In this document: positions 1 to 50,818 of the stretch, piece after piece
Layout: every line of letters starts with the position of its first letter
Numbering within the stretch: the stretch's first letter is position 1
NCBI GenBank assembly: GCA_023666645.1
Contig: JAMPBP010000007.1
Span: 1-50,818 of the forward strand
Length of the DNA stretch: 50,818 bases
Reading direction: 5' to 3'
Source of the DNA: Clostridiales bacterium
Lineage (GTDB): Bacteria; Bacteroidota; Bacteroidia; Bacteroidales; Muribaculaceae
Made by a program: the position numbers and the translations under genes
The notes under the pieces: model-generated
Database searches by the model: none
What the model was told of the DNA's origin: nothing
The model's input: the letters and a program-made list of their open reading frames with translations, nothing else

Positions 1-53
1 AACTGCTGTAAACGGTTTTGCAGACCGGTGCCTAACCACTCGGCCAAGGAACC
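1..53 (-). tRNA. Probable tRNA gene, 5' portion only, truncated by the window edge; anticodon tentatively GCA (Cys)
   Basis: The minus strand reads GGTTCCT-TG-GCC-GAGTGGTTA-GGC-A-CCGGT-CTGCAAA-ACCGT-TTACA-GCAGT.... This gives a 7-nt acceptor arm, a classic GCCGAGTGGTtAGGC D-arm, an anticodon stem with one C-T mismatch, a 7-nt loop of form CT-GCA-AA, and the start of a T-stem. The 3' half lies outside the window. Confidence 0.4.
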
Positions 54-70
54 ATATTGTGGTTTTGTGA

Positions 71-136
71 GTGCAAAGGTATTTATCATTTTTGACATGT
101 GCAAGTTTTTTCGCAAAAAATATCGTACCTTTGCAC
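71..136. promoter_or_regulatory. Divergent promoter region: identical Bacteroidetes -7 elements TAccTTTGcac on both strands, at 71-81 (minus, toward the tRNA) and 126-136 (plus, toward the ABC-F gene)
   Basis: An 11-bp perfect inverted repeat, gtgcaaaggta / tacctttgcac, matches the TAnnTTTG consensus. No well-spaced -33 TTTG was found for either copy. Confidence 0.4.
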
Positions 137-176
137 TTGATTTTTGAAACCATAACTTTTAAAATTCATCCAATAG

Positions 177-1805
<1,629 letters not shown>

Positions 1806-1857
1806 TCACCTCTATATTAAATGCATTTTTTTAATTCCAATATAACTGACTATTGCA

Positions 1858-2151
1858 ATGGTAAAACATATAGTAACATTTAAGCTGACAGGCACCGATG
1901 CCGAGCGTCATGAGGTAGCCTTTCGTTTCAAAGAGGCTTTGCTTGCACTTCCTTCACAGATCGATGTACTACGTTCTATAGAAGTAGGCATCAACGAGAA
2001 TAAAAATGAGAGCTGGGACGTAGTGCTCACAGCCATCGTCGACACAATGGATCAGGTTGAAGTCTATGCCAAGCACCCTGCCCACGTCGCTGCAGCTGCC
2101 CTCCTTGCCGGTCACAAGGCCGAAAGAGCATGCGTGGACTACTGTATCTGA
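1858..2151 (+). CDS. Dabb family stress-responsive A/B-barrel protein
   Basis: The 97-aa protein starts MVKHIVTFKL and ends ...HKAERACVDYCI, which is typical Dabb size and N-terminal pattern. Confidence 0.7.
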   Translation: MVKHIVTFKLTGTDAERHEVAFRFKEALLALPSQIDVLRSIEVGINENKNESWDVVLTAIVDTMDQVEVYAKHPAHVAAAALLAGHKAERACVDYCI

Positions 2152-2156
2152 ATTTA

Positions 2157-2186
2157 GAGCCCATTCCTTATCGAATGGGCTCTAAT
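2157..2186. repeat. Palindromic REP-like element family 1, copy A (TAGAGCCCATTC-cttatc-GAATGGGCTCTA)
   Basis: A perfect 12-bp stem with a 6-nt loop sits immediately after the Dabb stop. It is near-identical to 4518-4547, where the loop is inverted to gataag. A partial copy lies at 46054-46077. Confidence 0.6.
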
Positions 2187-2386
2187 TATGTCCTTGTAAT
2201 ATTCGAAGATTGTTTGTATCTTTGCAATATAAAAAGAATCTGACAATGACACGATAATATATTTGTTATCACAAAATACAATGTAATTCCTTCCTTTATC
2301 AAGCTATTACAACTGTCTTTACCGGCACGATACATGAAACGCGTCCTGCAGATTTACTTGAAATTTTAAAGATAAGATAACCGAAC

Positions 2387-3313
2387 ATGAACAACACATT
2401 GGCATCTTTGATAACGCTGCTTGGTTTTACAGTAGCCGCATGCAACAGCGATATATTTGTTGAACCGATACCTGATACTGTAGATTCAATAACATTGAGC
2501 GGAGACAATGGATCATGCGTTGTGAAAATCCACAAGAAAGGACTTGTGAATGTAAGTTTTGACAATAATTTTGACTCATTCAACACTCAAGTGACTGCAT
2601 TTGATAAAAATGGAGAGCGCCTTAACAATATCGATATCAAAAAAACAGCCTTGATTCAATATTCTTCCAACCGCTTTCTCATAGAATTCCGAATAAAAGG
2701 GGAAGAAGTAGAGATAACAGCTGTCGATAACACTTACGACTCGACTATCGACATAAGCGTCATACTTGAATATAGCTATACAGCCAAAAGTATTCAACTA
2801 CATATAACACCGGGGCTGCCTTTTGAAATCGAATATCTCGGATATGACCAAAATAAACAAGAAACATGGACATATACCGAGCAACATGTGGGCGCAAAAT
2901 ACACTAATAACACATCATTAACCCAGCATTATATCATCTATCCTTATAAAGAAAACTGTTCTCAGATTACATTGACTCCATCGGAAACATGGAACAATGG
3001 CATCAAGGGAAATATTGATATTCCATGTTATATCGATGGAGAATGGAATTCGTTCTATCCCGATAAAGTTGATGTTACTTTAGGACGAACCACGTCGTTC
3101 TATACATCGGCGGTTAATGTTGATGAAGAAGTAATAGTAGAGATTCCACCATACACCTCGGTAAGGGATATAGTCTCTGTAACATACGTTTATCTCAACG
3201 CCGGTTACGTTGGCCTGTTAAAGATGCCAAATTCAGGACTATTATTCGAAACACAAGGTTTCTTGTTGCTTCAGCAGCCAATTGATTATAAAATAGAACT
3301 CTTACGTCAATGA
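2387..3313 (+). CDS. Hypothetical lipoprotein
   Basis: It has a signal peptide with lipobox (LLGFTVAAC-NSD). A -7-like TAtcTTTG lies upstream at about 2217. No recognisable enzymatic motif was found. Confidence 0.55.
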   Translation: MNNTLASLITLLGFTVAACNSDIFVEPIPDTVDSITLSGDNGSCVVKIHKKGLVNVSFDNNFDSFNTQVTAFDKNGERLNNIDIKKTALIQYSSNRFLIEFRIKGEEVEITAVDNTYDSTIDISVILEYSYTAKSIQLHITPGLPFEIEYLGYDQNKQETWTYTEQHVGAKYTNNTSLTQHYIIYPYKENCSQITLTPSETWNNGIKGNIDIPCYIDGEWNSFYPDKVDVTLGRTTSFYTSAVNVDEEVIVEIPPYTSVRDIVSVTYVYLNAGYVGLLKMPNSGLLFETQGFLLLQQPIDYKIELLRQ

Positions 3314-4515
3314 ACACCCTTAAAATCAATATAATAATATTACTCTTGACGACGATTTATACTTCTGTTTCGGCACACGAAATCGATACCGTGACGACAG
3401 CGGGAGAGAATCATAAGCTTATGTGGCGCATAGGAGCGGAAGCAACTGCCGCTTATGTACCCGGTACAAATTTTTTTTTAAGAGGAAACAATAGTATTGA
3501 CAAGAGAATCAACTCAACCATTTCGGGCGATATAAAGGCTGATTTTACGTTCAATAGCTGTACCCGACAGGGGGCGCTATACAAAGGTGTCTATCAAGGA
3601 ATAGGCATAGGGATGCAATCATTTTTTGCAAACCAACTCCTTGGTACCCCGGCCACTGCCTACGTTTACCAAGGCTCACCGATATACAGTTTCACGCGCA
3701 ATCTATGGTTGGGCTACGAATGGAAATTTGGCGCCGCTATGGGTTGGAAGCATTATAAAGAAGATTCAGATGAAGAAAATGCATCGGTAAGTACTTCCAT
3801 TACTGCAATGTTGGCACTCGGATTGAAATTGCACTACAAGATGAATGACCGGTGGGAACTCTCAATGGGAATTGAATGCCGGCATTATTCCAATGGTAAC
3901 ACATCATGGCCCAATGCAGGCGTGAATACAATAGGTGCGACGGTAGGCATGGCGTATACTATCAATTTTGATAGAAATTCGGCTGCCGGTCGCGATTTGT
4001 ATCAATACGATGAGGAAAAGATTGCTCCATGGTTCTATGATATTGTCATATATGGAGCATGGCGCAAACGCTCTGTCTTAGTAGGGGATCCTATGACAGC
4101 TGAACTATGTCCTGGAAAATTTGGAGTAGTAGGCTTTCAGTTTTCTCCCATGAGGCGTTTCAACAAGTACTTTGCAGCCGGAGCATCTCTCGACTGCCAA
4201 TGGGATGAGAGTGCCGGTCTCGAGCCTTATTGGGTAGATTGGACCTACGGTGATTATATCAAATTCTATCGACCTCCTTTCCGGAAGCAAATCAACCTGG
4301 GTATGTCGGCTCATGCTGAGTTGATTATGCCAATATTTTCTGTAAATGCAGGTCTCGGCTACGACATCATAAACCCAAAGGGAGAAAAACGTTTTTACCA
4401 ATCATTGACTTTAAAAACTTTCGTAACAAAATTCTTGTTTCTGAATGTAGGTTATCGACTGGACAATTTTAAGAATCCCCAGAATCTGATGCTTGGTCTC
4501 GGTGTGAGGTTGTGA
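3310..4515 (+). CDS. Hypothetical secreted or outer-membrane protein (signal peptide, aromatic/Gly-rich, beta-barrel-like composition)
   Basis: The signal peptide is MNTLKINIIILLLTTIYTSVSA-HE. Its ATGA start overlaps the stop of the upstream lipoprotein gene, which suggests a two-gene unit. Confidence 0.5.
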   Translation: MNTLKINIIILLLTTIYTSVSAHEIDTVTTAGENHKLMWRIGAEATAAYVPGTNFFLRGNNSIDKRINSTISGDIKADFTFNSCTRQGALYKGVYQGIGIGMQSFFANQLLGTPATAYVYQGSPIYSFTRNLWLGYEWKFGAAMGWKHYKEDSDEENASVSTSITAMLALGLKLHYKMNDRWELSMGIECRHYSNGNTSWPNAGVNTIGATVGMAYTINFDRNSAAGRDLYQYDEEKIAPWFYDIVIYGAWRKRSVLVGDPMTAELCPGKFGVVGFQFSPMRRFNKYFAAGASLDCQWDESAGLEPYWVDWTYGDYIKFYRPPFRKQINLGMSAHAELIMPIFSVNAGLGYDIINPKGEKRFYQSLTLKTFVTKFLFLNVGYRLDNFKNPQNLMLGLGVRL

Positions 4516-4517
4516 TT

Positions 4518-4547
4518 AGGAGCCCATTCGATAAGGAATGGGCTCTA
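4518..4547. repeat. Palindromic REP-like element family 1, copy B (inverted loop orientation)
   Basis: The sequence aGGAGCCCATTC-gataag-GAATGGGCTCTA lies between convergent genes and overlaps the trkA stop. Confidence 0.6.
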
Positions 4548-5240
4548 ACTATGTGATATCTTTTTCATCATGGTTCTGTAATCATCGGCCTTACCATAGC
4601 ATGTGAAAATGTCACCCTCTCGCACTATCTCATCAGGAAGAGTTATGTCGATAGCAACGTTGTTTACGCGTTTCATACCAAGTATATTTGTTTCGGCATG
4701 ACTACGTGTGGCAACAACAAGAATAAGATTATAATGTTTCACTAAATCGAGCTGGGTATATTTCAAGCCATGGAAATAGGAGGGAGCTTTGAATTTCATT
4801 ACATATGAATCATCGCTTATTTCGAGTGTCTCAATCTCTGTACCCAATTTGAGTTCGCGGGCAAAGTCGCTGGCTGCCCTTTGCTCGGGGGTCAGGATTT
4901 TGTCGACATCAAGCCCTTCGAGAATTGACTGATGCAAAGTATCAATCGCTCTGGCAAAAATATGTTCCACACCCATTTTCTTTAGTAAGGCAACAGTCTT
5001 GACGCTTGCTCCAAAGTTTTCTCCTATGGCTACAATAACCGAGTCAACACTTTTAAGAGGTAGCACGGCCAGCGCTTGTTCATCGGTTGAATCAAGAATA
5101 TAGGCTGTGGATATATAATCCTTTACTCCCTCCACATTGGATTCATGAATATCGACACCAACTACTTCATTGCCCATGTCTGTAAGATCTATAGCAAGAT
5201 TAGATCCATAAATTCCGAGACCTATGACCAGATATTTCAT
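4545..5240 (-). CDS. trkA: TrkA/KtrA family K+ uptake regulatory subunit (RCK/NAD-binding)
   Basis: An N-terminal Rossmann motif (MKYLVIGLGIYGSNLA), RCK_N plus RCK_C-like organisation, and a TrkH gene directly upstream support this call. Confidence 0.8.
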   Translation of the reverse strand: MKYLVIGLGIYGSNLAIDLTDMGNEVVGVDIHESNVEGVKDYISTAYILDSTDEQALAVLPLKSVDSVIVAIGENFGASVKTVALLKKMGVEHIFARAIDTLHQSILEGLDVDKILTPEQRAASDFARELKLGTEIETLEISDDSYVMKFKAPSYFHGLKYTQLDLVKHYNLILVVATRSHAETNILGMKRVNNVAIDITLPDEIVREGDIFTCYGKADDYRTMMKKISHS

Positions 5241-5256
5241 ATTTCTAATATTTAAT

Positions 5257-7122
5257 TCAGTTGATTATTATGTCGCCAGTCGGATATTTTACTTGTCGAT
5301 TCTTAACGCTGTATGTGAATCCCATGAGCAAAGATAAAAGACCTACACGACCTATGAACATTGCAGTACATAACACTATTTTAGAGGCGACCCCAAGTTG
5401 AGGTGTAATGCCGAGTGATGACCCCACTGTAAACAATGCAGATACCGTTTCAAAAACTAATGCTTTTACCGGCAGTTCAGGCTCCAGAGCCATTATGGTT
5501 GCTGTGTATATAATAAGGGTGACTATAGCGAGGGCAAGAACGGCCTGAGCCCTGCGTATTGAGTTGACCGATATGCGACGGCCGAATGTTACGACATCGT
5601 TTCGTCCCAATATTACAGCCTTAAGATTGAGAAAGACTGCAGCTACCGTGTTGACTTTTACACCACCGGCCGTCGATTGTGATGCTCCTCCTATAATCAT
5701 AAGCACTATCATCATGAGTATAGTGAGATTATTGAACGAAGTGGACGATACCGATGAAAAGCCCGAACTTCGCGGTACAAAAGCATTGAACACCGACTGC
5801 ACCACTTGTTCATATAATGACATGCCTCTGAGTGTATTATCATGTTCCAAAATAAAGAAAAGTATTGCACTGACGAGATATAGCATCAAGGTCATGTATA
5901 GCACAATCTTAGTGTTGATATCATATATATGAACAGGGTTCTCCTCATATTGACGCTTCTTTATCCTATTCATGAGCCGCTTGAAATATTGAGACACAGC
6001 CGATTTGATATTGACCAAAATTGGGAAGCCTATTCCTCCGGCAAGTATCAACACACTGGCAATTATGTAAATGGACTGATTGGAATGTAACAATGCCTCA
6101 TTGGAAAGACCACCTTCTATATTGGAGAATCCCGCATTCATGAACGCGGTGAGCGAGTGGAACGCTGAAAAGATAATCTCATCCTCAACCGGCAATCCGA
6201 GAGTGTCGTGGACAGAAAAGAATATAACGATAGCTCCCACAACCTCTATTGTCAAGGTAAACATAAGGATATATAGCAAGGTGGGCAACAGGTTGTTCAT
6301 TGTGCGTGTATATACCATGTCACGAACCATTATCTGACTATATATTGATGCGTTGCCGCTGAAAAATAACGCGAATGAACTTGTAAAGGTCAAAACTCCA
6401 AGGCCTCCTATCTGTATCAGAATGGCAAGGATAAGAAGGCCTAAAGGAGTGAAAGTGGTAGAGATGTCGACTGATGTGAGCCCGGTAATTGATACCGCAC
6501 TTGTGGAAATGAACAAAGAGTCAATGTAACTTAGAGGTTGGCTGTTGACACATTTAGGCATCATCAGCAAAAAGGAGCCGAGAATGATAAAGAAAAAGAA
6601 ACTCGATCCGAGAATAACAGCCGGATTTGTGCGTCTTCCCAGAACCGATAGAATGCCTACACAGAATACAATCATCGAGTAAACTCCGAGAATTATGAAG
6701 TTGAAAATGTTGCTGTACAATATGCGTTCAAGAAAAGGCAACCATGGATTCTCGGGATGGGGATAGATGAGTGGAAGCAAAGTAATGAGAACAAGAGTGT
6801 CGATTATTAACCTGAAAGGTCTCTTACCTGTAAATATAGCTTTCCAATTGAATAAAAAGTTATAGAGGATATTTATGATATAAAAAACATGAATGAATCG
6901 TATTGTGCTGAACAATAAACGGTAGGAATGCTGATTATAATCAAAACCGGCCAGTATGATCAGGGCGATGAGCATTACAAATGATGCGACAAAAGTAAGG
7001 ATATCCATACCTGTCGTTATCACTCTTATAACGGGAGACCAGCGCGTTATGAAACGGTTGAATCCACGTGAAAGTGAATCCAACCGTTTTGTAACTTTTT
7101 TCAGTACCGGGCGGGGGGTCAT
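5257..7122 (-). CDS. trkH: TrkH/KtrB family K+ transporter membrane subunit, with a long N-terminal extension
   Basis: It is a polytopic membrane protein with repeated pore-loop motifs (SAVSITGL, IQIGGLGV, GGASQSTAGGVKVNT, FTVGSSLGITP). At 621 aa it is about 130 aa longer than typical TrkH proteins. Confidence 0.8.
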   Translation of the reverse strand: MTPRPVLKKVTKRLDSLSRGFNRFITRWSPVIRVITTGMDILTFVASFVMLIALIILAGFDYNQHSYRLLFSTIRFIHVFYIINILYNFLFNWKAIFTGKRPFRLIIDTLVLITLLPLIYPHPENPWLPFLERILYSNIFNFIILGVYSMIVFCVGILSVLGRRTNPAVILGSSFFFFIILGSFLLMMPKCVNSQPLSYIDSLFISTSAVSITGLTSVDISTTFTPLGLLILAILIQIGGLGVLTFTSSFALFFSGNASIYSQIMVRDMVYTRTMNNLLPTLLYILMFTLTIEVVGAIVIFFSVHDTLGLPVEDEIIFSAFHSLTAFMNAGFSNIEGGLSNEALLHSNQSIYIIASVLILAGGIGFPILVNIKSAVSQYFKRLMNRIKKRQYEENPVHIYDINTKIVLYMTLMLYLVSAILFFILEHDNTLRGMSLYEQVVQSVFNAFVPRSSGFSSVSSTSFNNLTILMMIVLMIIGGASQSTAGGVKVNTVAAVFLNLKAVILGRNDVVTFGRRISVNSIRRAQAVLALAIVTLIIYTATIMALEPELPVKALVFETVSALFTVGSSLGITPQLGVASKIVLCTAMFIGRVGLLSLLMGFTYSVKNRQVKYPTGDIIIN

Positions 7123-7817
7123 TTGGCGGTTGTCGAGAGAGAATTATCTGACAGTCGGGCAAGTTGGAACCCAGCGTTCAATCCATCATAGCTTTCAAGC
7201 AGCGATGAAACGGTTTTTACAGTCGAGTTTCCTGTGACGGCAGCTATTTTTGATACGAGGCTTACCAACTTGGATGCATCAAACGTGACATCAATATTAT
7301 TTCCACTTTTTGTAATAACCGATGTGAGATGCCCGAGATTCATTTTACCAAGTGCCTGAAAATTAAATATGAAATTTCCTTCCTCATCTTTTGTCAATTT
7401 ACCCTTCAAGGTAACTTTTTTTACTGCCATTGTAAATGTACTGTCATTATTTACTGTAAGTTGCAGCGACGTAATACCGGCTTTCTGATAATAAGGTGCC
7501 AATTTGCCCTCGAGTACTGAAGCGGCAGCCTCTCCTCCTGCTTTTTTCAACAGATTATCACTCTTGAATGCTACCGCCGGCTTGGCATAATTCCATGTGC
7601 CGGCCAAGTCTTTGATATTTACATCAGTAACCCCAAGTATATTCCCCAGCCCTCCAAGGAGACCGCCGAGTCCACCATTCGAACCGGTAGAGGTTGAATC
7701 GGCATTGTTGGCCGAACTTGCCGCTTTTTTCAATGCGCCCTTTAAATCAAATGCATTTCCTGTAAATGTAAACGAGACCAGCATCGCTACAAGGATTATC
7801 GATAGTATACGTTTCAT
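7119..7817 (-). CDS. Hypothetical secreted protein (Gly/Ser-rich N-terminal region); first gene of the trk operon
   Basis: The signal peptide is MKRILSIILVAMLVSFTFTGNA. Its stop overlaps the trkH start by 4 bp. Confidence 0.5.
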   Translation of the reverse strand: MKRILSIILVAMLVSFTFTGNAFDLKGALKKAASSANNADSTSTGSNGGLGGLLGGLGNILGVTDVNIKDLAGTWNYAKPAVAFKSDNLLKKAGGEAAASVLEGKLAPYYQKAGITSLQLTVNNDSTFTMAVKKVTLKGKLTKDEEGNFIFNFQALGKMNLGHLTSVITKSGNNIDVTFDASKLVSLVSKIAAVTGNSTVKTVSSLLESYDGLNAGFQLARLSDNSLSTTAK

Positions 7818-7926
7818 ATATGAATAGTTTAGTTACATTTTCATCAGGCCACAGTGCTTAAAATCTTCCTGAGCCTTTTAGTTATAACACAGTTCCGACA
7901 AATTTGTTTGCAGACTTGTCGTTGCT

Positions 7927-8709
7927 TCAATCGTTGTTTTGATCAAAGTATCCAAAGAGAGTTTTATAGTTGCGGGTAGTTATCACTTCAAGTTCTTCAA
8001 GCTCTATATCAAGGGTATTCGCTACATATTGTGCGGTATACAACAAATAGGCGCTTTCGTTGCGTTTTCCCCTCATAGGGACCGGTGCCAGATAGGGTGA
8101 GTCAGTTTCAAGAAGCAAACGGTCTACCCCGATATGAGAGAGGACTTCGCTTAGCCGCGAATTCTTGAACGTCACAATTCCGTTTATTCCAAAGTAATAG
8201 TCTCCTCTTGCCCTGATACGATCCACATCAGCGACTGTACCTCCGAAGCTGTGGAAAACGCCACGAGGAATTCTATCCAATGTGTCAAACACCTCAAGAA
8301 TTTCATCGAGTCCTTCCCTGCAATGTATTATCACAGGCAGATCATGCTGAACTGCAATCTGACATTGTATACGGAACACCTCTATCTGTTCAACCTTGAA
8401 AGTTCGATCCCAGTAAAGATCGATACCTATTTCTCCTATGGCTTTGTATATACCGGGCTGCAATTCTTTAAGAACTTGATCAAGGGATGATTCCCACTCA
8501 CTGTTGACCTCTGTAGGATGCAGTCCCATCGCCATATCGATATTACGGGGGAACTGTGATGCCAGACGTTTCATAGGAGTTATGGTTGTAATGTCAACAT
8601 TAGGGAACATCATATGTTCAACGCCCGATTCTATAGCTCGTCTTACCACAACGTCATTGTCGGGCGAGAAGTCATCAAGATATAAATGTGTGTGTGAGTC
8701 AATAAACAT
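7927..8709 (-). CDS. tatD: TatD family metal-dependent hydrolase/DNase
   Basis: The protein starts MFIDSHTHLYLDDF and has conserved His/Glu/Asp metal-ligand positions. Length is 260 aa. Confidence 0.9.
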   Translation of the reverse strand: MFIDSHTHLYLDDFSPDNDVVVRRAIESGVEHMMFPNVDITTITPMKRLASQFPRNIDMAMGLHPTEVNSEWESSLDQVLKELQPGIYKAIGEIGIDLYWDRTFKVEQIEVFRIQCQIAVQHDLPVIIHCREGLDEILEVFDTLDRIPRGVFHSFGGTVADVDRIRARGDYYFGINGIVTFKNSRLSEVLSHIGVDRLLLETDSPYLAPVPMRGKRNESAYLLYTAQYVANTLDIELEELEVITTRNYKTLFGYFDQNND

Positions 8710-8711
8710 AC

Positions 8712-9671
8712 TTAATGTTCACGTTTTAAGGCGTCTTGTGCAAGTTCCCTAAAGAAAGACTTGAACTCGGGCGATATAGCGTTGATTTCATCGATTGCAC
8801 TTATTGCGAGATTTGTAAGACGTGCTATTTCATCAAGACACATTCTATCCACACCAAGTTCCTGATAGAGACAAGTGACAGCCTTGATTTTTTCATTTCC
8901 ACTCAAGGTATCGGAGAGTGTTCTGAATTTTTCATAAGAGAGTGTCGAAACCATAACGCTCAGGTAACTTTTCTTGTCCTGCAATATATCTCCTCCTATC
9001 TGTTTGCCAAAAGTAGCCGGGTCACCAAAAGTGTCAAGATAGTCATCTCTCAATTGGAAAGCGAGGCCGAGATACTCGCCATAGCGGCTTATGGCATCGG
9101 TATCCTCTGGGGTCGCACCACCTCTTATCGCACCTATCTGACAGGCACACCCAAGCAAGACTGCAGTTTTCAACCGTATCATCTCCATATACTCTTCAAT
9201 CGAGACATCGTCGCGCGATTCAAAATTCATATCATACTGTTGCCCTTCATATATCTCAACAGCCGTATTATTGAAAATCGTCAAAACTTTCTCTCGGCAA
9301 TATTCAGGGCAATCACCCGCCAGTTTATTGGCAAGCGTGAGCATTGTATCACCCGACAGAATGGCAGTCGCCACATTCCATTGCTTGTGGACTGTAGGCT
9401 TCCCATGACGCATATCCGCGTTATCCATAACATCGTCATGAAGTAGAGTGAAATTATGGAACATCTCCACTGCGAGGGCTTGTGACTCGGCTATTTCGAA
9501 ATTGCCATTGAAGGCATCAGCGGTGGCACAAAGCAGAGTAGGGCGCAGGCGCTTTCCTCCACCTTGAAGCATATACTTTATGGGTTCATACAGACCTGTG
9601 GGTTGTTGTGGGAAATCAAGCCGATCAATCCACGAGTTCACAACAGCAGCATAATGTTGAATAGTAGGCAT
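8712..9671 (-). CDS. Polyprenyl diphosphate synthase (trans-isoprenyl diphosphate synthase family, IspB-like)
   Basis: It has the first DDxxD motif (LLHDDVMDNADMRHGKPT) and the second (FQLRDDYLD). Length is 319 aa. Confidence 0.9.
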   Translation of the reverse strand: MPTIQHYAAVVNSWIDRLDFPQQPTGLYEPIKYMLQGGGKRLRPTLLCATADAFNGNFEIAESQALAVEMFHNFTLLHDDVMDNADMRHGKPTVHKQWNVATAILSGDTMLTLANKLAGDCPEYCREKVLTIFNNTAVEIYEGQQYDMNFESRDDVSIEEYMEMIRLKTAVLLGCACQIGAIRGGATPEDTDAISRYGEYLGLAFQLRDDYLDTFGDPATFGKQIGGDILQDKKSYLSVMVSTLSYEKFRTLSDTLSGNEKIKAVTCLYQELGVDRMCLDEIARLTNLAISAIDEINAISPEFKSFFRELAQDALKREH

Positions 9672-9793
9672 ATTGGTTTAATAATAGATTCTTGCAAAAT
9701 GTAATGATTACAAATTTAGTCAAAAATTTTATTCTACGTGAAAAATTTCCTAATTTCGTAAATCAATATACTGAACATAATGAATAAGAAACA

Positions 9794-9976
9794 ATGATAA
9801 ACTCATTACCACAAGACCCATATATACTATTGAGCTTTGTAAACACCCGTTTGCGTGATAATTATGACTCTCTTGAGGCTCTGTGTGATGACCTGCACGC
9901 CGACATAGACAATCTTAAGGCCCGTCTTGCCGCCATAGGTTATGTTTACGACCAACAGCAAAATAAATTCATATGA
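9794..9976 (+). CDS. DUF4250-like small protein
   Basis: The 60-aa protein has the pattern PYILLSFVNTRLRDNYDSLEALCDD. Its stop overlaps the helicase start. Confidence 0.55.
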   Translation: MINSLPQDPYILLSFVNTRLRDNYDSLEALCDDLHADIDNLKARLAAIGYVYDQQQNKFI

Positions 9977-12309
9977 ACAGCAGCGACTATCTTGACCTAC
10001 TTAACCCGCAGCAGCGGGCCGCCGTGGAATACTGCGATGGTCCACAGCTTGTCATAGCCGGTGCAGGGTCGGGGAAAACGCGAGTATTGACTTACAAGAT
10101 AGTGCATCTGCTCACACACGGCTACGAACCCTACCGCATTCTTGCATTGACATTTACCAACAAGGCTGCGAGGGAAATGAAGGAACGCATAGAGAAACTG
10201 GTCGGGAACAATACGGCAGGAAAGCTATGGATGGGAACATTCCACTCCATTTTTTCCAAAATACTGCGCCATCACGCCGACCGTCTTGGGTTTAAATCAG
10301 ATTACACCATCTATGACAGTGCCGACAGCAAGTCACTCATCAAGACTATAATAAAAGGAATGAACCTTGATGAGAAACTCTACAAGCCATCGGTAGTCCA
10401 ATCGGCAATCTCAAGAGCTAAGAACGCACTGCTTTCGCCCGAGGATTATGCCATGGACCGTGACTTGATGGAAGCTGACAAGAGGGCTCGTCGTCCACTC
10501 ATATATGCCATATACAAAACATACAGGCAACGTTGTTTTACGGCAGGCGCAATGGACTTTGACGACCTTCTGTATTATACCAATCTGCTGTTGCGCGACA
10601 ACCCCGACATAAGGCAACATTACCGCGAATACTTCAGATATATACTCGTCGATGAGTATCAGGATACCAATTTCGCCCAACATGTCATTGTATCACAACT
10701 GTGTGATGCCGACATCAAGCTTTGCGTCGTAGGTGACGATGCCCAAAGCATCTACTCTTTCCGAGGTGCCAACATACGCAACATCTTAAATCTGCAACGC
10801 GCTTTCCCTTCGCTGAAGATATTCAAACTCGAGCAGAACTATCGTTCGACACAAACCATAATAAATGCGGCCAATACACTGATTGCCAAAAATAAGCAAC
10901 AGATACCCAAAAATGTATTCTCCAAGAACGAGGTTGGGGACCGTATCGAAGTGATCAATTGCTTCAGCGATTACGAAGAAAGTTCAACTGTTGCCAACCG
11001 TATCTCCCAACTCAAGATGAAGACTCATGACAGCTATGAGGAATTTGCTGTTCTATATCGCACCAATGCCCAGTCACGCATACTTGAGGAATCACTTAGA
11101 AAAAGGAATATTCCTTATCGTATTTATGGCGGTCTGTCGTTCTATCAGCGTAAAGAGGTAAAAGATGCCATAGCCTACTTCAGGGTCGCTGTCAATCCCG
11201 ATGATGAGGAAGCCTTGAAACGCATAATAAACTATCCGGCTCGCGGAATAGGAGAGACTACACTCAATAAAATTTATCGGTGTGCCACCGACAATAATGT
11301 GAGTATGTGGAATGTCATAAATAATCTTGACAGTTTTGACATCGGAATCAACAAGGGGACAGGCAGGAAACTGATTGCTTTTGCCGAACTTATCTCAGGA
11401 TTCATCAGGGCCAACGAGGCCGGTATTGACGCTTTTCAGCTTTCTAAGAAAATAATCAACGAAACACGACTTCTTGCCAGCCTTGTCACCGACAATACTC
11501 CTGAGAGTATTTCAAAACAGGAGAATCTTCAGGAACTCCTTAACGGAACTGCTGATTTTGTAGAGAGAAGATTGGAGCAGGATGGTGACAATGCACAGGT
11601 TAAACTTACCGACTTTCTGGCTGAGGTCTCACTTGCCACTGACCAGGACGAGCAGGATGGAGAATCAGAAGAACGCGTGACACTGATGACTGTTCATGCA
11701 GCCAAGGGATTGGAGTTTGAAAATATCATTGTTGTCGGTGTTGAAGATGACCTTTTCCCCTCATCAATGAGCAAATCATCATTGAGTGAAATTGAAGAGG
11801 AGCGTCGTCTTCTATATGTAGCCATTACACGAGCTAAAAAACATTGTATACTCACATATGCGGGACAACGCTACCGGCAGGGACAGACGGTTACCACTAT
11901 ACCCTCACCTTTCTTGTCGGACATAGACATCCGATTCATGTCAAGGTCAATAGCATCGGCTACCGACTCATATAGCAAACCACAATTTGAAACATATCGC
12001 GACAGTTACCATTCAGGCTCTGTTTCCGTCCCGTCGGCTACGCGTAATAATACCGGGTTCAATCAATTCGTACGGCGTGGCAATTCAGAAAACGATAAGA
12101 CTGCATCAGGAAACTGTGACAACACCTGCTTGACACACATTGCAGCCGAGCTCACCCCCGGCATGACTATTGAGCATTCCCGTTTTGGTCGTGGCATAAT
12201 CCAGGATATAGATTCTGAATCGAAGGACCATAAAATTACAGTTAGATTCTCCAACGCCAATACCAAGGTGCTGCTGCTTAAATTTGCAAAATTCAATATC
12301 ATAGGCTAA
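9973..12309 (+). CDS. UvrD/PcrA/Rep family ATP-dependent DNA helicase
   Basis: It has Walker A AGAGSGKTRVLT, helicase motifs (DEYQDTN, VGDDAQSIYSFRGA, QNYRST, TVHAAKGLEF) and a C-terminal Tudor-like tail. Length is 778 aa. Confidence 0.9.
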   Translation: MNSSDYLDLLNPQQRAAVEYCDGPQLVIAGAGSGKTRVLTYKIVHLLTHGYEPYRILALTFTNKAAREMKERIEKLVGNNTAGKLWMGTFHSIFSKILRHHADRLGFKSDYTIYDSADSKSLIKTIIKGMNLDEKLYKPSVVQSAISRAKNALLSPEDYAMDRDLMEADKRARRPLIYAIYKTYRQRCFTAGAMDFDDLLYYTNLLLRDNPDIRQHYREYFRYILVDEYQDTNFAQHVIVSQLCDADIKLCVVGDDAQSIYSFRGANIRNILNLQRAFPSLKIFKLEQNYRSTQTIINAANTLIAKNKQQIPKNVFSKNEVGDRIEVINCFSDYEESSTVANRISQLKMKTHDSYEEFAVLYRTNAQSRILEESLRKRNIPYRIYGGLSFYQRKEVKDAIAYFRVAVNPDDEEALKRIINYPARGIGETTLNKIYRCATDNNVSMWNVINNLDSFDIGINKGTGRKLIAFAELISGFIRANEAGIDAFQLSKKIINETRLLASLVTDNTPESISKQENLQELLNGTADFVERRLEQDGDNAQVKLTDFLAEVSLATDQDEQDGESEERVTLMTVHAAKGLEFENIIVVGVEDDLFPSSMSKSSLSEIEEERRLLYVAITRAKKHCILTYAGQRYRQGQTVTTIPSPFLSDIDIRFMSRSIASATDSYSKPQFETYRDSYHSGSVSVPSATRNNTGFNQFVRRGNSENDKTASGNCDNTCLTHIAAELTPGMTIEHSRFGRGIIQDIDSESKDHKITVRFSNANTKVLLLKFAKFNIIG

Positions 12310-13463
12310 TGACACAAAACAACATACCTACACCGTTCTATATCGTATACGAAGACCGACTTCGTAATAATCTGCAACTTATCAATCGAGTGGAGAAAGA
12401 AGCCGGAGTAAAAATCATAATGGCTTTCAAGGCCAACGCTCTTTGGAAAACTTTCGACATTGTAAGGGAATATAACCGTGACTGTACAGCGAGCTCTCTA
12501 AATGAATTGCAACTGGGTAAGGAAGAACTGGGTGGAAATGTGCACTCCTATTGTCCGGCATATACTGATGAGACAATATATCAATATTTGGACGGAAGTT
12601 CTCATATAACCTTCAATTCCGTAAGTCAATACCAAAGATTCAAAGATATAGTTGAACAATATAATTCATGCAACAGTCATTCCAAGCATGTGTCACCCGG
12701 TTTGAGGGTCAATCCTCAGTGTTCAGTCATAGAGACTGATATTTACAACCCGGCGTTGCCTGGCAGCCGATTTGGTGTAACAGCCTCACAGCTTGATGGA
12801 AACTTGCCTGCAGGAATTGAAGGGCTCCACTTTCACCAGCTTTGTGAATCATCGTCCCACGACCTTGAAAAAGTGCTCAACGCCTTTGAATCTCAATTCG
12901 GCAGATACCTGCCTATGGTAAAATGGGTGAATATGGGAGGGGGACACCTCATGACCCGAGAAGGATATGATGTCGACCACTTGATAAGAATCTTGAAGGA
13001 CTTCAAGAGCCGTTATCCATGGCTCCACATAATACTTGAACCGGGAAGTGCTTTTACGTGGCGCACAGGTGATCTCATTACAAAAGTAGTCGATGTGGTC
13101 GAAAACCAGGGAGTTAAGACTGCTATTATCGACGCTTCGTTTGCTTGTCACATGCCCGACACGCTTGAAATGCCTTATAAACCAGCCATTTCTGAAAGTA
13201 TCGACACTGATAAAGCCAAATTTATTTATCGCTTAGGTGGCAATTCATGTCTCAGTGGAGATTATATGGGCGACTGGGGATTCAATGAAAAATTGGAAAT
13301 CGGTGACCGTCTCACCCTCCAGGATATGAATCACTATACGACTGTGAAGACGACCATGTTCAATGGTCTGCAACACCCGGCGTTGGTTCTATGTAAACAT
13401 GATGGAGAGTGCATATATCTCAGACAGTTCACATATGAGGATTACAAGCATCGCATGGACTAA
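12309..13463 (+). CDS. nspC: Carboxynorspermidine decarboxylase (PLP-dependent, fold III decarboxylase family)
   Basis: The N-terminus PTPFYIVYEDRLRNN and the 384-aa length fit NspC. Its start codon overlaps the helicase stop. Confidence 0.7.
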   Translation: MTQNNIPTPFYIVYEDRLRNNLQLINRVEKEAGVKIIMAFKANALWKTFDIVREYNRDCTASSLNELQLGKEELGGNVHSYCPAYTDETIYQYLDGSSHITFNSVSQYQRFKDIVEQYNSCNSHSKHVSPGLRVNPQCSVIETDIYNPALPGSRFGVTASQLDGNLPAGIEGLHFHQLCESSSHDLEKVLNAFESQFGRYLPMVKWVNMGGGHLMTREGYDVDHLIRILKDFKSRYPWLHIILEPGSAFTWRTGDLITKVVDVVENQGVKTAIIDASFACHMPDTLEMPYKPAISESIDTDKAKFIYRLGGNSCLSGDYMGDWGFNEKLEIGDRLTLQDMNHYTTVKTTMFNGLQHPALVLCKHDGECIYLRQFTYEDYKHRMD

Positions 13464-13487
13464 TATTAACTATAAAACATCAATTCT

Positions 13488-13856
13488 ATGAATTATTTCC
13501 CTCAGGAAAAATTTAGAGCATCATGGGGCTCGCTCATCAATCTGTCAACAGGCAATCTCGTAATTGATGACGATACGATAACATTACAACCTAATATAGC
13601 TCAGACTGTTGTAAGTGGCGGAATGTCCCGTAAAGCCTATAAGCCTCAGATATTCAATATAGCCGATGTGTGTGGTTATTCCAGCGTATTTGCAGCATGG
13701 ATGGCAATACATTTGACCGATGGCTCCAAGATAAAAGTCTCTATAGCGATATCAAAAAAAGAGAAACAAAAACTTGTCGATGCTATAGAACTTAGACGCA
13801 CGAATTATTTTCAGCGCCAAGGATTGCCTGTACCACCCCTCACGCATTCACTTTAA
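13488..13856 (+). CDS. Hypothetical protein
   Basis: A 122-aa ORF in an ordered gene string with no recognisable motif. Confidence 0.4.
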   Translation: MNYFPQEKFRASWGSLINLSTGNLVIDDDTITLQPNIAQTVVSGGMSRKAYKPQIFNIADVCGYSSVFAAWMAIHLTDGSKIKVSIAISKKEKQKLVDAIELRRTNYFQRQGLPVPPLTHSL

Positions 13857-13887
13857 ATCATAGTACCAACTTTAAATCCCAAACAAT

Positions 13888-15132
13888 ATGGCACGTATCA
13901 AACCATTCCGCGGTGTTAGACCGCCCAAAGAATTCGTCACTCAAGTAGCGTCACGCCCATATGATGTGCTTAACTCCGAGGAAGCACGTAATGAAGCCGG
14001 TGACAATGCCAAGTCACTATACCATATCATCAAGCCCGAAATTGATTTCCTCCCCGGCACTGATGAACATGACCCCAAGGTCTATGACAAAGCTGTGGAA
14101 AATTTTAATAACTTCCAGAATAACGGCTGGCTGGTTCAAGACGACAAAGACCATTACTATATCTACGCCCAGACGATGGAAGGTCGCACACAGTATGGCA
14201 TCGTAATAGCTGCCGATTTCAAGGACTACATGAATGGAGCTATTAAAAAACATGAGCTTACACGCCGTGATAAAGAAGAGGACCGCATGAAGCATGTAAG
14301 GGTCAACAATGCCAATATTGAACCCGTATTCTTTGCGTTCCCCGATAATGCTGTCCTGGAGCAGATCATCAAGGAAGAGACAGCCAAAGAGCCTGAATAT
14401 GACTTTGTCGCTCCTGATGGATTCGGCCATCATTTCTGGGTAATAGATAATCCCGACACTATCGATACGATTACCAAGACATTTGCCGACATACCTTATC
14501 TATATATTGCCGATGGGCACCATCGTACTGCCGCAGCTGCCCTCGTAGGTAATGAGAAAGCTCAGGCAAATATAAACCACACCGGCGATGAAGAATACAA
14601 TTTTTTCCTTGCCGTTGCTTTCCCTGCCTCTCACCTGTGCATTATTGATTATAACCGGGTTGTTAAGGATCTCAATGGCTTGAATAAGGAAGAGTTTCTT
14701 AACCGAATCTCTGAAAATTTCGACATCACAAGCAAGGGAACCGAGGAATATCGCCCCACCGCGCTACATAATTTCTCGCTCTATATCGACGGCAACTGGT
14801 ATTCACTCACTGCCAAGCCGGGAAGATATGACGACAATGACCCTATTGGGGTGCTTGATGTAACAATATCGAGCGACTTAATTTTACGCGATATTTTGGG
14901 TATAACCGACCTACGTTCAGACAAACGCATTGACTTTGTTGGAGGTATACGTGGGCTTGGCGAACTGAAACAACGTGTCGACAGTGGAGAAATGGCCATG
15001 GCACTCGCCCTGTATCCTGTTTCAATGAAACAATTAATGGACATCGCTGATAGTGGCAACATCATGCCGCCCAAGACCACATGGTTTGAGCCTAAACTCC
15101 GCTCGGGTCTTGTAATCCACAAACTTGACTAA
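13888..15132 (+). CDS. DUF1015 family protein
   Basis: The N-terminus is MARIKPFRGVRPPKEF.... The 414-aa length and overall pattern are typical of DUF1015. Confidence 0.7.
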   Translation: MARIKPFRGVRPPKEFVTQVASRPYDVLNSEEARNEAGDNAKSLYHIIKPEIDFLPGTDEHDPKVYDKAVENFNNFQNNGWLVQDDKDHYYIYAQTMEGRTQYGIVIAADFKDYMNGAIKKHELTRRDKEEDRMKHVRVNNANIEPVFFAFPDNAVLEQIIKEETAKEPEYDFVAPDGFGHHFWVIDNPDTIDTITKTFADIPYLYIADGHHRTAAAALVGNEKAQANINHTGDEEYNFFLAVAFPASHLCIIDYNRVVKDLNGLNKEEFLNRISENFDITSKGTEEYRPTALHNFSLYIDGNWYSLTAKPGRYDDNDPIGVLDVTISSDLILRDILGITDLRSDKRIDFVGGIRGLGELKQRVDSGEMAMALALYPVSMKQLMDIADSGNIMPPKTTWFEPKLRSGLVIHKLD

Positions 15133-15159
15133 TCAATTGCTGCATACCGTAGCAAATGT

Positions 15160-15200
15160 AAAAAACGGAGATAGCTTGTTATCGCTACCTCCGTTTTTTC
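15160..15200. terminator. Bidirectional rho-independent terminator between convergent genes
   Basis: The sequence AAAAAACGGAGATAGC-ttgttatc-GCTACCTCCGTTTTTTC has an A-tract before the stem and a T-tract after it. Confidence 0.65.
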
Positions 15201-15240
15201 AGCTTTATATAAAAAATTATCTGACGAAATTATATTGCTG

Positions 15241-16221
15241 TTAATTGTTGGCTATCTCATCAAGTGAGAAAGTTGCCGACAGCTCGCGTGGTTCCTTCTT
15301 ACCTTCAAGTAAATCAAAGAAGAAATCTCTTATCGACATCATGTCAAGAGTTGCCTGACTTCCATCGGCCTTAGTCCCGAGGTCGTATGTTTTCAGCATC
15401 TGGGGGCCAAGAGAAGCGGCTGTAATCAAGAAATGATTCTGAAACTTGTCAGTATCGAGCATATCAGCTGCCAATACCTTACCGATAACGGTGAACGAGC
15501 GCAAAGACCGTTGCATGTCTTCATTGGTGAGAGTCGATCTTATTTGGTCGGTCTCAAGATTCATCGGTATACGTCCCGATTTCTCATCTTCAGGTTTTTC
15601 GCGGAACAGAGCACCAAGATCGGCCAATGACAGGTTGAACATGCGGGTATCAGGTGTTGTATGTGGAATCTCGATTGTAAATGCAGAAGGGAGGAGCAAT
15701 TGTATTGTTCCCTCAAGGTTTACACGAGCAGTATTGAATGTGCCCACAATACAGTTATTTATCGTCGCATCGGCTGAAGCAAAAACACCACCAATCACAA
15801 CACAATTCTCAAGAATTATCTCATCGGCATATATGCTGCCGGCGACATAGGCATTGCGCAGAGTCACTTGTTTGGCATTGATATCACACCCGAAAACAGG
15901 TCGACAGTTGTTCGCGCGCGACACAATAGACCCTGCTGAACCTACCGTTTTCTTCATTATCACATCACCCCTTACATCACCCGAGATATAAAATTCGTTC
16001 TTTGCAAAAACGGAACCGCCTATCTCGATGTCTCCACCTCTTATATCAATGCGTTGTCCAAAAACGGCACCTTCCACAAGTGTGTTACCCTCTAAGACTA
16101 CATTACGGTTCAACTCGGCAATTTTTTGAGGCAGTATAGCACCCCTTACAAGGTTATCTTTGAGAATCAGCTCAGTAGTATCAAGCCTGATTTCTTTTAA
16201 TTCTTTTTTATCGTTCATCAT
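15241..16221 (-). CDS. Bactofilin-like polymer-forming beta-helix protein with a C-terminal extension; last gene of the six-gene operon
   Basis: Its N-terminal 200 aa are rich in short beta-strand repeats with G/V/I/N periodicity (VLEGNTLVEGAVFGQRIDIRGGDIEIGGSVFAKNEFYISGDVRGDVIM...). The start overlaps the upstream gene by 4 bp. Confidence 0.55.
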   Translation of the reverse strand: MMNDKKELKEIRLDTTELILKDNLVRGAILPQKIAELNRNVVLEGNTLVEGAVFGQRIDIRGGDIEIGGSVFAKNEFYISGDVRGDVIMKKTVGSAGSIVSRANNCRPVFGCDINAKQVTLRNAYVAGSIYADEIILENCVVIGGVFASADATINNCIVGTFNTARVNLEGTIQLLLPSAFTIEIPHTTPDTRMFNLSLADLGALFREKPEDEKSGRIPMNLETDQIRSTLTNEDMQRSLRSFTVIGKVLAADMLDTDKFQNHFLITAASLGPQMLKTYDLGTKADGSQATLDMMSIRDFFFDLLEGKKEPRELSATFSLDEIANN

Positions 16222-17225
16222 TGTTGAATTGTTTCATTATCAGTAAATAATCGACTTGTCAGCTCGGCAACACGGCGTTCGTGACTTGTAGACGAGCTAT
16301 TCATCGCATCGGCCACATTATCATTAAAATATTCAAGTATACGTTTATCAATCCCCACCTTGCTGTCCAGCGGCATTTTGGTTGTAAGAATATTTCTATC
16401 AACCTGAGAGAGCATTGGAGAGGTGTAAACATCGCTACTTGATGTTTGATTACAGTCAATCGATTCTACAACACAATATGGCGACAGAATAGTTTTTTCC
16501 TCACCACCGTTACGCAAACATTGGGTAAGTAGATTGTCCGTGTCATATTGAATGTTCAGGAAATGCCTGCCATCATCAATAGTTTCAGCAGCCAGATGTT
16601 TCAATCGTGAAACTGATAGGGTAGAATGCAGGTGAGCTTGCTCTGTGGCTGTAACGGTCGCAGTCCCGATTGCTTGCACTGGCGTCGAGCCTACGGAATC
16701 GGCCAGTCTTTGGAATGAGAATACCGGCTGGTCGATGGCATATATACGGTTCTCAAGCTCATGGTTAAGGTCGTCGAAAATCTTTATGTAACGGGACGAC
16801 AGACGGTTGTAATCTTCCTTCATCTGGCGCTGTTTGTCATGACATCGGTCGGCAAAACTTTTGAGTTGCAACAGCAAGGCATCGATACGTGTCGACAATT
16901 CAGTTATCTGCTGAGAGATATCCGAGCGTACAGTTTTAAAGAATCCGGAAATTATTGTTTGTCCGACTTTTCTGGAATTATCGGCTATGGATTTAACCTG
17001 AGCAGCCTCAGTGGCGACCACCGATCCCGTCAATAGGTCGACACCATGCTCCAGTGTATCTACCGAGTGGTCAAACGGGTCTGTGTCGACAGTTACATTG
17101 AAATGAACCGTCTCAGTCACTGATCCCGAATAGCTACGTGTACCTCCCGATTGAGATGCCGGATAACTCACAGAACCTGAGTAATGGACCGTGATTGATC
17201 TGGAAAAATGTCGTGTATAACTCAT
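16218..17225 (-). CDS. Hypothetical helical or coiled-coil protein, paralog of 17250-18173
   Basis: It aligns with the neighbouring paralog, for example MKEDYNRLSSRYIKIFDDLNHELENRI against MERDYQMICARYGKLFTAINRNLRQRV. It also carries a Ser/Tyr-rich N-terminal extension. Confidence 0.65.
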   Translation of the reverse strand: MSYTRHFSRSITVHYSGSVSYPASQSGGTRSYSGSVTETVHFNVTVDTDPFDHSVDTLEHGVDLLTGSVVATEAAQVKSIADNSRKVGQTIISGFFKTVRSDISQQITELSTRIDALLLQLKSFADRCHDKQRQMKEDYNRLSSRYIKIFDDLNHELENRIYAIDQPVFSFQRLADSVGSTPVQAIGTATVTATEQAHLHSTLSVSRLKHLAAETIDDGRHFLNIQYDTDNLLTQCLRNGGEEKTILSPYCVVESIDCNQTSSSDVYTSPMLSQVDRNILTTKMPLDSKVGIDKRILEYFNDNVADAMNSSSTSHERRVAELTSRLFTDNETIQQ

Positions 17226-17249
17226 TGTAAAAAGTTTAAAGAAGGTACA

Positions 17250-18173
17250 TTACAATGTAAGGAAGTTATTGGCTTCAAAAAGCTTCACTATAGTATCACG
17301 GCGACGCTGGTCAAGATCAGACGAGGCAACAAGACGGTGAAACTGATTGGACAGTTGTGGGTCTATAGTTCCATTGGCTTGCCACGATAATTCCTGCTCG
17401 CTATTGGCTACGCTCAATCTATTTTCTATCAAATTTCTTGAAGTTGCAGTCATATCGATCTTCGATACCGTTACCTGAAAATGCTTGTTGTCAGAACGGT
17501 CATAGTTGGATTCCATCATTATGACCGGTACATTAAGCTGAGATGTTTCTGTTGATGACCTACGGCTCAAAAGAACACGGTCGATCATGTATTGAAGTCG
17601 ATTGTAGCCTGAGATAAATCTCTCGATAGCTTCAATGGCATGCGAGGCACGATATTTTAGATTGGAGGTGAGCAGATGCTGCGAGGTTTTGACCGACTCG
17701 GTTTGTCCAAGTGGAATCGTTGCAGTCATGTGGCTGGCACGGTTGGAAACTTTATCGGCTTCGGTCGTGGCGAGATCAATGATGGGACGGTCGAGTTCGG
17801 TGACCCGTTGACGCAGATTGCGATTTATGGCAGTGAATAGTTTGCCATATCTTGCACAGATCATCTGGTAATCCCGTTCCATGCGCCGGCGTATGTTGGA
17901 CAACTGTTTATGTTGTTGATTCAAGCGCATAAGCTGAGCATCGACACGACTCTGCATAGCCGCCATTTTCTGAGAAATCTGGGAATGAATCATCGAATAG
18001 AATCCTTGATTCACCTTCTTACACACATGATCAGCACCATCTTGTTCAGCTTTTATGACTGCAGCCTTCATGGCAACGACAGCGGCTGTGGTGCCATTAA
18101 CATGGGAGTTGACAGCATGAACCGACTGGGCGAGTTCGGTAGTGTCGACAACACAATCAAATGAATGAGACAT
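17250..18173 (-). CDS. Hypothetical helical or coiled-coil protein, paralog of 16218-17225
   Basis: Similarity to its paralog, at about 25-30% identity by eye, runs across the whole length. Confidence 0.65.
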   Translation of the reverse strand: MSHSFDCVVDTTELAQSVHAVNSHVNGTTAAVVAMKAAVIKAEQDGADHVCKKVNQGFYSMIHSQISQKMAAMQSRVDAQLMRLNQQHKQLSNIRRRMERDYQMICARYGKLFTAINRNLRQRVTELDRPIIDLATTEADKVSNRASHMTATIPLGQTESVKTSQHLLTSNLKYRASHAIEAIERFISGYNRLQYMIDRVLLSRRSSTETSQLNVPVIMMESNYDRSDNKHFQVTVSKIDMTATSRNLIENRLSVANSEQELSWQANGTIDPQLSNQFHRLVASSDLDQRRRDTIVKLFEANNFLTL

Positions 18174-18196
18174 ATAAATAAGGTGTATTAAAAGGA

Positions 18197-20215
18197 TTAC
18201 TGTTCGTTATCGGATTTGTCACACGAAATATCGGGTAAATCGGTCTCTGATTGTGGGATTGGAGGTAGATCAGGAAGAACGGTTGACTGTGGCATTTCAG
18301 GAATATCGGAGATATTTGAAATCTCTTGCTCCATGATTTCAGGCATAGATTCAGTAGATTTTGCAACAGAAGGTTCCGCTACCTTAACATTGGCATTGAG
18401 AGAGCCAAGGGCTTCCTTCACAATAGCTGGAAGGTTCAAACCAAAGTGATCAAATGTTATATCACTGACTTGAGGTTCGGGCATTAGCTCTGAATCCTTG
18501 GCCAATTTGGGGTTAATCGAGGCAAGCGGCTTTCTTCGTTCATCAAGGGTATGTACCTCAGCACCTGCGACAGCTACAGCATTGGAATAGCCATCACGAA
18601 GTTTTGCATCAAAGTATTCGACATGACCAAATTTACTGGCTTTCAAATCAATATCTTCTTTTAGACGTTCTATGTATTCCTCAAACTCGGTTTGCACTTT
18701 TTGGAATTCCTGTCCCTGAAGCTCAAAGGCAGCCAAAGTATCGGCAGTATTGTCAACAACTTCCACAACAACCGAGTCAAGGTTACCATCTGAGAGTTTC
18801 ATCTGATTTTCTGTACGTTTCAAAGCCATAAGATTATTGTAGGCGCTGACATACTCGGTCAAGGTCTGTTGCATCAAATTTATAAGATCGGCCGATTCAG
18901 CTCTGTTGGACCTATAGAACGCATCAGTATCCTGATGCCACTTGTTGAGATAAGATATCTTCTGGTCTCTGATGGCATTATATATCTTCAGACGTTCGAT
19001 ACGATTCTCCTGCATGAGGTTCTGTACCATTGGCGCTATTATCTCCTCATACATTTGGTGGACACCGAATGGTTGAACTGTTTGTGATCCATCTTCAGCA
19101 ATCCAAGTACCGGTCAACGGATTGTATCTTACACGAGAAGATTGTCTCAGAGTAAATGGCTCATAGCCCTGAATCGAATCGGAATAATCAAATTTTTCAT
19201 TTCGTATCCGGTCTATTTCGTCGGCTTCCAGCAAGGGTGAATAATGATTGTAGGGCGCCTTAAGTATTTGATATAGCAGGCGGTTGGAGTCAAGCACTAT
19301 TTTATCGACCGAAGCTACCTTCATGCGGGTTACTGTCTGTACAGAATTGCCTATCGCATTCATAAGCATTATCAGTACCTCTTCAAACTGTGCTGTTTCA
19401 TTGGAAAGTGAATTCTTAAGATCGTTTATTTCCTGGAATTTTTTAATTCCGGTTTGGTAAGCATTATTGTTGAACACTTCAACGACTGTAGCCTTATCGG
19501 GCAATTCACTTGTCGCATATGTATCGAGTTGCGGTAAATATAGGGAATTATCAGTGACTACCGGCAGAGTCACCGATGTCGTATCGAGATCCTCCATACA
19601 GAATGTCATTGTCTTGAGAGCGCGCTCCATGGAACCGAGATAGTCGTTCTCCTTTATCTCCTGAATGGACAGAGAATAATCATCAGTATTGACAGTCTCG
19701 GCCTCATTGGAAGTCTCCACGATAGGTGCTTCCTTCGAAAGGGCATCGAGAGCATGTATCGTATCAACCAATAGGTCATTGCGGCGCGAAACGCTCATGG
19801 ATATCTTCTGTTCGGGAACAGCTCCGGTATAATCGACGATAAAACTCTTGTCTTGATATTTAATCTGTTCAGCAACAGGGACAAACGCTACACCCATACG
19901 GGTCACTTTATAGTCGCGGAATATTTCCTTATAACGTTGACGCTGTACGGCAATTTTTTCTTCTTTTCCCTCAATTTCAGTCGTTATGCGTTTCTTGAGG
20001 AAGTAATAGGGAAGATAGAACAATAGCATGTACCACCACTTGCTTGACAATTCATTGCGCAAATCAGCAATACCCTGCTCGAGGTCTCTGATATTGCTTT
20101 CAATAAGCTCTTCTTCTTCAACTATACGCTCAGCTGCCTGTCGATAATAGTTAAAGAGGATTTTTGCCTGATCATGCCATATATTGGCCGAATCAGGGAA
20201 AATTTTTCCATCCAT
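18197..20215 (-). CDS. Large coiled-coil protein (672 aa) with an N-proximal aromatic hydrophobic segment and an acidic Pro-rich C-terminal tail
   Basis: It has heptad-rich regions (EEEELIESNIRDLEQGIADLRNEL), the segment WWYMLLFYLPYYFL, and the tail PEIMEQEISNISDIPEMPQSTVLPDLPPIPQSETDLPD. No P-loop is present. Confidence 0.65.
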   Translation of the reverse strand: MDGKIFPDSANIWHDQAKILFNYYRQAAERIVEEEELIESNIRDLEQGIADLRNELSSKWWYMLLFYLPYYFLKKRITTEIEGKEEKIAVQRQRYKEIFRDYKVTRMGVAFVPVAEQIKYQDKSFIVDYTGAVPEQKISMSVSRRNDLLVDTIHALDALSKEAPIVETSNEAETVNTDDYSLSIQEIKENDYLGSMERALKTMTFCMEDLDTTSVTLPVVTDNSLYLPQLDTYATSELPDKATVVEVFNNNAYQTGIKKFQEINDLKNSLSNETAQFEEVLIMLMNAIGNSVQTVTRMKVASVDKIVLDSNRLLYQILKAPYNHYSPLLEADEIDRIRNEKFDYSDSIQGYEPFTLRQSSRVRYNPLTGTWIAEDGSQTVQPFGVHQMYEEIIAPMVQNLMQENRIERLKIYNAIRDQKISYLNKWHQDTDAFYRSNRAESADLINLMQQTLTEYVSAYNNLMALKRTENQMKLSDGNLDSVVVEVVDNTADTLAAFELQGQEFQKVQTEFEEYIERLKEDIDLKASKFGHVEYFDAKLRDGYSNAVAVAGAEVHTLDERRKPLASINPKLAKDSELMPEPQVSDITFDHFGLNLPAIVKEALGSLNANVKVAEPSVAKSTESMPEIMEQEISNISDIPEMPQSTVLPDLPPIPQSETDLPDISCDKSDNEQ

Positions 20216-20342
20216 AATTGTTAATAATGTTTAGTCCTAATACCGAATTGCAGCTACAAGGTCTGATTCAAAATACAATGCACCTTATGCTAACATTAGG
20301 CAAAGGGTGGTTAAAAATGAAATGAATAATATTAGATTGTAT

Positions 20343-21044
20343 TTAATACCGCTTTCTTGCTGTATATGTCAATTCAAGAGCATTCATAAGTTTTTCTATA
20401 CGCTCTTTGTTCATATCATAATCATAGAATGCATGAGTCATATCTCGGCAGTAGTCGACTATTCTACAGTCAAGCTCGACTGCTTCGGGAATTGATGATG
20501 GTGATATATAGCGGGAGTCTGCTTCAATACTCTTCAAGCGATTGATAACATTCAGAGGGACGCTCTTTATCTGAGCTTCCATAATGACATCACTCAAAGC
20601 CCGTTTAATTGATTGCTTGCCTGCCTTTTGTACATTTTCTTTCTCATAGACGGCTCGGGTCTTTTCGTTGACCCCAAGCACGGTAAAAGCAAGAATCAAT
20701 AGAAGAAATATAAATAGACATTGTGTAAACAGCTGCCAATTAAACTCTATGCCAGCACTTATGGCTATAAATATGAACCCGATGGAAAGCAATGAATAAA
20801 TAAATGATCCTTGCCATCTGATGCCGAGCGCCGCCACCTGTTTCTGTGATTTGTCATCAAGATTGATGGGTTCCCGGAACAATGTAGCCACCCATAACCA
20901 ATAGTTTAACGATACTACGGTTAGGTCGAGCCACATCACCGCTGGATTAACAAAAAGAGTAACAGGCAACAATAAAACAAATATAGCCACTAACAGCAAC
21001 TGCCCAAATATTGCGATCGCAATGCCTATTGGTTTGATATTCAT
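20343..21044 (-). CDS. Integral membrane protein (about 4 TM helices plus a roughly 90-aa cytoplasmic C-terminal domain)
   Basis: There are hydrophobic stretches at about residues 5-28, 35-57, 82-106 and 110-135. It lies 20 bp downstream of the SPFH gene. Confidence 0.6.
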   Translation of the reverse strand: MNIKPIGIAIAIFGQLLLVAIFVLLLPVTLFVNPAVMWLDLTVVSLNYWLWVATLFREPINLDDKSQKQVAALGIRWQGSFIYSLLSIGFIFIAISAGIEFNWQLFTQCLFIFLLLILAFTVLGVNEKTRAVYEKENVQKAGKQSIKRALSDVIMEAQIKSVPLNVINRLKSIEADSRYISPSSIPEAVELDCRIVDYCRDMTHAFYDYDMNKERIEKLMNALELTYTARKRY

Positions 21045-21064
21045 GGTATTTAGATATAATTTAG

Positions 21065-22354
21065 TTACGTACGTCTATTACCACATTTTGGACAGAAGGC
21101 CGCAGTGGGAGGAAGAGGTGAGCCGCAACGGCTACATGTATTGCTCGAAATGATTACAGGCTGTCCACAACCTGGGCAAAAAGTAGAGCCTGCCGGTAAA
21201 GTCATGTTGCAGTGGGGACACTTATTGGCTGCTCCTGCAAGTTGTGTGCCGCAATTCACACATCGATGGGCCTCCTCTGGATTGTCACTGCCACAATTAG
21301 GGCAAGGGTGGTATTTATTGCCACAGTTAGGGCAAAATGCCGAGGTCGACGGGAATTTCTTTGAACAGGATGAACAATATACCATGCGTGCCGGCTGAGC
21401 CGATGGAGTGGCACCTTGCTGGAAATTCTGCGGAGCCGACTGGCCACCACCAAAAGTCGGTTGACTAAACTGCGGATTCATCATGCTACCATTGGCTGCT
21501 CCACCCGTCATATTGTTCATCATGGATATAGCAAGAAGACCACCCAGCAAATTTCCGTTTCCACCTGACCCTACGCCTCCTACCTGATTGATAGCTTGCG
21601 AGGCTGTACCAAACATCTGTTCCTGTTGCCAGGTATGTCCTGTAATTGACATTGAACTCTGCGTAGCTATGGCTTCTTTAACCTTGAGCCCCTCTGGAGT
21701 TGAAGTATCGATATCGATATCTGAAACGTAGAATTTGGGCACATCGAGGCCTATATTATTGCAAAAGTCATTAAGTTGAGCTTTAAGTGATTGGGACAAC
21801 GGGTCAAGAAACGCAGATATCTGTTTAAAACCAACACTATTCTGCATCATAAATTGAACCACTGCCGATTTTACCTTTGTTGTAAATTCTCCCTTGAATT
21901 GCTCTGTAAGATCACGCTGGGTAAATATATTCTTTGTACCCACCATCTTTATTACAAACTTCTCGGGGTCAGTGACCTTGACTCCATATTGTCCATTGAG
22001 TTCCAAAGGCAGCTGCGTTTGGTAATCCGAGTCATGGACCGACAATTTTCCTACATGCCAAGGTATATTGAATGTTTCGATGATATTCACAAACCATATT
22101 TGGGCGAAAAATGGATTCTTCCCTCCAAATGGAATTCCGAAAAAAGACCGCAATATAGGCAGATTTTCTGTATCGAGAGTATGCTTTCCAGGCCCAAATT
22201 TAGCAAGCAGCTGACCTTTTGAGAACATCAGGGCAACTTGCGACTCGTTAACTATTAACTGGGTATAAGTTGACAGATTATCATGCGGGAACTTATAAGC
22301 ATACACTACCTCAGGACCTTGCGGATTCCAAGAGACACAATCAATAATAGCCAT
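21065..22354 (-). CDS. SPFH/Band-7-like domain protein (COG4260 / YdjI-like Band_7_1 type) fused to a Gly/Gln/Asn-rich linker and four C-terminal zinc ribbons
   Basis: The N-terminus CVSWNPQGPEVVYAYKFP...LIVNESQVALMFSKGQLLAKFGPGKHTLDTENLPIL matches the YdjI-type pattern. The C-terminus has eight CxxC pairs (CSSC/CPNC, CPNC/CVNC, CPHC/CPGC, CSRC/CPKC). Confidence 0.8.
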   Translation of the reverse strand: MAIIDCVSWNPQGPEVVYAYKFPHDNLSTYTQLIVNESQVALMFSKGQLLAKFGPGKHTLDTENLPILRSFFGIPFGGKNPFFAQIWFVNIIETFNIPWHVGKLSVHDSDYQTQLPLELNGQYGVKVTDPEKFVIKMVGTKNIFTQRDLTEQFKGEFTTKVKSAVVQFMMQNSVGFKQISAFLDPLSQSLKAQLNDFCNNIGLDVPKFYVSDIDIDTSTPEGLKVKEAIATQSSMSITGHTWQQEQMFGTASQAINQVGGVGSGGNGNLLGGLLAISMMNNMTGGAANGSMMNPQFSQPTFGGGQSAPQNFQQGATPSAQPARMVYCSSCSKKFPSTSAFCPNCGNKYHPCPNCGSDNPEEAHRCVNCGTQLAGAANKCPHCNMTLPAGSTFCPGCGQPVIISSNTCSRCGSPLPPTAAFCPKCGNRRT

Positions 22355-22397
22355 AGTTGTAGATTTGAGTTATATTGCGATTTAAGGGTTACATCGG

Positions 22398-22431
22398 CAA
22401 ATATAACAATATTTTCTACAAATAAAGCAAA
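22398..22431 (-). promoter_or_regulatory. Candidate Bacteroidetes promoter for the six-gene operon
   Basis: The minus strand carries TTTG (22431-22428), a 22-nt spacer, then TAtaTTTG (22405-22398). This gives a 5' UTR of about 40 nt to the ATG at 22354. The spacer is slightly longer than the 19-21 nt consensus. Confidence 0.3.
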
Positions 22432-22659
22432 ATGGCATTAAAAATATTGTATTGACGATAATTTTAATACTTTTACTATTAAATCCTTCAAAACACGTAT
22501 CTCACGTTGAGTTGCCATATTATTTTTTGCACGAATCAGACAAGGGACAATCACAACAACCTCTTGACTTACTCTTTCGACACTTTATAAAGCTGTATAT
22601 AGTTCCCATAACTGCAATCAGTAATATTGCGATCACAATTATCCACTGAATTGCTATAC

Positions 22660-23196
22660 TCATAACAACTCGTAAATGAGTGCTTTCAATCGATCATACT
22701 CACTTTCAAAATTGGGTGTGAGTATACCTTTGCCTTTCACGGCATCTATTTCATCACCACTCCAGAATCGTGCATCGTCAATTTCATCTCTATTATATAC
22801 AGGTGAGAAATCATCAGAATCAACAATCATACAATAAGCATGTACCAATTCATGTTCACGGTCACTTCTGAAATCATAGGTGACGAGATGAAACTTTTCG
22901 TTTATCTCAATGCCGAGTTCCTCTCGGGTTTCCCTTGCCAGGGCATTCTCAACCGACTCGTTATAATCCACGTGCCCTCCCACAGCAGTGTCCCATCGTC
23001 CAGGTTGTATATCCTTGTTCATTGATCTTTTCTGCAGAAATATACGTCCGTCACAGTCGACTATGTGCAGGTGTACAACCGGGTGGAGCAACATACTGCC
23101 CGAATGGCATTCCCCACGTGTTGCCTTTCCAATAACCGTTCCATTAAGATTGACAATAGGGAATAGCTCACTGTTATATTGCTTCATTGTATCCAA
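22660..23196 (-). CDS. NUDIX hydrolase
   Basis: The Nudix box is GGHVDYNESVENALARETREELGIEI. Length is 178 aa. Confidence 0.85.
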   Translation of the reverse strand: MDTMKQYNSELFPIVNLNGTVIGKATRGECHSGSMLLHPVVHLHIVDCDGRIFLQKRSMNKDIQPGRWDTAVGGHVDYNESVENALARETREELGIEINEKFHLVTYDFRSDREHELVHAYCMIVDSDDFSPVYNRDEIDDARFWSGDEIDAVKGKGILTPNFESEYDRLKALIYELL

Positions 23197-23198
23197 TT

Positions 23199-25235
23199 CT
23201 ATTTTTTAAAGTTCTTCTTTATCTTCTCGGCAAGTTGTTTAGGTGTGGTCTCCATAGGATACTCTTCAAAAGAGAGTCTGAAGCCACAATTCTTGAAATT
23301 GCTGCAGCCAAAAGCTGTTTTCCCTCTGACAATGTGACCCTGTTTACACTCTGGACACTGTATCATCGAGTATTCGGTGATTGGGGGCTTCTTATCGCGA
23401 GGTTTGCGGGCTCGTTTTGACGATGGCTTCTCCTTCACTTTTTCACTGGTGTCGATATGCAGACATGAATTGTCGCTCAAGACATTGATTACAATCTCAT
23501 TGATTTGCACTTTTAAATCTTCGACAAACTCTGAAGCCGAATATTCGCCACGTTCTATACGTCTCAGTCTATTCTCCCAAATTCCTGTCAACTTAGGACT
23601 TTTGAGCAATTCCTGATTTATAGTCTCTATAAGGGTTATACCGGCAGCCGATGCCATGATATTCTTGCGCTGCCTATATATATAACGCCGCTTGAACAGC
23701 GTCTCAATAATTGCCGCACGAGTAGAGGGACGACCAATACCATTTTCCTTCATTGCTTCTCTCAATGCTTCATCATCTACTATTTTTCCGGCAGATTCCA
23801 TAGCACGCAACAACGTAGCTTCAGTATAATACTTTGGTGGCTGCGTCGCTTTCTTCACGAGCGATGGCTTGTGTGGGCCACTCTCTCCAACATTGAATTG
23901 AGGCAGAATATTGTTCTCACCTTCCTTGTCCTTATCGCTTTCGCTCTGTTCGGGTTGCAGCACACTTCTCCAGCCCGGGTCCGTTATCACTTTGCCTATG
24001 GTTCTGAATGGTACACCTGACGATTCTCCGCTTACCGTTGTCTGTTCAAAAAGACAGTCAGGATAAAAAGCCGCTATAAACCTCAATGCGATGAGATGAT
24101 AGAGCTGTCGCTCTTCTCCCTGAAGCACAGAAGGAGACTCACCCGTGGGAATAATAGCATGGTGATCGGTCACCTTGCTATTATCAAAGATGCGCGTCGT
24201 CTTGGTGATGGGAGCACTAAGAATAGTAGCAGTAAGATTGGCATAGGGTGTCATACGTTGCAGTATCGAAGGAATTTTGGGATGTATATCGGTACTGAGA
24301 TAAGTCGTGTCGACACGTGGGTATGTAGTCACTTTCTTTTCATAAAGTGACTGAATCCGTTTAAGGGTGTCATCGGCTGTCCAACCCCATTTCTTGTTAC
24401 ATTCGACCTGTAGCGATGTCAGGTCAAAAAGACGCGGAGCACCTTCACGACCATTCTTTTTAATGACATCGGTCACGGCAAACGGCTGCTCTTTAACGCG
24501 CGTAAGAAATTGATCGGCCTTTTCTTTTTCATTAAATCGGCCAATGGTGGAATTGAATGTTACATCACGGTATACGGTCTTCAGCTCCCAGAAATCAGCC
24601 GACTTGAATGCCTCGATTTCTTTATGCCGCGCTACTATCATTGCAAGGGTAGGAGTTTGGACGCGCCCCACTGACAGCACATTGCCTGGCGAAGAATACT
24701 TCAACGAATACAATCGGGTGGCATTCATTCCCAGTATCCAATCACCGATAGCACGTGATAGTCCTGCATGATAAAGATTGTTGAAATCCTCCTGGGGCTT
24801 AAGGGTGTTGAAACCTTCACGTATGGATTCATCAGTCAATGAGGATATCCATAAACGCTTTACGGGGCAGTTCACTCCCGCCTTTTGCATGACCCATCGC
24901 TGTATCAATTCACCCTCTTGCCCGGCATCACCACAGTTGATAACCTCATCAGCTTCCTTTACCAGGCTCTCAATTACGGCAAACTGACGTTTTATACCTG
25001 CATCATCTATAAGTTTGATTCCAAATTTGGGCGGAATCATGGGGAGCGAAGAAAGAGTCCACCTTTTCCATCGCTCGGTATAATCGTGTGGTTCCTTGAG
25101 AGTACATAAGTGGCCAAATGTCCAAGTCACACGATATTTGTCATTTTCATAAAAACCATCACGTTTGACTTTGGCACCAAGTAGATTGGCAATATCACGG
25201 GCCACACTGGGTTTCTCTGTTATACAGACTATCAC
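23199..25235 (-). CDS. topB: DNA topoisomerase III (type IA) with C-terminal zinc ribbons
   Basis: It has a Toprim N-terminus (MIVCITEKPSVARDIA), the active-site region ...GRVQTPTL..., and C-terminal CPECK...C...C motifs. Length is 678 aa. Confidence 0.9.
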   Translation of the reverse strand: MIVCITEKPSVARDIANLLGAKVKRDGFYENDKYRVTWTFGHLCTLKEPHDYTERWKRWTLSSLPMIPPKFGIKLIDDAGIKRQFAVIESLVKEADEVINCGDAGQEGELIQRWVMQKAGVNCPVKRLWISSLTDESIREGFNTLKPQEDFNNLYHAGLSRAIGDWILGMNATRLYSLKYSSPGNVLSVGRVQTPTLAMIVARHKEIEAFKSADFWELKTVYRDVTFNSTIGRFNEKEKADQFLTRVKEQPFAVTDVIKKNGREGAPRLFDLTSLQVECNKKWGWTADDTLKRIQSLYEKKVTTYPRVDTTYLSTDIHPKIPSILQRMTPYANLTATILSAPITKTTRIFDNSKVTDHHAIIPTGESPSVLQGEERQLYHLIALRFIAAFYPDCLFEQTTVSGESSGVPFRTIGKVITDPGWRSVLQPEQSESDKDKEGENNILPQFNVGESGPHKPSLVKKATQPPKYYTEATLLRAMESAGKIVDDEALREAMKENGIGRPSTRAAIIETLFKRRYIYRQRKNIMASAAGITLIETINQELLKSPKLTGIWENRLRRIERGEYSASEFVEDLKVQINEIVINVLSDNSCLHIDTSEKVKEKPSSKRARKPRDKKPPITEYSMIQCPECKQGHIVRGKTAFGCSNFKNCGFRLSFEEYPMETTPKQLAEKIKKNFKK

Positions 25236-25252
25236 TCCTTACAATATTATCG

Positions 25253-25666
25253 TTATATTTTCAATGGAGCGGAAAACACTCCATGCACAGTGTGAAATAT
25301 TATAGAATCACCTTCATTGAACTTGAGAGTGCGTTTCAGATCCACTTCTACAGGTACCGCACCATCATCTTCCCATTGGAAATAACGCTCAAAGTCAACA
25401 CCGTCTATATCGGTAGCTTTATATACATGCCGGTCAATTAAAGCGGTAACAGAATCTACGCGTGACGATGTGTGAGGAATACTCATAAGTGTGCAACTCA
25501 CCCTCGACACCCCATCGCTGTTATTGTTGTCTACTTTTTCAACAACGACTTTCATATGATGACGTGGTTGTGACGGCTTTTCAGCCGGTGAACACACCAT
25601 ACGAGGAGTTACTGCTACCGAGGTAAGGGAGATAGCAACAGACAGCATCAATGTGATGAACTTCAT
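25253..25666 (-). CDS. Hypothetical secreted protein
   Basis: It has a signal peptide (MKFITLMLSVAISLTSVAV) and overlaps the mazG stop by 4 bp. Confidence 0.45.
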   Translation of the reverse strand: MKFITLMLSVAISLTSVAVTPRMVCSPAEKPSQPRHHMKVVVEKVDNNNSDGVSRVSCTLMSIPHTSSRVDSVTALIDRHVYKATDIDGVDFERYFQWEDDGAVPVEVDLKRTLKFNEGDSIIFHTVHGVFSAPLKI

Positions 25667-26451
25667 AATAATTCTTTTTTAGCTTGATTCCACAATGTAT
25701 CGAGCTCACCGAGTGTCATATCCTTGAGCTGTCGCCCCGACTCCTTAGCTTTGCTCTCTACATAATTAAACCGCTCAATAAACTTTTTGTTCGTCCGCTC
25801 GAGTGCTGTATCAGGATGAATCTTATAGAGGCGTGCAGCATTGACAAGACTGAAGAAAAGGTCTCCCATTTCAGCTTCACGCTGATCCTGGCCCATCGAG
25901 GCTACAGCCTGCTCAAACTCAATGGTCTCTTCTTTTACCTTATCCCATACCTGTTGCGGTTCTTCCCAGTCAAAACCTACATTGGCTGCTTTCTCCTGCA
26001 CACGATAAGCCTTTATGAGTGGAGGCAGAGAGGTTGGGACTCCTGAGAGTACAGTCTTGTTTCCACCTTTCTCTTTGAGCTTTATTTGTTCCCAATTGAG
26101 TTCTACCGTGTGGGCATCGTTAACCTTCACATCACCAAAAATGTGGGGATGACGGAATATCAATTTATCGTTCAGAGCGTTGGCTACATCGGCAATATCA
26201 AATGTCCCCGTTTCTTCACCAATCTTGGCATAAAACAAAACATGCAACAATACATCACCGAGTTCTTTCTTTATATTGAGGTTATCGTTGGCCAAGAGAG
26301 CATCGGCCAACTCATAAACCTCTTCAATCGTATTGGGACGCAAAGAGTCATTGGTCTGCTTGCGGTCCCATGGACATTCTACTCTCAACCGGTCAAGCGT
26401 ATCAATGACCCGGCCAAGAGCCTCTATCTTTTCTTCCCGTGAATGAGACAT
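25663..26451 (-). CDS. mazG: MazG nucleoside triphosphate pyrophosphohydrolase
   Basis: It has EEVYELADAL and a second EE-containing helix with the MazG tandem-domain layout. Length is 262 aa. Confidence 0.9.
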   Translation of the reverse strand: MSHSREEKIEALGRVIDTLDRLRVECPWDRKQTNDSLRPNTIEEVYELADALLANDNLNIKKELGDVLLHVLFYAKIGEETGTFDIADVANALNDKLIFRHPHIFGDVKVNDAHTVELNWEQIKLKEKGGNKTVLSGVPTSLPPLIKAYRVQEKAANVGFDWEEPQQVWDKVKEETIEFEQAVASMGQDQREAEMGDLFFSLVNAARLYKIHPDTALERTNKKFIERFNYVESKAKESGRQLKDMTLGELDTLWNQAKKELL

Positions 26452-26456
26452 TGGAT

Positions 26457-28421
26457 TTACTTATTTTTGAAATTTTCTATTCCGGTGGAAAGCCATTCCA
26501 CAAATTCAGTAAGATTCTCATTGTAGCTGCGCGACGGAGCAAGCATCTCACCATTATCGCCATTGAGGATTACGTAATATGGCTGGGTATTTGCGCCAAA
26601 TTTATGACGCTGCAGATAACTCCATTTGTCACCGACCGTACGTAGCACCAATTCCCTGTCATTCTCGGTAACAGTGATAGGCTGGGGTAGATTCTGTTTA
26701 TCATCGACCATAAGTTTTATCAGGACGAAGTTTTCCTTTATCATGTCGCTCACTACCTCAGTATCGAACACAGCACCTTCCATCTTACGGCAATTCACAC
26801 AACCATAACCAGAGAAATCGACAAGTACCGGACGGTTATTCTTGGCTGCATAAGCCATGCCCTGTTCATAGTCGTCAAATTCTTCAAATTGACCACCGGT
26901 ATAGAGATTGAAATCCTGTGTATACAAAGGAGGAACAAATGCACTCACCCCCTTGAGAGGAGCGCCCCACAATCCGGGAATAAGATATACGGCAAAACTG
27001 AGTGAAATCAGCGATAGGAAAAAACGACCCACCGACAGACGTTCAACCGGTTCATCATGGCTGAAACGAATCTTGCCAAGCAGATAAATACCCAACAGGA
27101 AAAATATGACAATCCATAACGAAACAAACACTTCGCGGTCGAGGATTCCCCAACCATAAGCAAGATCGGCTACTGAAAGGAATTTGAGCGAGAGTGCAAG
27201 TTCAAGGAAACCAAGAACAACCTTGACCGAATTGAGCCAGCCACCTGAGCGAGGCATCTCTTTAAGCCATGTTGGAAAGATTGCGAAGAGAGTAAAAGGC
27301 AAAGCCAGGGCCACCGCAAAACCAGTCATTCCTATAGCTGGTCCCGAGATGTTGCCAAGAGAAGCGGCTTCTACAAGCAGTGTTCCGATTATAGGACCGG
27401 TGCATGAGAATGATACGAGAGCCAACGTAAAGGCCATGAAGAAAATACTGATCATACCTGTTGTTTTCTCCACTTTATTATCAACCCCGTTGCTCCAACG
27501 CGAAGGCAAGGTTATATTGAAAGCTCCGAAGAAAGAGATTGCAAAAACTATAAGCAAGAGGAAGAATATGAGATTGAAGACTGCATTGGTCGACAATTCA
27601 TTGAGTTTGCTGGCTCCGAAAATTACTGTAATAAGCAATCCAAGCAAAAGATAGATTACAACTATTGAGCAACCATAGATGAGAGCGTCACTTATTGCTT
27701 TGCGCTTGGGTGTGCCTTTTTTCAAGAAGAAACTTACAGTCATGGGTATCAGAGGCCATACACAAGGTGTGAGTAGAGCCAGAAGTCCACCACCAAATCC
27801 CCATATGAAGATTAGCCACCAGGGTGATGAGGATATGGGTTCGGCGGTATTTTCGTTTACTACGGGTGCCCACAAATCACTCGCTGATATATTGTTTGTA
27901 ACAGTGGAAGATACCTCTTTGTGCTCAGTCGCGACTTCAGTTGGTTCTGTTTCCGGCTGTATCGCCCCACCATTGATATTGAGTTTAAACTCATCTCTTG
28001 AAGGTGCTATACACGAGCTTCCGTTGCATGCCTGATAGGATATCGATACATTGATATTATTTGAGGTTCCATCAACGACTTTAAAATCTTGACGGAAAGC
28101 TACATCTTTATCCCAATAGCCGAGCTCCAGATGAAAAATCATATCTACCTCAACTGTTGGAGCTACATTGGGTTGAAGCTCACCCACCAACTTGATTCCG
28201 GGTGTCGATGTAAAATCAATGACTGTAGGATTTGGCCCTCCATCAGGAAGTTGAAGGGCATAGAGATGCCAGCCGTTTTCAACAGTAGCCTTTAGAGTGA
28301 CATGTCCTGTATCGTCACTGTCCATAGTGGTGGTGGCGCTCCATTTAATCGGTTCGACCATCTGAGCCGACATGACAAAAAAAGCCATGACACTCATCAA
28401 GAATGCTGTAAATCGTTTCAT
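26457..28421 (-). CDS. dsbD: DsbD-family protein-disulfide reductase (thiol:disulfide interchange protein)
   Basis: It has a signal peptide, a central membrane domain with a Cys pair (LTPCVWPLIP), and a C-terminal thioredoxin domain with YGCVNC. Confidence 0.85.
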   Translation of the reverse strand: MKRFTAFLMSVMAFFVMSAQMVEPIKWSATTTMDSDDTGHVTLKATVENGWHLYALQLPDGGPNPTVIDFTSTPGIKLVGELQPNVAPTVEVDMIFHLELGYWDKDVAFRQDFKVVDGTSNNINVSISYQACNGSSCIAPSRDEFKLNINGGAIQPETEPTEVATEHKEVSSTVTNNISASDLWAPVVNENTAEPISSSPWWLIFIWGFGGGLLALLTPCVWPLIPMTVSFFLKKGTPKRKAISDALIYGCSIVVIYLLLGLLITVIFGASKLNELSTNAVFNLIFFLLLIVFAISFFGAFNITLPSRWSNGVDNKVEKTTGMISIFFMAFTLALVSFSCTGPIIGTLLVEAASLGNISGPAIGMTGFAVALALPFTLFAIFPTWLKEMPRSGGWLNSVKVVLGFLELALSLKFLSVADLAYGWGILDREVFVSLWIVIFFLLGIYLLGKIRFSHDEPVERLSVGRFFLSLISLSFAVYLIPGLWGAPLKGVSAFVPPLYTQDFNLYTGGQFEEFDDYEQGMAYAAKNNRPVLVDFSGYGCVNCRKMEGAVFDTEVVSDMIKENFVLIKLMVDDKQNLPQPITVTENDRELVLRTVGDKWSYLQRHKFGANTQPYYVILNGDNGEMLAPSRSYNENLTEFVEWLSTGIENFKNK

Positions 28422-28661
28422 ATCAGATAATTATTTATTTTTATTCGAAATGTTATGGAGTTTCAAACTACAAATTTACATCTATTTTATTTAACATTCA
28501 ATCTCCTCTTGAGTTTTTTCACCAAGGTAATCGGTTTTTGCAAATAATCAGGACTACATGTTAAGATTCCACTGTAGCTGACGCTTAGATAGCACCTTTG
28601 GCAAGATTATCAAAGTCATACCATAGGACTTGATGTTTGCATATTCTCACGTTTTTTATGT

Positions 28662-28672
28662 ACCTTTGCACG
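28662..28672 (+). promoter_or_regulatory. -7 promoter element TAccTTTGcac upstream of the exonuclease gene
   Basis: The same 11-mer, gtacctttgcac, occurs upstream of the ABC-F gene at 125-136. It lies about 15 nt before the ATG. Confidence 0.35.
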
Positions 28673-28685
28673 TCCAATCAGTACA

Positions 28686-29651
28686 ATGTCTACGATGAGT
28701 ATTTCAAATCAATTTATTTGTTTCGATACAGAATCAGCCCAAGGCCGATTCGATGGTCAAAATATAGAGGAGTTGATAGAGCTTTCAATTATGAATGCAG
28801 CCCATCAAGAGGTATTTTACCATCGATTCAAGCCCTCAAAGCTCACAAATTGGGATACTAAAATTCACCATATCAACCCATCGATGGTAGCCAAATCCCC
28901 TGAATTCAGCACATATCGTTCTCGAGTTCAAAATATCATCGACAATGCCAGCCATATAATAGGATTTTCACTCATTGACGATTTCAAGGCTATGTCGAAA
29001 GCTGGCATCCATGGTCTTGAAGATAAAAAGCGCATCGAGCTGAGACATCTGTATTGGTATTGTGTAGCACGACACAATAATATCCCTTTTTACTCTGGTC
29101 CCGGACTCAGCGCATGCGCCCGCGACCTCGGTGTTGAGATCAATGAGGAAGCTGTACACTCGGCCAATGGCGATACGCTGGTAACACTTAATCTTTTCTT
29201 CGCCCTTATCAAATTATTTGCCAAGCAAGAAGAGATAGAGATACTCCCTGACAAAGACTCTCCTGAGTTCATCTCACTGATGGAACTTATTCAAAAAAGA
29301 ATAAGAGAAGCCAAATATGACTACGACCGTTCACAGGCTGCGGGATATGTTCATCTGGTGCCCCAGAGCGAGGGTGGAATACGATTCATTTCGTCAAAAA
29401 ATGCAGAACGACCTGAAGGCGATTCAATGTTGACCATATCAGTCAAAGCTCGCCGTCGCGCTGAATATGAACTTGAGAAAATATTCAACCGGCGTCGCAT
29501 CGCCAATACAAAATGCTTCAAACTCAACGACCAAGACCTTGAGAAGGTGAGAAATTACACCAATGAATATGACGGACAGGAACAGATGTATCAAAAACTT
29601 CTTGGATTGCAGCGTGCCAACGTCATTGTTTTGAAAAAAAACAAACGATGA
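28686..29651 (+). CDS. DEDDh (DnaQ-like) 3'-5' exonuclease with a roughly 140-aa C-terminal extension
   Basis: Motif I is FDTES, motif II is the GFSLIDDF region, and motif III is HSANGDT. Its stop overlaps the MATE start by 4 bp. Confidence 0.65.
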   Translation: MSTMSISNQFICFDTESAQGRFDGQNIEELIELSIMNAAHQEVFYHRFKPSKLTNWDTKIHHINPSMVAKSPEFSTYRSRVQNIIDNASHIIGFSLIDDFKAMSKAGIHGLEDKKRIELRHLYWYCVARHNNIPFYSGPGLSACARDLGVEINEEAVHSANGDTLVTLNLFFALIKLFAKQEEIEILPDKDSPEFISLMELIQKRIREAKYDYDRSQAAGYVHLVPQSEGGIRFISSKNAERPEGDSMLTISVKARRRAEYELEKIFNRRRIANTKCFKLNDQDLEKVRNYTNEYDGQEQMYQKLLGLQRANVIVLKKNKR

Positions 29652-31039
29652 GCACCGACAACCGCATATCCCGTAAGAGCATTGACATGCTCAGTCCGGA
29701 AAACCTCACCGGAAAGATTATAAAGTTTGTATTGCCTATTTTGGCATGTGGCATAGTACAGCAATCATTCAACGCAGTCGATATTGCCGTAGTAGGTAGA
29801 TTTGTAGGTCACGAGGCATTGGCAGCAGTAGGTGCCAATGGCCCGGTGATAGGTCTCATCATCAATTTGTTCATGGGCCTGTCGCTCGGCTCCAACGTCA
29901 TCATAGCCAATCTGATAGGACAGCGCAACAGAGAAGGAATACGAAAAGCAGTAGCCACCTCAGCAGCTCTCGCCCTCATAAGCGGTGTGGTAATGATGAT
30001 GATAGGATTGACTATCGCTGGTCCAATACTGGCTCTACTTGAAACACCGGTGGAAGTCATTGACAAAGCAACAGAATATCTCACAATTCTATCTTTGGGG
30101 TTCCCCGGAATGATGATTTACAACTTTGGCTCGGCGATACTGAGAAGTGTAGGCGACACAAAGCGCCCATTCTATTGTCTCGTTGCCGGCGGACTTGTAA
30201 ATGTAATCCTTAATCTCACATTTGTACTCGGATTTGGTATGGGGGTGGAAGGTGTCGCTATCGCTACTTCTATATCAAATTATGTGAGTGGCATGTGTAT
30301 AGTATGGTTATTATTTCACGAGACAGGTGACATAAGACTCAATCCCCACTGCATTAAATTATTCCACAAGGAACTTGGCAAAATCATAAGGATTGGATTG
30401 CCGGCAGGAATACAAGGCATGGTGTTTGCTTTGTCAAATGTATTTGTTCAGTCGGGAATCAATTCATTTGGCCACGAAACGGTATCGGGATCGGCGGCCG
30501 CACTGACATTTGAATTCTACAGTTTCTTCATCATAGTGTCGTTCACCCAGGCTTGCATAGCATTCATGAGTCAGAATTATGGTGCCGGCAACATGGATAT
30601 GTGCAGGAGCATCTTCAAACGCTGCTTTTGGCTGAGCATAATCAGTTGCTGCATCTTCAATGTCGCCATAGTCGTATTCAATGAGCCGGCTATAGAAATT
30701 TTCACCGATGATGCCATAGTTGCATCACATGCCGCAACGCGTATATCTGGAGTCCTGATGTACCAATTCATAGCGTGCACTTATGAGATTTCCGGAGGAG
30801 CGCTCCGTGCTTTGGGCTACTCAATAATGCCCATGCTGATTACCGTCATAGGCACATGTATGCTCAGAATCGCATGGTGTTCATCTCATCTGTGGAATAA
30901 TTTTGCTCAACTTATCGCAATCTATCCAATCAGTTGGGTCATTACAGGTGTTATAATGATGACGGCCTATTTCATCATAAGCCGTAAAGTTTATCACCAA
31001 AAACATTTAACTGGATATGAAAACAGCGCGCGATATTAA
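29648..31039 (+). CDS. MATE family efflux transporter
   Basis: It has 12-TM topology and typical MATE N-terminal motifs. Length is 463 aa. Confidence 0.85.
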   Translation: MSTDNRISRKSIDMLSPENLTGKIIKFVLPILACGIVQQSFNAVDIAVVGRFVGHEALAAVGANGPVIGLIINLFMGLSLGSNVIIANLIGQRNREGIRKAVATSAALALISGVVMMMIGLTIAGPILALLETPVEVIDKATEYLTILSLGFPGMMIYNFGSAILRSVGDTKRPFYCLVAGGLVNVILNLTFVLGFGMGVEGVAIATSISNYVSGMCIVWLLFHETGDIRLNPHCIKLFHKELGKIIRIGLPAGIQGMVFALSNVFVQSGINSFGHETVSGSAAALTFEFYSFFIIVSFTQACIAFMSQNYGAGNMDMCRSIFKRCFWLSIISCCIFNVAIVVFNEPAIEIFTDDAIVASHAATRISGVLMYQFIACTYEISGGALRALGYSIMPMLITVIGTCMLRIAWCSSHLWNNFAQLIAIYPISWVITGVIMMTAYFIISRKVYHQKHLTGYENSARY

Positions 31040-31841
31040 AGCATCACTTGAAAAAGGCCGTCGCACATCAGTAAACATCACCTATATGACATTACATGTG
31101 ATAATGCTCGCATTATCAATTTTCTTGGTCATAAGCATTTCCATCGATTCATTCAAAGGCGATATTTTTTATGGTGAGCCACGTTTCATGAAAACCCAAC
31201 TGTGGATATGTATCGTATTTCTCGTGGACTTTTTCATAGAGTTCTTCATGGCCAAACGTAAATGGCACTATCTTTACACACATTTTGTTTTTTTTCTCGT
31301 TTCAATACCATATCTACAGATTATCCAGCATTACGGCTGGACATTCTCAACCAATGTAATGTATCTGTTGCAATTCATCCCATTGGTGAGGGGTGGATAT
31401 GCAATGGCAATAATTGTTGGATGGTTTGCCTATAACAAAGCTACAGGATTGTTTGTAACGTATCTGGTAACTCTGCTGGCTACGGTATATTTCGCCAGCC
31501 TGGTATTCTTTATGTTTGAACATCCTGTCAACCCGGGGGTGACAAATTATCGGGACGCGTTATGGTGGTCCATGATGGACGTGACGACTGTAGGTTGCAG
31601 CATCAATGCCGTCACATCAGTTGGGCGTATATTGTCGGTACTGCTTGCTGCCCTGGGAATGATGATGTTCCCTGTGTTCACAGTCTACATCACGTCGCTC
31701 ATCATGAGCAACAGGACGGCTGTGATAAGTCAAATGTCAAGTCATTCACTTATCAATAATATTGACGATTCAACCACGGGCTCCAAAACTCAGGATAATG
31801 TATCGGTCCACACAACCCATACAAGGGCCGATGACTCTTAG
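31017..31841 (+). CDS. Kv/KcsA-like ion channel with a non-canonical pore filter (TTVGCS). The true start is probably the ATG at about 31086.
   Basis: The pore-helix-like sequence ALWWSMMDVTTVGCSIN compares with Kv AFWWAVVTMTTVGYGD. TM segments flank it. Confidence 0.65.
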   Translation: MKTARDIKASLEKGRRTSVNITYMTLHVIMLALSIFLVISISIDSFKGDIFYGEPRFMKTQLWICIVFLVDFFIEFFMAKRKWHYLYTHFVFFLVSIPYLQIIQHYGWTFSTNVMYLLQFIPLVRGGYAMAIIVGWFAYNKATGLFVTYLVTLLATVYFASLVFFMFEHPVNPGVTNYRDALWWSMMDVTTVGCSINAVTSVGRILSVLLAALGMMMFPVFTVYITSLIMSNRTAVISQMSSHSLINNIDDSTTGSKTQDNVSVHTTHTRADDS

Positions 31842-31847
31842 TGACTC

Positions 31848-31865
31848 TTAGAGCCTGTCTCATAA
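31848..31865. repeat. Truncated copy of palindromic element family 2 (TTAGAGCCTGTCTCATAA), preceded by a tandem direct repeat TGACTCTTAG x2 (31833-31852)
   Basis: It is identical to the left arm of the full hairpin at 46188-46245. Confidence 0.5.
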
Positions 31866-31950
31866 CAAATATGGTGCCTATACTTTGTGTTATTGTATAT
31901 TTCCATTATCTTTGTAGGCGGTTTGCGAAAAAGAGACAGATTACAGGATC

Positions 31951-32418
31951 ATGGCTGAAAATAAAAACAACGATTCTTTAAGAACAGCGTTTCAGTCCTA
32001 CTTGAAAGAGAATGGACTGCGCGATACCTATGAACGACGGGTTATTATTGAAGCCATAACCAACAGCAAAGGACACTTTAACCTTGACAACCTGTCGGCC
32101 GACATCATTGAAAGCGGACACCAGGTGAGCCGAGCCACGATATACAACACAGTGGGACTTCTCGTTAAAGCGTCGCTTGTAAGGCGGCAACAATTTGACA
32201 ACGGAACGCATTTCTATGAATGTACCTACCGCATGCCATCGGGCAATCAACTCCACATGGTGTGCATCAACTGTGGCAAAGTAACTGAGCTCCGCAATGC
32301 TTCGGTGGCAAGAGAGTTGTCAATGATGAAATTTGGTTCGTTCGCGCCTCGTTACATAGCATTGTCGGTCTACGGCATGTGCTCACAATGTACACGCAAG
32401 ATGCGTAAAGAAAATTGA
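31951..32418 (+). CDS. Fur family transcriptional regulator
   Basis: It has a winged-helix N-terminal domain plus a C-terminal CxxC...CxxC (CINCGK...CSQC) metal site. A -7 element TAtcTTTG lies at about 31900. Confidence 0.8.
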   Translation: MAENKNNDSLRTAFQSYLKENGLRDTYERRVIIEAITNSKGHFNLDNLSADIIESGHQVSRATIYNTVGLLVKASLVRRQQFDNGTHFYECTYRMPSGNQLHMVCINCGKVTELRNASVARELSMMKFGSFAPRYIALSVYGMCSQCTRKMRKEN

Positions 32419-32501
32419 CATCGGTGCCATATATTCATGGACTGTTAAATAAATTAGGATATAACAATAACAACGATAAAAAACTAACCAACACATTACT
32501 C

Positions 32502-33785
32502 ATGACTAAAGTAGATGTTCTTTTAGGATTACAGTGGGGTGATGAGGGAAAAGGCAAAGTCGTCGACGTGCTTACCCCCGCCTACAATATTGTAGCACGC
32601 TTCCAAGGAGGCCCTAATGCCGGTCACACACTGGAGTTTGATGGCAAAAAGTATGTGCTTCGCTCCATTCCTTCAGGTATCTTCCAAAAAGGTCAGACCA
32701 ATATCATTGGCAACGGCGTGGTTCTTGACCCCATATTGTTCAAGGACGAAGCCGAGGCCCTCGAAGCAAGCGGTATAGACCTTAAGAGAATCCTCAAACT
32801 GTCGAAGAAAGTGCATCTCATAATGCCCACTCACCGTCTCCTCGACGCTGCCAATGAGAAAGCAAAGGGTGCAAACAAGATAGGCACTACCGGCAAAGGT
32901 ATAGGCCCCACATATACCGACAAAATTTCGCGCAACGGATTGCGATTGGGTGATGTGTTCCATGATTTTGACTCAAAGTACTCGGCAGCCCGTGACCGTC
33001 ATGTAGCCATTCTAAAGAGCATGGGAGAAGAGCCCGACTTTGCTCAACTCGAGGCCCAGTGGCTCGACGCTATCGGATACATGAAGCAATTTGAGATCAT
33101 TGACAGCGAATACGAAATAAATGAAGCTCTTAAGCATGACCGCAAGGTATTGTGTGAGGGCGCTCAGGGTACAATGCTCGATGTCGACTTCGGCTCTTAC
33201 CCATTTGTCACTTCAAGCAACACCATATGTTCGGGTGCTTGCTCCGGACTCGGTGTGGCACCCAACAAGATAGGTGAGGTTTATGGCATATTCAAGGCCT
33301 ATTGCACACGTGTAGGCAGCGGTCCATTCCCCACAGAACTTTTTGATGAGACCGGAAAAACCATACGCGATCTCGGTCACGAATATGGTGCCGTAACAGG
33401 TCGCGAGCGTCGTTGCGGTTGGATTGATCTCATTGCTCTCAAATATGCCATCATGATCAACGGTGTCACTCAGCTCATCATGATGAAGAGCGACGTTCTC
33501 GATGCCTTTGACGAAATCAAAGCATGTGTAGCTTATGAAATCAATGGAGAGCGCACTACACATTTCCCATTTGACGTCAATACCGATGATATCAAGCCCG
33601 TATATGTCACAATGCCGGGCTGGAAAACAGATATGACCAAATTTAACGATGAGTCGCAACTCCCCAAAGCATTCATTGACTATGTGTCATTCCTTGAGAA
33701 AGAGCTTGAGACTCCAATAACAATTCTTTCAGTAGGTCCCGACCGCGAACAGACAATTGTACGTAGCTCTTTCAAAAAAGCATGA
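32502..33785 (+). CDS. purA: Adenylosuccinate synthetase
   Basis: It has the P-loop GLQWGDEGKGK. The ORF track starts at a TTG at 32415, but the ATG at 32502 (MTKVDVLLG) gives the canonical N-terminus. Confidence 0.9.
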   Translation: MTKVDVLLGLQWGDEGKGKVVDVLTPAYNIVARFQGGPNAGHTLEFDGKKYVLRSIPSGIFQKGQTNIIGNGVVLDPILFKDEAEALEASGIDLKRILKLSKKVHLIMPTHRLLDAANEKAKGANKIGTTGKGIGPTYTDKISRNGLRLGDVFHDFDSKYSAARDRHVAILKSMGEEPDFAQLEAQWLDAIGYMKQFEIIDSEYEINEALKHDRKVLCEGAQGTMLDVDFGSYPFVTSSNTICSGACSGLGVAPNKIGEVYGIFKAYCTRVGSGPFPTELFDETGKTIRDLGHEYGAVTGRERRCGWIDLIALKYAIMINGVTQLIMMKSDVLDAFDEIKACVAYEINGERTTHFPFDVNTDDIKPVYVTMPGWKTDMTKFNDESQLPKAFIDYVSFLEKELETPITILSVGPDREQTIVRSSFKKA

Positions 33786-35467
33786 CAACCGAACAGGAGT
33801 GCTGCCGTGCCATCGCTGCTATGCTCCTGGCACACGGCATCAATGATATTGTAGTTTCGCCGGGTGCTCGTAACGCACCTCTCATTGATGCTGTTTACCG
33901 GATACATGAATTAACAACCACAGTGGTCGCTGACGAACGTTCAGCGGCCTTTGTGGCATTAGGCATTTCATTGGTTTCACATAAACCGGTAGCTCTGATT
34001 TGCACATCCGGGACTGCTGTTTTAAACTATTCTCCCGCTATTGCTGAAGCATATTACCGCAAGCTTCCGCTCTTGGTCATTACCGCAGATCGTCCTCACG
34101 AAGCTATCAATCGGAATTTACCTCAAACAATTGTGCAACAAGATGTATATCGCAACTTTATAAAGCGAAGTTTCAACATCAATTGCAGAGATGAAGCTCA
34201 TTTCCGGGACTTGACAATCAACGATGCACTATGCGCAGCGACTATCCAGCCCCAAGGCCCGGTACACATCAATGTTGAGATTCCCGACCCCACGGTCGAG
34301 GCAGATGATGCTGATGATATGCTCACAGTTGCACCGGTTGCAATAAGAGCGATACAGCGGTCGGGCCGAATTGACGATGAAACAATGAAGCAATTGGCCC
34401 AAACCTTGCAATCGCCCACCAAGGTAATGATTGTTGCCGGCGCCCTGTTACCCGATCAGAAGCTAAACAGAGCTATCGGCAGGTTAGGCCGATTCGGGAA
34501 CTTTGTGATACTGGCCGACTCCATAGCAAATCTTCATGGCGACGGTGTAATCGATTGCATTGATGCAACAATGACACAAACAGGGGGCCGTTTAAATGAC
34601 ATGTTACGCCCCGACATCGTGATTACAATAGGTGGTCCCGCAATTTCATCGACGCTTACAGAGTGTATAAAGAGAGACCGTATTGAACATTGGCACATAG
34701 GACTTGACAGCTTGAACTGTGACAGTTTTGGTACTATGACGGTGAGGATTGACACTGATGCCGCATCATTCTTGAGCCAACTTGTCTCTATGATGAGAAA
34801 ACCGGCAATAAGCAGCGACTATGTCAACCAATGGAATTACATAAAAGACGCAGCGGTGAAAAGCACCAAGACTTTTCTGATGAACGCTCCATGGAGCGAT
34901 ATGAAAGCTGTAAATACCGTGCTTAACCATGCCACTCGCAATTACAATATTCAGTTGTCCAATGGAATGACATTGAGATATGCCCAACTTCTACCTTCAA
35001 GATTCCACCGTGTGGACTGTAACAGAGGAGTGAGCGGAATAGATGGTTCCACGTCAACAGCAATCGGAGCTGCGCTAAAATATAAGAAAGAGACGCTTCT
35101 TATCACCGGTGATATGAGTGCGTCATACGATCTTAACGCCCTGACGCTGCCTTGCATCCCTCCACGCTTCAAAATAGTTGTCATCAATAATCATGGAGGG
35201 GGTATTTTCAAGTACATAAAAGGGACCCGTAATTTCAGCGGTGTTGACCAATTCATGCTCCCGGCAAGTAATGTAGACATTGCGGCAGTTGCCCGAGCCG
35301 CCGGCTTTACAATCCATGAGGCCAATAATGATGACCAACTTGAGAAAGCATGCAAAGCAACATTTAGTGACCGACAGCATACTCCTGTAATGATTGTCGT
35401 TAATACCGACGCTCAGATAAGCGCCGATACCATGAATGAGTATATCAAACGAAATGAAAACATTTAA
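33782..35467 (+). CDS. menD: 2-succinyl-5-enolpyruvyl-6-hydroxy-3-cyclohexene-1-carboxylate synthase (TPP enzyme)
   Basis: It has a TPP-binding fold, and its position at the head of the menB-menC-menE string supports the call. Confidence 0.8.
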   Translation: MTTEQECCRAIAAMLLAHGINDIVVSPGARNAPLIDAVYRIHELTTTVVADERSAAFVALGISLVSHKPVALICTSGTAVLNYSPAIAEAYYRKLPLLVITADRPHEAINRNLPQTIVQQDVYRNFIKRSFNINCRDEAHFRDLTINDALCAATIQPQGPVHINVEIPDPTVEADDADDMLTVAPVAIRAIQRSGRIDDETMKQLAQTLQSPTKVMIVAGALLPDQKLNRAIGRLGRFGNFVILADSIANLHGDGVIDCIDATMTQTGGRLNDMLRPDIVITIGGPAISSTLTECIKRDRIEHWHIGLDSLNCDSFGTMTVRIDTDAASFLSQLVSMMRKPAISSDYVNQWNYIKDAAVKSTKTFLMNAPWSDMKAVNTVLNHATRNYNIQLSNGMTLRYAQLLPSRFHRVDCNRGVSGIDGSTSTAIGAALKYKKETLLITGDMSASYDLNALTLPCIPPRFKIVVINNHGGGIFKYIKGTRNFSGVDQFMLPASNVDIAAVARAAGFTIHEANNDDQLEKACKATFSDRQHTPVMIVVNTDAQISADTMNEYIKRNENI

Positions 35468-35479
35468 CAACTGCAAATC

Positions 35480-36304
35480 ATGTCACAACGTGAATGGAAA
35501 ACGATAAAGGAATATACTGATATTCTGTTTCAACAATACAAAGGGATAGCCAAGATTACGATCAACCGCCCTGAAGTATACAATGCATTTCGTCCGCTTA
35601 CCAATAGGGAGATGCTTGATGCTGTAAACTATTGCCGCGAAGCCACCGATATAAGAGTCCTTATTCTCACCGGAGCTGGCGACAAGGCCTTCTGCTCGGG
35701 TGGAGACCAGCGTGTCAAAGGTGTAGGTGGCTACATAGATGAAGGCGGAATGCCACGACTCAATGTACTTGATCTGCACAAAGCTATCAGATCCCTTCCC
35801 AAGCCGGTGATTGCTATGGTCAACGGTTATTCAATAGGCGGCGGTAATGTGCTTCAAGTGGTATGTGACCTCACAATTGCATCGGAGAATGCACGGTTTG
35901 GACAGACCGGTCCCAAAGTAGGCAGCTTTGATGCCGGCTTTGGATCAAGTTATCTTGCGCGCTGTGTAGGTCAGAAAAAAGCACGGGAGATTTGGTTCCT
36001 ATGCCGACAATACTCGGCAGCCGAAGCTCTTGAAATGGGAATGATCAATGCCGTAGTACCTTTTGACCGACTTGAAGACGAAACTGTCGAATGGTGTGAG
36101 ACTATATGCAAGCGCAGTCCTATGGCTGTACGTATGATCAAGCGTGGTCTAAATGCCGAACTCGATGGTCAACGCGGCCTCATGGAATTGGCCGGTGATG
36201 CCACCCTCATGTTCTATCTGATGGAGGAGGCTCAGGAAGGGAAGAACGCTTTTCTCGAAAAAAGAGACCCCGATTTTGACCAGTTCCCCAAATTCCCCGG
36301 TTGA
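35480..36304 (+). CDS. menB: 1,4-dihydroxy-2-naphthoyl-CoA synthase (crotonase fold)
   Basis: It has the crotonase motifs [15 protein letters not shown] and NGYSIGGG. Length is 274 aa. Confidence 0.9.
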
Positions 36305-37353
36305 TGCTGACTGCAACTTTTGCCAAAGCCGTTCTCCACTTCAAATTTACCGCTATAACATCAAGACAGTCAATGACTGTCAAGGAGACTTATTTTGTAA
36401 AGGTCACCGATAGTGAAAGTGGTAGATGTGGAGTGGGGGAGTGTGCTTTATTCAAGGGGCTCAGCTCCGACGACTCACCCTTATACGAATCAATCCTGAC
36501 TGCTGTTTGCCGCGATATAGATCATATCGACTTGGGAAATGTCAACGAGTCATCAATAAGATTTGGCCTTGAAACTGCTTTGCGCGATCTGGAATCAGGT
36601 GGAAATTTCAAAATTTTTCCTGCTGAGTCATGGCTAAGTGGCCAAACCGGTATCCCTATCAACGGGCTCATATGGATGGGGGATCGTGACACTATGTTAC
36701 AACGCATCAATAACAAACTCAACGAAGGTTACCACTGTATCAAAATCAAAATCGGTGGCATAGATTTTGATAAAGAGCTTGAACTCCTCTCCTTCATAAG
36801 ATCCTGCTATGGAACTGATAAGCTGGAACTGAGACTGGATGCCAACGGCAGCATGAACCGACACAATGCTCTCAAACGTATAGATAGTCTTGCCCGTTAT
36901 GATATTCATTCCATCGAGCAGCCCGTAATGCCGGGACAATGGCAATTGATGAGAGAAATTACCCATGACTCACCTATTGCTATTGCTCTCGATGAGGAAA
37001 TGATAGGCAACATGGACTACGACCACCGTTGTCGTCTGCTCGATGCCATTATGCCTGCATACATAATATTGAAGCCCTCGCTCCATGGAGGATTCACCAC
37101 CTGTGATGGCTGGATCAAGGACGCTACAGAGCGTGAAATAAAATGGTGGGCGACATCGGCACTTGAATCCAACATTGGTCTCAATGCCATTGCCCAATGG
37201 GCAACATCAAAAAATGTCACCATGCCCCAGGGGCTCGGTACCGGAACTCTGTATGAAAACAATATCACATCGCCACTCGTTGTGAAGGATACTAAACTTT
37301 ATTATGACCCTGCCACATCATGGGACTACGGGGTTATAAATCGCATTATTTGA
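36301..37353 (+). CDS. menC: o-Succinylbenzoate synthase (enolase superfamily)
   Basis: It has the enolase-superfamily metal-ligand pattern (IKIKIGG...RLDANG...D...E) and sits between menB and menE. Confidence 0.75.
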
Positions 37354-37372
37354 TTCATAATATACAGGACTG

Positions 37373-38344
37373 ATGATTCATTATAATGATGAAGCCACCG
37401 ATCGATTCCTTAAACAATGGAACGACAACAATGACTGGATAGAAGCTCACACGTCGGGATCAACCGGAACACCCAAAGTCATTAAATTGCTCAAAGCCGA
37501 TATGATTGCATCGGCTATGGCCACTTGCCGGTTCTTTTCCTTGAATTCTTCTTCCATCATGGTGTGCCCGTTGTCGGCCGAGTATATTGCCGGCAAGATG
37601 ATGATTGTGAGGGCGCTCGTCTCTAGAGCCCGATTATTCATGGAAAAGCCTTCCAATCGACCATTGCATGAAATGGATTATATGCAAGCTATCGATTTGC
37701 TTCCCGTTGTTCCTTCCCAGCTGAAAGGTCTCACTGAGAGATTGCTTGGACAAAATTTTATAGTCAAAAATATCATAGTAGGAGGGGCCGCAATGTCGCT
37801 CCGCGACCTCCATCTTGTTTCAAAATTAAACTCAAAGGTGTATGCTACCTACGGTATGACTGAGACATGCAGTCATGTAGCCTTGCGTGAGATAGGTGAT
37901 AACGGAGATATATATTTTGCGTTGCCGGGATATGAATTTCATACTGACGAGAGGGGATGTCTCGTAATTCATTCCATGACGCAATCGTTCAACCGTCTCG
38001 TAACAAACGACATGGTGAATCTTATCGACCGGCATCATTTCCAATGGAGAGGACGTTTTGATAATGTTATCATTTCAGGCGGGCTGAAGATTCATCCCGA
38101 GCAACTGGAACTGAGAATTACAAAGTTTGTTGCTCCCGGATTGACATTCTTCATAACATCAAAGGATGATGAAAAATGGGGGCAACGGGTGGTTATGTGT
38201 GTTGAAGGAGAGCCTTTTGACACCACTGTATTGGAATCAAGCTTGAGACAGAATCTGAAACCTCACGAAGTACCACGTGAGATTTTATTCATAAAGGAAT
38301 TTACCCGCACATCATCTGGCAAAATCAAAAGAAGCTTGCCATGA
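37373..38344 (+). CDS. menE: o-Succinylbenzoate-CoA ligase (short AMP-binding enzyme)
   Basis: It has the AMP-binding motif TSGSTGTPK and a C-terminal conserved Lys region (SSGKIKR). Confidence 0.75.
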   Translation: MIHYNDEATDRFLKQWNDNNDWIEAHTSGSTGTPKVIKLLKADMIASAMATCRFFSLNSSSIMVCPLSAEYIAGKMMIVRALVSRARLFMEKPSNRPLHEMDYMQAIDLLPVVPSQLKGLTERLLGQNFIVKNIIVGGAAMSLRDLHLVSKLNSKVYATYGMTETCSHVALREIGDNGDIYFALPGYEFHTDERGCLVIHSMTQSFNRLVTNDMVNLIDRHHFQWRGRFDNVIISGGLKIHPEQLELRITKFVAPGLTFFITSKDDEKWGQRVVMCVEGEPFDTTVLESSLRQNLKPHEVPREILFIKEFTRTSSGKIKRSLP

Positions 38345-38368
38345 GATAGCGACAAAGTTAGGGGGGGG

Positions 38369-39067
38369 TTATCCAAACTTAGAAATTTTCCTGAGCATCG
38401 ATTCATCGAGAATTCTGATACGCCTACCATCAACTGTAATGATTTTTTCAGCGACCAATCCGGTAAGCGTGCGTATGGCATTACTTGTTGTCATGTTTGA
38501 GAGGTTTGCAAGATCCTCTCGTGCCAAATAGATGCTGAGCGTGGAATCGTCTTCCTCGTAACCATAATTGTCACGCAATAAAATCAAAGCTTCAGCAAGG
38601 CGACCTCTTATATGCTTTTGTGTCAAGTTTACAATCTTTGTGTCGGATCCTCCGAGATTACGTGACAATTCATGTATAAAAAACCAAGTCAGCTGATTAT
38701 TTTCACGCATTAGTTCTTCGACAAACGACATGGGTAGGGCTCCAAGGGTAGAATTCTCAAAAGCGGCGGCTGTTGAGACATACGATTCACGAGCGAAATA
38801 AGCACGGTAACCAAAATATTGTACAGGTCTTATCAATCGCAGAATCTGCTGGCGGCCACCCAGTCCATCCTTATACAATTTCACTTTACCTTCGAGTAAT
38901 ATCCATAGATTTTCAGGATGCTCTCCCTCGGCATAGATGATTTTGTTCTTTTTGAAATTATGAATGGTCAACATTTCAATAATGCGCCGCTTCTGATCTC
39001 CTTCAAGTATTGACCATATATCAGCCAGATCTTCACTGATAACCTTTTCCAAATCGCTTTTTGTCAT
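38369..39067 (-). CDS. Crp/Fnr family transcriptional regulator
   Basis: It has an N-terminal cNMP-binding fold and a C-terminal HTH (LSNMTTSNAIRTLTGL). Length is 232 aa. Confidence 0.8.
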   Translation of the reverse strand: MTKSDLEKVISEDLADIWSILEGDQKRRIIEMLTIHNFKKNKIIYAEGEHPENLWILLEGKVKLYKDGLGGRQQILRLIRPVQYFGYRAYFARESYVSTAAAFENSTLGALPMSFVEELMRENNQLTWFFIHELSRNLGGSDTKIVNLTQKHIRGRLAEALILLRDNYGYEEDDSTLSIYLAREDLANLSNMTTSNAIRTLTGLVAEKIITVDGRRIRILDESMLRKISKFG

Positions 39068-39260
39068 ATTTGCCCTGTTGTATAACGATGTTTTAAAGCA
39101 TAAAATCGCTTAAAGTATGCAAATATACTCATAAAGGTGCACATGACAAAAATATTTTCCACAAATGTAAAATAATTGTGACAGAAAGGTTACGCTGAAG
39201 TCACATAGTGACATAGTATCGACAGCTTGCTTGGACTTGTAATTCATTGATTTTAAATAG

Positions 39261-39304
39261 AAAAAAATGAGGGGATGATTCCTTTTCAAACCTTTCCCTC
39301 ATTT
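39261..39304 (-). terminator. Rho-independent terminator after the TolC-family gene
   Basis: The minus strand reads ATGAGGG-aaaggtttgaaaaggaatcat-CCCTCAT followed by TTTTTTTT. Confidence 0.55.
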
Positions 39305-39334
39305 CAATAATCGATATTATTTTATTGCTACTGT

Positions 39335-40639
39335 TCAGTGCTGGTAGAAACGAAGAATACGATAGCGCAACAGATATTCATATCGTGCCTGTAACTGTTG
39401 GATACGTGCAGAGAAGAGATTGGTCTTGGACTGTTCATATTCGGTCGATGTTGCACGGCCTAAATTATATTTCTGCGACATGGCTTCAAAAGAGATCTCA
39501 GCCGCACGGCAAGTAGTGATTGCAGTTTCATACTTGTCACGAGCACCCGTTGCCTGAACATGAACTTGCTGAATTGTTTTATACAAATCACTACGCACTT
39601 GGTCGGACTGAAGCTGTGCCGAGAGATATTGGACCCGAGCCCTTTTTACGGCTGTAGGTGTATTAAGCGCGTCAAAAATAGGGATGTTCAGTGAAATTCC
39701 TATATAGGTGCTGTAATTCTCACGCATCTGGGTCTTGAACGGGAGGTTATTTGTTCCGTTAAGCTTATAATAGCTTGTTCCTACACCTCCTCCGAGTGAC
39801 AGTGTGGGTATATAGCCAGTCTGCGCTACCTTTATTGCCGACTGAGCAACGTCAACCTGTGCTTCGGCAGCTTTGAGTCCGCTATAATTGCACAATGCCG
39901 ACTCATACACGACACTCGCTGCAGGTATTACAGGGTCCTCACCATCAAGAGCAACGATATCAAAACCTTCGGGCGATTCCAACTGTAGCAATTGTGTCAA
40001 TTCAAGCAATGCAAGCCTATAGTCATTTCCGGCATTGACAAGTGTCAATTTATCTTTGGCAAGCTGAGATTCAGCCTCAAGCACCTCGATTTCAGCAATT
40101 TTACCTTCATCAGCAAGCGTGCGGCGACGCTCGAGTTCATGTTTTGACAAGTCAACCTGAGCCTGCGAGGTCTCCATAACCTCTTTATTGTAGAGTACTT
40201 GAAGATACTGGGCAATGACATTGAGCGTCACATTGTCACGTGTTTGCTCGAGCTGCCAGGCAAGCTGCCGGAGATTAAGTTTGGCCTGCTGCAGATTACG
40301 GCTGTTACGAAGTCCGCTGAAAATAGGAACTGATAGTGACAGATTCATCGACAAGCTCGAGGTATTACGGTTGGCATAGGTGTTCTGTGACGTGAGACCG
40401 CGTCCAAAGTTGAACGACTCTGAAACACTGCCATTGACCTGAGGCAAGAATGCATTTCGGCTTTCACTGATTTGCAATTCTCCGTTCCTGACACTTTGCT
40501 GCTGTAGCTTGACATCGATATTGTTTTCTATCGCATAGTCGATACATTCCTGTAAGTCCCAGTCGCGGGCTGTGGCTTGATTCATGGTTGGCACCGCAAT
40601 CATGAGCAATGCCGCTGCTGATATATTGACAAGTTTCAT
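39335..40639 (-). CDS. TolC family outer-membrane efflux protein
   Basis: It has a signal peptide from the internal ATG (MKLVNISAAALLM; the ORF track starts earlier at 40681). It has the two-repeat alpha/beta-barrel OMP composition and sits in an efflux operon. Confidence 0.85.
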   Translation of the reverse strand: MKLVNISAAALLMIAVPTMNQATARDWDLQECIDYAIENNIDVKLQQQSVRNGELQISESRNAFLPQVNGSVSESFNFGRGLTSQNTYANRNTSSLSMNLSLSVPIFSGLRNSRNLQQAKLNLRQLAWQLEQTRDNVTLNVIAQYLQVLYNKEVMETSQAQVDLSKHELERRRTLADEGKIAEIEVLEAESQLAKDKLTLVNAGNDYRLALLELTQLLQLESPEGFDIVALDGEDPVIPAASVVYESALCNYSGLKAAEAQVDVAQSAIKVAQTGYIPTLSLGGGVGTSYYKLNGTNNLPFKTQMRENYSTYIGISLNIPIFDALNTPTAVKRARVQYLSAQLQSDQVRSDLYKTIQQVHVQATGARDKYETAITTCRAAEISFEAMSQKYNLGRATSTEYEQSKTNLFSARIQQLQARYEYLLRYRILRFYQH

Positions 40640-40643
40640 ATCC

Positions 40644-41744
40644 TTATAAATTGCGGTTGCCACGAAGTTTCGTATTCTCATTTAAATTCTGTGATTTTAC
40701 CTCAACATTGACACCATCGCTCAGACCAAGTTCAACAGGAAGACGGTCATATGTGACTTTATCGTTTTCACTATCTTTCTGAACATAGATAAACGTGCTG
40801 TCGCCGGCAAATTCTATGACACTTTCAGGAATTGAAAGAACACTGTCAACTCGATTCAATATCACTGTAGCATTGGCACTATATCCGGCTCTCAGTTTGA
40901 GATTCCCGGTATCTCCTATTGCAGCCTTCAGTTCAAAAGTGTTGGCACCATTTTCCTCAGTGGCTATAGGTGCTATCTTCTCAATTTTAGCATCGAGCGA
41001 TTCCTCGGGGAGTGCACCTATCGAAATAGACATAGGCATTTGCTCAGCAAGGAGACCTACCTCGGTCTCATCGATTTTTCCTATAAACAGCAAGTCGTTC
41101 ATATCGGCGATTTTTGCAATGGTTGTGCCATCATTCATCGTGTTGGCCTGGATCACAGAGGTACCTACCTTGACAGGAACCTCAAGAACCAGTCCGGTTA
41201 TTGTGGACCTTACCAACGTGTTGCTCTGTTGGGCATTGGAATTTGAAACGCCATCCTTGACAATCGAAAGCTGGTCTTTGGCGGCATCAAGCTCCTGAAC
41301 AGCACGTTGCCATGCCGTCTTGTCCTGCTCATACTTTTCTCTACTTTCAAATTTCCGGTCAAACAATGCCTTCGTGCGCTCATAGGTGAGCCGTTTCTCC
41401 TCAAGATCAAGCTCAGCTACAGTAACACGGTTTTGGGCACTTGAGAGTGTTTGCTCATCAGGAATTACCTTGATGCGGGCAATAACGTCGCCTTCTCTCA
41501 CTTCGTCACCCGGTTCGACATTTATCTCGGCAATGATACCTGATATCTGGGGTTTGATTTCAATCTCATCACGTGGTTCAATTTTACCGGTAAGCACAGA
41601 TGTGCGTTGAATGGTGCGACGCTCGGGCGATACCGATTGATACGTGACCTCTTTTTCTCGGGAATTGTTGAAAAGGTAGACAAACGTACCTATGAAAATC
41701 AAGATGATGATAATCCACATCAGGATTTTAAAGAACTTTTTCAT
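40644..41744 (-). CDS. Efflux transporter periplasmic adaptor subunit (HlyD/MacA family)
   Basis: It has an N-terminal TM anchor, coiled-coil hairpin and beta-barrel domains. Length is 366 aa. Confidence 0.85.
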   Translation of the reverse strand: MKKFFKILMWIIIILIFIGTFVYLFNNSREKEVTYQSVSPERRTIQRTSVLTGKIEPRDEIEIKPQISGIIAEINVEPGDEVREGDVIARIKVIPDEQTLSSAQNRVTVAELDLEEKRLTYERTKALFDRKFESREKYEQDKTAWQRAVQELDAAKDQLSIVKDGVSNSNAQQSNTLVRSTITGLVLEVPVKVGTSVIQANTMNDGTTIAKIADMNDLLFIGKIDETEVGLLAEQMPMSISIGALPEESLDAKIEKIAPIATEENGANTFELKAAIGDTGNLKLRAGYSANATVILNRVDSVLSIPESVIEFAGDSTFIYVQKDSENDKVTYDRLPVELGLSDGVNVEVKSQNLNENTKLRGNRNL

Positions 41745-41806
41745 TGCTGTATAATATGTTATTTTGTTATATATTTCACTAAATCAGAAATTAGGGTGGG
41801 GTAGTA

Positions 41807-43057
41807 TTAATTGGAATCCCTCATTGCCTCGACAGGTTTTATTTTCATTGCCTTGGTCGCTGGAATGAGTCCGGCAAGAGTTCCCAATACAACAAATGTT
41901 GCCACTATAGACAATGCCTGCATAAATGTAAGCTGAAATCTGGGAGTAGAAATTTCATCGGTTGTTATAATCTGAGCCAAAGCAAGCACTATAACCGCAA
42001 AAACAATACCGACGAATCCCGATACAAATGTCAACATGACACCTTCCGAGAGTATCTGGGTAATGATGTCTGAAGGTTTGGCACCGATGGCGCGCCTTAC
42101 TCCAATTTCCTGCGTACGTTCCTTGACTATCACCCACATGATGTTTCCAACACCTATGATTCCGGCGAGCAAAGATCCTATACCAACAAAGAGAGCCAGC
42201 AACCCTATTCCTATAAAGAGATTGTCGACCATTGCAAACTGATCTGAAATGTCAAAAATAAAAAGTGCGTTATGGTCATCGGGGTGTATGGGGTGACTCC
42301 TGTACAAAACCTGTTCGATATTGTCGGTAAAATCACCCGGTTTATATCCATCCTTGAAAAGCATGACGGCCCCCTCGATTTTGTCTCCAAGATTAAAAGC
42401 GCGTCGCAAGGTTGAAGAAGGTATTATTATGCTTTCATCCGTACGTGCTCCAAGATTCACTTCACTCGTTTGTCCCGCTACTCCAATCACTTTATAGAAT
42501 ATACCGCCTACCGAGACATAGCTTCCAATGGGAGACCCGACGCCAAAGAGATCACCTGCAACCTTCTTTCCAAGCACACATACTTTACGCTCCTCACGGT
42601 CGTCAATATCATTTATATAACGTCCCTCATAAATAATAGGTAGGAAAATAAATCGATTTTCGGCCGATTCACCCTTCAGGGTCGTTGTTGTGGATTTTGT
42701 TCCATAAGCCGCTGTAATAGAGCCACGGTCAAGCATAGGAACTATATTTTTTATCTCCTTCACCGAAATCCTGATATTTTCAAGGTCGGTTTGTGTCATG
42801 GACCATAAACTGCCCTTGTTGAATCCCTTGTAGGAAATAGTGCGTCGCGAGGGTTGCATAAAAGCTGTATTCGTGGCAAAGCCCTCAAAATTGCGTCTTA
42901 TCATATCCTCCATGCCATGGGCGCCACCCCACAGCATTGCCAGCATAGCTGTTCCCCAGAATATTCCGAAGGCTGTCAGGAATGTACGAGTCTTGTTCTT
43001 AGCAAGTGTAGCACCTATCTCTCGCCAGTTTTCCAATTCAAAAATAGTAGTTTTCAT
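41807..43057 (-). CDS. ABC transporter permease (FtsX/MacB-like)
   Basis: Topology is N-terminal TM, large periplasmic domain, then C-terminal 3 TM with a conserved GxRRAIGA-like motif (VRRAIGAKPSD). Confidence 0.85.
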   Translation of the reverse strand: MKTTIFELENWREIGATLAKNKTRTFLTAFGIFWGTAMLAMLWGGAHGMEDMIRRNFEGFATNTAFMQPSRRTISYKGFNKGSLWSMTQTDLENIRISVKEIKNIVPMLDRGSITAAYGTKSTTTTLKGESAENRFIFLPIIYEGRYINDIDDREERKVCVLGKKVAGDLFGVGSPIGSYVSVGGIFYKVIGVAGQTSEVNLGARTDESIIIPSSTLRRAFNLGDKIEGAVMLFKDGYKPGDFTDNIEQVLYRSHPIHPDDHNALFIFDISDQFAMVDNLFIGIGLLALFVGIGSLLAGIIGVGNIMWVIVKERTQEIGVRRAIGAKPSDIITQILSEGVMLTFVSGFVGIVFAVIVLALAQIITTDEISTPRFQLTFMQALSIVATFVVLGTLAGLIPATKAMKIKPVEAMRDSN

Positions 43058-44274
43058 TCTGTTCTCAATGCTTCGACAGGTTTTACTTTCAATGCTTTCA
43101 GTGCAGGGAAAAGTCCGGCAAGACTTCCGGCTATAATCAGTACCACAGTAATCTGAAGGGCAATAGCAACTGTTACTGTAGGATTCTTCAGGAAATCACT
43201 ATCGGCAAATATATGATTCAGCAGTTCTGTGACACCTATTCCGGCAACGACTCCTATATAACCAAACAGGGCTGTTATAAACACACTCTCCATTATTATC
43301 TGCGATAGGATAGCCCTTGGCTTTGCTCCGATAGCACGACGTACACCTATCTCATGCGTACGTTCCTTGACCGATACAAACATAATATTGCTGACACCTA
43401 TGATTCCAGATAACATTGTAAAGATGCCTATAATCCATACAGCCATATTGAGGATATCAAGCCCATCTGTCATTTGCAAATGTTGTGTAAATCTGTTCCA
43501 CAACCATATTGCTGAACCATCATCCGGTGCGAAATCGTGTTGAATCGACATAGTTGATTTAATGTCATTTTCCACTTGTTCCCCTTGCTCAGCGGTTTTC
43601 ATACCATCCACCTCGACAAGCATGCTACTCACATTATTCTTAAAACCGTTGAGCATACGAGCTGTCGTAACCGGGACGAATACCTCCTGTCCCCACTCGG
43701 AGGTATAGATCCCCACTACTTGAAAAGAAAGACCTGCTATATTTACATATTCTCCTACAGCATCCTCGGCCGAGGAAAACAACTGGTTGATATTGCGCTT
43801 GGCCATGACGACCACTTTTCGCCCCTCTTTGATGTCGGCCTGATTGATAAATCGGCCATACACAATCTCGCGGCCTTGAGCTTTAAGGTACTCGGGAGTG
43901 ACACCTTGATAAAATGAAGTCATATAGTCACGCGGGGTTGAGATCGTAACCGAAGTACCATTGATTATAGGCATTACATTCTTTACATATGGTATAGAGT
44001 CGTCACTAAGTGCATCTACATCATCAAGATGCATTTCTATGTATCGGCCTTGCTTATAACCTTTGTAAGGACGGTCAGTAAAACCGCCCCACATCTGTAT
44101 ACTATTGGAAGCCTGAGCCATAAATCCGCTGTTAAACGAATTGTAGACACCTCTCGACATGCCAAGCAGAATGATGAGCATGAAAATACCCCAAGCTACC
44201 GACAGGCCCGTCAAAGCTGTGCGCAACTTATTGTTGCGCATAGTCTGAACAATTTCCCTTGCTAAATCAAACAT
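43054..44274 (-). CDS. ABC transporter permease (FtsX/MacB-like), second copy
   Basis: It has the same architecture (VRRAIGAKPRA) and overlaps the downstream gene by 4 bp. Confidence 0.85.
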   Translation of the reverse strand: MFDLAREIVQTMRNNKLRTALTGLSVAWGIFMLIILLGMSRGVYNSFNSGFMAQASNSIQMWGGFTDRPYKGYKQGRYIEMHLDDVDALSDDSIPYVKNVMPIINGTSVTISTPRDYMTSFYQGVTPEYLKAQGREIVYGRFINQADIKEGRKVVVMAKRNINQLFSSAEDAVGEYVNIAGLSFQVVGIYTSEWGQEVFVPVTTARMLNGFKNNVSSMLVEVDGMKTAEQGEQVENDIKSTMSIQHDFAPDDGSAIWLWNRFTQHLQMTDGLDILNMAVWIIGIFTMLSGIIGVSNIMFVSVKERTHEIGVRRAIGAKPRAILSQIIMESVFITALFGYIGVVAGIGVTELLNHIFADSDFLKNPTVTVAIALQITVVLIIAGSLAGLFPALKALKVKPVEALRTE

Positions 44275-44281
44275 GACAATA

Positions 44282-44944
44282 TCAACTTACTATACGTCCA
44301 TCAACGATACGTATTATACGATTGGTCTGCTCTCCTACCACCGGGTCATGCGTAACAATGACAATAGTCATCCCTTTATCGGTATTCAACTCCCGGAATA
44401 TCTGCATCACTTCATGCGAAGTGTGACTGTCAAGAGCACCCGTAGGTTCATCGGCAAGAATAACCGCAGGATTAGTTATAAGAGAACGAGCTATTGCCAC
44501 TCTCTGCTTTTGCCCGCCCGACAATTCGCCCGGTAAATGGTGTGCACGCTCGGCAAGCCCCATACGCTCGAGTTGTTCCATCGCAAGTATATTGCGTTTA
44601 CGACGCGAAACTCCCTGATAGAACAATGGTAACGCAACGTTTTCCAAAGCATTTTTATAACTTATGAGATTAAATGATTGGAACACAAAACCGATGAGAC
44701 GATTTCTAAGTTCAGCAGCTTTATTTTCATTGAGATTCTTTATCAAGGTTCCATTGAGATAGTAATCCCCAGTATCATAATTGTCAAGAATGCCAAGAAT
44801 GTTGAGCAAAGTTGATTTTCCGGAACCGGAAGCCCCCATAATTGAGACAAGTTCTCCACGCTCAATTGTAAGATTTATATCCTTGAGGACATGCAGCGGT
44901 ACAACTCCGGGATAGGTCTTATTTACATCAGTCAATTTAATCAT
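44282..44944 (-). CDS. ABC transporter ATP-binding protein (MacB/LolD-like ATPase)
   Basis: It has Walker [23 protein letters not shown] and Walker [12 protein letters not shown]. The start is taken at the ATG for MIKLTDVNK; the ORF track extends to 44992. Confidence 0.9.
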
Positions 44945-45164
44945 AATCGTGACGAATATTTTAATTCTATATCGATATGACGCTACATGCAATGATAAGT
45001 TGCCAAATAATCATAAATTTAAACAACTTTTAATACAAATTGACACTTAAAGTAAAAGCCTGTCACACGCCTGAAGCACGGATAACCATATTGCTCATGA
45101 ACAATTGAAGCTGAGATCCATGCTGAGACCTATGAAAAACATTGGTAAAAAAAGATCCAAAAAA

Positions 45165-45196
45165 TTTGCAAATCCGAACCTTTACTTTTAAATTTG
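45165..45196 (+). promoter_or_regulatory. Near-consensus Bacteroidetes sigma-A promoter with no protein gene downstream
   Basis: TTTG (45165-45168), a 20-nt spacer, then TAaaTTTG (45189-45196). Spacing and motifs match the -33/-7 consensus. Confidence 0.5.
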
Positions 45197-45204
45197 CGTT
45201 ATAA

Positions 45205-45531
45205 AAATACAAGGACGACATACGAGAGACAAGAGAGTCAATCAGTGGTGAAAGTCGTCAATAGATTTTAAATTGATAAAAATCTACCACATCAAAGTTG
45301 ATTGGGAAACTCTTCAAATCAATATGAAATGCCGAGACAAGCTTAGTCGTCTGATGGCGGGCCCCAATTTATCGATTTTATCGTTAAATGCTTTTATGCC
45401 AGGCGGATTACAAAGGATGGCGAGCACTCAAATCCTGTCTATTCGGAGTTTCATCGCATCCTTTGATGTGGTTACCTATACGATAGGGGTATATCAAGCT
45501 AACAGTTTGATATACCCCTATTATTTTTTTT
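45205..45531 (+). ncRNA. Candidate small RNA or short transcript of about 330 nt, bounded by the promoter at 45165-45196 and the terminator at 45484-45531
   Basis: It lies in a 617-bp gap with no convincing ORF. The only ORF (86 aa, TTG start) runs through the terminator hairpin. Confidence 0.3.
45484..45531 (+). terminator. Strong rho-independent terminator, plus strand only
   Basis: TAGGGGTATATCAA-gctaacagt-TTGATATACCCCTA is a 14-bp perfect stem, followed by TTATTTTTTTT. Confidence 0.65.
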
Positions 45532-45561
45532 AACATGGCCCATAATTAGAATTACGGAACA

Positions 45562-45948
45562 CTAATGTACAGAACTGTCAATGGGATCATTATACATCGA
45601 CATCAGCCTGTCAATGGCTGCACGGTCGGGCAACAGATGACCGTCATCGGAATAGGTGACCAGCGTCGACATAGGGTAAAAATCAGGATTCTGTTTCACC
45701 TGATAATCTGAACTTTCCTGCGACTCAAGCCCCTGTGCACCGGCTGCAGCTTCCAAGGCTTCATTGGCATAGGCGATTTCTTTAAACATATCGCTTTCAC
45801 TCATAAGGATTGCCTCATAAGTCTCGGGATAAACACACAATTGCATGTCTGGACCCAACACATCATAATCTTCTATATAGGCATTCACACAGCGATTAAT
45901 TGCCTTCCTCAAATCTTCTTTTGTCATAATATTTACCTCCTTTTTCAA
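45562..45948 (-). CDS. Hypothetical protein (acidic, about 120 aa)
   Basis: An ORF with no recognisable motif. Confidence 0.4.
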   Translation of the reverse strand: MKKEVNIMTKEDLRKAINRCVNAYIEDYDVLGPDMQLCVYPETYEAILMSESDMFKEIAYANEALEAAAGAQGLESQESSDYQVKQNPDFYPMSTLVTYSDDGHLLPDRAAIDRLMSMYNDPIDSSVH

Positions 45949-46053
45949 TCCTGAATTGATTAGACAGAAACGGTTTCGTTAGCTTTTTTCAATTAAACAG
46001 ACAGTTAAATCGTTTTGTTTATGAGCACATAGAAAACGACTGAGATTTGACCC

Positions 46054-46077
46054 TTAGAGCCCATTCGATAAGGAATG
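46054..46077. repeat. Truncated copy of palindromic element family 1 (TTAGAGCCCATTCGATAAGGAATG; right arm lost)
   Basis: It is identical to 4517-4540 up to the point of truncation. Confidence 0.5.
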
Positions 46078-46135
46078 TTAAAGCTGGGGCGGAAAGACAC
46101 ACACCCGGTTGACGATAAACAGTATTATCACAACA

Positions 46136-46178
46136 AAAGGAATGATTGCGGGATATTTACCATGGCAATCATTCCTTT
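46136..46178. repeat. Perfect 14-bp stem hairpin (AAAGGAATGATTGC-15 nt-GCAATCATTCCTTT)
   Basis: It lies downstream of the minus-strand ROK gene, next to the family-2 hairpin. Confidence 0.5.
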
Positions 46179-46187
46179 ATTAGATTT

Positions 46188-46245
46188 AGAGCCTGTCTCA
46201 TAAAATCACGTGGCCGAGGGGGCGTGATTTTATAAGACAGGCTCT
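46188..46245. repeat. Palindromic element family 2, full copy (AGAGCCTGTCTCATAAAATCACG-tggccgaggggg-CGTGATTTTATAAGACAGGCTCT)
   Basis: It has a 23-bp stem with one mismatch and sits immediately 3' of the ROK gene stop. Its left arm is shared with the partial copy at 31848-31865. Confidence 0.6.
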
Positions 46246-46257
46246 TATCTATATATC

Positions 46258-47373
46258 TCAAGCCTGAGTGGCCGACTGTTCATCGATTTTAGAGAGTGCA
46301 AAGGCATAAGCTCCAGCTGAAATGGCCTTGCTGGCTCCGAGTTTAGAAAATGTCACACCAATACGTTTCATATCATCGTATTCAACCGACAAATTTGTAC
46401 CACGCACGGTAAGGCTCTTTTTGTTTCCCTTGGCAAAAGCTGCAAATTCATTGGGGTCGTCAAGGTTGAAAACCTCCATCTGTACTCGGCGTACATTATC
46501 GCCTCCAATTGTTGTAAACGAACTGCGTAACTCTTTAATCAAGGAAGGCAAGATCAGATGTCGTGCTGCAGTTATTCCTCCACCTATAACGATTATTCCA
46601 TCGATAAGCTGCGCAGCTATAGCCATAGAATCACCGGCTATCTCTCCAAACTCAGCGAAAGCCTTTTTGGCTGCTTCAGCATTACCCTCACGCACCCCAT
46701 CGGCTATTTCGCAAATTTCCTTGGGCTCATAACTGTGGGCATAATCATCGGAGGTCTCGGCATACACTCGCTTAATGGCTCGAACGGCAACACCTTCTTC
46801 GGCTATAATACCTGTTTTTGTTTTGTGGGGTAGACAAAAGGTTTCAACGCAGGAATTGTCACCGCGGTTGAGTTGACCGTTAACTACCACTCCGATACCA
46901 AATCCTGTACCAAACGTATAGCCTAATAGATTTCGATAGCGCTTGCTGCTGCCAGCCTCGGCCAGGCGCTTGTTGACATCGGGTAATGCTCCACATAGTG
47001 CTTCGCCATAGGCAAACAAATCTCCATCATTATTGATGAACACAGGCAAACCAAATTCATTCTGCAAAAATGGTCCAAGGGCAACACCATTACGGAATGA
47101 CGGGAAATTGGGAAGATAACCTCCTATGATGCCATTTGGATAGTCAGCCGGACCGGGGAAAGCAAAGCTTATAGCCACAGGCTTTTCGTCGAGGGAATCT
47201 ATAACCTCCCGGAAACCTTTCACCATAGTGTCAAGACACAGGTCAAGGTCATGGGCATTTGATGGATATGTGATTGGCTTAGTAATATATTCGCAGCCTC
47301 GCATCGCACCAAAAACAAGATTTGTTCCTCCGGCATCAAGCGTAATTACAATTCGATTATCGTAGGTGTACAT
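46258..47373 (-). CDS. ROK family sugar kinase/regulator-like protein
   Basis: It has the N-terminus ITLDAGGTNLVFGA, a central glycine-rich ATPase fold (GYTFGTGFGIGVV), and the ROK Cys/His region (C..C..H). Confidence 0.8.
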   Translation of the reverse strand: MYTYDNRIVITLDAGGTNLVFGAMRGCEYITKPITYPSNAHDLDLCLDTMVKGFREVIDSLDEKPVAISFAFPGPADYPNGIIGGYLPNFPSFRNGVALGPFLQNEFGLPVFINNDGDLFAYGEALCGALPDVNKRLAEAGSSKRYRNLLGYTFGTGFGIGVVVNGQLNRGDNSCVETFCLPHKTKTGIIAEEGVAVRAIKRVYAETSDDYAHSYEPKEICEIADGVREGNAEAAKKAFAEFGEIAGDSMAIAAQLIDGIIVIGGGITAARHLILPSLIKELRSSFTTIGGDNVRRVQMEVFNLDDPNEFAAFAKGNKKSLTVRGTNLSVEYDDMKRIGVTFSKLGASKAISAGAYAFALSKIDEQSATQA

Positions 47374-47669
47374 GGGTTTATTTATTGTTTAATGTAATAA
47401 TTGATTTCTGTTGCTAAATTAATAATAAAATCCCAAACAACAAGCTGAAAAAATTGATAAATCCTCACATGTATGTATATTGTCATGTTTATATACACTT
47501 ATGTCAGTAATCATAACCAAGTAGAGCGGACAAAACAGATTACATGGGTAATATCAAAATCATCATCGTAGTCTATTCATACTACAATCCGTAATCTTAA
47601 ATTACGAATATACTAAGTAATGTAAAAAATTTTAAATGAAGTGTTGAAATATTTTATTACATTTGTCGT

Positions 47670-48329
47670 ATGAAAAAAATTAGTCTTATAATAGTTGCAT
47701 TCCTATCGACAATTACTTTATATGCCGATAGCAAACAAGATGAGAATTTCGATTTTTCACATAACCGATTTTCAGTAAGTGGACTCCTGACCTCGTCCGA
47801 TTCCTACCAAGTAGAAGCGGCCTATCATTATATGTTCAACCGGTATGTTGGGGTAGGAGGGGCCTTGGGTTACTGGGCTGTATGGTATGAAAATGGATGG
47901 GCTTCTGAAAAAGATTGGGAAATAGAAAGCGATGATAATAAGCCTTACAACGTTTATCTGCGGCCATCCTTAGTGCTTAAATCACCGGCAATAAAAATCA
48001 AGAGCACTAATGTTGGTCTCTTTGCCGAACCGGGAATTATGCTTAATGTCCCATATACAAGGGTATATATACGTCAATACACCCGATGGCCCGATTATGA
48101 CCTCAAACGCATTAGCACACCTGGAGGTCAATGGTTGGCAATGGACTTGCGGTTAGGAATCTATATCAATATGGGACAAATCGGCTTCAGTGCCGGGTAC
48201 ATGATGTCAGATTATGATGTATACAGCAATTTCAGACATCTGTCCTACAAAGGGAATTCATTCAGCAAATACTATCCTAAGAAGTCATTTATGCAAGGTG
48301 CCTACCTGACAATCTCCTATTATTTCTAA
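47670..48329 (+). CDS. Hypothetical outer-membrane beta-barrel protein
   Basis: It has a signal peptide, alternating aromatic/polar beta-strand composition, and a C-terminal ...LTISYYF with terminal Phe. A -7 element TAcaTTTG lies at 47651-47658. Confidence 0.5.
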   Translation: MKKISLIIVAFLSTITLYADSKQDENFDFSHNRFSVSGLLTSSDSYQVEAAYHYMFNRYVGVGGALGYWAVWYENGWASEKDWEIESDDNKPYNVYLRPSLVLKSPAIKIKSTNVGLFAEPGIMLNVPYTRVYIRQYTRWPDYDLKRISTPGGQWLAMDLRLGIYINMGQIGFSAGYMMSDYDVYSNFRHLSYKGNSFSKYYPKKSFMQGAYLTISYYF

Positions 48330-48471
48330 AAACGCCCCCTAAGCTATATCCGTCGTTATTACAGCTAACATACGGGTATTTCGCCAAGCTATTACCGCCA
48401 GTCAGCAACTGAAAAGCCGAGCCCAAACAGTTGCTGCCATTGCGAGTAATATTAAACCAAATTTTTTCATA

Positions 48472-48987
48472 TTATTTCCTAATGAGAAAATTTATGATTG
48501 CCCAGCCACCTAAAATCTGGAGAAGCATACCGGGTATACCTATACGGAAATCTTGAACAGCGAGATAGAAGTCACCGTTCATGATCCATTCTCCAAGTGT
48601 CCCGATGCCTTGATAGGAAAGCACGACAGCAACGAGCATCCAAATAGATGCTTTCTTGAAACGGCTTGCCGCAATTCCTGCAAACACAGCGAGGAGAACT
48701 GACTTCAGAAGTATCGCCGGGAGTGCATTCACCGCAGGCATACCAAAGAGCACGAAATTGATGAGAGGTGAGGCAAGGGCTGTGAGAAGTCCCACTTTCC
48801 AACCATATTTATATGCTCCGACAAGTGTAAACAGATAGATTGGCAACCATATCATTCCCCCTTGTGGGATAACGTGAACAACTTGAGGCAACAAGATATT
48901 GCCGATTATAAACAGAGCAGCGACCATATAGGTCTTGAAATTGCTGTAATTGAGGGAATACAGTTTGAGTGTAGATACGCCTTGCAT
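48472..48987 (-). CDS. Small integral membrane protein (5-6 TM; resembles an ECF-transporter S-component)
   Basis: It is 171 aa and hydrophobic throughout. It is the last gene of a three-gene unit. Confidence 0.5.
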   Translation of the reverse strand: MQGVSTLKLYSLNYSNFKTYMVAALFIIGNILLPQVVHVIPQGGMIWLPIYLFTLVGAYKYGWKVGLLTALASPLINFVLFGMPAVNALPAILLKSVLLAVFAGIAASRFKKASIWMLVAVVLSYQGIGTLGEWIMNGDFYLAVQDFRIGIPGMLLQILGGWAIINFLIRK

Positions 48988-48988
48988 A

Positions 48989-49405
48989 TTATTTCGTTAT
49001 GTTTGAATTTATGAATTGTGTTATCAACGGCAGACATTCCTCAGCAGTCGTGCATTCCATGCATATTGTCTCCACCGGGCAAATACCGTCACCTTTGCGG
49101 TTGATGATATTCGGGACAACCTCCTCATAGCTTACCATGACTGATGATTGTCTTAACAAACGCAATGCCGGTTCGCTGATGACATCGGCATGAACCGCAT
49201 GAATTTGGCCTAATATCATAATTGCCGCAGCACCTTTGCCTACCACCTTGTCTGCCACATCAGCCCCATCAAGAAAATCAGGATTTGCTTTGAGAAGATA
49301 GAAAAGGTCAGCGACGCCCCTTCCGTCAAAAGTGGAGACATCACCATTTGCAACCACCAAAGAATGGTTTCCTTCATGTAAAATATTAATCAGATATTCC
49401 ATCAC
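48989..49405 (-). CDS. DUF1893 (TM1506-like) family protein, tentative
   Basis: It is about 138 aa, with N-terminal LINILHEGNHSLVVANGDV, central KVVGKGAAAIM, and a C-terminal Cys cluster CPVETICMEC. Confidence 0.45.
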   Translation of the reverse strand: MMEYLINILHEGNHSLVVANGDVSTFDGRGVADLFYLLKANPDFLDGADVADKVVGKGAAAIMILGQIHAVHADVISEPALRLLRQSSVMVSYEEVVPNIINRKGDGICPVETICMECTTAEECLPLITQFINSNITK

Positions 49406-49587
49406 AGCTTACCTCCGAAAAGGATATCATCGTTAAGTTCAGCGAATTTAGGTGCGAATTCGCCAAGTTGAGTGCGTCCGGCTGTTTGGTTTGGATCAAC
49501 CTCGTCGGGGGTCAATCTTGTAGGGTTATCTGCTTTTGCCATAGTTGAACAACAAATTATAATTGCTGACAAAATTAATGATTTCAT
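49402..49587 (-). CDS. Small secreted peptide or lipoprotein (61 aa)
   Basis: It has the signal peptide MKSLILSAIIICCSTMAKA and overlaps the downstream gene by 4 bp. Confidence 0.35.
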   Translation of the reverse strand: MKSLILSAIIICCSTMAKADNPTRLTPDEVDPNQTAGRTQLGEFAPKFAELNDDILFGGKL

Positions 49588-49649
49588 TTTAGTTTTTCAA
49601 TTCAAGATAATACTAAACTACTAAACTACGGGGCTTGTTCATGATTGGT

Positions 49650-49877
49650 TCAGAATTCCTCTGTGTTGTTGCGCCACAATCCGTCAGTTCTTTTACTATC
49701 GTCTCTCCTTCGGAAGTAACGCGACGTATTTTGAATGCCTGGCAAACCGCAGCTTTCGTTGGTAAAGAACGGAGCAATACTCTTTGTATCTGATCCATAA
49801 TGTGTGTAGGCCATGCTTCGGGCTCTAATCATTCCTATCTGGCCTGAACCGGTCAATATAATGATTTCCTTATTCAT
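49650..49877 (-). pseudogene. Possible remnant of an NAD(P)-binding oxidoreductase gene (Rossmann N-terminus only)
   Basis: It starts MNKEIIILTGSGQIGM, a GxGxxG motif, and then degenerates into low-complexity sequence. Only 75 codons are open. Confidence 0.25.
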
Positions 49878-50151
49878 GCGACTTTAATTTTAACGACACA
49901 AAATTAACATATTAGAATACAACCTTATTAACCATAAATACTGAATTGATAACAAACTTTATGGAATTATTGCAACTTGTACCCGAATAATTTAGTAGGG
50001 TTATCGATACTTTCATAGACAGCACGGAGCTGACGGAGCCTGTATATACGATGGAGTCTGACGCAAAGTTAACTAAATTTTCTCAACCACAGCAGATTTA
50101 GGCAGATTCCTACTTCGATAACCTCGGACGCGACCTTGCAAACTGAAATTT

Positions 50152-50739
50152 TTATTGCTTTAATTTTTTCAAATCTATATCAGGCAGATATTGTTTAATC
50201 ATATCGCCGGGGATTGTTACCGAGCAATTACCTGATGTAATCTCGTTGTTGACCTGCGGAGCGTTCATAAGCTGACCGTTGACAAATACGGCCAATCTGC
50301 CACCGATATTTTCACGGGTAATTGTAGCCCACTTGTCAGCGTCCGCAAACTTGAATGCGACCTGAATATTGCCGCCATAGGACGGCATAGTGTCTGCTTC
50401 GGTTACAGCTACCATTTCAGATAAAATCGGCCCTTTTTCGTATGCAACAAGCCAAATCGATCCGTCAGCACTTGGTATAGTCCATTCGAGAGTCAAATTT
50501 TCAGGCTTAATGCCAAGAAGCTGTTGGTTTATAGATGCAGTGTCTGCAATAGTATATTTATTGTCAGTACTAACACCTGTCTGGGTGTCATAGAATTGCA
50601 CCGCTTTTCTAACGGTAACATTCCATTCCACACCTTCAACCTTTTCGGTTTTGGTGGTGCTTGTATTGCCACACGCAGTTGCTACAACTGCAAGGGCGAT
50701 GCTTACAAGCAAAGCAATGAGAGTGAGTTTTTTCGCCAT
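50152..50739 (-). CDS. Hypothetical lipoprotein
   Basis: It has a signal peptide with lipobox (ALAVVATAC-GN). Length is 195 aa. Confidence 0.6.
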   Translation of the reverse strand: MAKKLTLIALLVSIALAVVATACGNTSTTKTEKVEGVEWNVTVRKAVQFYDTQTGVSTDNKYTIADTASINQQLLGIKPENLTLEWTIPSADGSIWLVAYEKGPILSEMVAVTEADTMPSYGGNIQVAFKFADADKWATITRENIGGRLAVFVNGQLMNAPQVNNEITSGNCSVTIPGDMIKQYLPDIDLKKLKQ

Positions 50740-50818
50740 ACGCTATCGGTTATTTGGTTCAAATGCAAAGATAATCCGAATAATTGGTAAAGGCAACATT
50801 ATAAACTGTTTTGCGAAA

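Follow-up and report, generated by a model that had tools for sequence, protein, structure and literature searches.

SPFH Proteins and Their Membrane Partners

In Bacillus subtilis, YdjI is a soluble protein in which a Band_7_1 domain is followed by a stretch of low complexity and then by a C-terminal zinc ribbon (PMC8581546; PMC11237479), and its localisation requires the membrane proteins YdjG and YdjH (PMC8581546; bioRxiv 10.64898/2026.02.06.704340; PMC11237479). The pspA-ydjGHI (samGHI) envelope-stress operon, whose marks include induction by such stress under sigma-W or Lia-type control and which contains no enzymes, combines this SPFH protein with PspA/IM30, with YdjG (two zinc ribbons, an NTF2-like domain and a transmembrane (TM) segment) and with YdjH, which has a TPM domain. 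The SPFH cage operons, namely HflK/C-FtsH, SPFH-NfeD pairs such as QmcA-YbbJ, and flotillin-YqiJ/YuaF, likewise co-encode an SPFH protein with a small multi-TM partner, and their presumed function is to organise a patch of membrane.

The window considered here, a stretch of 50,818 nucleotides from a Muribaculaceae assembly, carries on its minus strand (15241-22354) a group of six collinear genes, g1 to g6, that begins with a YdjI-type protein and continues with partners of other kinds. Our best reading, to which we give a probability of roughly 0.4, is that the six products form an envelope-protecting scaffold, nucleated by the SPFH protein, on the membrane's cytoplasmic face. As had been supposed from the sequence before any database search, the system has not been described: PADLOC, NCBIfam and PHROGs gave no significant family match, and no account of it appears in the literature searched.

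Organisation and Control of the Operon

The six genes form a single operon with a probable Bacteroidota-type promoter of its own and a putative terminator. Spacers of 20, 127, 23 and 24 bp separate g1 to g5 in turn, and the stop codon of g5 and the start codon of g6 share 4 bp in an ATGA overlap; the sequence-only reading had these intervals right, except that it counted the 4-bp overlap as a gap. Across the family the median gaps are 11–24 bp and 4-bp overlaps are frequent, a tight spacing that fits co-translation of one complex. The 127-bp spacer between g2 and g3 (20216..20342, minus strand) is unusually long against a family median of 24 bp, and contains no ORF and no clear motif.

Upstream of the cassette the only visible −7 box is of the housekeeping type. 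It is the Bacteroidota box TATATTTG at 22398-22405, with TTTG motifs 13 and 22 nt further upstream, and the region that it defines on the minus strand (22398..22431) is, as read from the sequence, the probable housekeeping-type promoter of the operon. In 42 of 66 loci a TAnnTTTG motif lies no more than 200 bp upstream of g1, where shuffled sequences would lead one to expect 7.8. At the other end, between g6 and a convergent DUF1015 gene, the sequence can be read as an intrinsic-terminator-like hairpin (15160..15199) of the form CGGAGGTAGC-8 nt-GCTATCTCCG, with an A-run and a T-run on its flanks; it is absent from the list given by a consensus scan and probably marks the end of the operon.

The Six Proteins

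The 429-aa product of g1 (21065-22354, minus strand) matches Band_7_1 (PF13421) at E = 7.3e-32, with 111.1 bits against a 24-bit cutoff, over profile positions 4-210 of 211, and with the whole domain matched above the Pfam gathering score it belongs to the Band_7_1 branch of the SPFH superfamily. The domain (residues 20-236) is followed by a low-complexity linker rich in Gly, Asn, Gln and Met and by four C-terminal zinc ribbons (DZR at E = 8.9e-25 and Zn_Ribbon_1 in four stretches, both from Pfam), and hydropathy reveals no TM segment. By domain order and solubility, g1 is on its sequence a YdjI/SamI-type SPFH protein. Both the Band_7_1 N-terminus and the four ribbons had been anticipated, but g1 is not a fusion of YdjI with YdjG. 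Identity of g1 is 51–74% over 80 Bacteroidota-labelled loci and 40–42% in nine divergent loci, and the Band_7_1 match is also present in the precomputed annotations of all nine.

Two of the products would tie the cassette to the membrane. The product of g2 (20343-21044, minus strand, 233 aa) has, by hydropathy and family alignment, three 19-mers of strong hydrophobicity, one weaker segment and then a tail of ~110 aa, in line with the four TM segments and tail first proposed for it; it would be an inner-membrane protein that crosses the membrane about four times, exposes very short loops to the periplasm and ends in a helical tail in the cytoplasm. Of the six components it evolves fastest (22–38% identity across loci, dN/dS 0.11–0.25), and it has no relative in Pfam, NCBIfam, PADLOC or the PDB.

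The product of g3 (18197-20215, minus strand, 672 aa) consists of a conserved N-terminal helix, an aromatic segment at residues 60-74 that is a putative short membrane-insertion element, a conserved core of ~500 aa and, at the end, a tail that is variable, acidic and rich in Pro; the protein is acidic overall (112 D+E vs 69 K+R). The length, the aromatic segment and the acidic tail were as the sequence-only reading described them, whereas the label "giant coiled-coil" is too simple: the AF2 model, of a confidence too low to build on (pLDDT 52), mixes long helices with alpha/beta segments. In divergent homologues one or two true TM helices replace the aromatic segment, and these distant proteins are probably anchored by a true TM hairpin. 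Different homologues have zinc ribbons fused at either end, which would place both termini in the cytoplasm; the tail is hypervariable and in some homologues ends with zinc ribbons, or else with an L7/L12 C-terminal domain. The core is an orphan with no Pfam, NCBIfam or PDB relative, and in a set of 1.84 billion proteins the family accounts for only 368 cluster representatives. For the N-terminus a LemA assignment was rejected: the window protein alone matches, at E = 0.01 with 16.1 bits where the cutoff is 26.2 bits, and the families listed for 42 homologues do not include LemA.

The products of g4 (17250-18173, minus strand, 307 aa) and g5 (16218-17225, minus strand, 335 aa) are paralogues, as had been proposed, with 27% identity in BLASTP (E = 1e-25) and an hhalign probability of 100% for the two families over their full length (E = 7.5e-62); g5 has in addition a conserved N-terminal extension of ~38 aa rich in Ser, Gly and Tyr. 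The AF2 model of g4 (pLDDT 75, pTM 0.27) predicts helices at residues 12-149 and 155-201 and, at the C-terminus, a small alpha/beta domain, so that the predicted fold is dominated by a 138-residue helix; structure comparison returned no specific fold match, and neither protein has a Pfam, NCBIfam or PDB family. The suggestion that this pair stands in for PspA as an ESCRT-III-like protein is not supported by profile searches. PF04012 and Snf7 gave no match at E ≤ 1 in the six proteins or at E ≤ 0.1 in 30 g4/g5 homologues, and when the g4 family was compared with E. coli PspA, hhalign gave a probability of 0.2%. In fold comparison, the ESCRT-III/PspA/Vipp1 group would be recognised by its alpha1-alpha2/3 helical hairpin.

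The last product, g6 (15241-16221, minus strand, 326 aa), is consistently but weakly bactofilin-like. Its N-terminal half (~40-165) is predicted to form beta-helix repeats of the pattern seen in bactofilins (BacA, CcmA, BacM; PF04519), whose fold is a self-polymerising right-handed beta-helix, 21 of 26 homologues match PF04519 at E ≤ 0.1 (best 1.1e-4), and its best PDB profile match is BacA 2n3d (E = 0.038). The resemblance noticed earlier therefore stands as a likeness but does not amount to family membership, as the g6 match (E = 0.024 and 15.3 bits, where the cutoff is 27.9 bits) and those of all the homologues fall below the gathering score. Unlike bactofilins, moreover, g6 has a conserved C-terminal domain of ~150 aa (~175-326), in which the polar residues D201, D253, N262-H263, Q274 and Y279 are invariant in a cross-phylum alignment. 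The absence of any recognisable enzyme, also claimed at the outset, is borne out in that Pfam, NCBIfam and PADLOC identify no catalytic domain in any of the six proteins; the invariant Asp, Asn and His of g6 may nevertheless leave room for an unrecognised one. Both g3 and g6 are well conserved, at ≥54% identity over Bacteroidota-labelled loci and 34–49% in divergent loci.

Distribution, Transfer and Selection

A search with the g4 profile retrieved 80 genome loci, all Bacteroidota-labelled, in every one of which the gene order is identical. All six genes were found by tblastn in 59 of them, a further eight have a multi-TM ORF of 234–245 aa at the g2 position, and the remaining 13 are cut by contig ends. 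The nine divergent loci, which include metagenome-assembled genomes labelled Treponema, Gemmatimonadetes and Melioribacteraceae, are collinear as well. The cassette thus occurs mainly in Bacteroidota, with other loci labelled Spirochaetota, Ignavibacteriota and Gemmatimonadota. The sequence-only reading had made its claim depend on the genes keeping company elsewhere, and they co-occur wherever examined, also outside Bacteroidota. No seventh gene is conserved, the flanks being unrelated from locus to locus.

Cassettes in different orders and classes are 87–97% identical in nucleotides over ~7.5 kb amid unrelated flanks, so that transfer must be recent, and for the pair of loci L064 and L069 identity is 97.8% in the cassette and 85–87% in the surrounding genome. 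Purifying selection acts on every one of the six genes (dN/dS 0.03–0.25). The possibility that six hypothetical genes lie together by chance or through an annotation artefact is refuted by these comparative data: order, orientation, sizes and spacing are the same in 89 loci with labels from several phyla and unrelated flanks, and every gene has a dN/dS well below 1. The six genes are a real, tightly conserved and self-contained cassette that has moved between distant bacteria.

What the Cassette May Do

In the scaffold reading, the six genes would encode one stoichiometric, non-enzymatic assembly seated on the inner membrane's cytoplasmic face. By analogy with the recruitment of YdjI by YdjG and YdjH in B. 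subtilis, g1 would oligomerise and be brought to the membrane by the 4-TM protein g2 and by g3, the latter through either a TM hairpin or its aromatic insertion. Pairing of the paralogues g4 and g5 would give long coiled-coil rods, g6 would supply a bactofilin-like beta-helical polymer, and all parts would jointly build a sub-membrane scaffold whose flexible tails (the Gly/Asn/Gln linker and four zinc ribbons of g1, the acidic tail of g3) may capture a ligand or partner. The cytoplasmic topology, the complex, its order of recruitment, its polymers and its protective role are all proposed in this conditional sense. The prediction that the soluble parts lie in the cytoplasm close to the membrane, and the presence of a YdjI-type SPFH protein at the start of the operon, agree with the membrane-scaffolding module first envisaged. 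Such an accessory module, itself mobile, might stabilise, repair or monitor the cytoplasmic membrane under envelope insult, as a system analogous in function to PspA-YdjGHI (SamGHI) but independent of PspA.

The analogy has limits. The architecture of g1 and the lack of enzymes are shared with pspA-ydjGHI, as is, by prediction, the reliance of the SPFH protein on co-encoded membrane proteins; but the cassette has no PspA/IM30 by the PF04012/Snf7 searches and no YdjG or YdjH; neither g2 nor g3 matches TPM_phosphatase or NTF2-like Pfam models, and these two are unrelated families. It has instead four families (g2, g3, g4/g5 and g6) with no above-threshold match to a described one, is found in Bacteroidota and the other phyla named above and not in Firmicutes, and is mobile as a unit. 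The SPFH cage operons differ in turn, since g1 is of the Band_7_1 branch and lacks a TM anchor, no NfeD or protease partner is present, and four conserved structural proteins are added. To judge by sequence, then, g1 is the only link from the cassette to a membrane-stress system, and the patchy spread and cross-class transfer of the cassette are no less typical of defence systems than of stress modules.

A membrane-based anti-phage system, acting by abortive infection or exclusion, is a rival to be taken seriously, though we hold it somewhat less likely than the scaffold. The SPFH/coiled-coil/bactofilin-like assembly would sense infection at the inner membrane, and the TM part (g2 or g3), as effector, would depolarise or block the membrane, in the manner suggested by defence systems without classical enzymes such as Kiwi (KwaAB) and the ZorAB core of Zorya, which are likewise mobile, patchy multi-gene cassettes that combine a multi-TM protein with soluble partners without known biochemistry. 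A scan of 185,579 species genomes with the g4 pattern yielded 209 species matches, and this patchiness, the recent transfers, the L064/L069 pair, the fast evolution of g2 and the hypervariable g3 tail would all suit such a role. In locus L078 the cassette is directly followed by a REase/helicase-like gene, KwaA and KwaB, a unit bounded by copies of the cassette's own flanking repeat elements, and a few cassette neighbours match PDC-S01, MkoA, RM and mad2 models. The Kiwi adjacency is, however, confined to that one locus. Defence-like genes by PADLOC models make up only ~8 of 148 neighbours within two positions (~5%), and integrases 2 of 148, which would be a weak association with defence islands; flanking genes are mostly housekeeping, in the window too, and no cassette copy was found on phages, plasmids or IMG/VR contigs. 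Against the 5027 models of PADLOC-DB v2.0.0 the six proteins gave only two chance-level matches (E = 0.024 and 0.0055), neither a MotAB-like nor a DUF4868 component is present, and the conservation of g3 and g6 is atypical of arms-race proteins. Even so, the sequence-only reading was too confident in calling defence less likely, because the cassette is patchy, horizontally transferred and, in one locus, beside a Kiwi unit.

The structural content (the bactofilin-like beta-helix predicted for g6, long helices and SPFH), the strong purifying selection and the probable housekeeping-type promoter could also describe a cytoskeletal, morphogenetic or intracellular compartment/vesicle module, in which an SPFH cage with bactofilin-like and coiled-coil filaments would shape or partition the inner membrane for reasons unrelated to stress or defence. 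We hold this to be improbable: core morphogenetic systems are normally vertical and fixed in context, whereas the cassette is rare and mobile with variable flanks, and its hosts span unrelated morphologies and habitats.

On the boldest reading, in our view about as probable as the scaffold, the cassette would be an undescribed inner-membrane machine. This tentative picture is of a mobile assembly of six proteins, in genomes labelled as at least four phyla, in which an SPFH oligomer, a polymer resembling bactofilin, a heteromeric coiled-coil pair and two membrane anchors would come together; it would bring four new families and, in one sub-clade, be carried in arrays of cassettes with conserved non-coding elements at their boundaries. 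A system of this kind would form a new, non-enzymatic class that serves membrane surveillance, repair or immunity.

A self-contained six-gene unit

The cassette is a self-contained, selected and horizontally mobile unit of six genes, which are collinear on the minus strand of the window (15241-22354) and are named here from the first transcribed to the last: g1 (21065-22354, 429 aa), g2 (20343-21044, 233 aa), g3 (18197-20215, 672 aa), g4 (17250-18173, 307 aa), g5 (16218-17225, 335 aa) and g6 (15241-16221, 326 aa). From g1 to g5 the intergenic spacings are 20, 127, 23 and 24 bp, and g5 and g6 overlap by 4 bp (ATGA). The 127-bp spacer between g2 and g3 (20216-20342) is an outlier against a median of 24 bp in 62 loci; neither an ORF nor a clear promoter motif was found in it, and it may hold an internal promoter or a regulatory element. 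The 165 bp of non-coding sequence 5′ of g1 contain a Bacteroidota-type -7 box, TATATTTG, together with TTTG motifs, which may constitute the promoter (a sigma-70 promoter scan is uninformative for Bacteroidota), and 3′ of g6 a GC-rich hairpin lies between A and T runs, facing a convergent DUF1015 gene.

The neighbours in the window are ordinary chromosomal genes, with NUDIX, type IA topoisomerase, MazG and DsbD genes on one flank and DUF1015, an Orn/DAP decarboxylase-like gene and UvrD on the other. A 47-aa ORF at 22520-22663 on the minus strand, which encodes one transmembrane (TM) helix and a Cys-rich tail (CRKSKSRGCCDCPLSDSC), is assigned to the upstream operon and not to the cassette because its ATG overlaps the NUDIX stop codon (ATGA). 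Elsewhere in the window (45285-45479, plus strand) there is a Bacteroidales-1 (6S-like) RNA scoring 107.8 bits against a gathering score of 60 bits, and this RNA, taken with the Muribaculaceae relatives of the encoded proteins, assigns the contig to Bacteroidales despite its NCBI label of “Clostridiales bacterium” (NC082).

When relatives were sampled with a g4 profile, 209 species genomes were recovered, and every one of the best 80 of these, whose loci were fetched, is collinear with the window cassette. All six genes were detected by tblastn in 59 of the 80, another eight have a multi-TM ORF of 234-245 aa in the g2 slot, and the remaining 13 are interrupted by contig ends. The genes are separated by median gaps of 11-24 bp, and the proteins hardly differ in length. 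Cultured carriers include Capnocytophaga sputigena NCTC11653, Labilibaculum filiforme 59.16B and Muribaculaceae Isolate-013. Nine further loci were reached through divergent g3 homologues (34-47% identity); they come from MAGs labelled Treponema, Gemmatimonadetes and Melioribacteraceae and from unlabelled contigs of 42-63% GC. Eight carry the six genes in identical order and sizes, and the ninth, L081, reaches the end of its contig within the fourth gene. The gene order picked out in the sequence-only reading is thus kept in all 80 fetched loci and in the eight complete divergent ones. Clustering of 543 flanking ORFs did not find a conserved seventh gene, and dN/dS lies between 0.03 and 0.25 across the six genes, with the highest value in g2.

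The six proteins

As a system the cassette matches no known kind, though the domain at its centre is a familiar one. PADLOC, NCBIfam and PHROGs returned nothing meaningful for the six proteins, five of the six lack an above-threshold family, and profile searches of g2, g3, g4, g5, g4 and g5 combined, and g6 against PDB sequences produced one relevant match, a weak one of g6 to BacA. The suspicion that the system was undescribed has been borne out in the literature searched and in four profile libraries, and the impression that it lacks enzymes also held, since none is recognisable in the six proteins. Four new protein families are defined here: g2, g3, g4/g5 and the C-terminal domain of g6.

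Of the six, g1 has the most secure domain identity: it matches Band_7_1 in Pfam at E=7.3e-32 across the entire profile, and the domain is followed by a Gly/Asn/Gln/Met-rich linker and then four zinc ribbons. A TM segment was looked for in g1 and none was found, nor did phmmer find a PDB relative for g1 alone. The protein had been read as a fusion of YdjI and YdjG, but the order of SPFH domain, low-complexity region and zinc finger is already the one reported for B. subtilis YdjI/SamI itself (PMC8581546; PMC11237479), so that g1 is a YdjI-type protein and not such a fusion. The next product, g2, has about four predicted TM segments, joined on the outer side by very short loops, and ends in a helical tail, predicted to be cytoplasmic, of about 110 aa.

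No relative of g3 is present in Pfam or PDB, and its profile drew only 368 matches from 1.84 billion representatives, fragments for the most part, which marks g3 as a narrow orphan family. Its AF2 model is poor (pLDDT 52). The window protein has a 15-residue aromatic segment where divergent members have one or two genuine TM helices instead. In some members zinc ribbons are fused to one terminus or the other, or the acidic tail is followed by an L7/L12 C-terminal domain, and these fusions would place both termini of g3 in the cytoplasm. The tails themselves are variable: among the homologues P0398/P0257 (L085, 9846-12425), P0467, P0478, P0480, P0258 and P0466, the acidic stretch sometimes ends in the ribosomal L7/L12 C-terminal domain (E=1.3e-17) and in other cases in zinc ribbons or a LysW-type zinc ribbon (PF21344), the last in P0466, which is named “DksA” in its JGI source. 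The zinc ribbons echo those tethered to g1, and tails of this kind suggest flexible arms that capture a partner. A lead connecting g3 with LemA was not reproduced among its homologues.

That g4 and g5 are tandem paralogues, as first proposed, is confirmed over their full length (BLASTP E=1e-25; hhalign E=7.5e-62). The further possibility that they resemble PspA, ESCRT-III or TelA is not supported by sequence: 30 family members gave no PspA, Snf7 or TelA signal, and hhalign of the g4 family against PspA was negative. Matches of g4 and g5 to FliD_C, NheC, “tellurite resistance” and tape-measure proteins were inconsistent and are regarded as coiled-coil noise. The AF2 model of g4 (pLDDT 75, pTM 0.27) has a helix of 138 residues, a second helix and a small alpha/beta domain. 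For g6, the suggested likeness to bactofilins recurs in 21 of 26 homologues, and is thus reproducible, but it is weak (best E=1.1e-4; E=0.038 to BacA in PDB); the C-terminal domain is strongly conserved, with invariant Asp, Asn and His residues.

Mobility and flanking elements

Cassettes from hosts of different orders or classes share 87-97% nucleotide identity over 7.4-7.9 kb, and the similarity ends 0-370 bp beyond g1 and g6. One such set joins a Chitinophagales MAG, a Labilibaculum filiforme isolate and a Dysgonomonadaceae MAG; further pairs are found in a Prolixibacteraceae MAG and Bacteroidales bacterium CF, and in a Sphingobacteriales MAG and a Lutibacter MAG. In two Flavobacteriales MAGs (L064 3541-12044 and L069 1683-10196) the cassettes are 97.8% identical against 84-87% for the flanking genome, which indicates that the cassette was recently replaced by recombination at a locus the two share. 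There are no terminal repeats, direct or inverted, that every cassette has, and g3 was not found in phages or plasmids by tblastn or in a scan of IMG/VR. Two copies per MAG also occur: L026 and L054 in JAKPTX01 share 88-94% protein identity, and L065 and L067 in JAFVBC01 are 100% identical and could be an assembly or binning duplicate.

In a sub-clade of eight loci (L025, L026, L028, L046, L059, L072, L073 and L078) the flanks on the upstream side (about 300 bp) and on the downstream side (about 330 bp) are conserved far above synonymous sites, for example at 85% and 71% identity versus 39% at third codon positions. They lie at 5354-5860 and 12970-13299 in L046 and at equivalent positions in the other loci, and additional copies bound neighbouring units. 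The 3′ element opens with a conserved hairpin of 20-bp stem, an imperfect palindrome of about 70 nt; the elements have no Rfam match, and RNAalifold detects weak covariation except in one long hairpin. They might be cassette boundaries, regulatory sites or recombination sites; the window cassette has no copy of them. Directly after the cassette in L078, a second unit (13320-20278) lies between further copies of these 5′ and 3′ elements and encodes a REase/helicase-like protein of 1650 aa (PADLOC REase_MTase_IIG, E=1e-100), KwaA (E=1e-12) and KwaB (E=5.5e-16), so that the locus looks like an array of cassettes.

Possible functions

The products of the cassette are predicted to be located at the inner membrane, on its cytoplasmic face. 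The likeliest mechanism, with a probability of roughly 0.4, is a sub-membrane scaffold nucleated by the SPFH protein, in which a g1 oligomer would be anchored by g2 and g3, g4 and g5 would form coiled-coil rods, g6 would form a bactofilin-like polymer, and the whole assembly would protect or monitor the membrane. Such a scaffold would, by analogy, work in a mode like that of the PspA-YdjGHI (SamGHI) envelope-stress system of B. subtilis; the cassette lies outside that system because a search for equivalents of PspA, YdjG and YdjH found none.

A serious rival, of somewhat lower probability, is a membrane-based anti-phage system. The patchy distribution and mobility of the cassette speak for it, as does the Kiwi unit that adjoins the cassette in L078, but the defence-island signal is weak overall: among the 148 immediate neighbours, Pfam and PADLOC show housekeeping genes of various kinds, with two integrases and about eight matches to defence models. 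The cassette itself lacks a PADLOC match, and its sequence conservation is unusually high for defence. A cytoskeletal or compartment role, to which the bactofilin-like g6 might be fitted, is less likely since the cassette is rare and mobile.

SPFH proteins are universal and their bacterial functions are poorly understood, and to our knowledge the sole YdjI-type protein studied acts with PspA. The cassette reveals that a YdjI-type SPFH protein is also hard-wired to an altogether different, far larger group of partners, in phyla where the biology of the envelope has barely been studied. It offers a clear example of a cassette passing between classes with no recombinase associated with it. As a defined unit of six genes and about 7.1 kb with its own putative promoter it lends itself to transfer into a tractable host; together with that promoter it spans 15160-22431, about 7.3 kb. 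As a membrane-repair scaffold, it would represent envelope homeostasis without PspA in gut, oral, rumen and environmental Bacteroidota; as a defence system, it would give bacterial immunity an enzyme-free, cytoskeleton-like mechanism.

What the first reader, a model, noticed from the sequence alone, without database searches (positions are those of the whole stretch)
21065..22354. Natural fusion of a YdjI-type SPFH domain with a four-zinc-ribbon array via a Gly/Gln/Asn-rich low-complexity linker
The N-terminal 270 aa match the Band_7_1 pattern (CVSWNP..., LIVNESQVALMFSKGQLLAKFGPGKHTLDTENLPIL). Residues about 270-335 form a prion-like G/Q/N/M-rich linker. The last 100 aa contain eight CxxC pairs forming four zinc ribbons. 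In Firmicutes the SPFH (YdjI) and double-zinc-ribbon (YdjG) functions are separate neighbouring genes. A Rosetta-stone fusion here supports their functional linkage and defines domain boundaries.
Basis: partly seen in the sequence, partly recalled or inferred. Interest (0 to 1): 0.6.

Follow-up and report, generated by a model that had tools for sequence, protein, structure and literature searches.

The report
YdjI-type SPFH protein, four zinc ribbons
This gene encodes an ordinary member of a known family of membrane-scaffold (SPFH) proteins that normally end in zinc-ribbon modules, so it is not a telling gene fusion; the more interesting point is that it leads a conserved six-gene cluster of otherwise unknown proteins in gut Bacteroidales.

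Summary
A 429-aa ORF on the minus strand (21065-22354) has three parts:
- a Band_7_1 SPFH domain (aa 20-236, E=7e-32);
- a nearly charge-free G/Q/N/M-rich segment;
- four CxxC-x10-CxxC zinc ribbons, with all 16 Cys invariant in 120 homologs.

The "Rosetta-stone fusion of YdjI with YdjG" reading does not hold. Bacillus YdjI/SamI itself has the same layout with one ribbon: I fetched it and confirmed this, and two papers state it. Of 128 diverse full-length family representatives, 68 carry 1-5 C-terminal ribbons. Others carry SHOCT or GYF at the same position. The ribbon array is therefore a family-typical, swappable C-terminal adaptor, here present in four copies.

The "linker" is not passive. 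It holds a family-wide G[YF]x[WY]QQE motif followed by a Gly/Met-rich hydrophobic run.

The gene is also the first of a six-gene cluster that stays intact in five different genomic contexts across Bacteroidales: a 4-TM protein, a ~700-aa protein with an acidic tail, two paralogous long coiled-coil proteins and a weakly bactofilin-like protein. None of the five has a Pfam family, and no PspA is present. Best reading: a soluble SPFH scaffold docked through its basic ribbon array to these partners. That docking step is inferred.

Novelty of the finding itself is low.

The parts
21065..22354 (-). Gene A: 429-aa SPFH-ZnR protein (YdjI/SamI-type), with no predicted TM segment
   Evidence: ORF; Pfam Band_7_1 plus DZR/Zn_Ribbon_1; no hydrophobic 19-mer above threshold. 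It is 100% identical to an NCBI protein named 'SPFH domain-containing protein' (P0001).
21647..22297 (-). SPFH / Band_7_1 domain (aa 20-236)
   Evidence: PF13421 E=7.3e-32. BLASTP to Bacillus YdjI gives 20% identity over aa 3-266, E=2e-14. Mean conservation is 0.69 in 120 homologs.
21611..21646 (-). Conserved post-SPFH motif ITGHTWQQEQMF (aa 237-248); family-wide pattern G[YF]x[WY]QQE
   Evidence: Conserved in orthologs. The motif was found beyond residue 180 in 57 of 128 diverse representatives with a strict regex.
21389..21610 (-). Charge-poor G/Q/N/M/A/S-rich low-complexity segment (aa 249-322)
   Evidence: Composition. One charged residue in aa 241-322, P about 9e-6. It is the least conserved part of the protein (0.43).
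21476..21562 (-). Hydrophobic Gly/Leu/Met core of the segment (aa 265-293, GNGNLLGGLLAISMMNNMTGGAANGSMMN)
   Evidence: More conserved (0.65 over aa 268-283) than the rest of the linker. A comparable Gly/Met/Ala/Leu/Val run of at least 12 aa occurs in 43 of 57 family representatives that carry the motif, against 3 of 128 in a control region.
21074..21382 (-). Array of four zinc ribbons (aa 325-427). R1 = 21323-21376, R2 = 21251-21304, R3 = 21167-21220, R4 = 21083-21136. Net charge +7.
   Evidence: CxxC positions; DZR in 3 stretches and Zn_Ribbon_1 in 4 stretches. All 16 Cys are invariant and all 120 close homologs have exactly 4 ribbons; conservation 0.66.
22398..22405 (-). TATATTTG, a match to the Bacteroidetes -7 promoter box TAnnTTTG, 43 nt upstream of the ATG
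   Evidence: Sequence scan; 0.29 matches expected per shuffle, so this is weak. A similar box lies upstream in L001 and L003 but not in L006 or L008. The consensus itself is recalled from memory.
20343..21044 (-). Gene B: 233-aa protein with about four TM segments and a helical C-terminal half; no known family
   Evidence: Hydropathy. No hits in Pfam, NCBIfam, PADLOC or PHROGs. Always the second gene of the cluster; 23-29% identity among orthologs.
18197..20215 (-). Gene C: 672-aa protein. It has an N-terminal helix, a short hydrophobic segment (aa ~59-75), a conserved region of about 530 aa, and an acidic tail (net -11).
   Evidence: Alignments A3 and A4. About 2,017 homologs, all 'hypothetical' with no Pfam. 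The AF2 model is confident only for aa ~12-99 (overall pLDDT 51). Tail charge.
17250..18173 (-). Gene D: 307-aa long coiled-coil protein with a small alpha/beta C-terminal domain
16218..17225 (-). Gene E: 335-aa paralog of D
   Evidence: BLASTP D vs E: 27% identity over 255 aa, E=9e-25.
15241..16221 (-). Gene F: 326-aa protein with a weak bactofilin-like beta-helix signal in the N-terminal half and a highly conserved C-terminal domain
   Evidence: Pfam Bactofilin is below threshold but recurs in 4 of 5 orthologs (best E=4.8e-4). The only PDB profile hit is BacA 2n3d, E=0.024. Alignment A2. Its start overlaps gene E by 4 nt.

Best explanation
The gene encodes a soluble, YdjI/SamI-type SPFH scaffold protein. 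Its family-typical C-terminal zinc-ribbon adaptor is present in four tandem copies.

Shown:
- It is a Band_7_1 protein with no TM anchor.
- It has the same three-part layout as Bacillus YdjI (SPFH, Gly/Met/Gln/Asn-rich segment, Cys4 ribbon).
- The ribbon array is under selection as strong as the SPFH domain.
- Across the family the C-terminal position is filled interchangeably by 1-5 ribbons, SHOCT or GYF.
- The gene is the first of a six-gene, tightly spaced, co-oriented cluster that is kept intact in five different genomic contexts in Bacteroidales.

Inferred:
- The SPFH domain oligomerises under the cytoplasmic membrane, as SPFH proteins in general do.
- The uncharged flexible segment acts as a tether. 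Its conserved Gly/Leu/Met core contributes to self-association or membrane contact.
- The four basic Zn(Cys)4 ribbons act as a multivalent protein-docking module. They attach the scaffold to the cluster's membrane proteins (4-TM protein B; protein C with its acidic tail).
- Through that attachment the scaffold organises the coiled-coil proteins D and E and the bactofilin-like protein F. This would be a functional analogue of SamG/SamH-dependent recruitment of SamI and PspA in Bacillus, but without PspA.
For: Identity and layout. The same layout in Bacillus YdjI; PMC8581546; bioRxiv 10.64898/2026.02.06.704340; PMC11237479.

Selection on the ribbons: 16 of 16 Cys invariant, exactly 4 ribbons in 120 of 120 homologs, and region conservation of 0.66 against 0.69 for SPFH and 0.43 for the linker.

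Swappable C-terminal modules: ribbon counts 0/1/2/3/4/5 = 60/7/32/18/8/3 among 128 representatives. SHOCT and GYF_2 verified by Pfam. Literature: PMC3581485 and PMC2034487.

Family-wide Gly/Met hydrophobic run after the G[YF]x[WY]QQE motif.

Operon: same six genes in the same order, with intergenic gaps mostly 2-41 nt and different flanks, in the window, L001/L002, L003/L004, L006/L007 and L008.

Charge complementarity: ribbon array +7, protein C tail -11, and strongly poly-acidic tails in orthologs.

Dependence of YdjI membrane localisation on operon-encoded membrane proteins in Bacillus: PMC8581546.
Against: No experiment or complex prediction links the ribbons to any partner, and the zinc-finger role has not been tested even in Bacillus.

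No partner is homologous to PspA, YdjG or YdjH by Pfam or NCBIfam, so the analogy rests on architecture only.

The topology of protein C is unresolved. Its hydrophobic segment is short, and if it is a true single TM pass the large domain could be periplasmic and out of reach of protein A.

The protein C structure model failed (pLDDT 51). The bactofilin assignment for F is below threshold. Zinc binding is inferred from sequence only; CPxCG knuckles can also bind iron.
Confidence: 0.6

Rival explanations
1. One reading: a Rosetta-stone fusion in which the double-zinc-ribbon function of YdjG has been fused onto YdjI. This would support a YdjG-YdjI functional link and define the domain boundaries.
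For: YdjG does begin with zinc ribbons: two ZnRs according to PMC11237479, and the ydjG forward primer encodes MIISYKCPNC. The window protein has more ribbons than YdjI.
Against: YdjI itself carries a C-terminal ribbon and a low-complexity segment. Ribbon arrays of 1-5 copies are a common family feature. Neither the NTF2-like domain nor the TM segment of YdjG is present. The window ribbons align to YdjI's own ribbon (E=5e-4 to 0.016). I could not fetch a YdjG sequence, so a direct ribbon-to-ribbon comparison was not made.
Confidence: 0.05
2. The Gly/Leu/Met-rich hydrophobic core of the 'linker' is the real membrane-contact or self-assembly element (glycine-zipper-like). The ribbons would serve mainly to oligomerise or cap the SPFH assembly rather than to dock onto operon partners.
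For: A Gly/Met/Ala/Leu/Val run of 15-43 aa follows the conserved G[YF]x[WY]QQE motif in 43 of 57 representatives, whatever C-terminal module follows. The core is more conserved than its surroundings. The SHOCT paper lists Band_7_1 among the oligomeric proteins that SHOCT is most often attached to, and SHOCT occupies the same position as the ribbons (PMC3581485).
Against: In this protein the strictly hydrophobic stretch (LLGGLLAISMM) is only about 11-14 residues, too short for a TM helix. In Bacillus, YdjI needs YdjG and YdjH to reach the membrane. The strict conservation of exactly four ribbons together with a fixed set of five partners fits partner docking better.
Confidence: 0.17
3. The four Cys4 sites form a redox- or metal-sensing switch. 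Oxidation or zinc loss would unfold the array and change assembly of the SPFH scaffold, coupling oxidative or metal stress to a membrane response in an anaerobe.
For: There are sixteen invariant cysteines in a small basic domain. Cys4 zinc sites are known redox switches in other proteins (general knowledge, for example Hsp33 and RsrA). The host lineage is an anaerobic gut Bacteroidales.
Against: There is no direct evidence. The same position holds SHOCT or GYF in relatives, which points to a generic adaptor role rather than sensing. No redox genes belong to the conserved cluster; the DsbD-like gene at 26457-28421 is not conserved next to the cluster in the other loci.
Confidence: 0.08
4. The ribbon array binds nucleic acid, making the protein a membrane-tethered regulator.
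For: Zinc ribbons can bind nucleic acids (PMC3581485). A preprint assumes a DNA-binding role for the YdjG ribbon (10.1101/2021.02.15.431232). The array has a net charge of +7.
Against: No DNA-binding domain or regulator is part of the cluster. The ribbons are minimal CxxC-x10-CxxC knuckles with few conserved basic residues between them. The equivalent position is taken by the peptide- or protein-binding modules GYF and SHOCT.
Confidence: 0.05
5. The six-gene cluster is an anti-phage defence or conflict system carried on a mobile island.
For: The flanks differ in every genome examined. In L008 the cluster sits next to PDDEXK_4 and type I restriction-modification genes. Distant SPFH-ZnR relatives occur in a few phage records.
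Against: No PADLOC hit was found for any of the six proteins apart from one chance-level hit. No enzymatic effector domain is detectable. Protein C has no plasmid match. The cluster's GC content equals that of the window (0.433). No integrase or transposase is adjacent in the window. The other four contexts are housekeeping or efflux genes.
Confidence: 0.05

Closest known systems
Bacillus subtilis YdjI / SamI (last gene of the pspA-ydjGHI = pspA-samGHI operon)
   Same: Both have a Band_7_1 SPFH domain and no membrane anchor. Both have a Gly/Met/Gln/Asn-rich low-complexity segment and a C-terminal CPxCG-type Cys4 ribbon. Both are encoded in an operon with membrane proteins.
   Different: This protein has four ribbons rather than one and is only about 20% identical in the SPFH domain. 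It is the first gene of its operon, not the last. The partners are different: no PspA (ESCRT-III), no TPM-domain YdjH and no ZnR-NTF2-TM YdjG were detected. Five unclassified proteins take their place.
Band_7_1 proteins with other C-terminal modules (Band_7_1-SHOCT, Band_7_1-GYF)
   Same: They share the SPFH core, the G[YF]x[WY]QQE motif and the Gly/Met-rich hydrophobic run, with a small C-terminal module after a flexible segment (PMC3581485, PMC2034487).
   Different: The module here is a Zn-ribbon array rather than SHOCT or GYF.
Archaeal 'Meth_adaptin' ESCRT-neighbourhood SPFH protein (Makarova et al. 2024, PMC10936438)
   Same: It is an SPFH protein that additionally contains zinc-ribbon domains and is encoded with membrane-remodelling components.
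   Different: The archaeal protein has a coiled-coil region and sits with Vps4/ESCRT and adaptin-like genes. No such genes are present here. No sequence comparison was made.
B. subtilis YdjG / SamG
   Same: It contains zinc ribbons of the same general CxxC type.
   Different: In YdjG the ribbons are N-terminal and are followed by an NTF2-like domain and a TM segment. It has no SPFH domain. None of the YdjG body is present in the window protein.
Canonical membrane-anchored SPFH proteins (flotillins FloA/FloT, HflK/C, stomatin/QmcA-NfeD)
   Same: They belong to the same SPFH superfamily (weak Band_7 PF01145 hit, E=2e-8) and are presumed to oligomerise at membranes.
   Different: The window protein has no N-terminal TM or hairpin anchor, no long flotillin or coiled-coil wall region, and no NfeD or FtsH partner in the cluster. 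phmmer finds no SPFH match among PDB chains; all hits fall in the ribbon region.

Membership tests
Pfam Band_7_1 (PF13421) SPFH family | Profile match above the curated gathering score | tested here: met
   111.1 bits against a 24-bit cut-off, E=7.3e-32, profile positions 4-210 of 211.
YdjI/SamI-type SPFH proteins | No intrinsic membrane anchor (soluble SPFH protein) | tested here: met
   No 19-residue window with Kyte-Doolittle mean above 1.6. The same is stated for YdjI in PMC8581546.
YdjI/SamI-type SPFH proteins | [quoted passage not shown] | tested here: met
   aa 249-322 is G/Q/N/M-rich with 1 charged residue in aa 241-322, followed by ribbons. The same order is seen in the B. tequilensis YdjI that I fetched.
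YdjI/SamI-type SPFH proteins | Encoded in an operon with pspA, ydjG (ZnR-NTF2-TM) and ydjH (TPM domain) | tested here: not met
   None of the five co-oriented neighbours hits PspA_IM30, Snf7, TPM_phosphatase or any other family. So this protein shares YdjI's architecture and distant sequence similarity but is not part of a Psp operon.
YdjI/SamI-type SPFH proteins | Membrane recruitment depends on operon-encoded membrane proteins; required for focus formation of a polymer-forming partner | not testable with these tools
   This needs localisation and interaction experiments. Only the presence of membrane proteins (B, possibly C) and coiled-coil or beta-helix candidates (D, E, F) in the operon is shown.
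Zinc ribbon / DZR (PF12773, PF13240) | Paired CxxC knuckles with profile matches above the gathering score | tested here: met
   DZR 87 bits (cut-off 27.3) and Zn_Ribbon_1 75 bits (cut-off 25). There are four CxxC-x10-CxxC units and all Cys are invariant.
Zinc ribbon / DZR (PF12773, PF13240) | Binds one Zn2+ per Cys4 unit | not testable with these tools
   This requires metal analysis of purified protein. Iron (rubredoxin-like) binding cannot be excluded from sequence.
Rosetta-stone fusion of YdjI with YdjG | The two fused parts occur as separate proteins elsewhere, and the part attributed to YdjG is absent from stand-alone YdjI | tested here: not met
   Stand-alone Bacillus YdjI already ends in a zinc ribbon preceded by a low-complexity segment (PMC8581546). 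The YdjG-specific NTF2-like domain and TM segment are absent from the window protein.
Flotillin / HflKC / stomatin-type SPFH cage proteins | N-terminal TM or hairpin anchor plus a long coiled-coil/flotillin region C-terminal to the SPFH domain | tested here: not met
   No TM segment. The SPFH domain is followed by a Gly-rich segment rather than a coiled coil, and there is no Flot or NfeD hit.
Prion-like (Q/N-rich) domain | Long uncharged Q/N-rich low-complexity sequence without conserved motifs | tested here: inconclusive
   The composition fits: Q+N are 20 of 81 residues and there is almost no charge. Gly is the commonest residue, however, and the segment contains conserved motifs (GGLLGGLLAxxMM, MMQPQ[FY]NQPTFGG) shared by orthologs. 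No prion predictor was available.
Bactofilin (PF04519), for neighbour F only | Profile match above the gathering score | tested here: not met
   15.3 bits against a 27.9-bit cut-off in the window protein. The best ortholog reaches E=4.8e-4, and 4 of 5 orthologs give a weak hit. PDB BacA scores E=0.024. This is a resemblance only.

The most novel reading that the evidence does not exclude
The six-gene cluster A-F is a previously undescribed, PspA-independent membrane-scaffold or cytoskeletal system specific to Bacteroidales. It comprises the SPFH-4xZnR protein, a 4-TM protein, a ~700-aa protein with an acidic tail, two paralogous ~120-residue-helix coiled-coil proteins, and a bactofilin-like protein. 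In this reading the four-ribbon array of the SPFH protein is the multivalent hub that assembles the other five, and the family-wide Gly/Met-rich segment of Band_7_1 proteins is a functional membrane-contact or self-assembly element rather than a linker.
Probability: 0.3. Interest if true: 0.55.

Novelty: new member of a known kind. Interest (0 to 1): 0.27.

Why it matters
As framed, the finding adds little. The SPFH + low-complexity + zinc-ribbon layout is the published architecture of YdjI/SamI and is common in the Band_7_1 family, so it cannot serve as Rosetta-stone evidence.

Three by-products could be useful.

1. The ribbon number is fixed at four and is as conserved as the SPFH domain in this lineage. 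That argues the ribbons are functional, and no one appears to have tested the zinc finger even in Bacillus.
2. The supposed linker carries a family-wide motif plus a Gly/Met-rich hydrophobic run. This deserves attention in the Bacillus model.
3. The gene marks a conserved operon of five protein families with no annotation. The operon is widespread in gut Bacteroidales (Muribaculaceae, Barnesiella, Prevotellaceae, Tenuifilaceae), and PspA-type partners are not detected in it. If it is a membrane-maintenance system, it would be a new handle on envelope biology in abundant gut commensals.

Tried and rejected
- Plus-strand reading of the interval: full of stop codons. The gene is on the minus strand.
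- PADLOC and PHROGs scans of all six cluster proteins: nothing meaningful.
- NCBIfam: only chance-level hits for A-E.
- C_672: the PDB profile search hit only its acidic tail. The AF2 model, built from a 27-sequence alignment, had pLDDT 51. I judged it unusable and did not fold-search it. The LemA-like hit (E=0.01) was not substantiated.
- The genome-contig scan with the published ydjI primer returned B. tequilensis with only 421 nt upstream. YdjG and most of YdjH could therefore not be retrieved for direct comparison.
- I looked for a conserved small ORF upstream of gene A. The small ORFs in L002, L006 and L008 are unrelated to each other.
- The sigma-70 promoter and terminator scan found fewer sites than shuffled controls and is not appropriate for Bacteroidetes.
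- Plasmid search for protein C: no match. Phage search for protein A: only 20-26% identical relatives.
Full report

Yes. The ORF listing finds a 429-aa ATG-initiated ORF at exactly 21065..22354, but on the minus strand. The plus-strand translation of the interval is full of stops.

Pfam places Band_7_1 (PF13421) on aa 20-236 with E=7.3e-32. It places DZR, Zn_Ribbon_1 and Zn_ribbon_3 on aa ~324-427 with E down to 8.9e-25.

Eight CxxC motifs sit at aa 327, 341, 351, 365, 379, 393, 407 and 421. This gives four regular CxxC-x10-CxxC ribbons.

Between the two parts lies a G/Q/N/A/S/M-rich stretch. Only one residue in aa 241-322 is charged, against 16% charged residues elsewhere in the protein (P about 9e-6).

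The SPFH profile ends near aa 236, and the low-complexity part is aa 249-322.

**2. Is it a singular "natural fusion"?**

No. The protein is 100% identical to an NCBI entry already named "SPFH domain-containing protein" (P0001). The 120 best of 2,577 homologs (55-79% identical) all carry the same Pfam set. Where a source names the organism, it is Muribaculaceae, Paramuribaculum or Barnesiella.

In those 120 homologs, all have exactly four ribbons and all 16 ribbon cysteines are invariant. The ribbon region is about as conserved as the SPFH domain (0.66 against 0.69 mean identity to the reference), while the linker is at 0.43.

**3. The Rosetta-stone premise fails**

Ravi et al. describe the SPFH protein of the ydj operon (printed there as "YdjL") as band-7 plus a C-terminal ZnR. 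They describe YdjG as two ZnRs plus an NTF2-like domain plus a TM segment (PMC11237479).

I checked this directly. The published ydjI forward primer retrieved the gene from Bacillus tequilensis (L005). The 323-aa product has Band_7_1 at aa 25-231 (E=4.6e-42) and then MTDGMASGKMSGGGTASDMAGMMMGMNMANQMMNQMNQNQQAQSSGSQSSGSGSKPN. It ends in [23 protein letters not shown].

BLASTP to the window protein gives 20% identity over aa 3-266 (E=2e-14). The Bacillus ribbon aligns to ribbons 2-3, 3 and 4 of the window protein.

So the three-part design is the family prototype. What differs here is the copy number of the ribbon. Nothing of the YdjG body (NTF2-like domain, TM segment) is present.

**4. How unusual are four ribbons?**

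I ran a full HMMER search of 1.84 billion cluster representatives with the SPFH domain alone (aa 1-245). It found 2,486 clusters at E<=0.001.

Among the 128 full-length proteins in the top 150, the ribbon counts were as follows:

| Ribbons | 0 | 1 | 2 | 3 | 4 | 5 |
|---|---|---|---|---|---|---|
| Proteins | 60 | 7 | 32 | 18 | 8 | 3 |

I scanned eight of the zero-ribbon representatives with Pfam. Four end in SHOCT and one in GYF_2; three have no recognised C-terminal module. A five-ribbon example was also confirmed.

This matches older notes. SHOCT is most often attached to PF13421 (PMC3581485), and an SPFH/Band 7+GYF architecture exists (PMC2034487). [quoted passage not shown]

From memory, and not checked here, COG4260 is titled [quoted passage not shown]. 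JGI's name for homolog P0043 agrees with the first part of that title.

The ribbon array is therefore one of several interchangeable small C-terminal modules of this family. That argues for an adaptor or oligomerisation role.

**5. The "linker" is more than a linker**

Orthologs at about 60% identity share three motifs: ITGHTWQQEQMF, GGLLGGLLAxxMM and MMQPQ[FY]NQPTFGG.

Across the diverse representatives, a strict regex found the motif G[YF]x[WY]QQE beyond residue 180 in 57 of 128 proteins. In 43 of those 57 it is followed within 70 residues by a run of at least 12 residues (usually 15-43) made almost only of G, A, M, L, I, V or F. Examples are GMGLGMGFGIGGALG and MGIGMGFGMGAGIGAAF. A control region inside the SPFH domain showed such a run in only 3 of 128 proteins. 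The run occurs whether or not ribbons follow.

Bacillus YdjI has the Met-rich version.

I read this as a conserved, glycine-zipper-like self-association or membrane-contact element. That function is inferred, not shown.

**6. Genomic context**

Gene A is followed on the same strand by five more genes:

| Gene | Coordinates | Length |
|---|---|---|
| B | 20343-21044 | 233 aa |
| C | 18197-20215 | 672 aa |
| D | 17250-18173 | 307 aa |
| E | 16218-17225 | 335 aa |
| F | 15241-16221 | 326 aa |

The gaps between successive genes are 20, 127, 23, 24 and -4 nt.

The same six genes, in the same order and tightly spaced, follow the SPFH-ZnR gene in four other settings:
- Barnesiella sp. An55 (L001/L002);
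- another lineage (L003/L004);
- a Tenuifilaceae MAG (L006/L007);
- a JGI metagenome contig (L008).

The flanking genes differ every time. Identities to the window proteins are 59-62% for A, 23-29% for B, 57-59% for C, 42-46% for D, 39-47% for E and 54-58% for F.

None of B-F has a Pfam, NCBIfam, PADLOC or PHROG family. About 550 homologs of D and about 2,017 of C are all "hypothetical".

The cluster's GC content equals that of the window (0.433). The surrounding genes are housekeeping: NUDIX, topoisomerase III, MazG, DsbD, UvrD and DUF1015.

**7. What the partners look like**

- **B** has about four TM segments and a helical C-terminal half.
- **C** has an N-terminal helix, a short hydrophobic segment, a conserved region of about 530 aa and an acidic tail. 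The tail is net -11 here and strongly poly-acidic in orthologs. Its AF2 model was poor (pLDDT 51), so I did not use it beyond aa 12-99.
- **F** gives a sub-threshold but recurrent Bactofilin signal: 4 of 5 orthologs, best E=4.8e-4. BacA (2n3d) is the only PDB hit for the F-family profile, at E=0.024.

**8. Mechanism**

*Shown:* a soluble Band_7_1 SPFH protein with YdjI's layout, a strongly constrained basic (+7) four-ribbon array, an uncharged tether with a conserved hydrophobic core, and a fixed six-gene operon that includes membrane and filament-like proteins.

*Established elsewhere:* SPFH domains oligomerise at membranes. YdjI/SamI needs the operon-encoded membrane proteins YdjG and YdjH to reach the membrane, and it recruits the polymer-forming PspA (PMC8581546).

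*Inferred:* protein A forms a sub-membrane oligomer. Its ribbons act as a multivalent docking surface for B and/or C; the acidic tail of C is an obvious electrostatic partner. Through this docking, D, E and F are organised into a membrane-associated assembly that plays a PspA-like maintenance role without PspA.

I put about 0.6 on this overall statement. Identity and architecture are near certain. Ribbon-mediated docking to the operon partners is perhaps 0.35-0.4 on its own.

The rivals are:
- the Gly/Met core, not the ribbons, is the key contact element and the ribbons oligomerise the scaffold (0.17);
- the Cys4 sites form a redox or metal switch (0.08);
- the ribbons bind nucleic acid (0.05);
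- the cluster is a defence island (0.05);
- the original Rosetta-stone reading (0.05).

**9. Comparison and novelty**

The protein is a member of Pfam Band_7_1 and shares every architectural feature of YdjI/SamI. It fails the operon criterion, because no pspA, ydjG or ydjH equivalents are detectable. I therefore file it as YdjI-type in architecture but not as part of a Psp system.

It is not a flotillin-, HflKC- or stomatin-type SPFH protein: it has no anchor, no coiled-coil wall and no NfeD partner. No SPFH relative among PDB chains is detectable by phmmer; all hits fall in the ribbon region.

The finding as stated is a new member of a known kind, and its interpretive claim is not supported. 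The conserved six-gene operon and the conserved Gly/Met segment are the parts that might repay further work.

**10. Limits**

- I could not retrieve YdjG or full-length YdjH for direct comparison.
- The afdb50 library was unavailable.
- The taxonomic breadth of the operon outside Bacteroidales was not surveyed.
- Zinc binding, topology, co-transcription and all interactions remain untested.

Noticed in passing
window 15241-22354 (minus strand); L001 10001-17206; L003 10001-17191; L006 5728-12955; L008 5831-12944: A six-gene cluster is conserved in order and spacing in five different genomic contexts. It comprises the SPFH-4xZnR protein, a 4-TM protein, a ~700-aa protein with an acidic tail, two paralogous long coiled-coil proteins and a weakly bactofilin-like protein. 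The five partner families have no Pfam, NCBIfam, PADLOC or PHROG assignment.
   Followed up: partly
window 21476-21646 (aa 237-293 of the SPFH protein); representatives P0241-P0390: A G[YF]x[WY]QQE motif followed by a Gly/Met/Ala/Leu/Val-rich hydrophobic run (15-43 aa, glycine-zipper-like) is a family-wide feature of Band_7_1 proteins. It occurs whether the C-terminal module is a ZnR array, SHOCT or GYF. I did not find it described in the papers I read.
   Followed up: partly
whole window; gene at 3310-4515: NCBI labels the source contig 'MAG: Clostridiales bacterium' (P0001, P0121, P0391). Where a source names the organism, the listed relatives of three cluster proteins are Bacteroidales (mostly Muribaculaceae; also Barnesiella, Prevotellaceae and Tenuifilaceae). 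The window also encodes a PagL-like lipid A deacylase, a DUF4923 lipocalin and a DsbD. The bin's taxonomic label is probably wrong.
   Followed up: no
P0241 (representative, 418 aa, 65% identical in the SPFH domain): This close relative has no CxxC motif at all, yet it is the same length as the others. Its tail (…LLPPLRRSLQSLPPLRYGQRPECQ…) reads like a frameshifted translation of a ribbon array, so it is probably an assembly error or a pseudogene.
   Followed up: no
window 22520-22663 (minus strand), between the NUDIX gene and the SPFH gene: An unannotated 47-aa ORF, MSIAIQWIIVIAILLIAVMGTIYSFIKCRKSKSRGCCDCPLSDSCKK, has one TM helix and a Cys-rich tail. From memory it resembles FeoB-associated Cys-rich membrane proteins. 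NCBIfam gave no significant hit, and it is not conserved upstream of the cluster in the other loci.
   Followed up: partly
L008 13092-20915; L006 4855-5253 and 13220-13711: In L008 the cluster is immediately followed by PDDEXK_4, a type I R-M specificity subunit, GIY-YIG, an HTH protein and a type I restriction subunit, which looks like a defence island. In L006/L007 the cluster is bracketed by two SiaC-like (PF09345) genes.
   Followed up: no
phage records MT837562.1, MT838602.1, MT838724.1, MT835670.1, OR846590.1 (hits H1-H5): Distant relatives (20-26% identity) of the SPFH-ZnR protein are encoded in a few phage records, including Enterococcus phage Efs 1-1-1. All five records lack annotation.
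   Followed up: no
window 25253-25666 (minus strand): A 137-aa ORF between the topoisomerase III and MazG genes starts with a hydrophobic, signal-peptide-like N-terminus and has no Pfam hit.
   Followed up: no

Follow-up and report, generated by a model that had tools for sequence, protein, structure and literature searches.

The window, by which we mean the whole 50.8-kb stretch of DNA that was analysed (50,818 nucleotides from a Muribaculaceae bacterium), contains a gene-free gap of 617 nt (44945-45561) between two minus-strand genes, just as the sequence-only reading of this DNA had described. Within this gap a predicted promoter and a predicted terminator, both on the plus strand, bracket what we propose to be a gene for a structured non-coding RNA. 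The features of the locus are as follows.

44282-44944, minus strand: ABC-transporter ATPase gene (Pfam ABC_tran)
45165-45168, plus strand: -33 element TTTG of a putative Bacteroidetes-type promoter, recognised from sequence only
45189-45196, plus strand: putative -7 box TAAATTTG, in the pattern TTTG-N20-TAAATTTG; the box is conserved in relatives
45197-45284, plus strand: predicted 5′ leader, opening with the conserved CGTTATAAAAA and lying outside the Rfam model
45228-45239, plus strand: leader hairpin GAC-AAGAGA-GUC, from fold prediction and conserved in relatives
45285-45479, plus strand: predicted 6S RNA core, matching the full RF01693 model and aligning with BTnc017
45286-45297, plus strand: closing stem, 5′ strand ACCACAUCAAAG, pairing with 45461-45472 over 12 bp, with compensatory changes
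45298-45331, plus strand: central open region, 5′ strand, unpaired in the consensus, with the near-invariant GGGAAACUC at 45304-45312
45332-45339, plus strand: internal helix, 5′ strand, invariant CCGAGACA, with its partner UGUC..UCGG within 45436-45446
45341-45425, plus strand: apical stem-loop domain with the invariant GGCGGGCC (45356-45363) and GGAUUACAAA (45406-45415), paired in the Rfam model
45426-45460, plus strand: central region, 3′ strand CUCAAAUCCUGUCUAUUCGGAGUUUCAUCGCAUC; positions 45436-45446 of it hold the 3′ strand of the internal helix
45461-45472, plus strand: closing stem, 3′ strand CUUUGAUGUGGU, pairing with ACCACAUCAAAG
45473-45481, plus strand: spacer UACCUAUAC between closing stem and terminator, the counterpart of the YCTTATA spacer of relatives
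45482-45531, plus strand: intrinsic terminator, a hairpin at 45482-45522 and then eight T at 45524-45531
45562-45927, minus strand: ORF of 121 aa downstream of the terminator, with no Pfam match

The proposed RNA gene is divergent from the ABC ATPase gene and two FtsX-type permease genes, and the same ATPase and permease neighbours were found at the corresponding gene in at least nine Muribaculaceae loci, with the ATPase up to 90% identical; by this shared neighbourhood the window would belong to the same family. On the other side, the 121-aa ORF has a 44%-identical homologue in L006, the closest relative, at a distance of about 1.3 kb from the 6S gene. At the far end of the window (positions 1-81), a minus-strand TACCTTTG -7 box at position 81 is followed by a segment, ...GGTTCCTTGGCCGAGTG, that runs off the window start and in its sequence resembles the 5′ end of a class II tRNA; no complete tRNA was reported in the window by ARAGORN or Rfam.

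It is very likely, with a probability that we put at about 0.93, that the promoter-terminator pair encloses a 6S RNA gene of the ssrS type, in the Bacteroidales form known to Rfam as Bacteroidales-1. The scan for 6S and Bacteroidales families that the sequence-only reading had proposed as a check returned a full-length match to RF01693 (Bacteroidales-1) at 45285-45479 of the plus strand, covering model positions 1-179 of 179 with 107.8 bits (gathering score 60 bits) and an E-value of 7.8e-19; the apical region exceeds the model by 17 nt. In a scan of the whole 50.8-kb window RF01693 was the sole family to reach its gathering score, and in a permissive scan of 44900-45620 neither RF00013, the canonical 6S family, nor 6S-Flavo RF01685 was matched at E-values up to 10. 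Other Rfam families that appeared in the gap (snoRNA, DapZ, IMES-1 and similar) were rejected as sub-threshold chance matches. RF01693 was also matched in all 18 related loci tested.

The Bacteroidales-1 motif was described by comparative genomics (Weinberg et al. 2010, PMC2864571), and Rfam labels the family "6S-Bacteroidales RNA suggested". In Bacteroides thetaiotaomicron the RNA was detected by dRNA-seq and named Bacteroides 6S RNA (Ryan et al. 2020, PMC7366714), and two classes of antisense product RNAs (pRNA and pRNA*) were found on it (PMC7366714). The supplementary table of that study lists its sequence as BTnc017; transcription starts 8 nt ahead of the called processing site, and the RNA ends at GCGGCUUUUUU, where a U-run directly follows the closing stem (PMC7366714). 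We found that BTnc017 aligns with the window RNA from end to end, with 127 of 181 aligned positions identical (70%), and that its processed 5′ end aligns to window position 45281. In Segatella copri, Bacteroidales-1 was detected by northern blotting and accumulates in stationary phase (preprint 10.1101/2024.04.05.588293). In the literature on the family we found no report of RNA polymerase binding by a Bacteroidales-1 RNA, and our search found no paper naming both Muribaculaceae and 6S RNA. The assignment of a 6S function is made by analogy, and rests on the pRNA evidence from B. thetaiotaomicron and on the architecture of the RNA, not on sequence homology to E. coli 6S RNA. Since the RNA belongs to a curated and experimentally supported family, the gene itself is already known and is an ordinary one.

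With 195 nt, its own promoter and terminator motifs and no coding signal, the core agrees in size with the 6S class (~180-200 nt). The non-coding unit of ~330 nt that had been read from the sequence stands as the predicted primary transcript, but the conserved functional core is only ~195 nt of this (45285-45479), the first ~82 nt being leader and the last ~50 nt terminator.

BLAST homology to relatives was limited to about 45279-45480, the closest relatives being Muribaculaceae MAGs with 87-89% identity. Relatives were collected by searching one genome of each species with a pattern built on two invariant blocks. This gave 119 loci (Bacteroides, Phocaeicola, Muribaculaceae, Dysgonomonas, Coprobacter, Barnesiella and others), of which 110, the window included, had enough flanking sequence for analysis. 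The core is conserved across several Bacteroidales families; since the scan pattern fixed CCGAGACAAGCTT…GGCGGGCC, the invariance of those columns is partly by construction. The consensus structure of the 110 sequences (RNAalifold) has three paired parts with long unpaired conserved segments between them. Its pairs form in 96.2% of cells, compared with 34-48% when the partners are slid, and the observed pairing values were reached by none of 500 shuffles. The test of covariation in relatives that had been suggested earlier found compensatory changes in 15 pairs across the 110 sequences, comprising all nine tested pairs of the closing stem and six of the 12 in the apical helix. The pairs of the internal helix are invariant in this set, partly since they too were fixed by the scan pattern. 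A further candidate helix between GAAACUC (45306-45312) and GAGUUUC (45446-45452) is pairable in 99.2% of cases, with both strands invariant and zero compensatory changes.

The modelled structure is consistent with the rod-like 6S fold, with a 12-bp closing stem, a large open centre and an apical stem, the exact geometry of the central bubble aside, which cannot be fixed because its strands are invariant. Two GC-rich stretches had been singled out from the sequence as paired. The first, ggcgggcccc, is present at 45356-45365 and contains the invariant GGCGGGCC of the family. The second, a pairing of gcatcctttgatg with catcgcatcc, is not real: it is CUUUGAUGUGGU (45461-45472) that pairs with ACCACAUCAAAG (45286-45297).

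The promoter TTTG-20 nt-TAAATTTG at 45165-45196 is present as the sequence-only reading gave it. In the window the pattern is found eight times, whereas shuffled sequence would give 1.8, so that a single match is weak evidence when taken alone; the weight of this one comes from conservation in relatives. A perfect TAnnTTTG box lies within 200 nt upstream of the 6S core in 110 of 110 related loci. In the Bacteroides and Phocaeicola-type loci this box stands directly before the RNA, at an offset of -66 or -67 from the anchor in the Bacteroides type, which is consistent with the start site in B. thetaiotaomicron. In loci with the Muribaculaceae-type 5′ end (ACCACAUCAAAG) it stands farther upstream, leaving leaders of 24-128 nt. 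Since the box is conserved, the leader that follows is specific to 6S genes and no conserved proximal box is present, the distal promoter at 45165-45196 is probably the real one and most likely the only one. From the usual spacing of the -7 box, transcription would start at about 45201-45204.

The leader that separates this promoter from the core is wholly absent from Bacteroides-type 6S genes. In most of the 57 loci with a distal promoter, which have the Muribaculaceae-type 5′ end, the consensus after the -7 box is YGTTRTAAAA-n-CAAAG, followed by a small hairpin that is typically GGC-AAGAGA-GCC (examples being window 45197-45259, L006:102-145, L085, L115 and L019). Beyond this 5′ part neither the sequence nor the length of the leader is conserved among relatives, and the segment from hairpin to core varies from about 9 to at least 80 nt. 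None of the other TAnnTTTG sites in the window is followed by YGTTRTAAAA, and this element is therefore specific to the 6S leader and not a general promoter feature. In 37 of 57 leaders, a stem of 3 bp or more encloses a loop that differs from AAGAGA at one position at most; the other 20 leaders lack such a hairpin. The hairpin is short, its stem having just 3 bp in 19 of the 37 loci and also in the window, where it is predicted to be nested in a longer stem formed by GACGAC (45214-45219) and GUCGUC (45254-45259). The third stem pair, just outside the fixed GC/GC core, covaries, being GC in 33 cases, AU in 24 and unpaired in three.

The leader motif is also largely confined to 6S genes. In 0.95 Mb of DNA from the fetched loci, both strands included, 33 of its 40 occurrences were in 6S leaders. 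When a metagenome scan was made with the leader motif alone, it gave 65 matches, and 43 of the 53 that were assessable were followed by a 6S core (42 by pattern and L135 through Rfam). The others comprised 12 on contigs that were too short, nine copies of one unrelated locus and one chance match. The nine contigs (L140:1847-1940, L145, L151, L152, L155, L164, L165, L171 and L180) share the unrelated chance match TTTTTGCGTTATAATGAGCGCAAGAGAGCCAGAGGGAGCTTGCTCACTCTTGGCGAACGG…, which has a TATAAT-type -10 box and is followed by no 6S core; L140 contained zero Rfam families at threshold.

A second short motif, (A)ACATTGACA(T), recurs in seven related loci (L052, L098, L005, L036, L011, L003 and L080) within the stretch of leader that is otherwise not conserved, at 7-40 nt from the start of the 6S RNA. 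A variant, ATTGATA, is present in the window at 45273-45279, 13 nt ahead of the 6S 5′ end, and again in L075, there 90 nt upstream. This motif could be a processing site or an AT-rich coincidence. Two pairings of the leader were considered and rejected. For an rRNA-like processing stalk between the start of the leader and the 3′ trailer, the duplex energies in 57 loci equalled the values obtained with shuffled trailers (mean z -0.04), and pairing of the leader AAGAG with CUCUU of the central region was discarded since in the alignments the target is CUCAU in many of the loci that carry the hairpin.

At the 3′ end, the hairpin and U-run identified earlier as a terminator are both in place. The hairpin at 45482-45522 has 19 pairs including two G-U, 15 of them contiguous Watson-Crick pairs, with a 3-nt loop and a predicted energy of -27.7 kcal/mol, and it is followed by eight T at 45524-45531. 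This is the sole terminator-like site in 44500-46300. In 91 of 110 related loci the sequence downstream of the core contains a hairpin with a folding energy of -8 kcal/mol or lower, immediately followed by four or more T. In the Muribaculaceae type, the order after the closing stem is a short spacer resembling YCTTATA, then a GC-rich hairpin and finally a T-run; the spacer, at 45473-45481 in the window, may be a site of 3′ trimming. A GCCG motif seen in many of the trailers was set aside as merely the start of the GC-rich terminator stems.

RNAs of the 6S class mimic an open promoter, sequester the RNA polymerase holoenzyme and are released by the transcription of pRNAs. By analogy, we propose the following for the window RNA. 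Transcription from the TTTG/TAAATTTG promoter would start at about 45201-45204 and end at the terminator (45482-45531), giving a primary transcript of ~330 nt. The ~195-nt core (45285-45479) would fold into a rod with a closing stem, an open centre of invariant single-stranded segments and an apical stem-loop. This rod would mimic the open promoter and occupy the active site of the holoenzyme containing the primary sigma factor, thereby sequestering it, mainly in stationary phase; on outgrowth, the polymerase would use the RNA as template for short pRNAs and so be released. We infer this binding of polymerase in the host organism from the family. The core is probably released from the transcript by processing, and the ~82-nt leader would most likely be removed from the 5′ side, as in the precursors of E. 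coli ssrS. In E. coli the ssrS promoters lie at -9 (P1) and -224 (P2), and the precursors are then processed at both the 5′ and 3′ ends (PMC9670815), while the 5′ end of Bacillus subtilis 6S-1 RNA is matured by RNase J1 (PMC10578484).

The hairpin with the AAGAGA loop, close to the 5′ end, would most likely serve as a determinant of the stability or processing of this precursor. For the Muribaculaceae-type leader element as a whole (YGTTRTAAAA…CAAAG plus the AAGAGA-loop hairpin) we put forward only tentatively that it is a signal for maturation, stability or protein binding that controls 6S levels, or else the mark of a 5′-extended variant.

The main alternative to processing is that the leader is retained, such that the mature RNA is a 5′-extended 6S variant of ~280-330 nt in which the hairpin is functional, for example in binding a protein, or that the leader is freed as a separate short RNA. 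The conservation of the 5′ part of the leader, the covariation in its hairpin and the occurrence of the AAGAGA-loop motif almost only before 6S cores would all suit a leader with a function of its own. However, a retained leader would include the segment between hairpin and core, which is unconserved and varies from about 9 to at least 80 nt, and no pairing between leader and trailer was found that would join the leader to the rod. Furthermore, Bacteroides-type 6S genes have no leader, and both the B. thetaiotaomicron 6S RNA and the E. coli ssrS precursors are 5′-processed. We therefore consider retention unlikely, and removal of the leader by processing the preferred explanation.

It is less likely still that a second, proximal promoter produces an RNA of mature length directly, as P1 does at E. 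coli ssrS, with the distal promoter being additional or unrelated. The candidate is TAGATTTT at 45263-45270, which agrees with TAnnTTTG at all specified positions except one; the sole promoter of Bacteroides-type loci does adjoin the core, and two promoters are used at E. coli ssrS. However, no TTTG -33 element precedes TAGATTTT, and its distance of 15 nt from the 5′ end of the core is beyond the usual spacing. A proximal box with up to one mismatch at offsets -69 to -57 from the anchor, which include the Bacteroides-type position, was found in 0 of 57 distal-promoter loci, and TAGATTTT of the window, at offset -70, is the single near-match in this region. A conserved proximal promoter at the Bacteroides position was accordingly rejected, leaving it as a weak possibility for the window alone, and the distal promoter as the probable source of the transcript.

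The sequence-only reading had favoured a trans-acting sRNA or a small structured RNA. The latter part holds, since the RNA is a structured non-coding member of RF01693, but by family precedent it would act on RNA polymerase and not by base-pairing in trans. That it nevertheless targets mRNAs by base-pairing is very improbable: an orphan intergenic unit with its own promoter and terminator would fit such an sRNA, but the RNA is a full-length member of RF01693, its conservation across several families, long invariant single-stranded blocks and rod-like fold are typical of a protein-binding housekeeping RNA, and pRNAs were seen on the B. thetaiotaomicron homologue.

The possibility that the interval encodes a small protein can be dismissed. 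The only sizeable plus-strand ORF in the gap, noted earlier for its TTG start, lies at 45273-45533 (86 aa from the TTG, 69 aa from an internal ATG), but it crosses the terminator stem, its product has no Pfam match, columns at the first, second and third codon positions vary to the same degree (0.189/0.195/0.194, with no periodicity), the lengths of the apical insert in the 110 loci are spread evenly modulo 3 (33/35/42), with no preference for 3n, and the ORFs that relatives have across the core vary in their extent and keep no common frame. The coding-type conservation of the 69/86-aa ORF that the sequence-only reading had named as the finding that would speak against a non-coding RNA was thus not seen.

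For annotation, this means that the 617-nt "empty" gap holds a 6S RNA gene and that the 86-aa ORF should not be called. As 6S RNA globally controls how much RNA polymerase is available in growth transitions, its presence is expected in the genome of a gut Bacteroidales species, and the lineage-specific architecture of the gene is the only point that goes beyond the routine. Within it, the conserved leader hairpin is the one item for which we found no description, and it adds a small new detail to a gene that is already known. Should the hairpin control maturation or stability, it would give a way into the regulation of 6S levels in a gut family that is abundant but little studied.

Among known systems, 6S-Flavo (RF01685), from other Bacteroidetes, belongs to the same phylum and has the same proposed function, but is a separate family that the window RNA does not match. 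E. coli 6S RNA (SsrS, RF00013) likewise has no detectable sequence or profile similarity to the window RNA (E up to 10), and the promoter type and the primary sigma factor differ, yet the two RNAs share the rod fold with its closing stem, open centre and apical stem, and presumably also the same action on the RNA polymerase holoenzyme with release driven by pRNA. The E. coli ssrS precursors also have 5′ leaders, of 9 and 224 nt, as the window transcript is predicted to have, and in E. coli these are processed (PMC9670815). The closest counterpart is Bacteroidales-1 itself. In Bacteroides-type loci the -7 box stands directly before the RNA, whereas in the window the promoter lies ~82 nt upstream and a hairpin-bearing leader intervenes, and in B. 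thetaiotaomicron the 6S RNA stops with a U-run directly after the closing stem, whereas the window has a 9-nt spacer and then a separate terminator of 19 pairs. The RNA between these differing ends is nevertheless alike, since BTnc017 and the window share the invariant blocks GGGAAACUC, CCGAGACAAGCUU, GGCGGGCC, GGAUUACAAA, CUCAAAUC and CGGAGUUUCAUC, and the closing stem occupies the same place in both, its sequence differences being compensatory.
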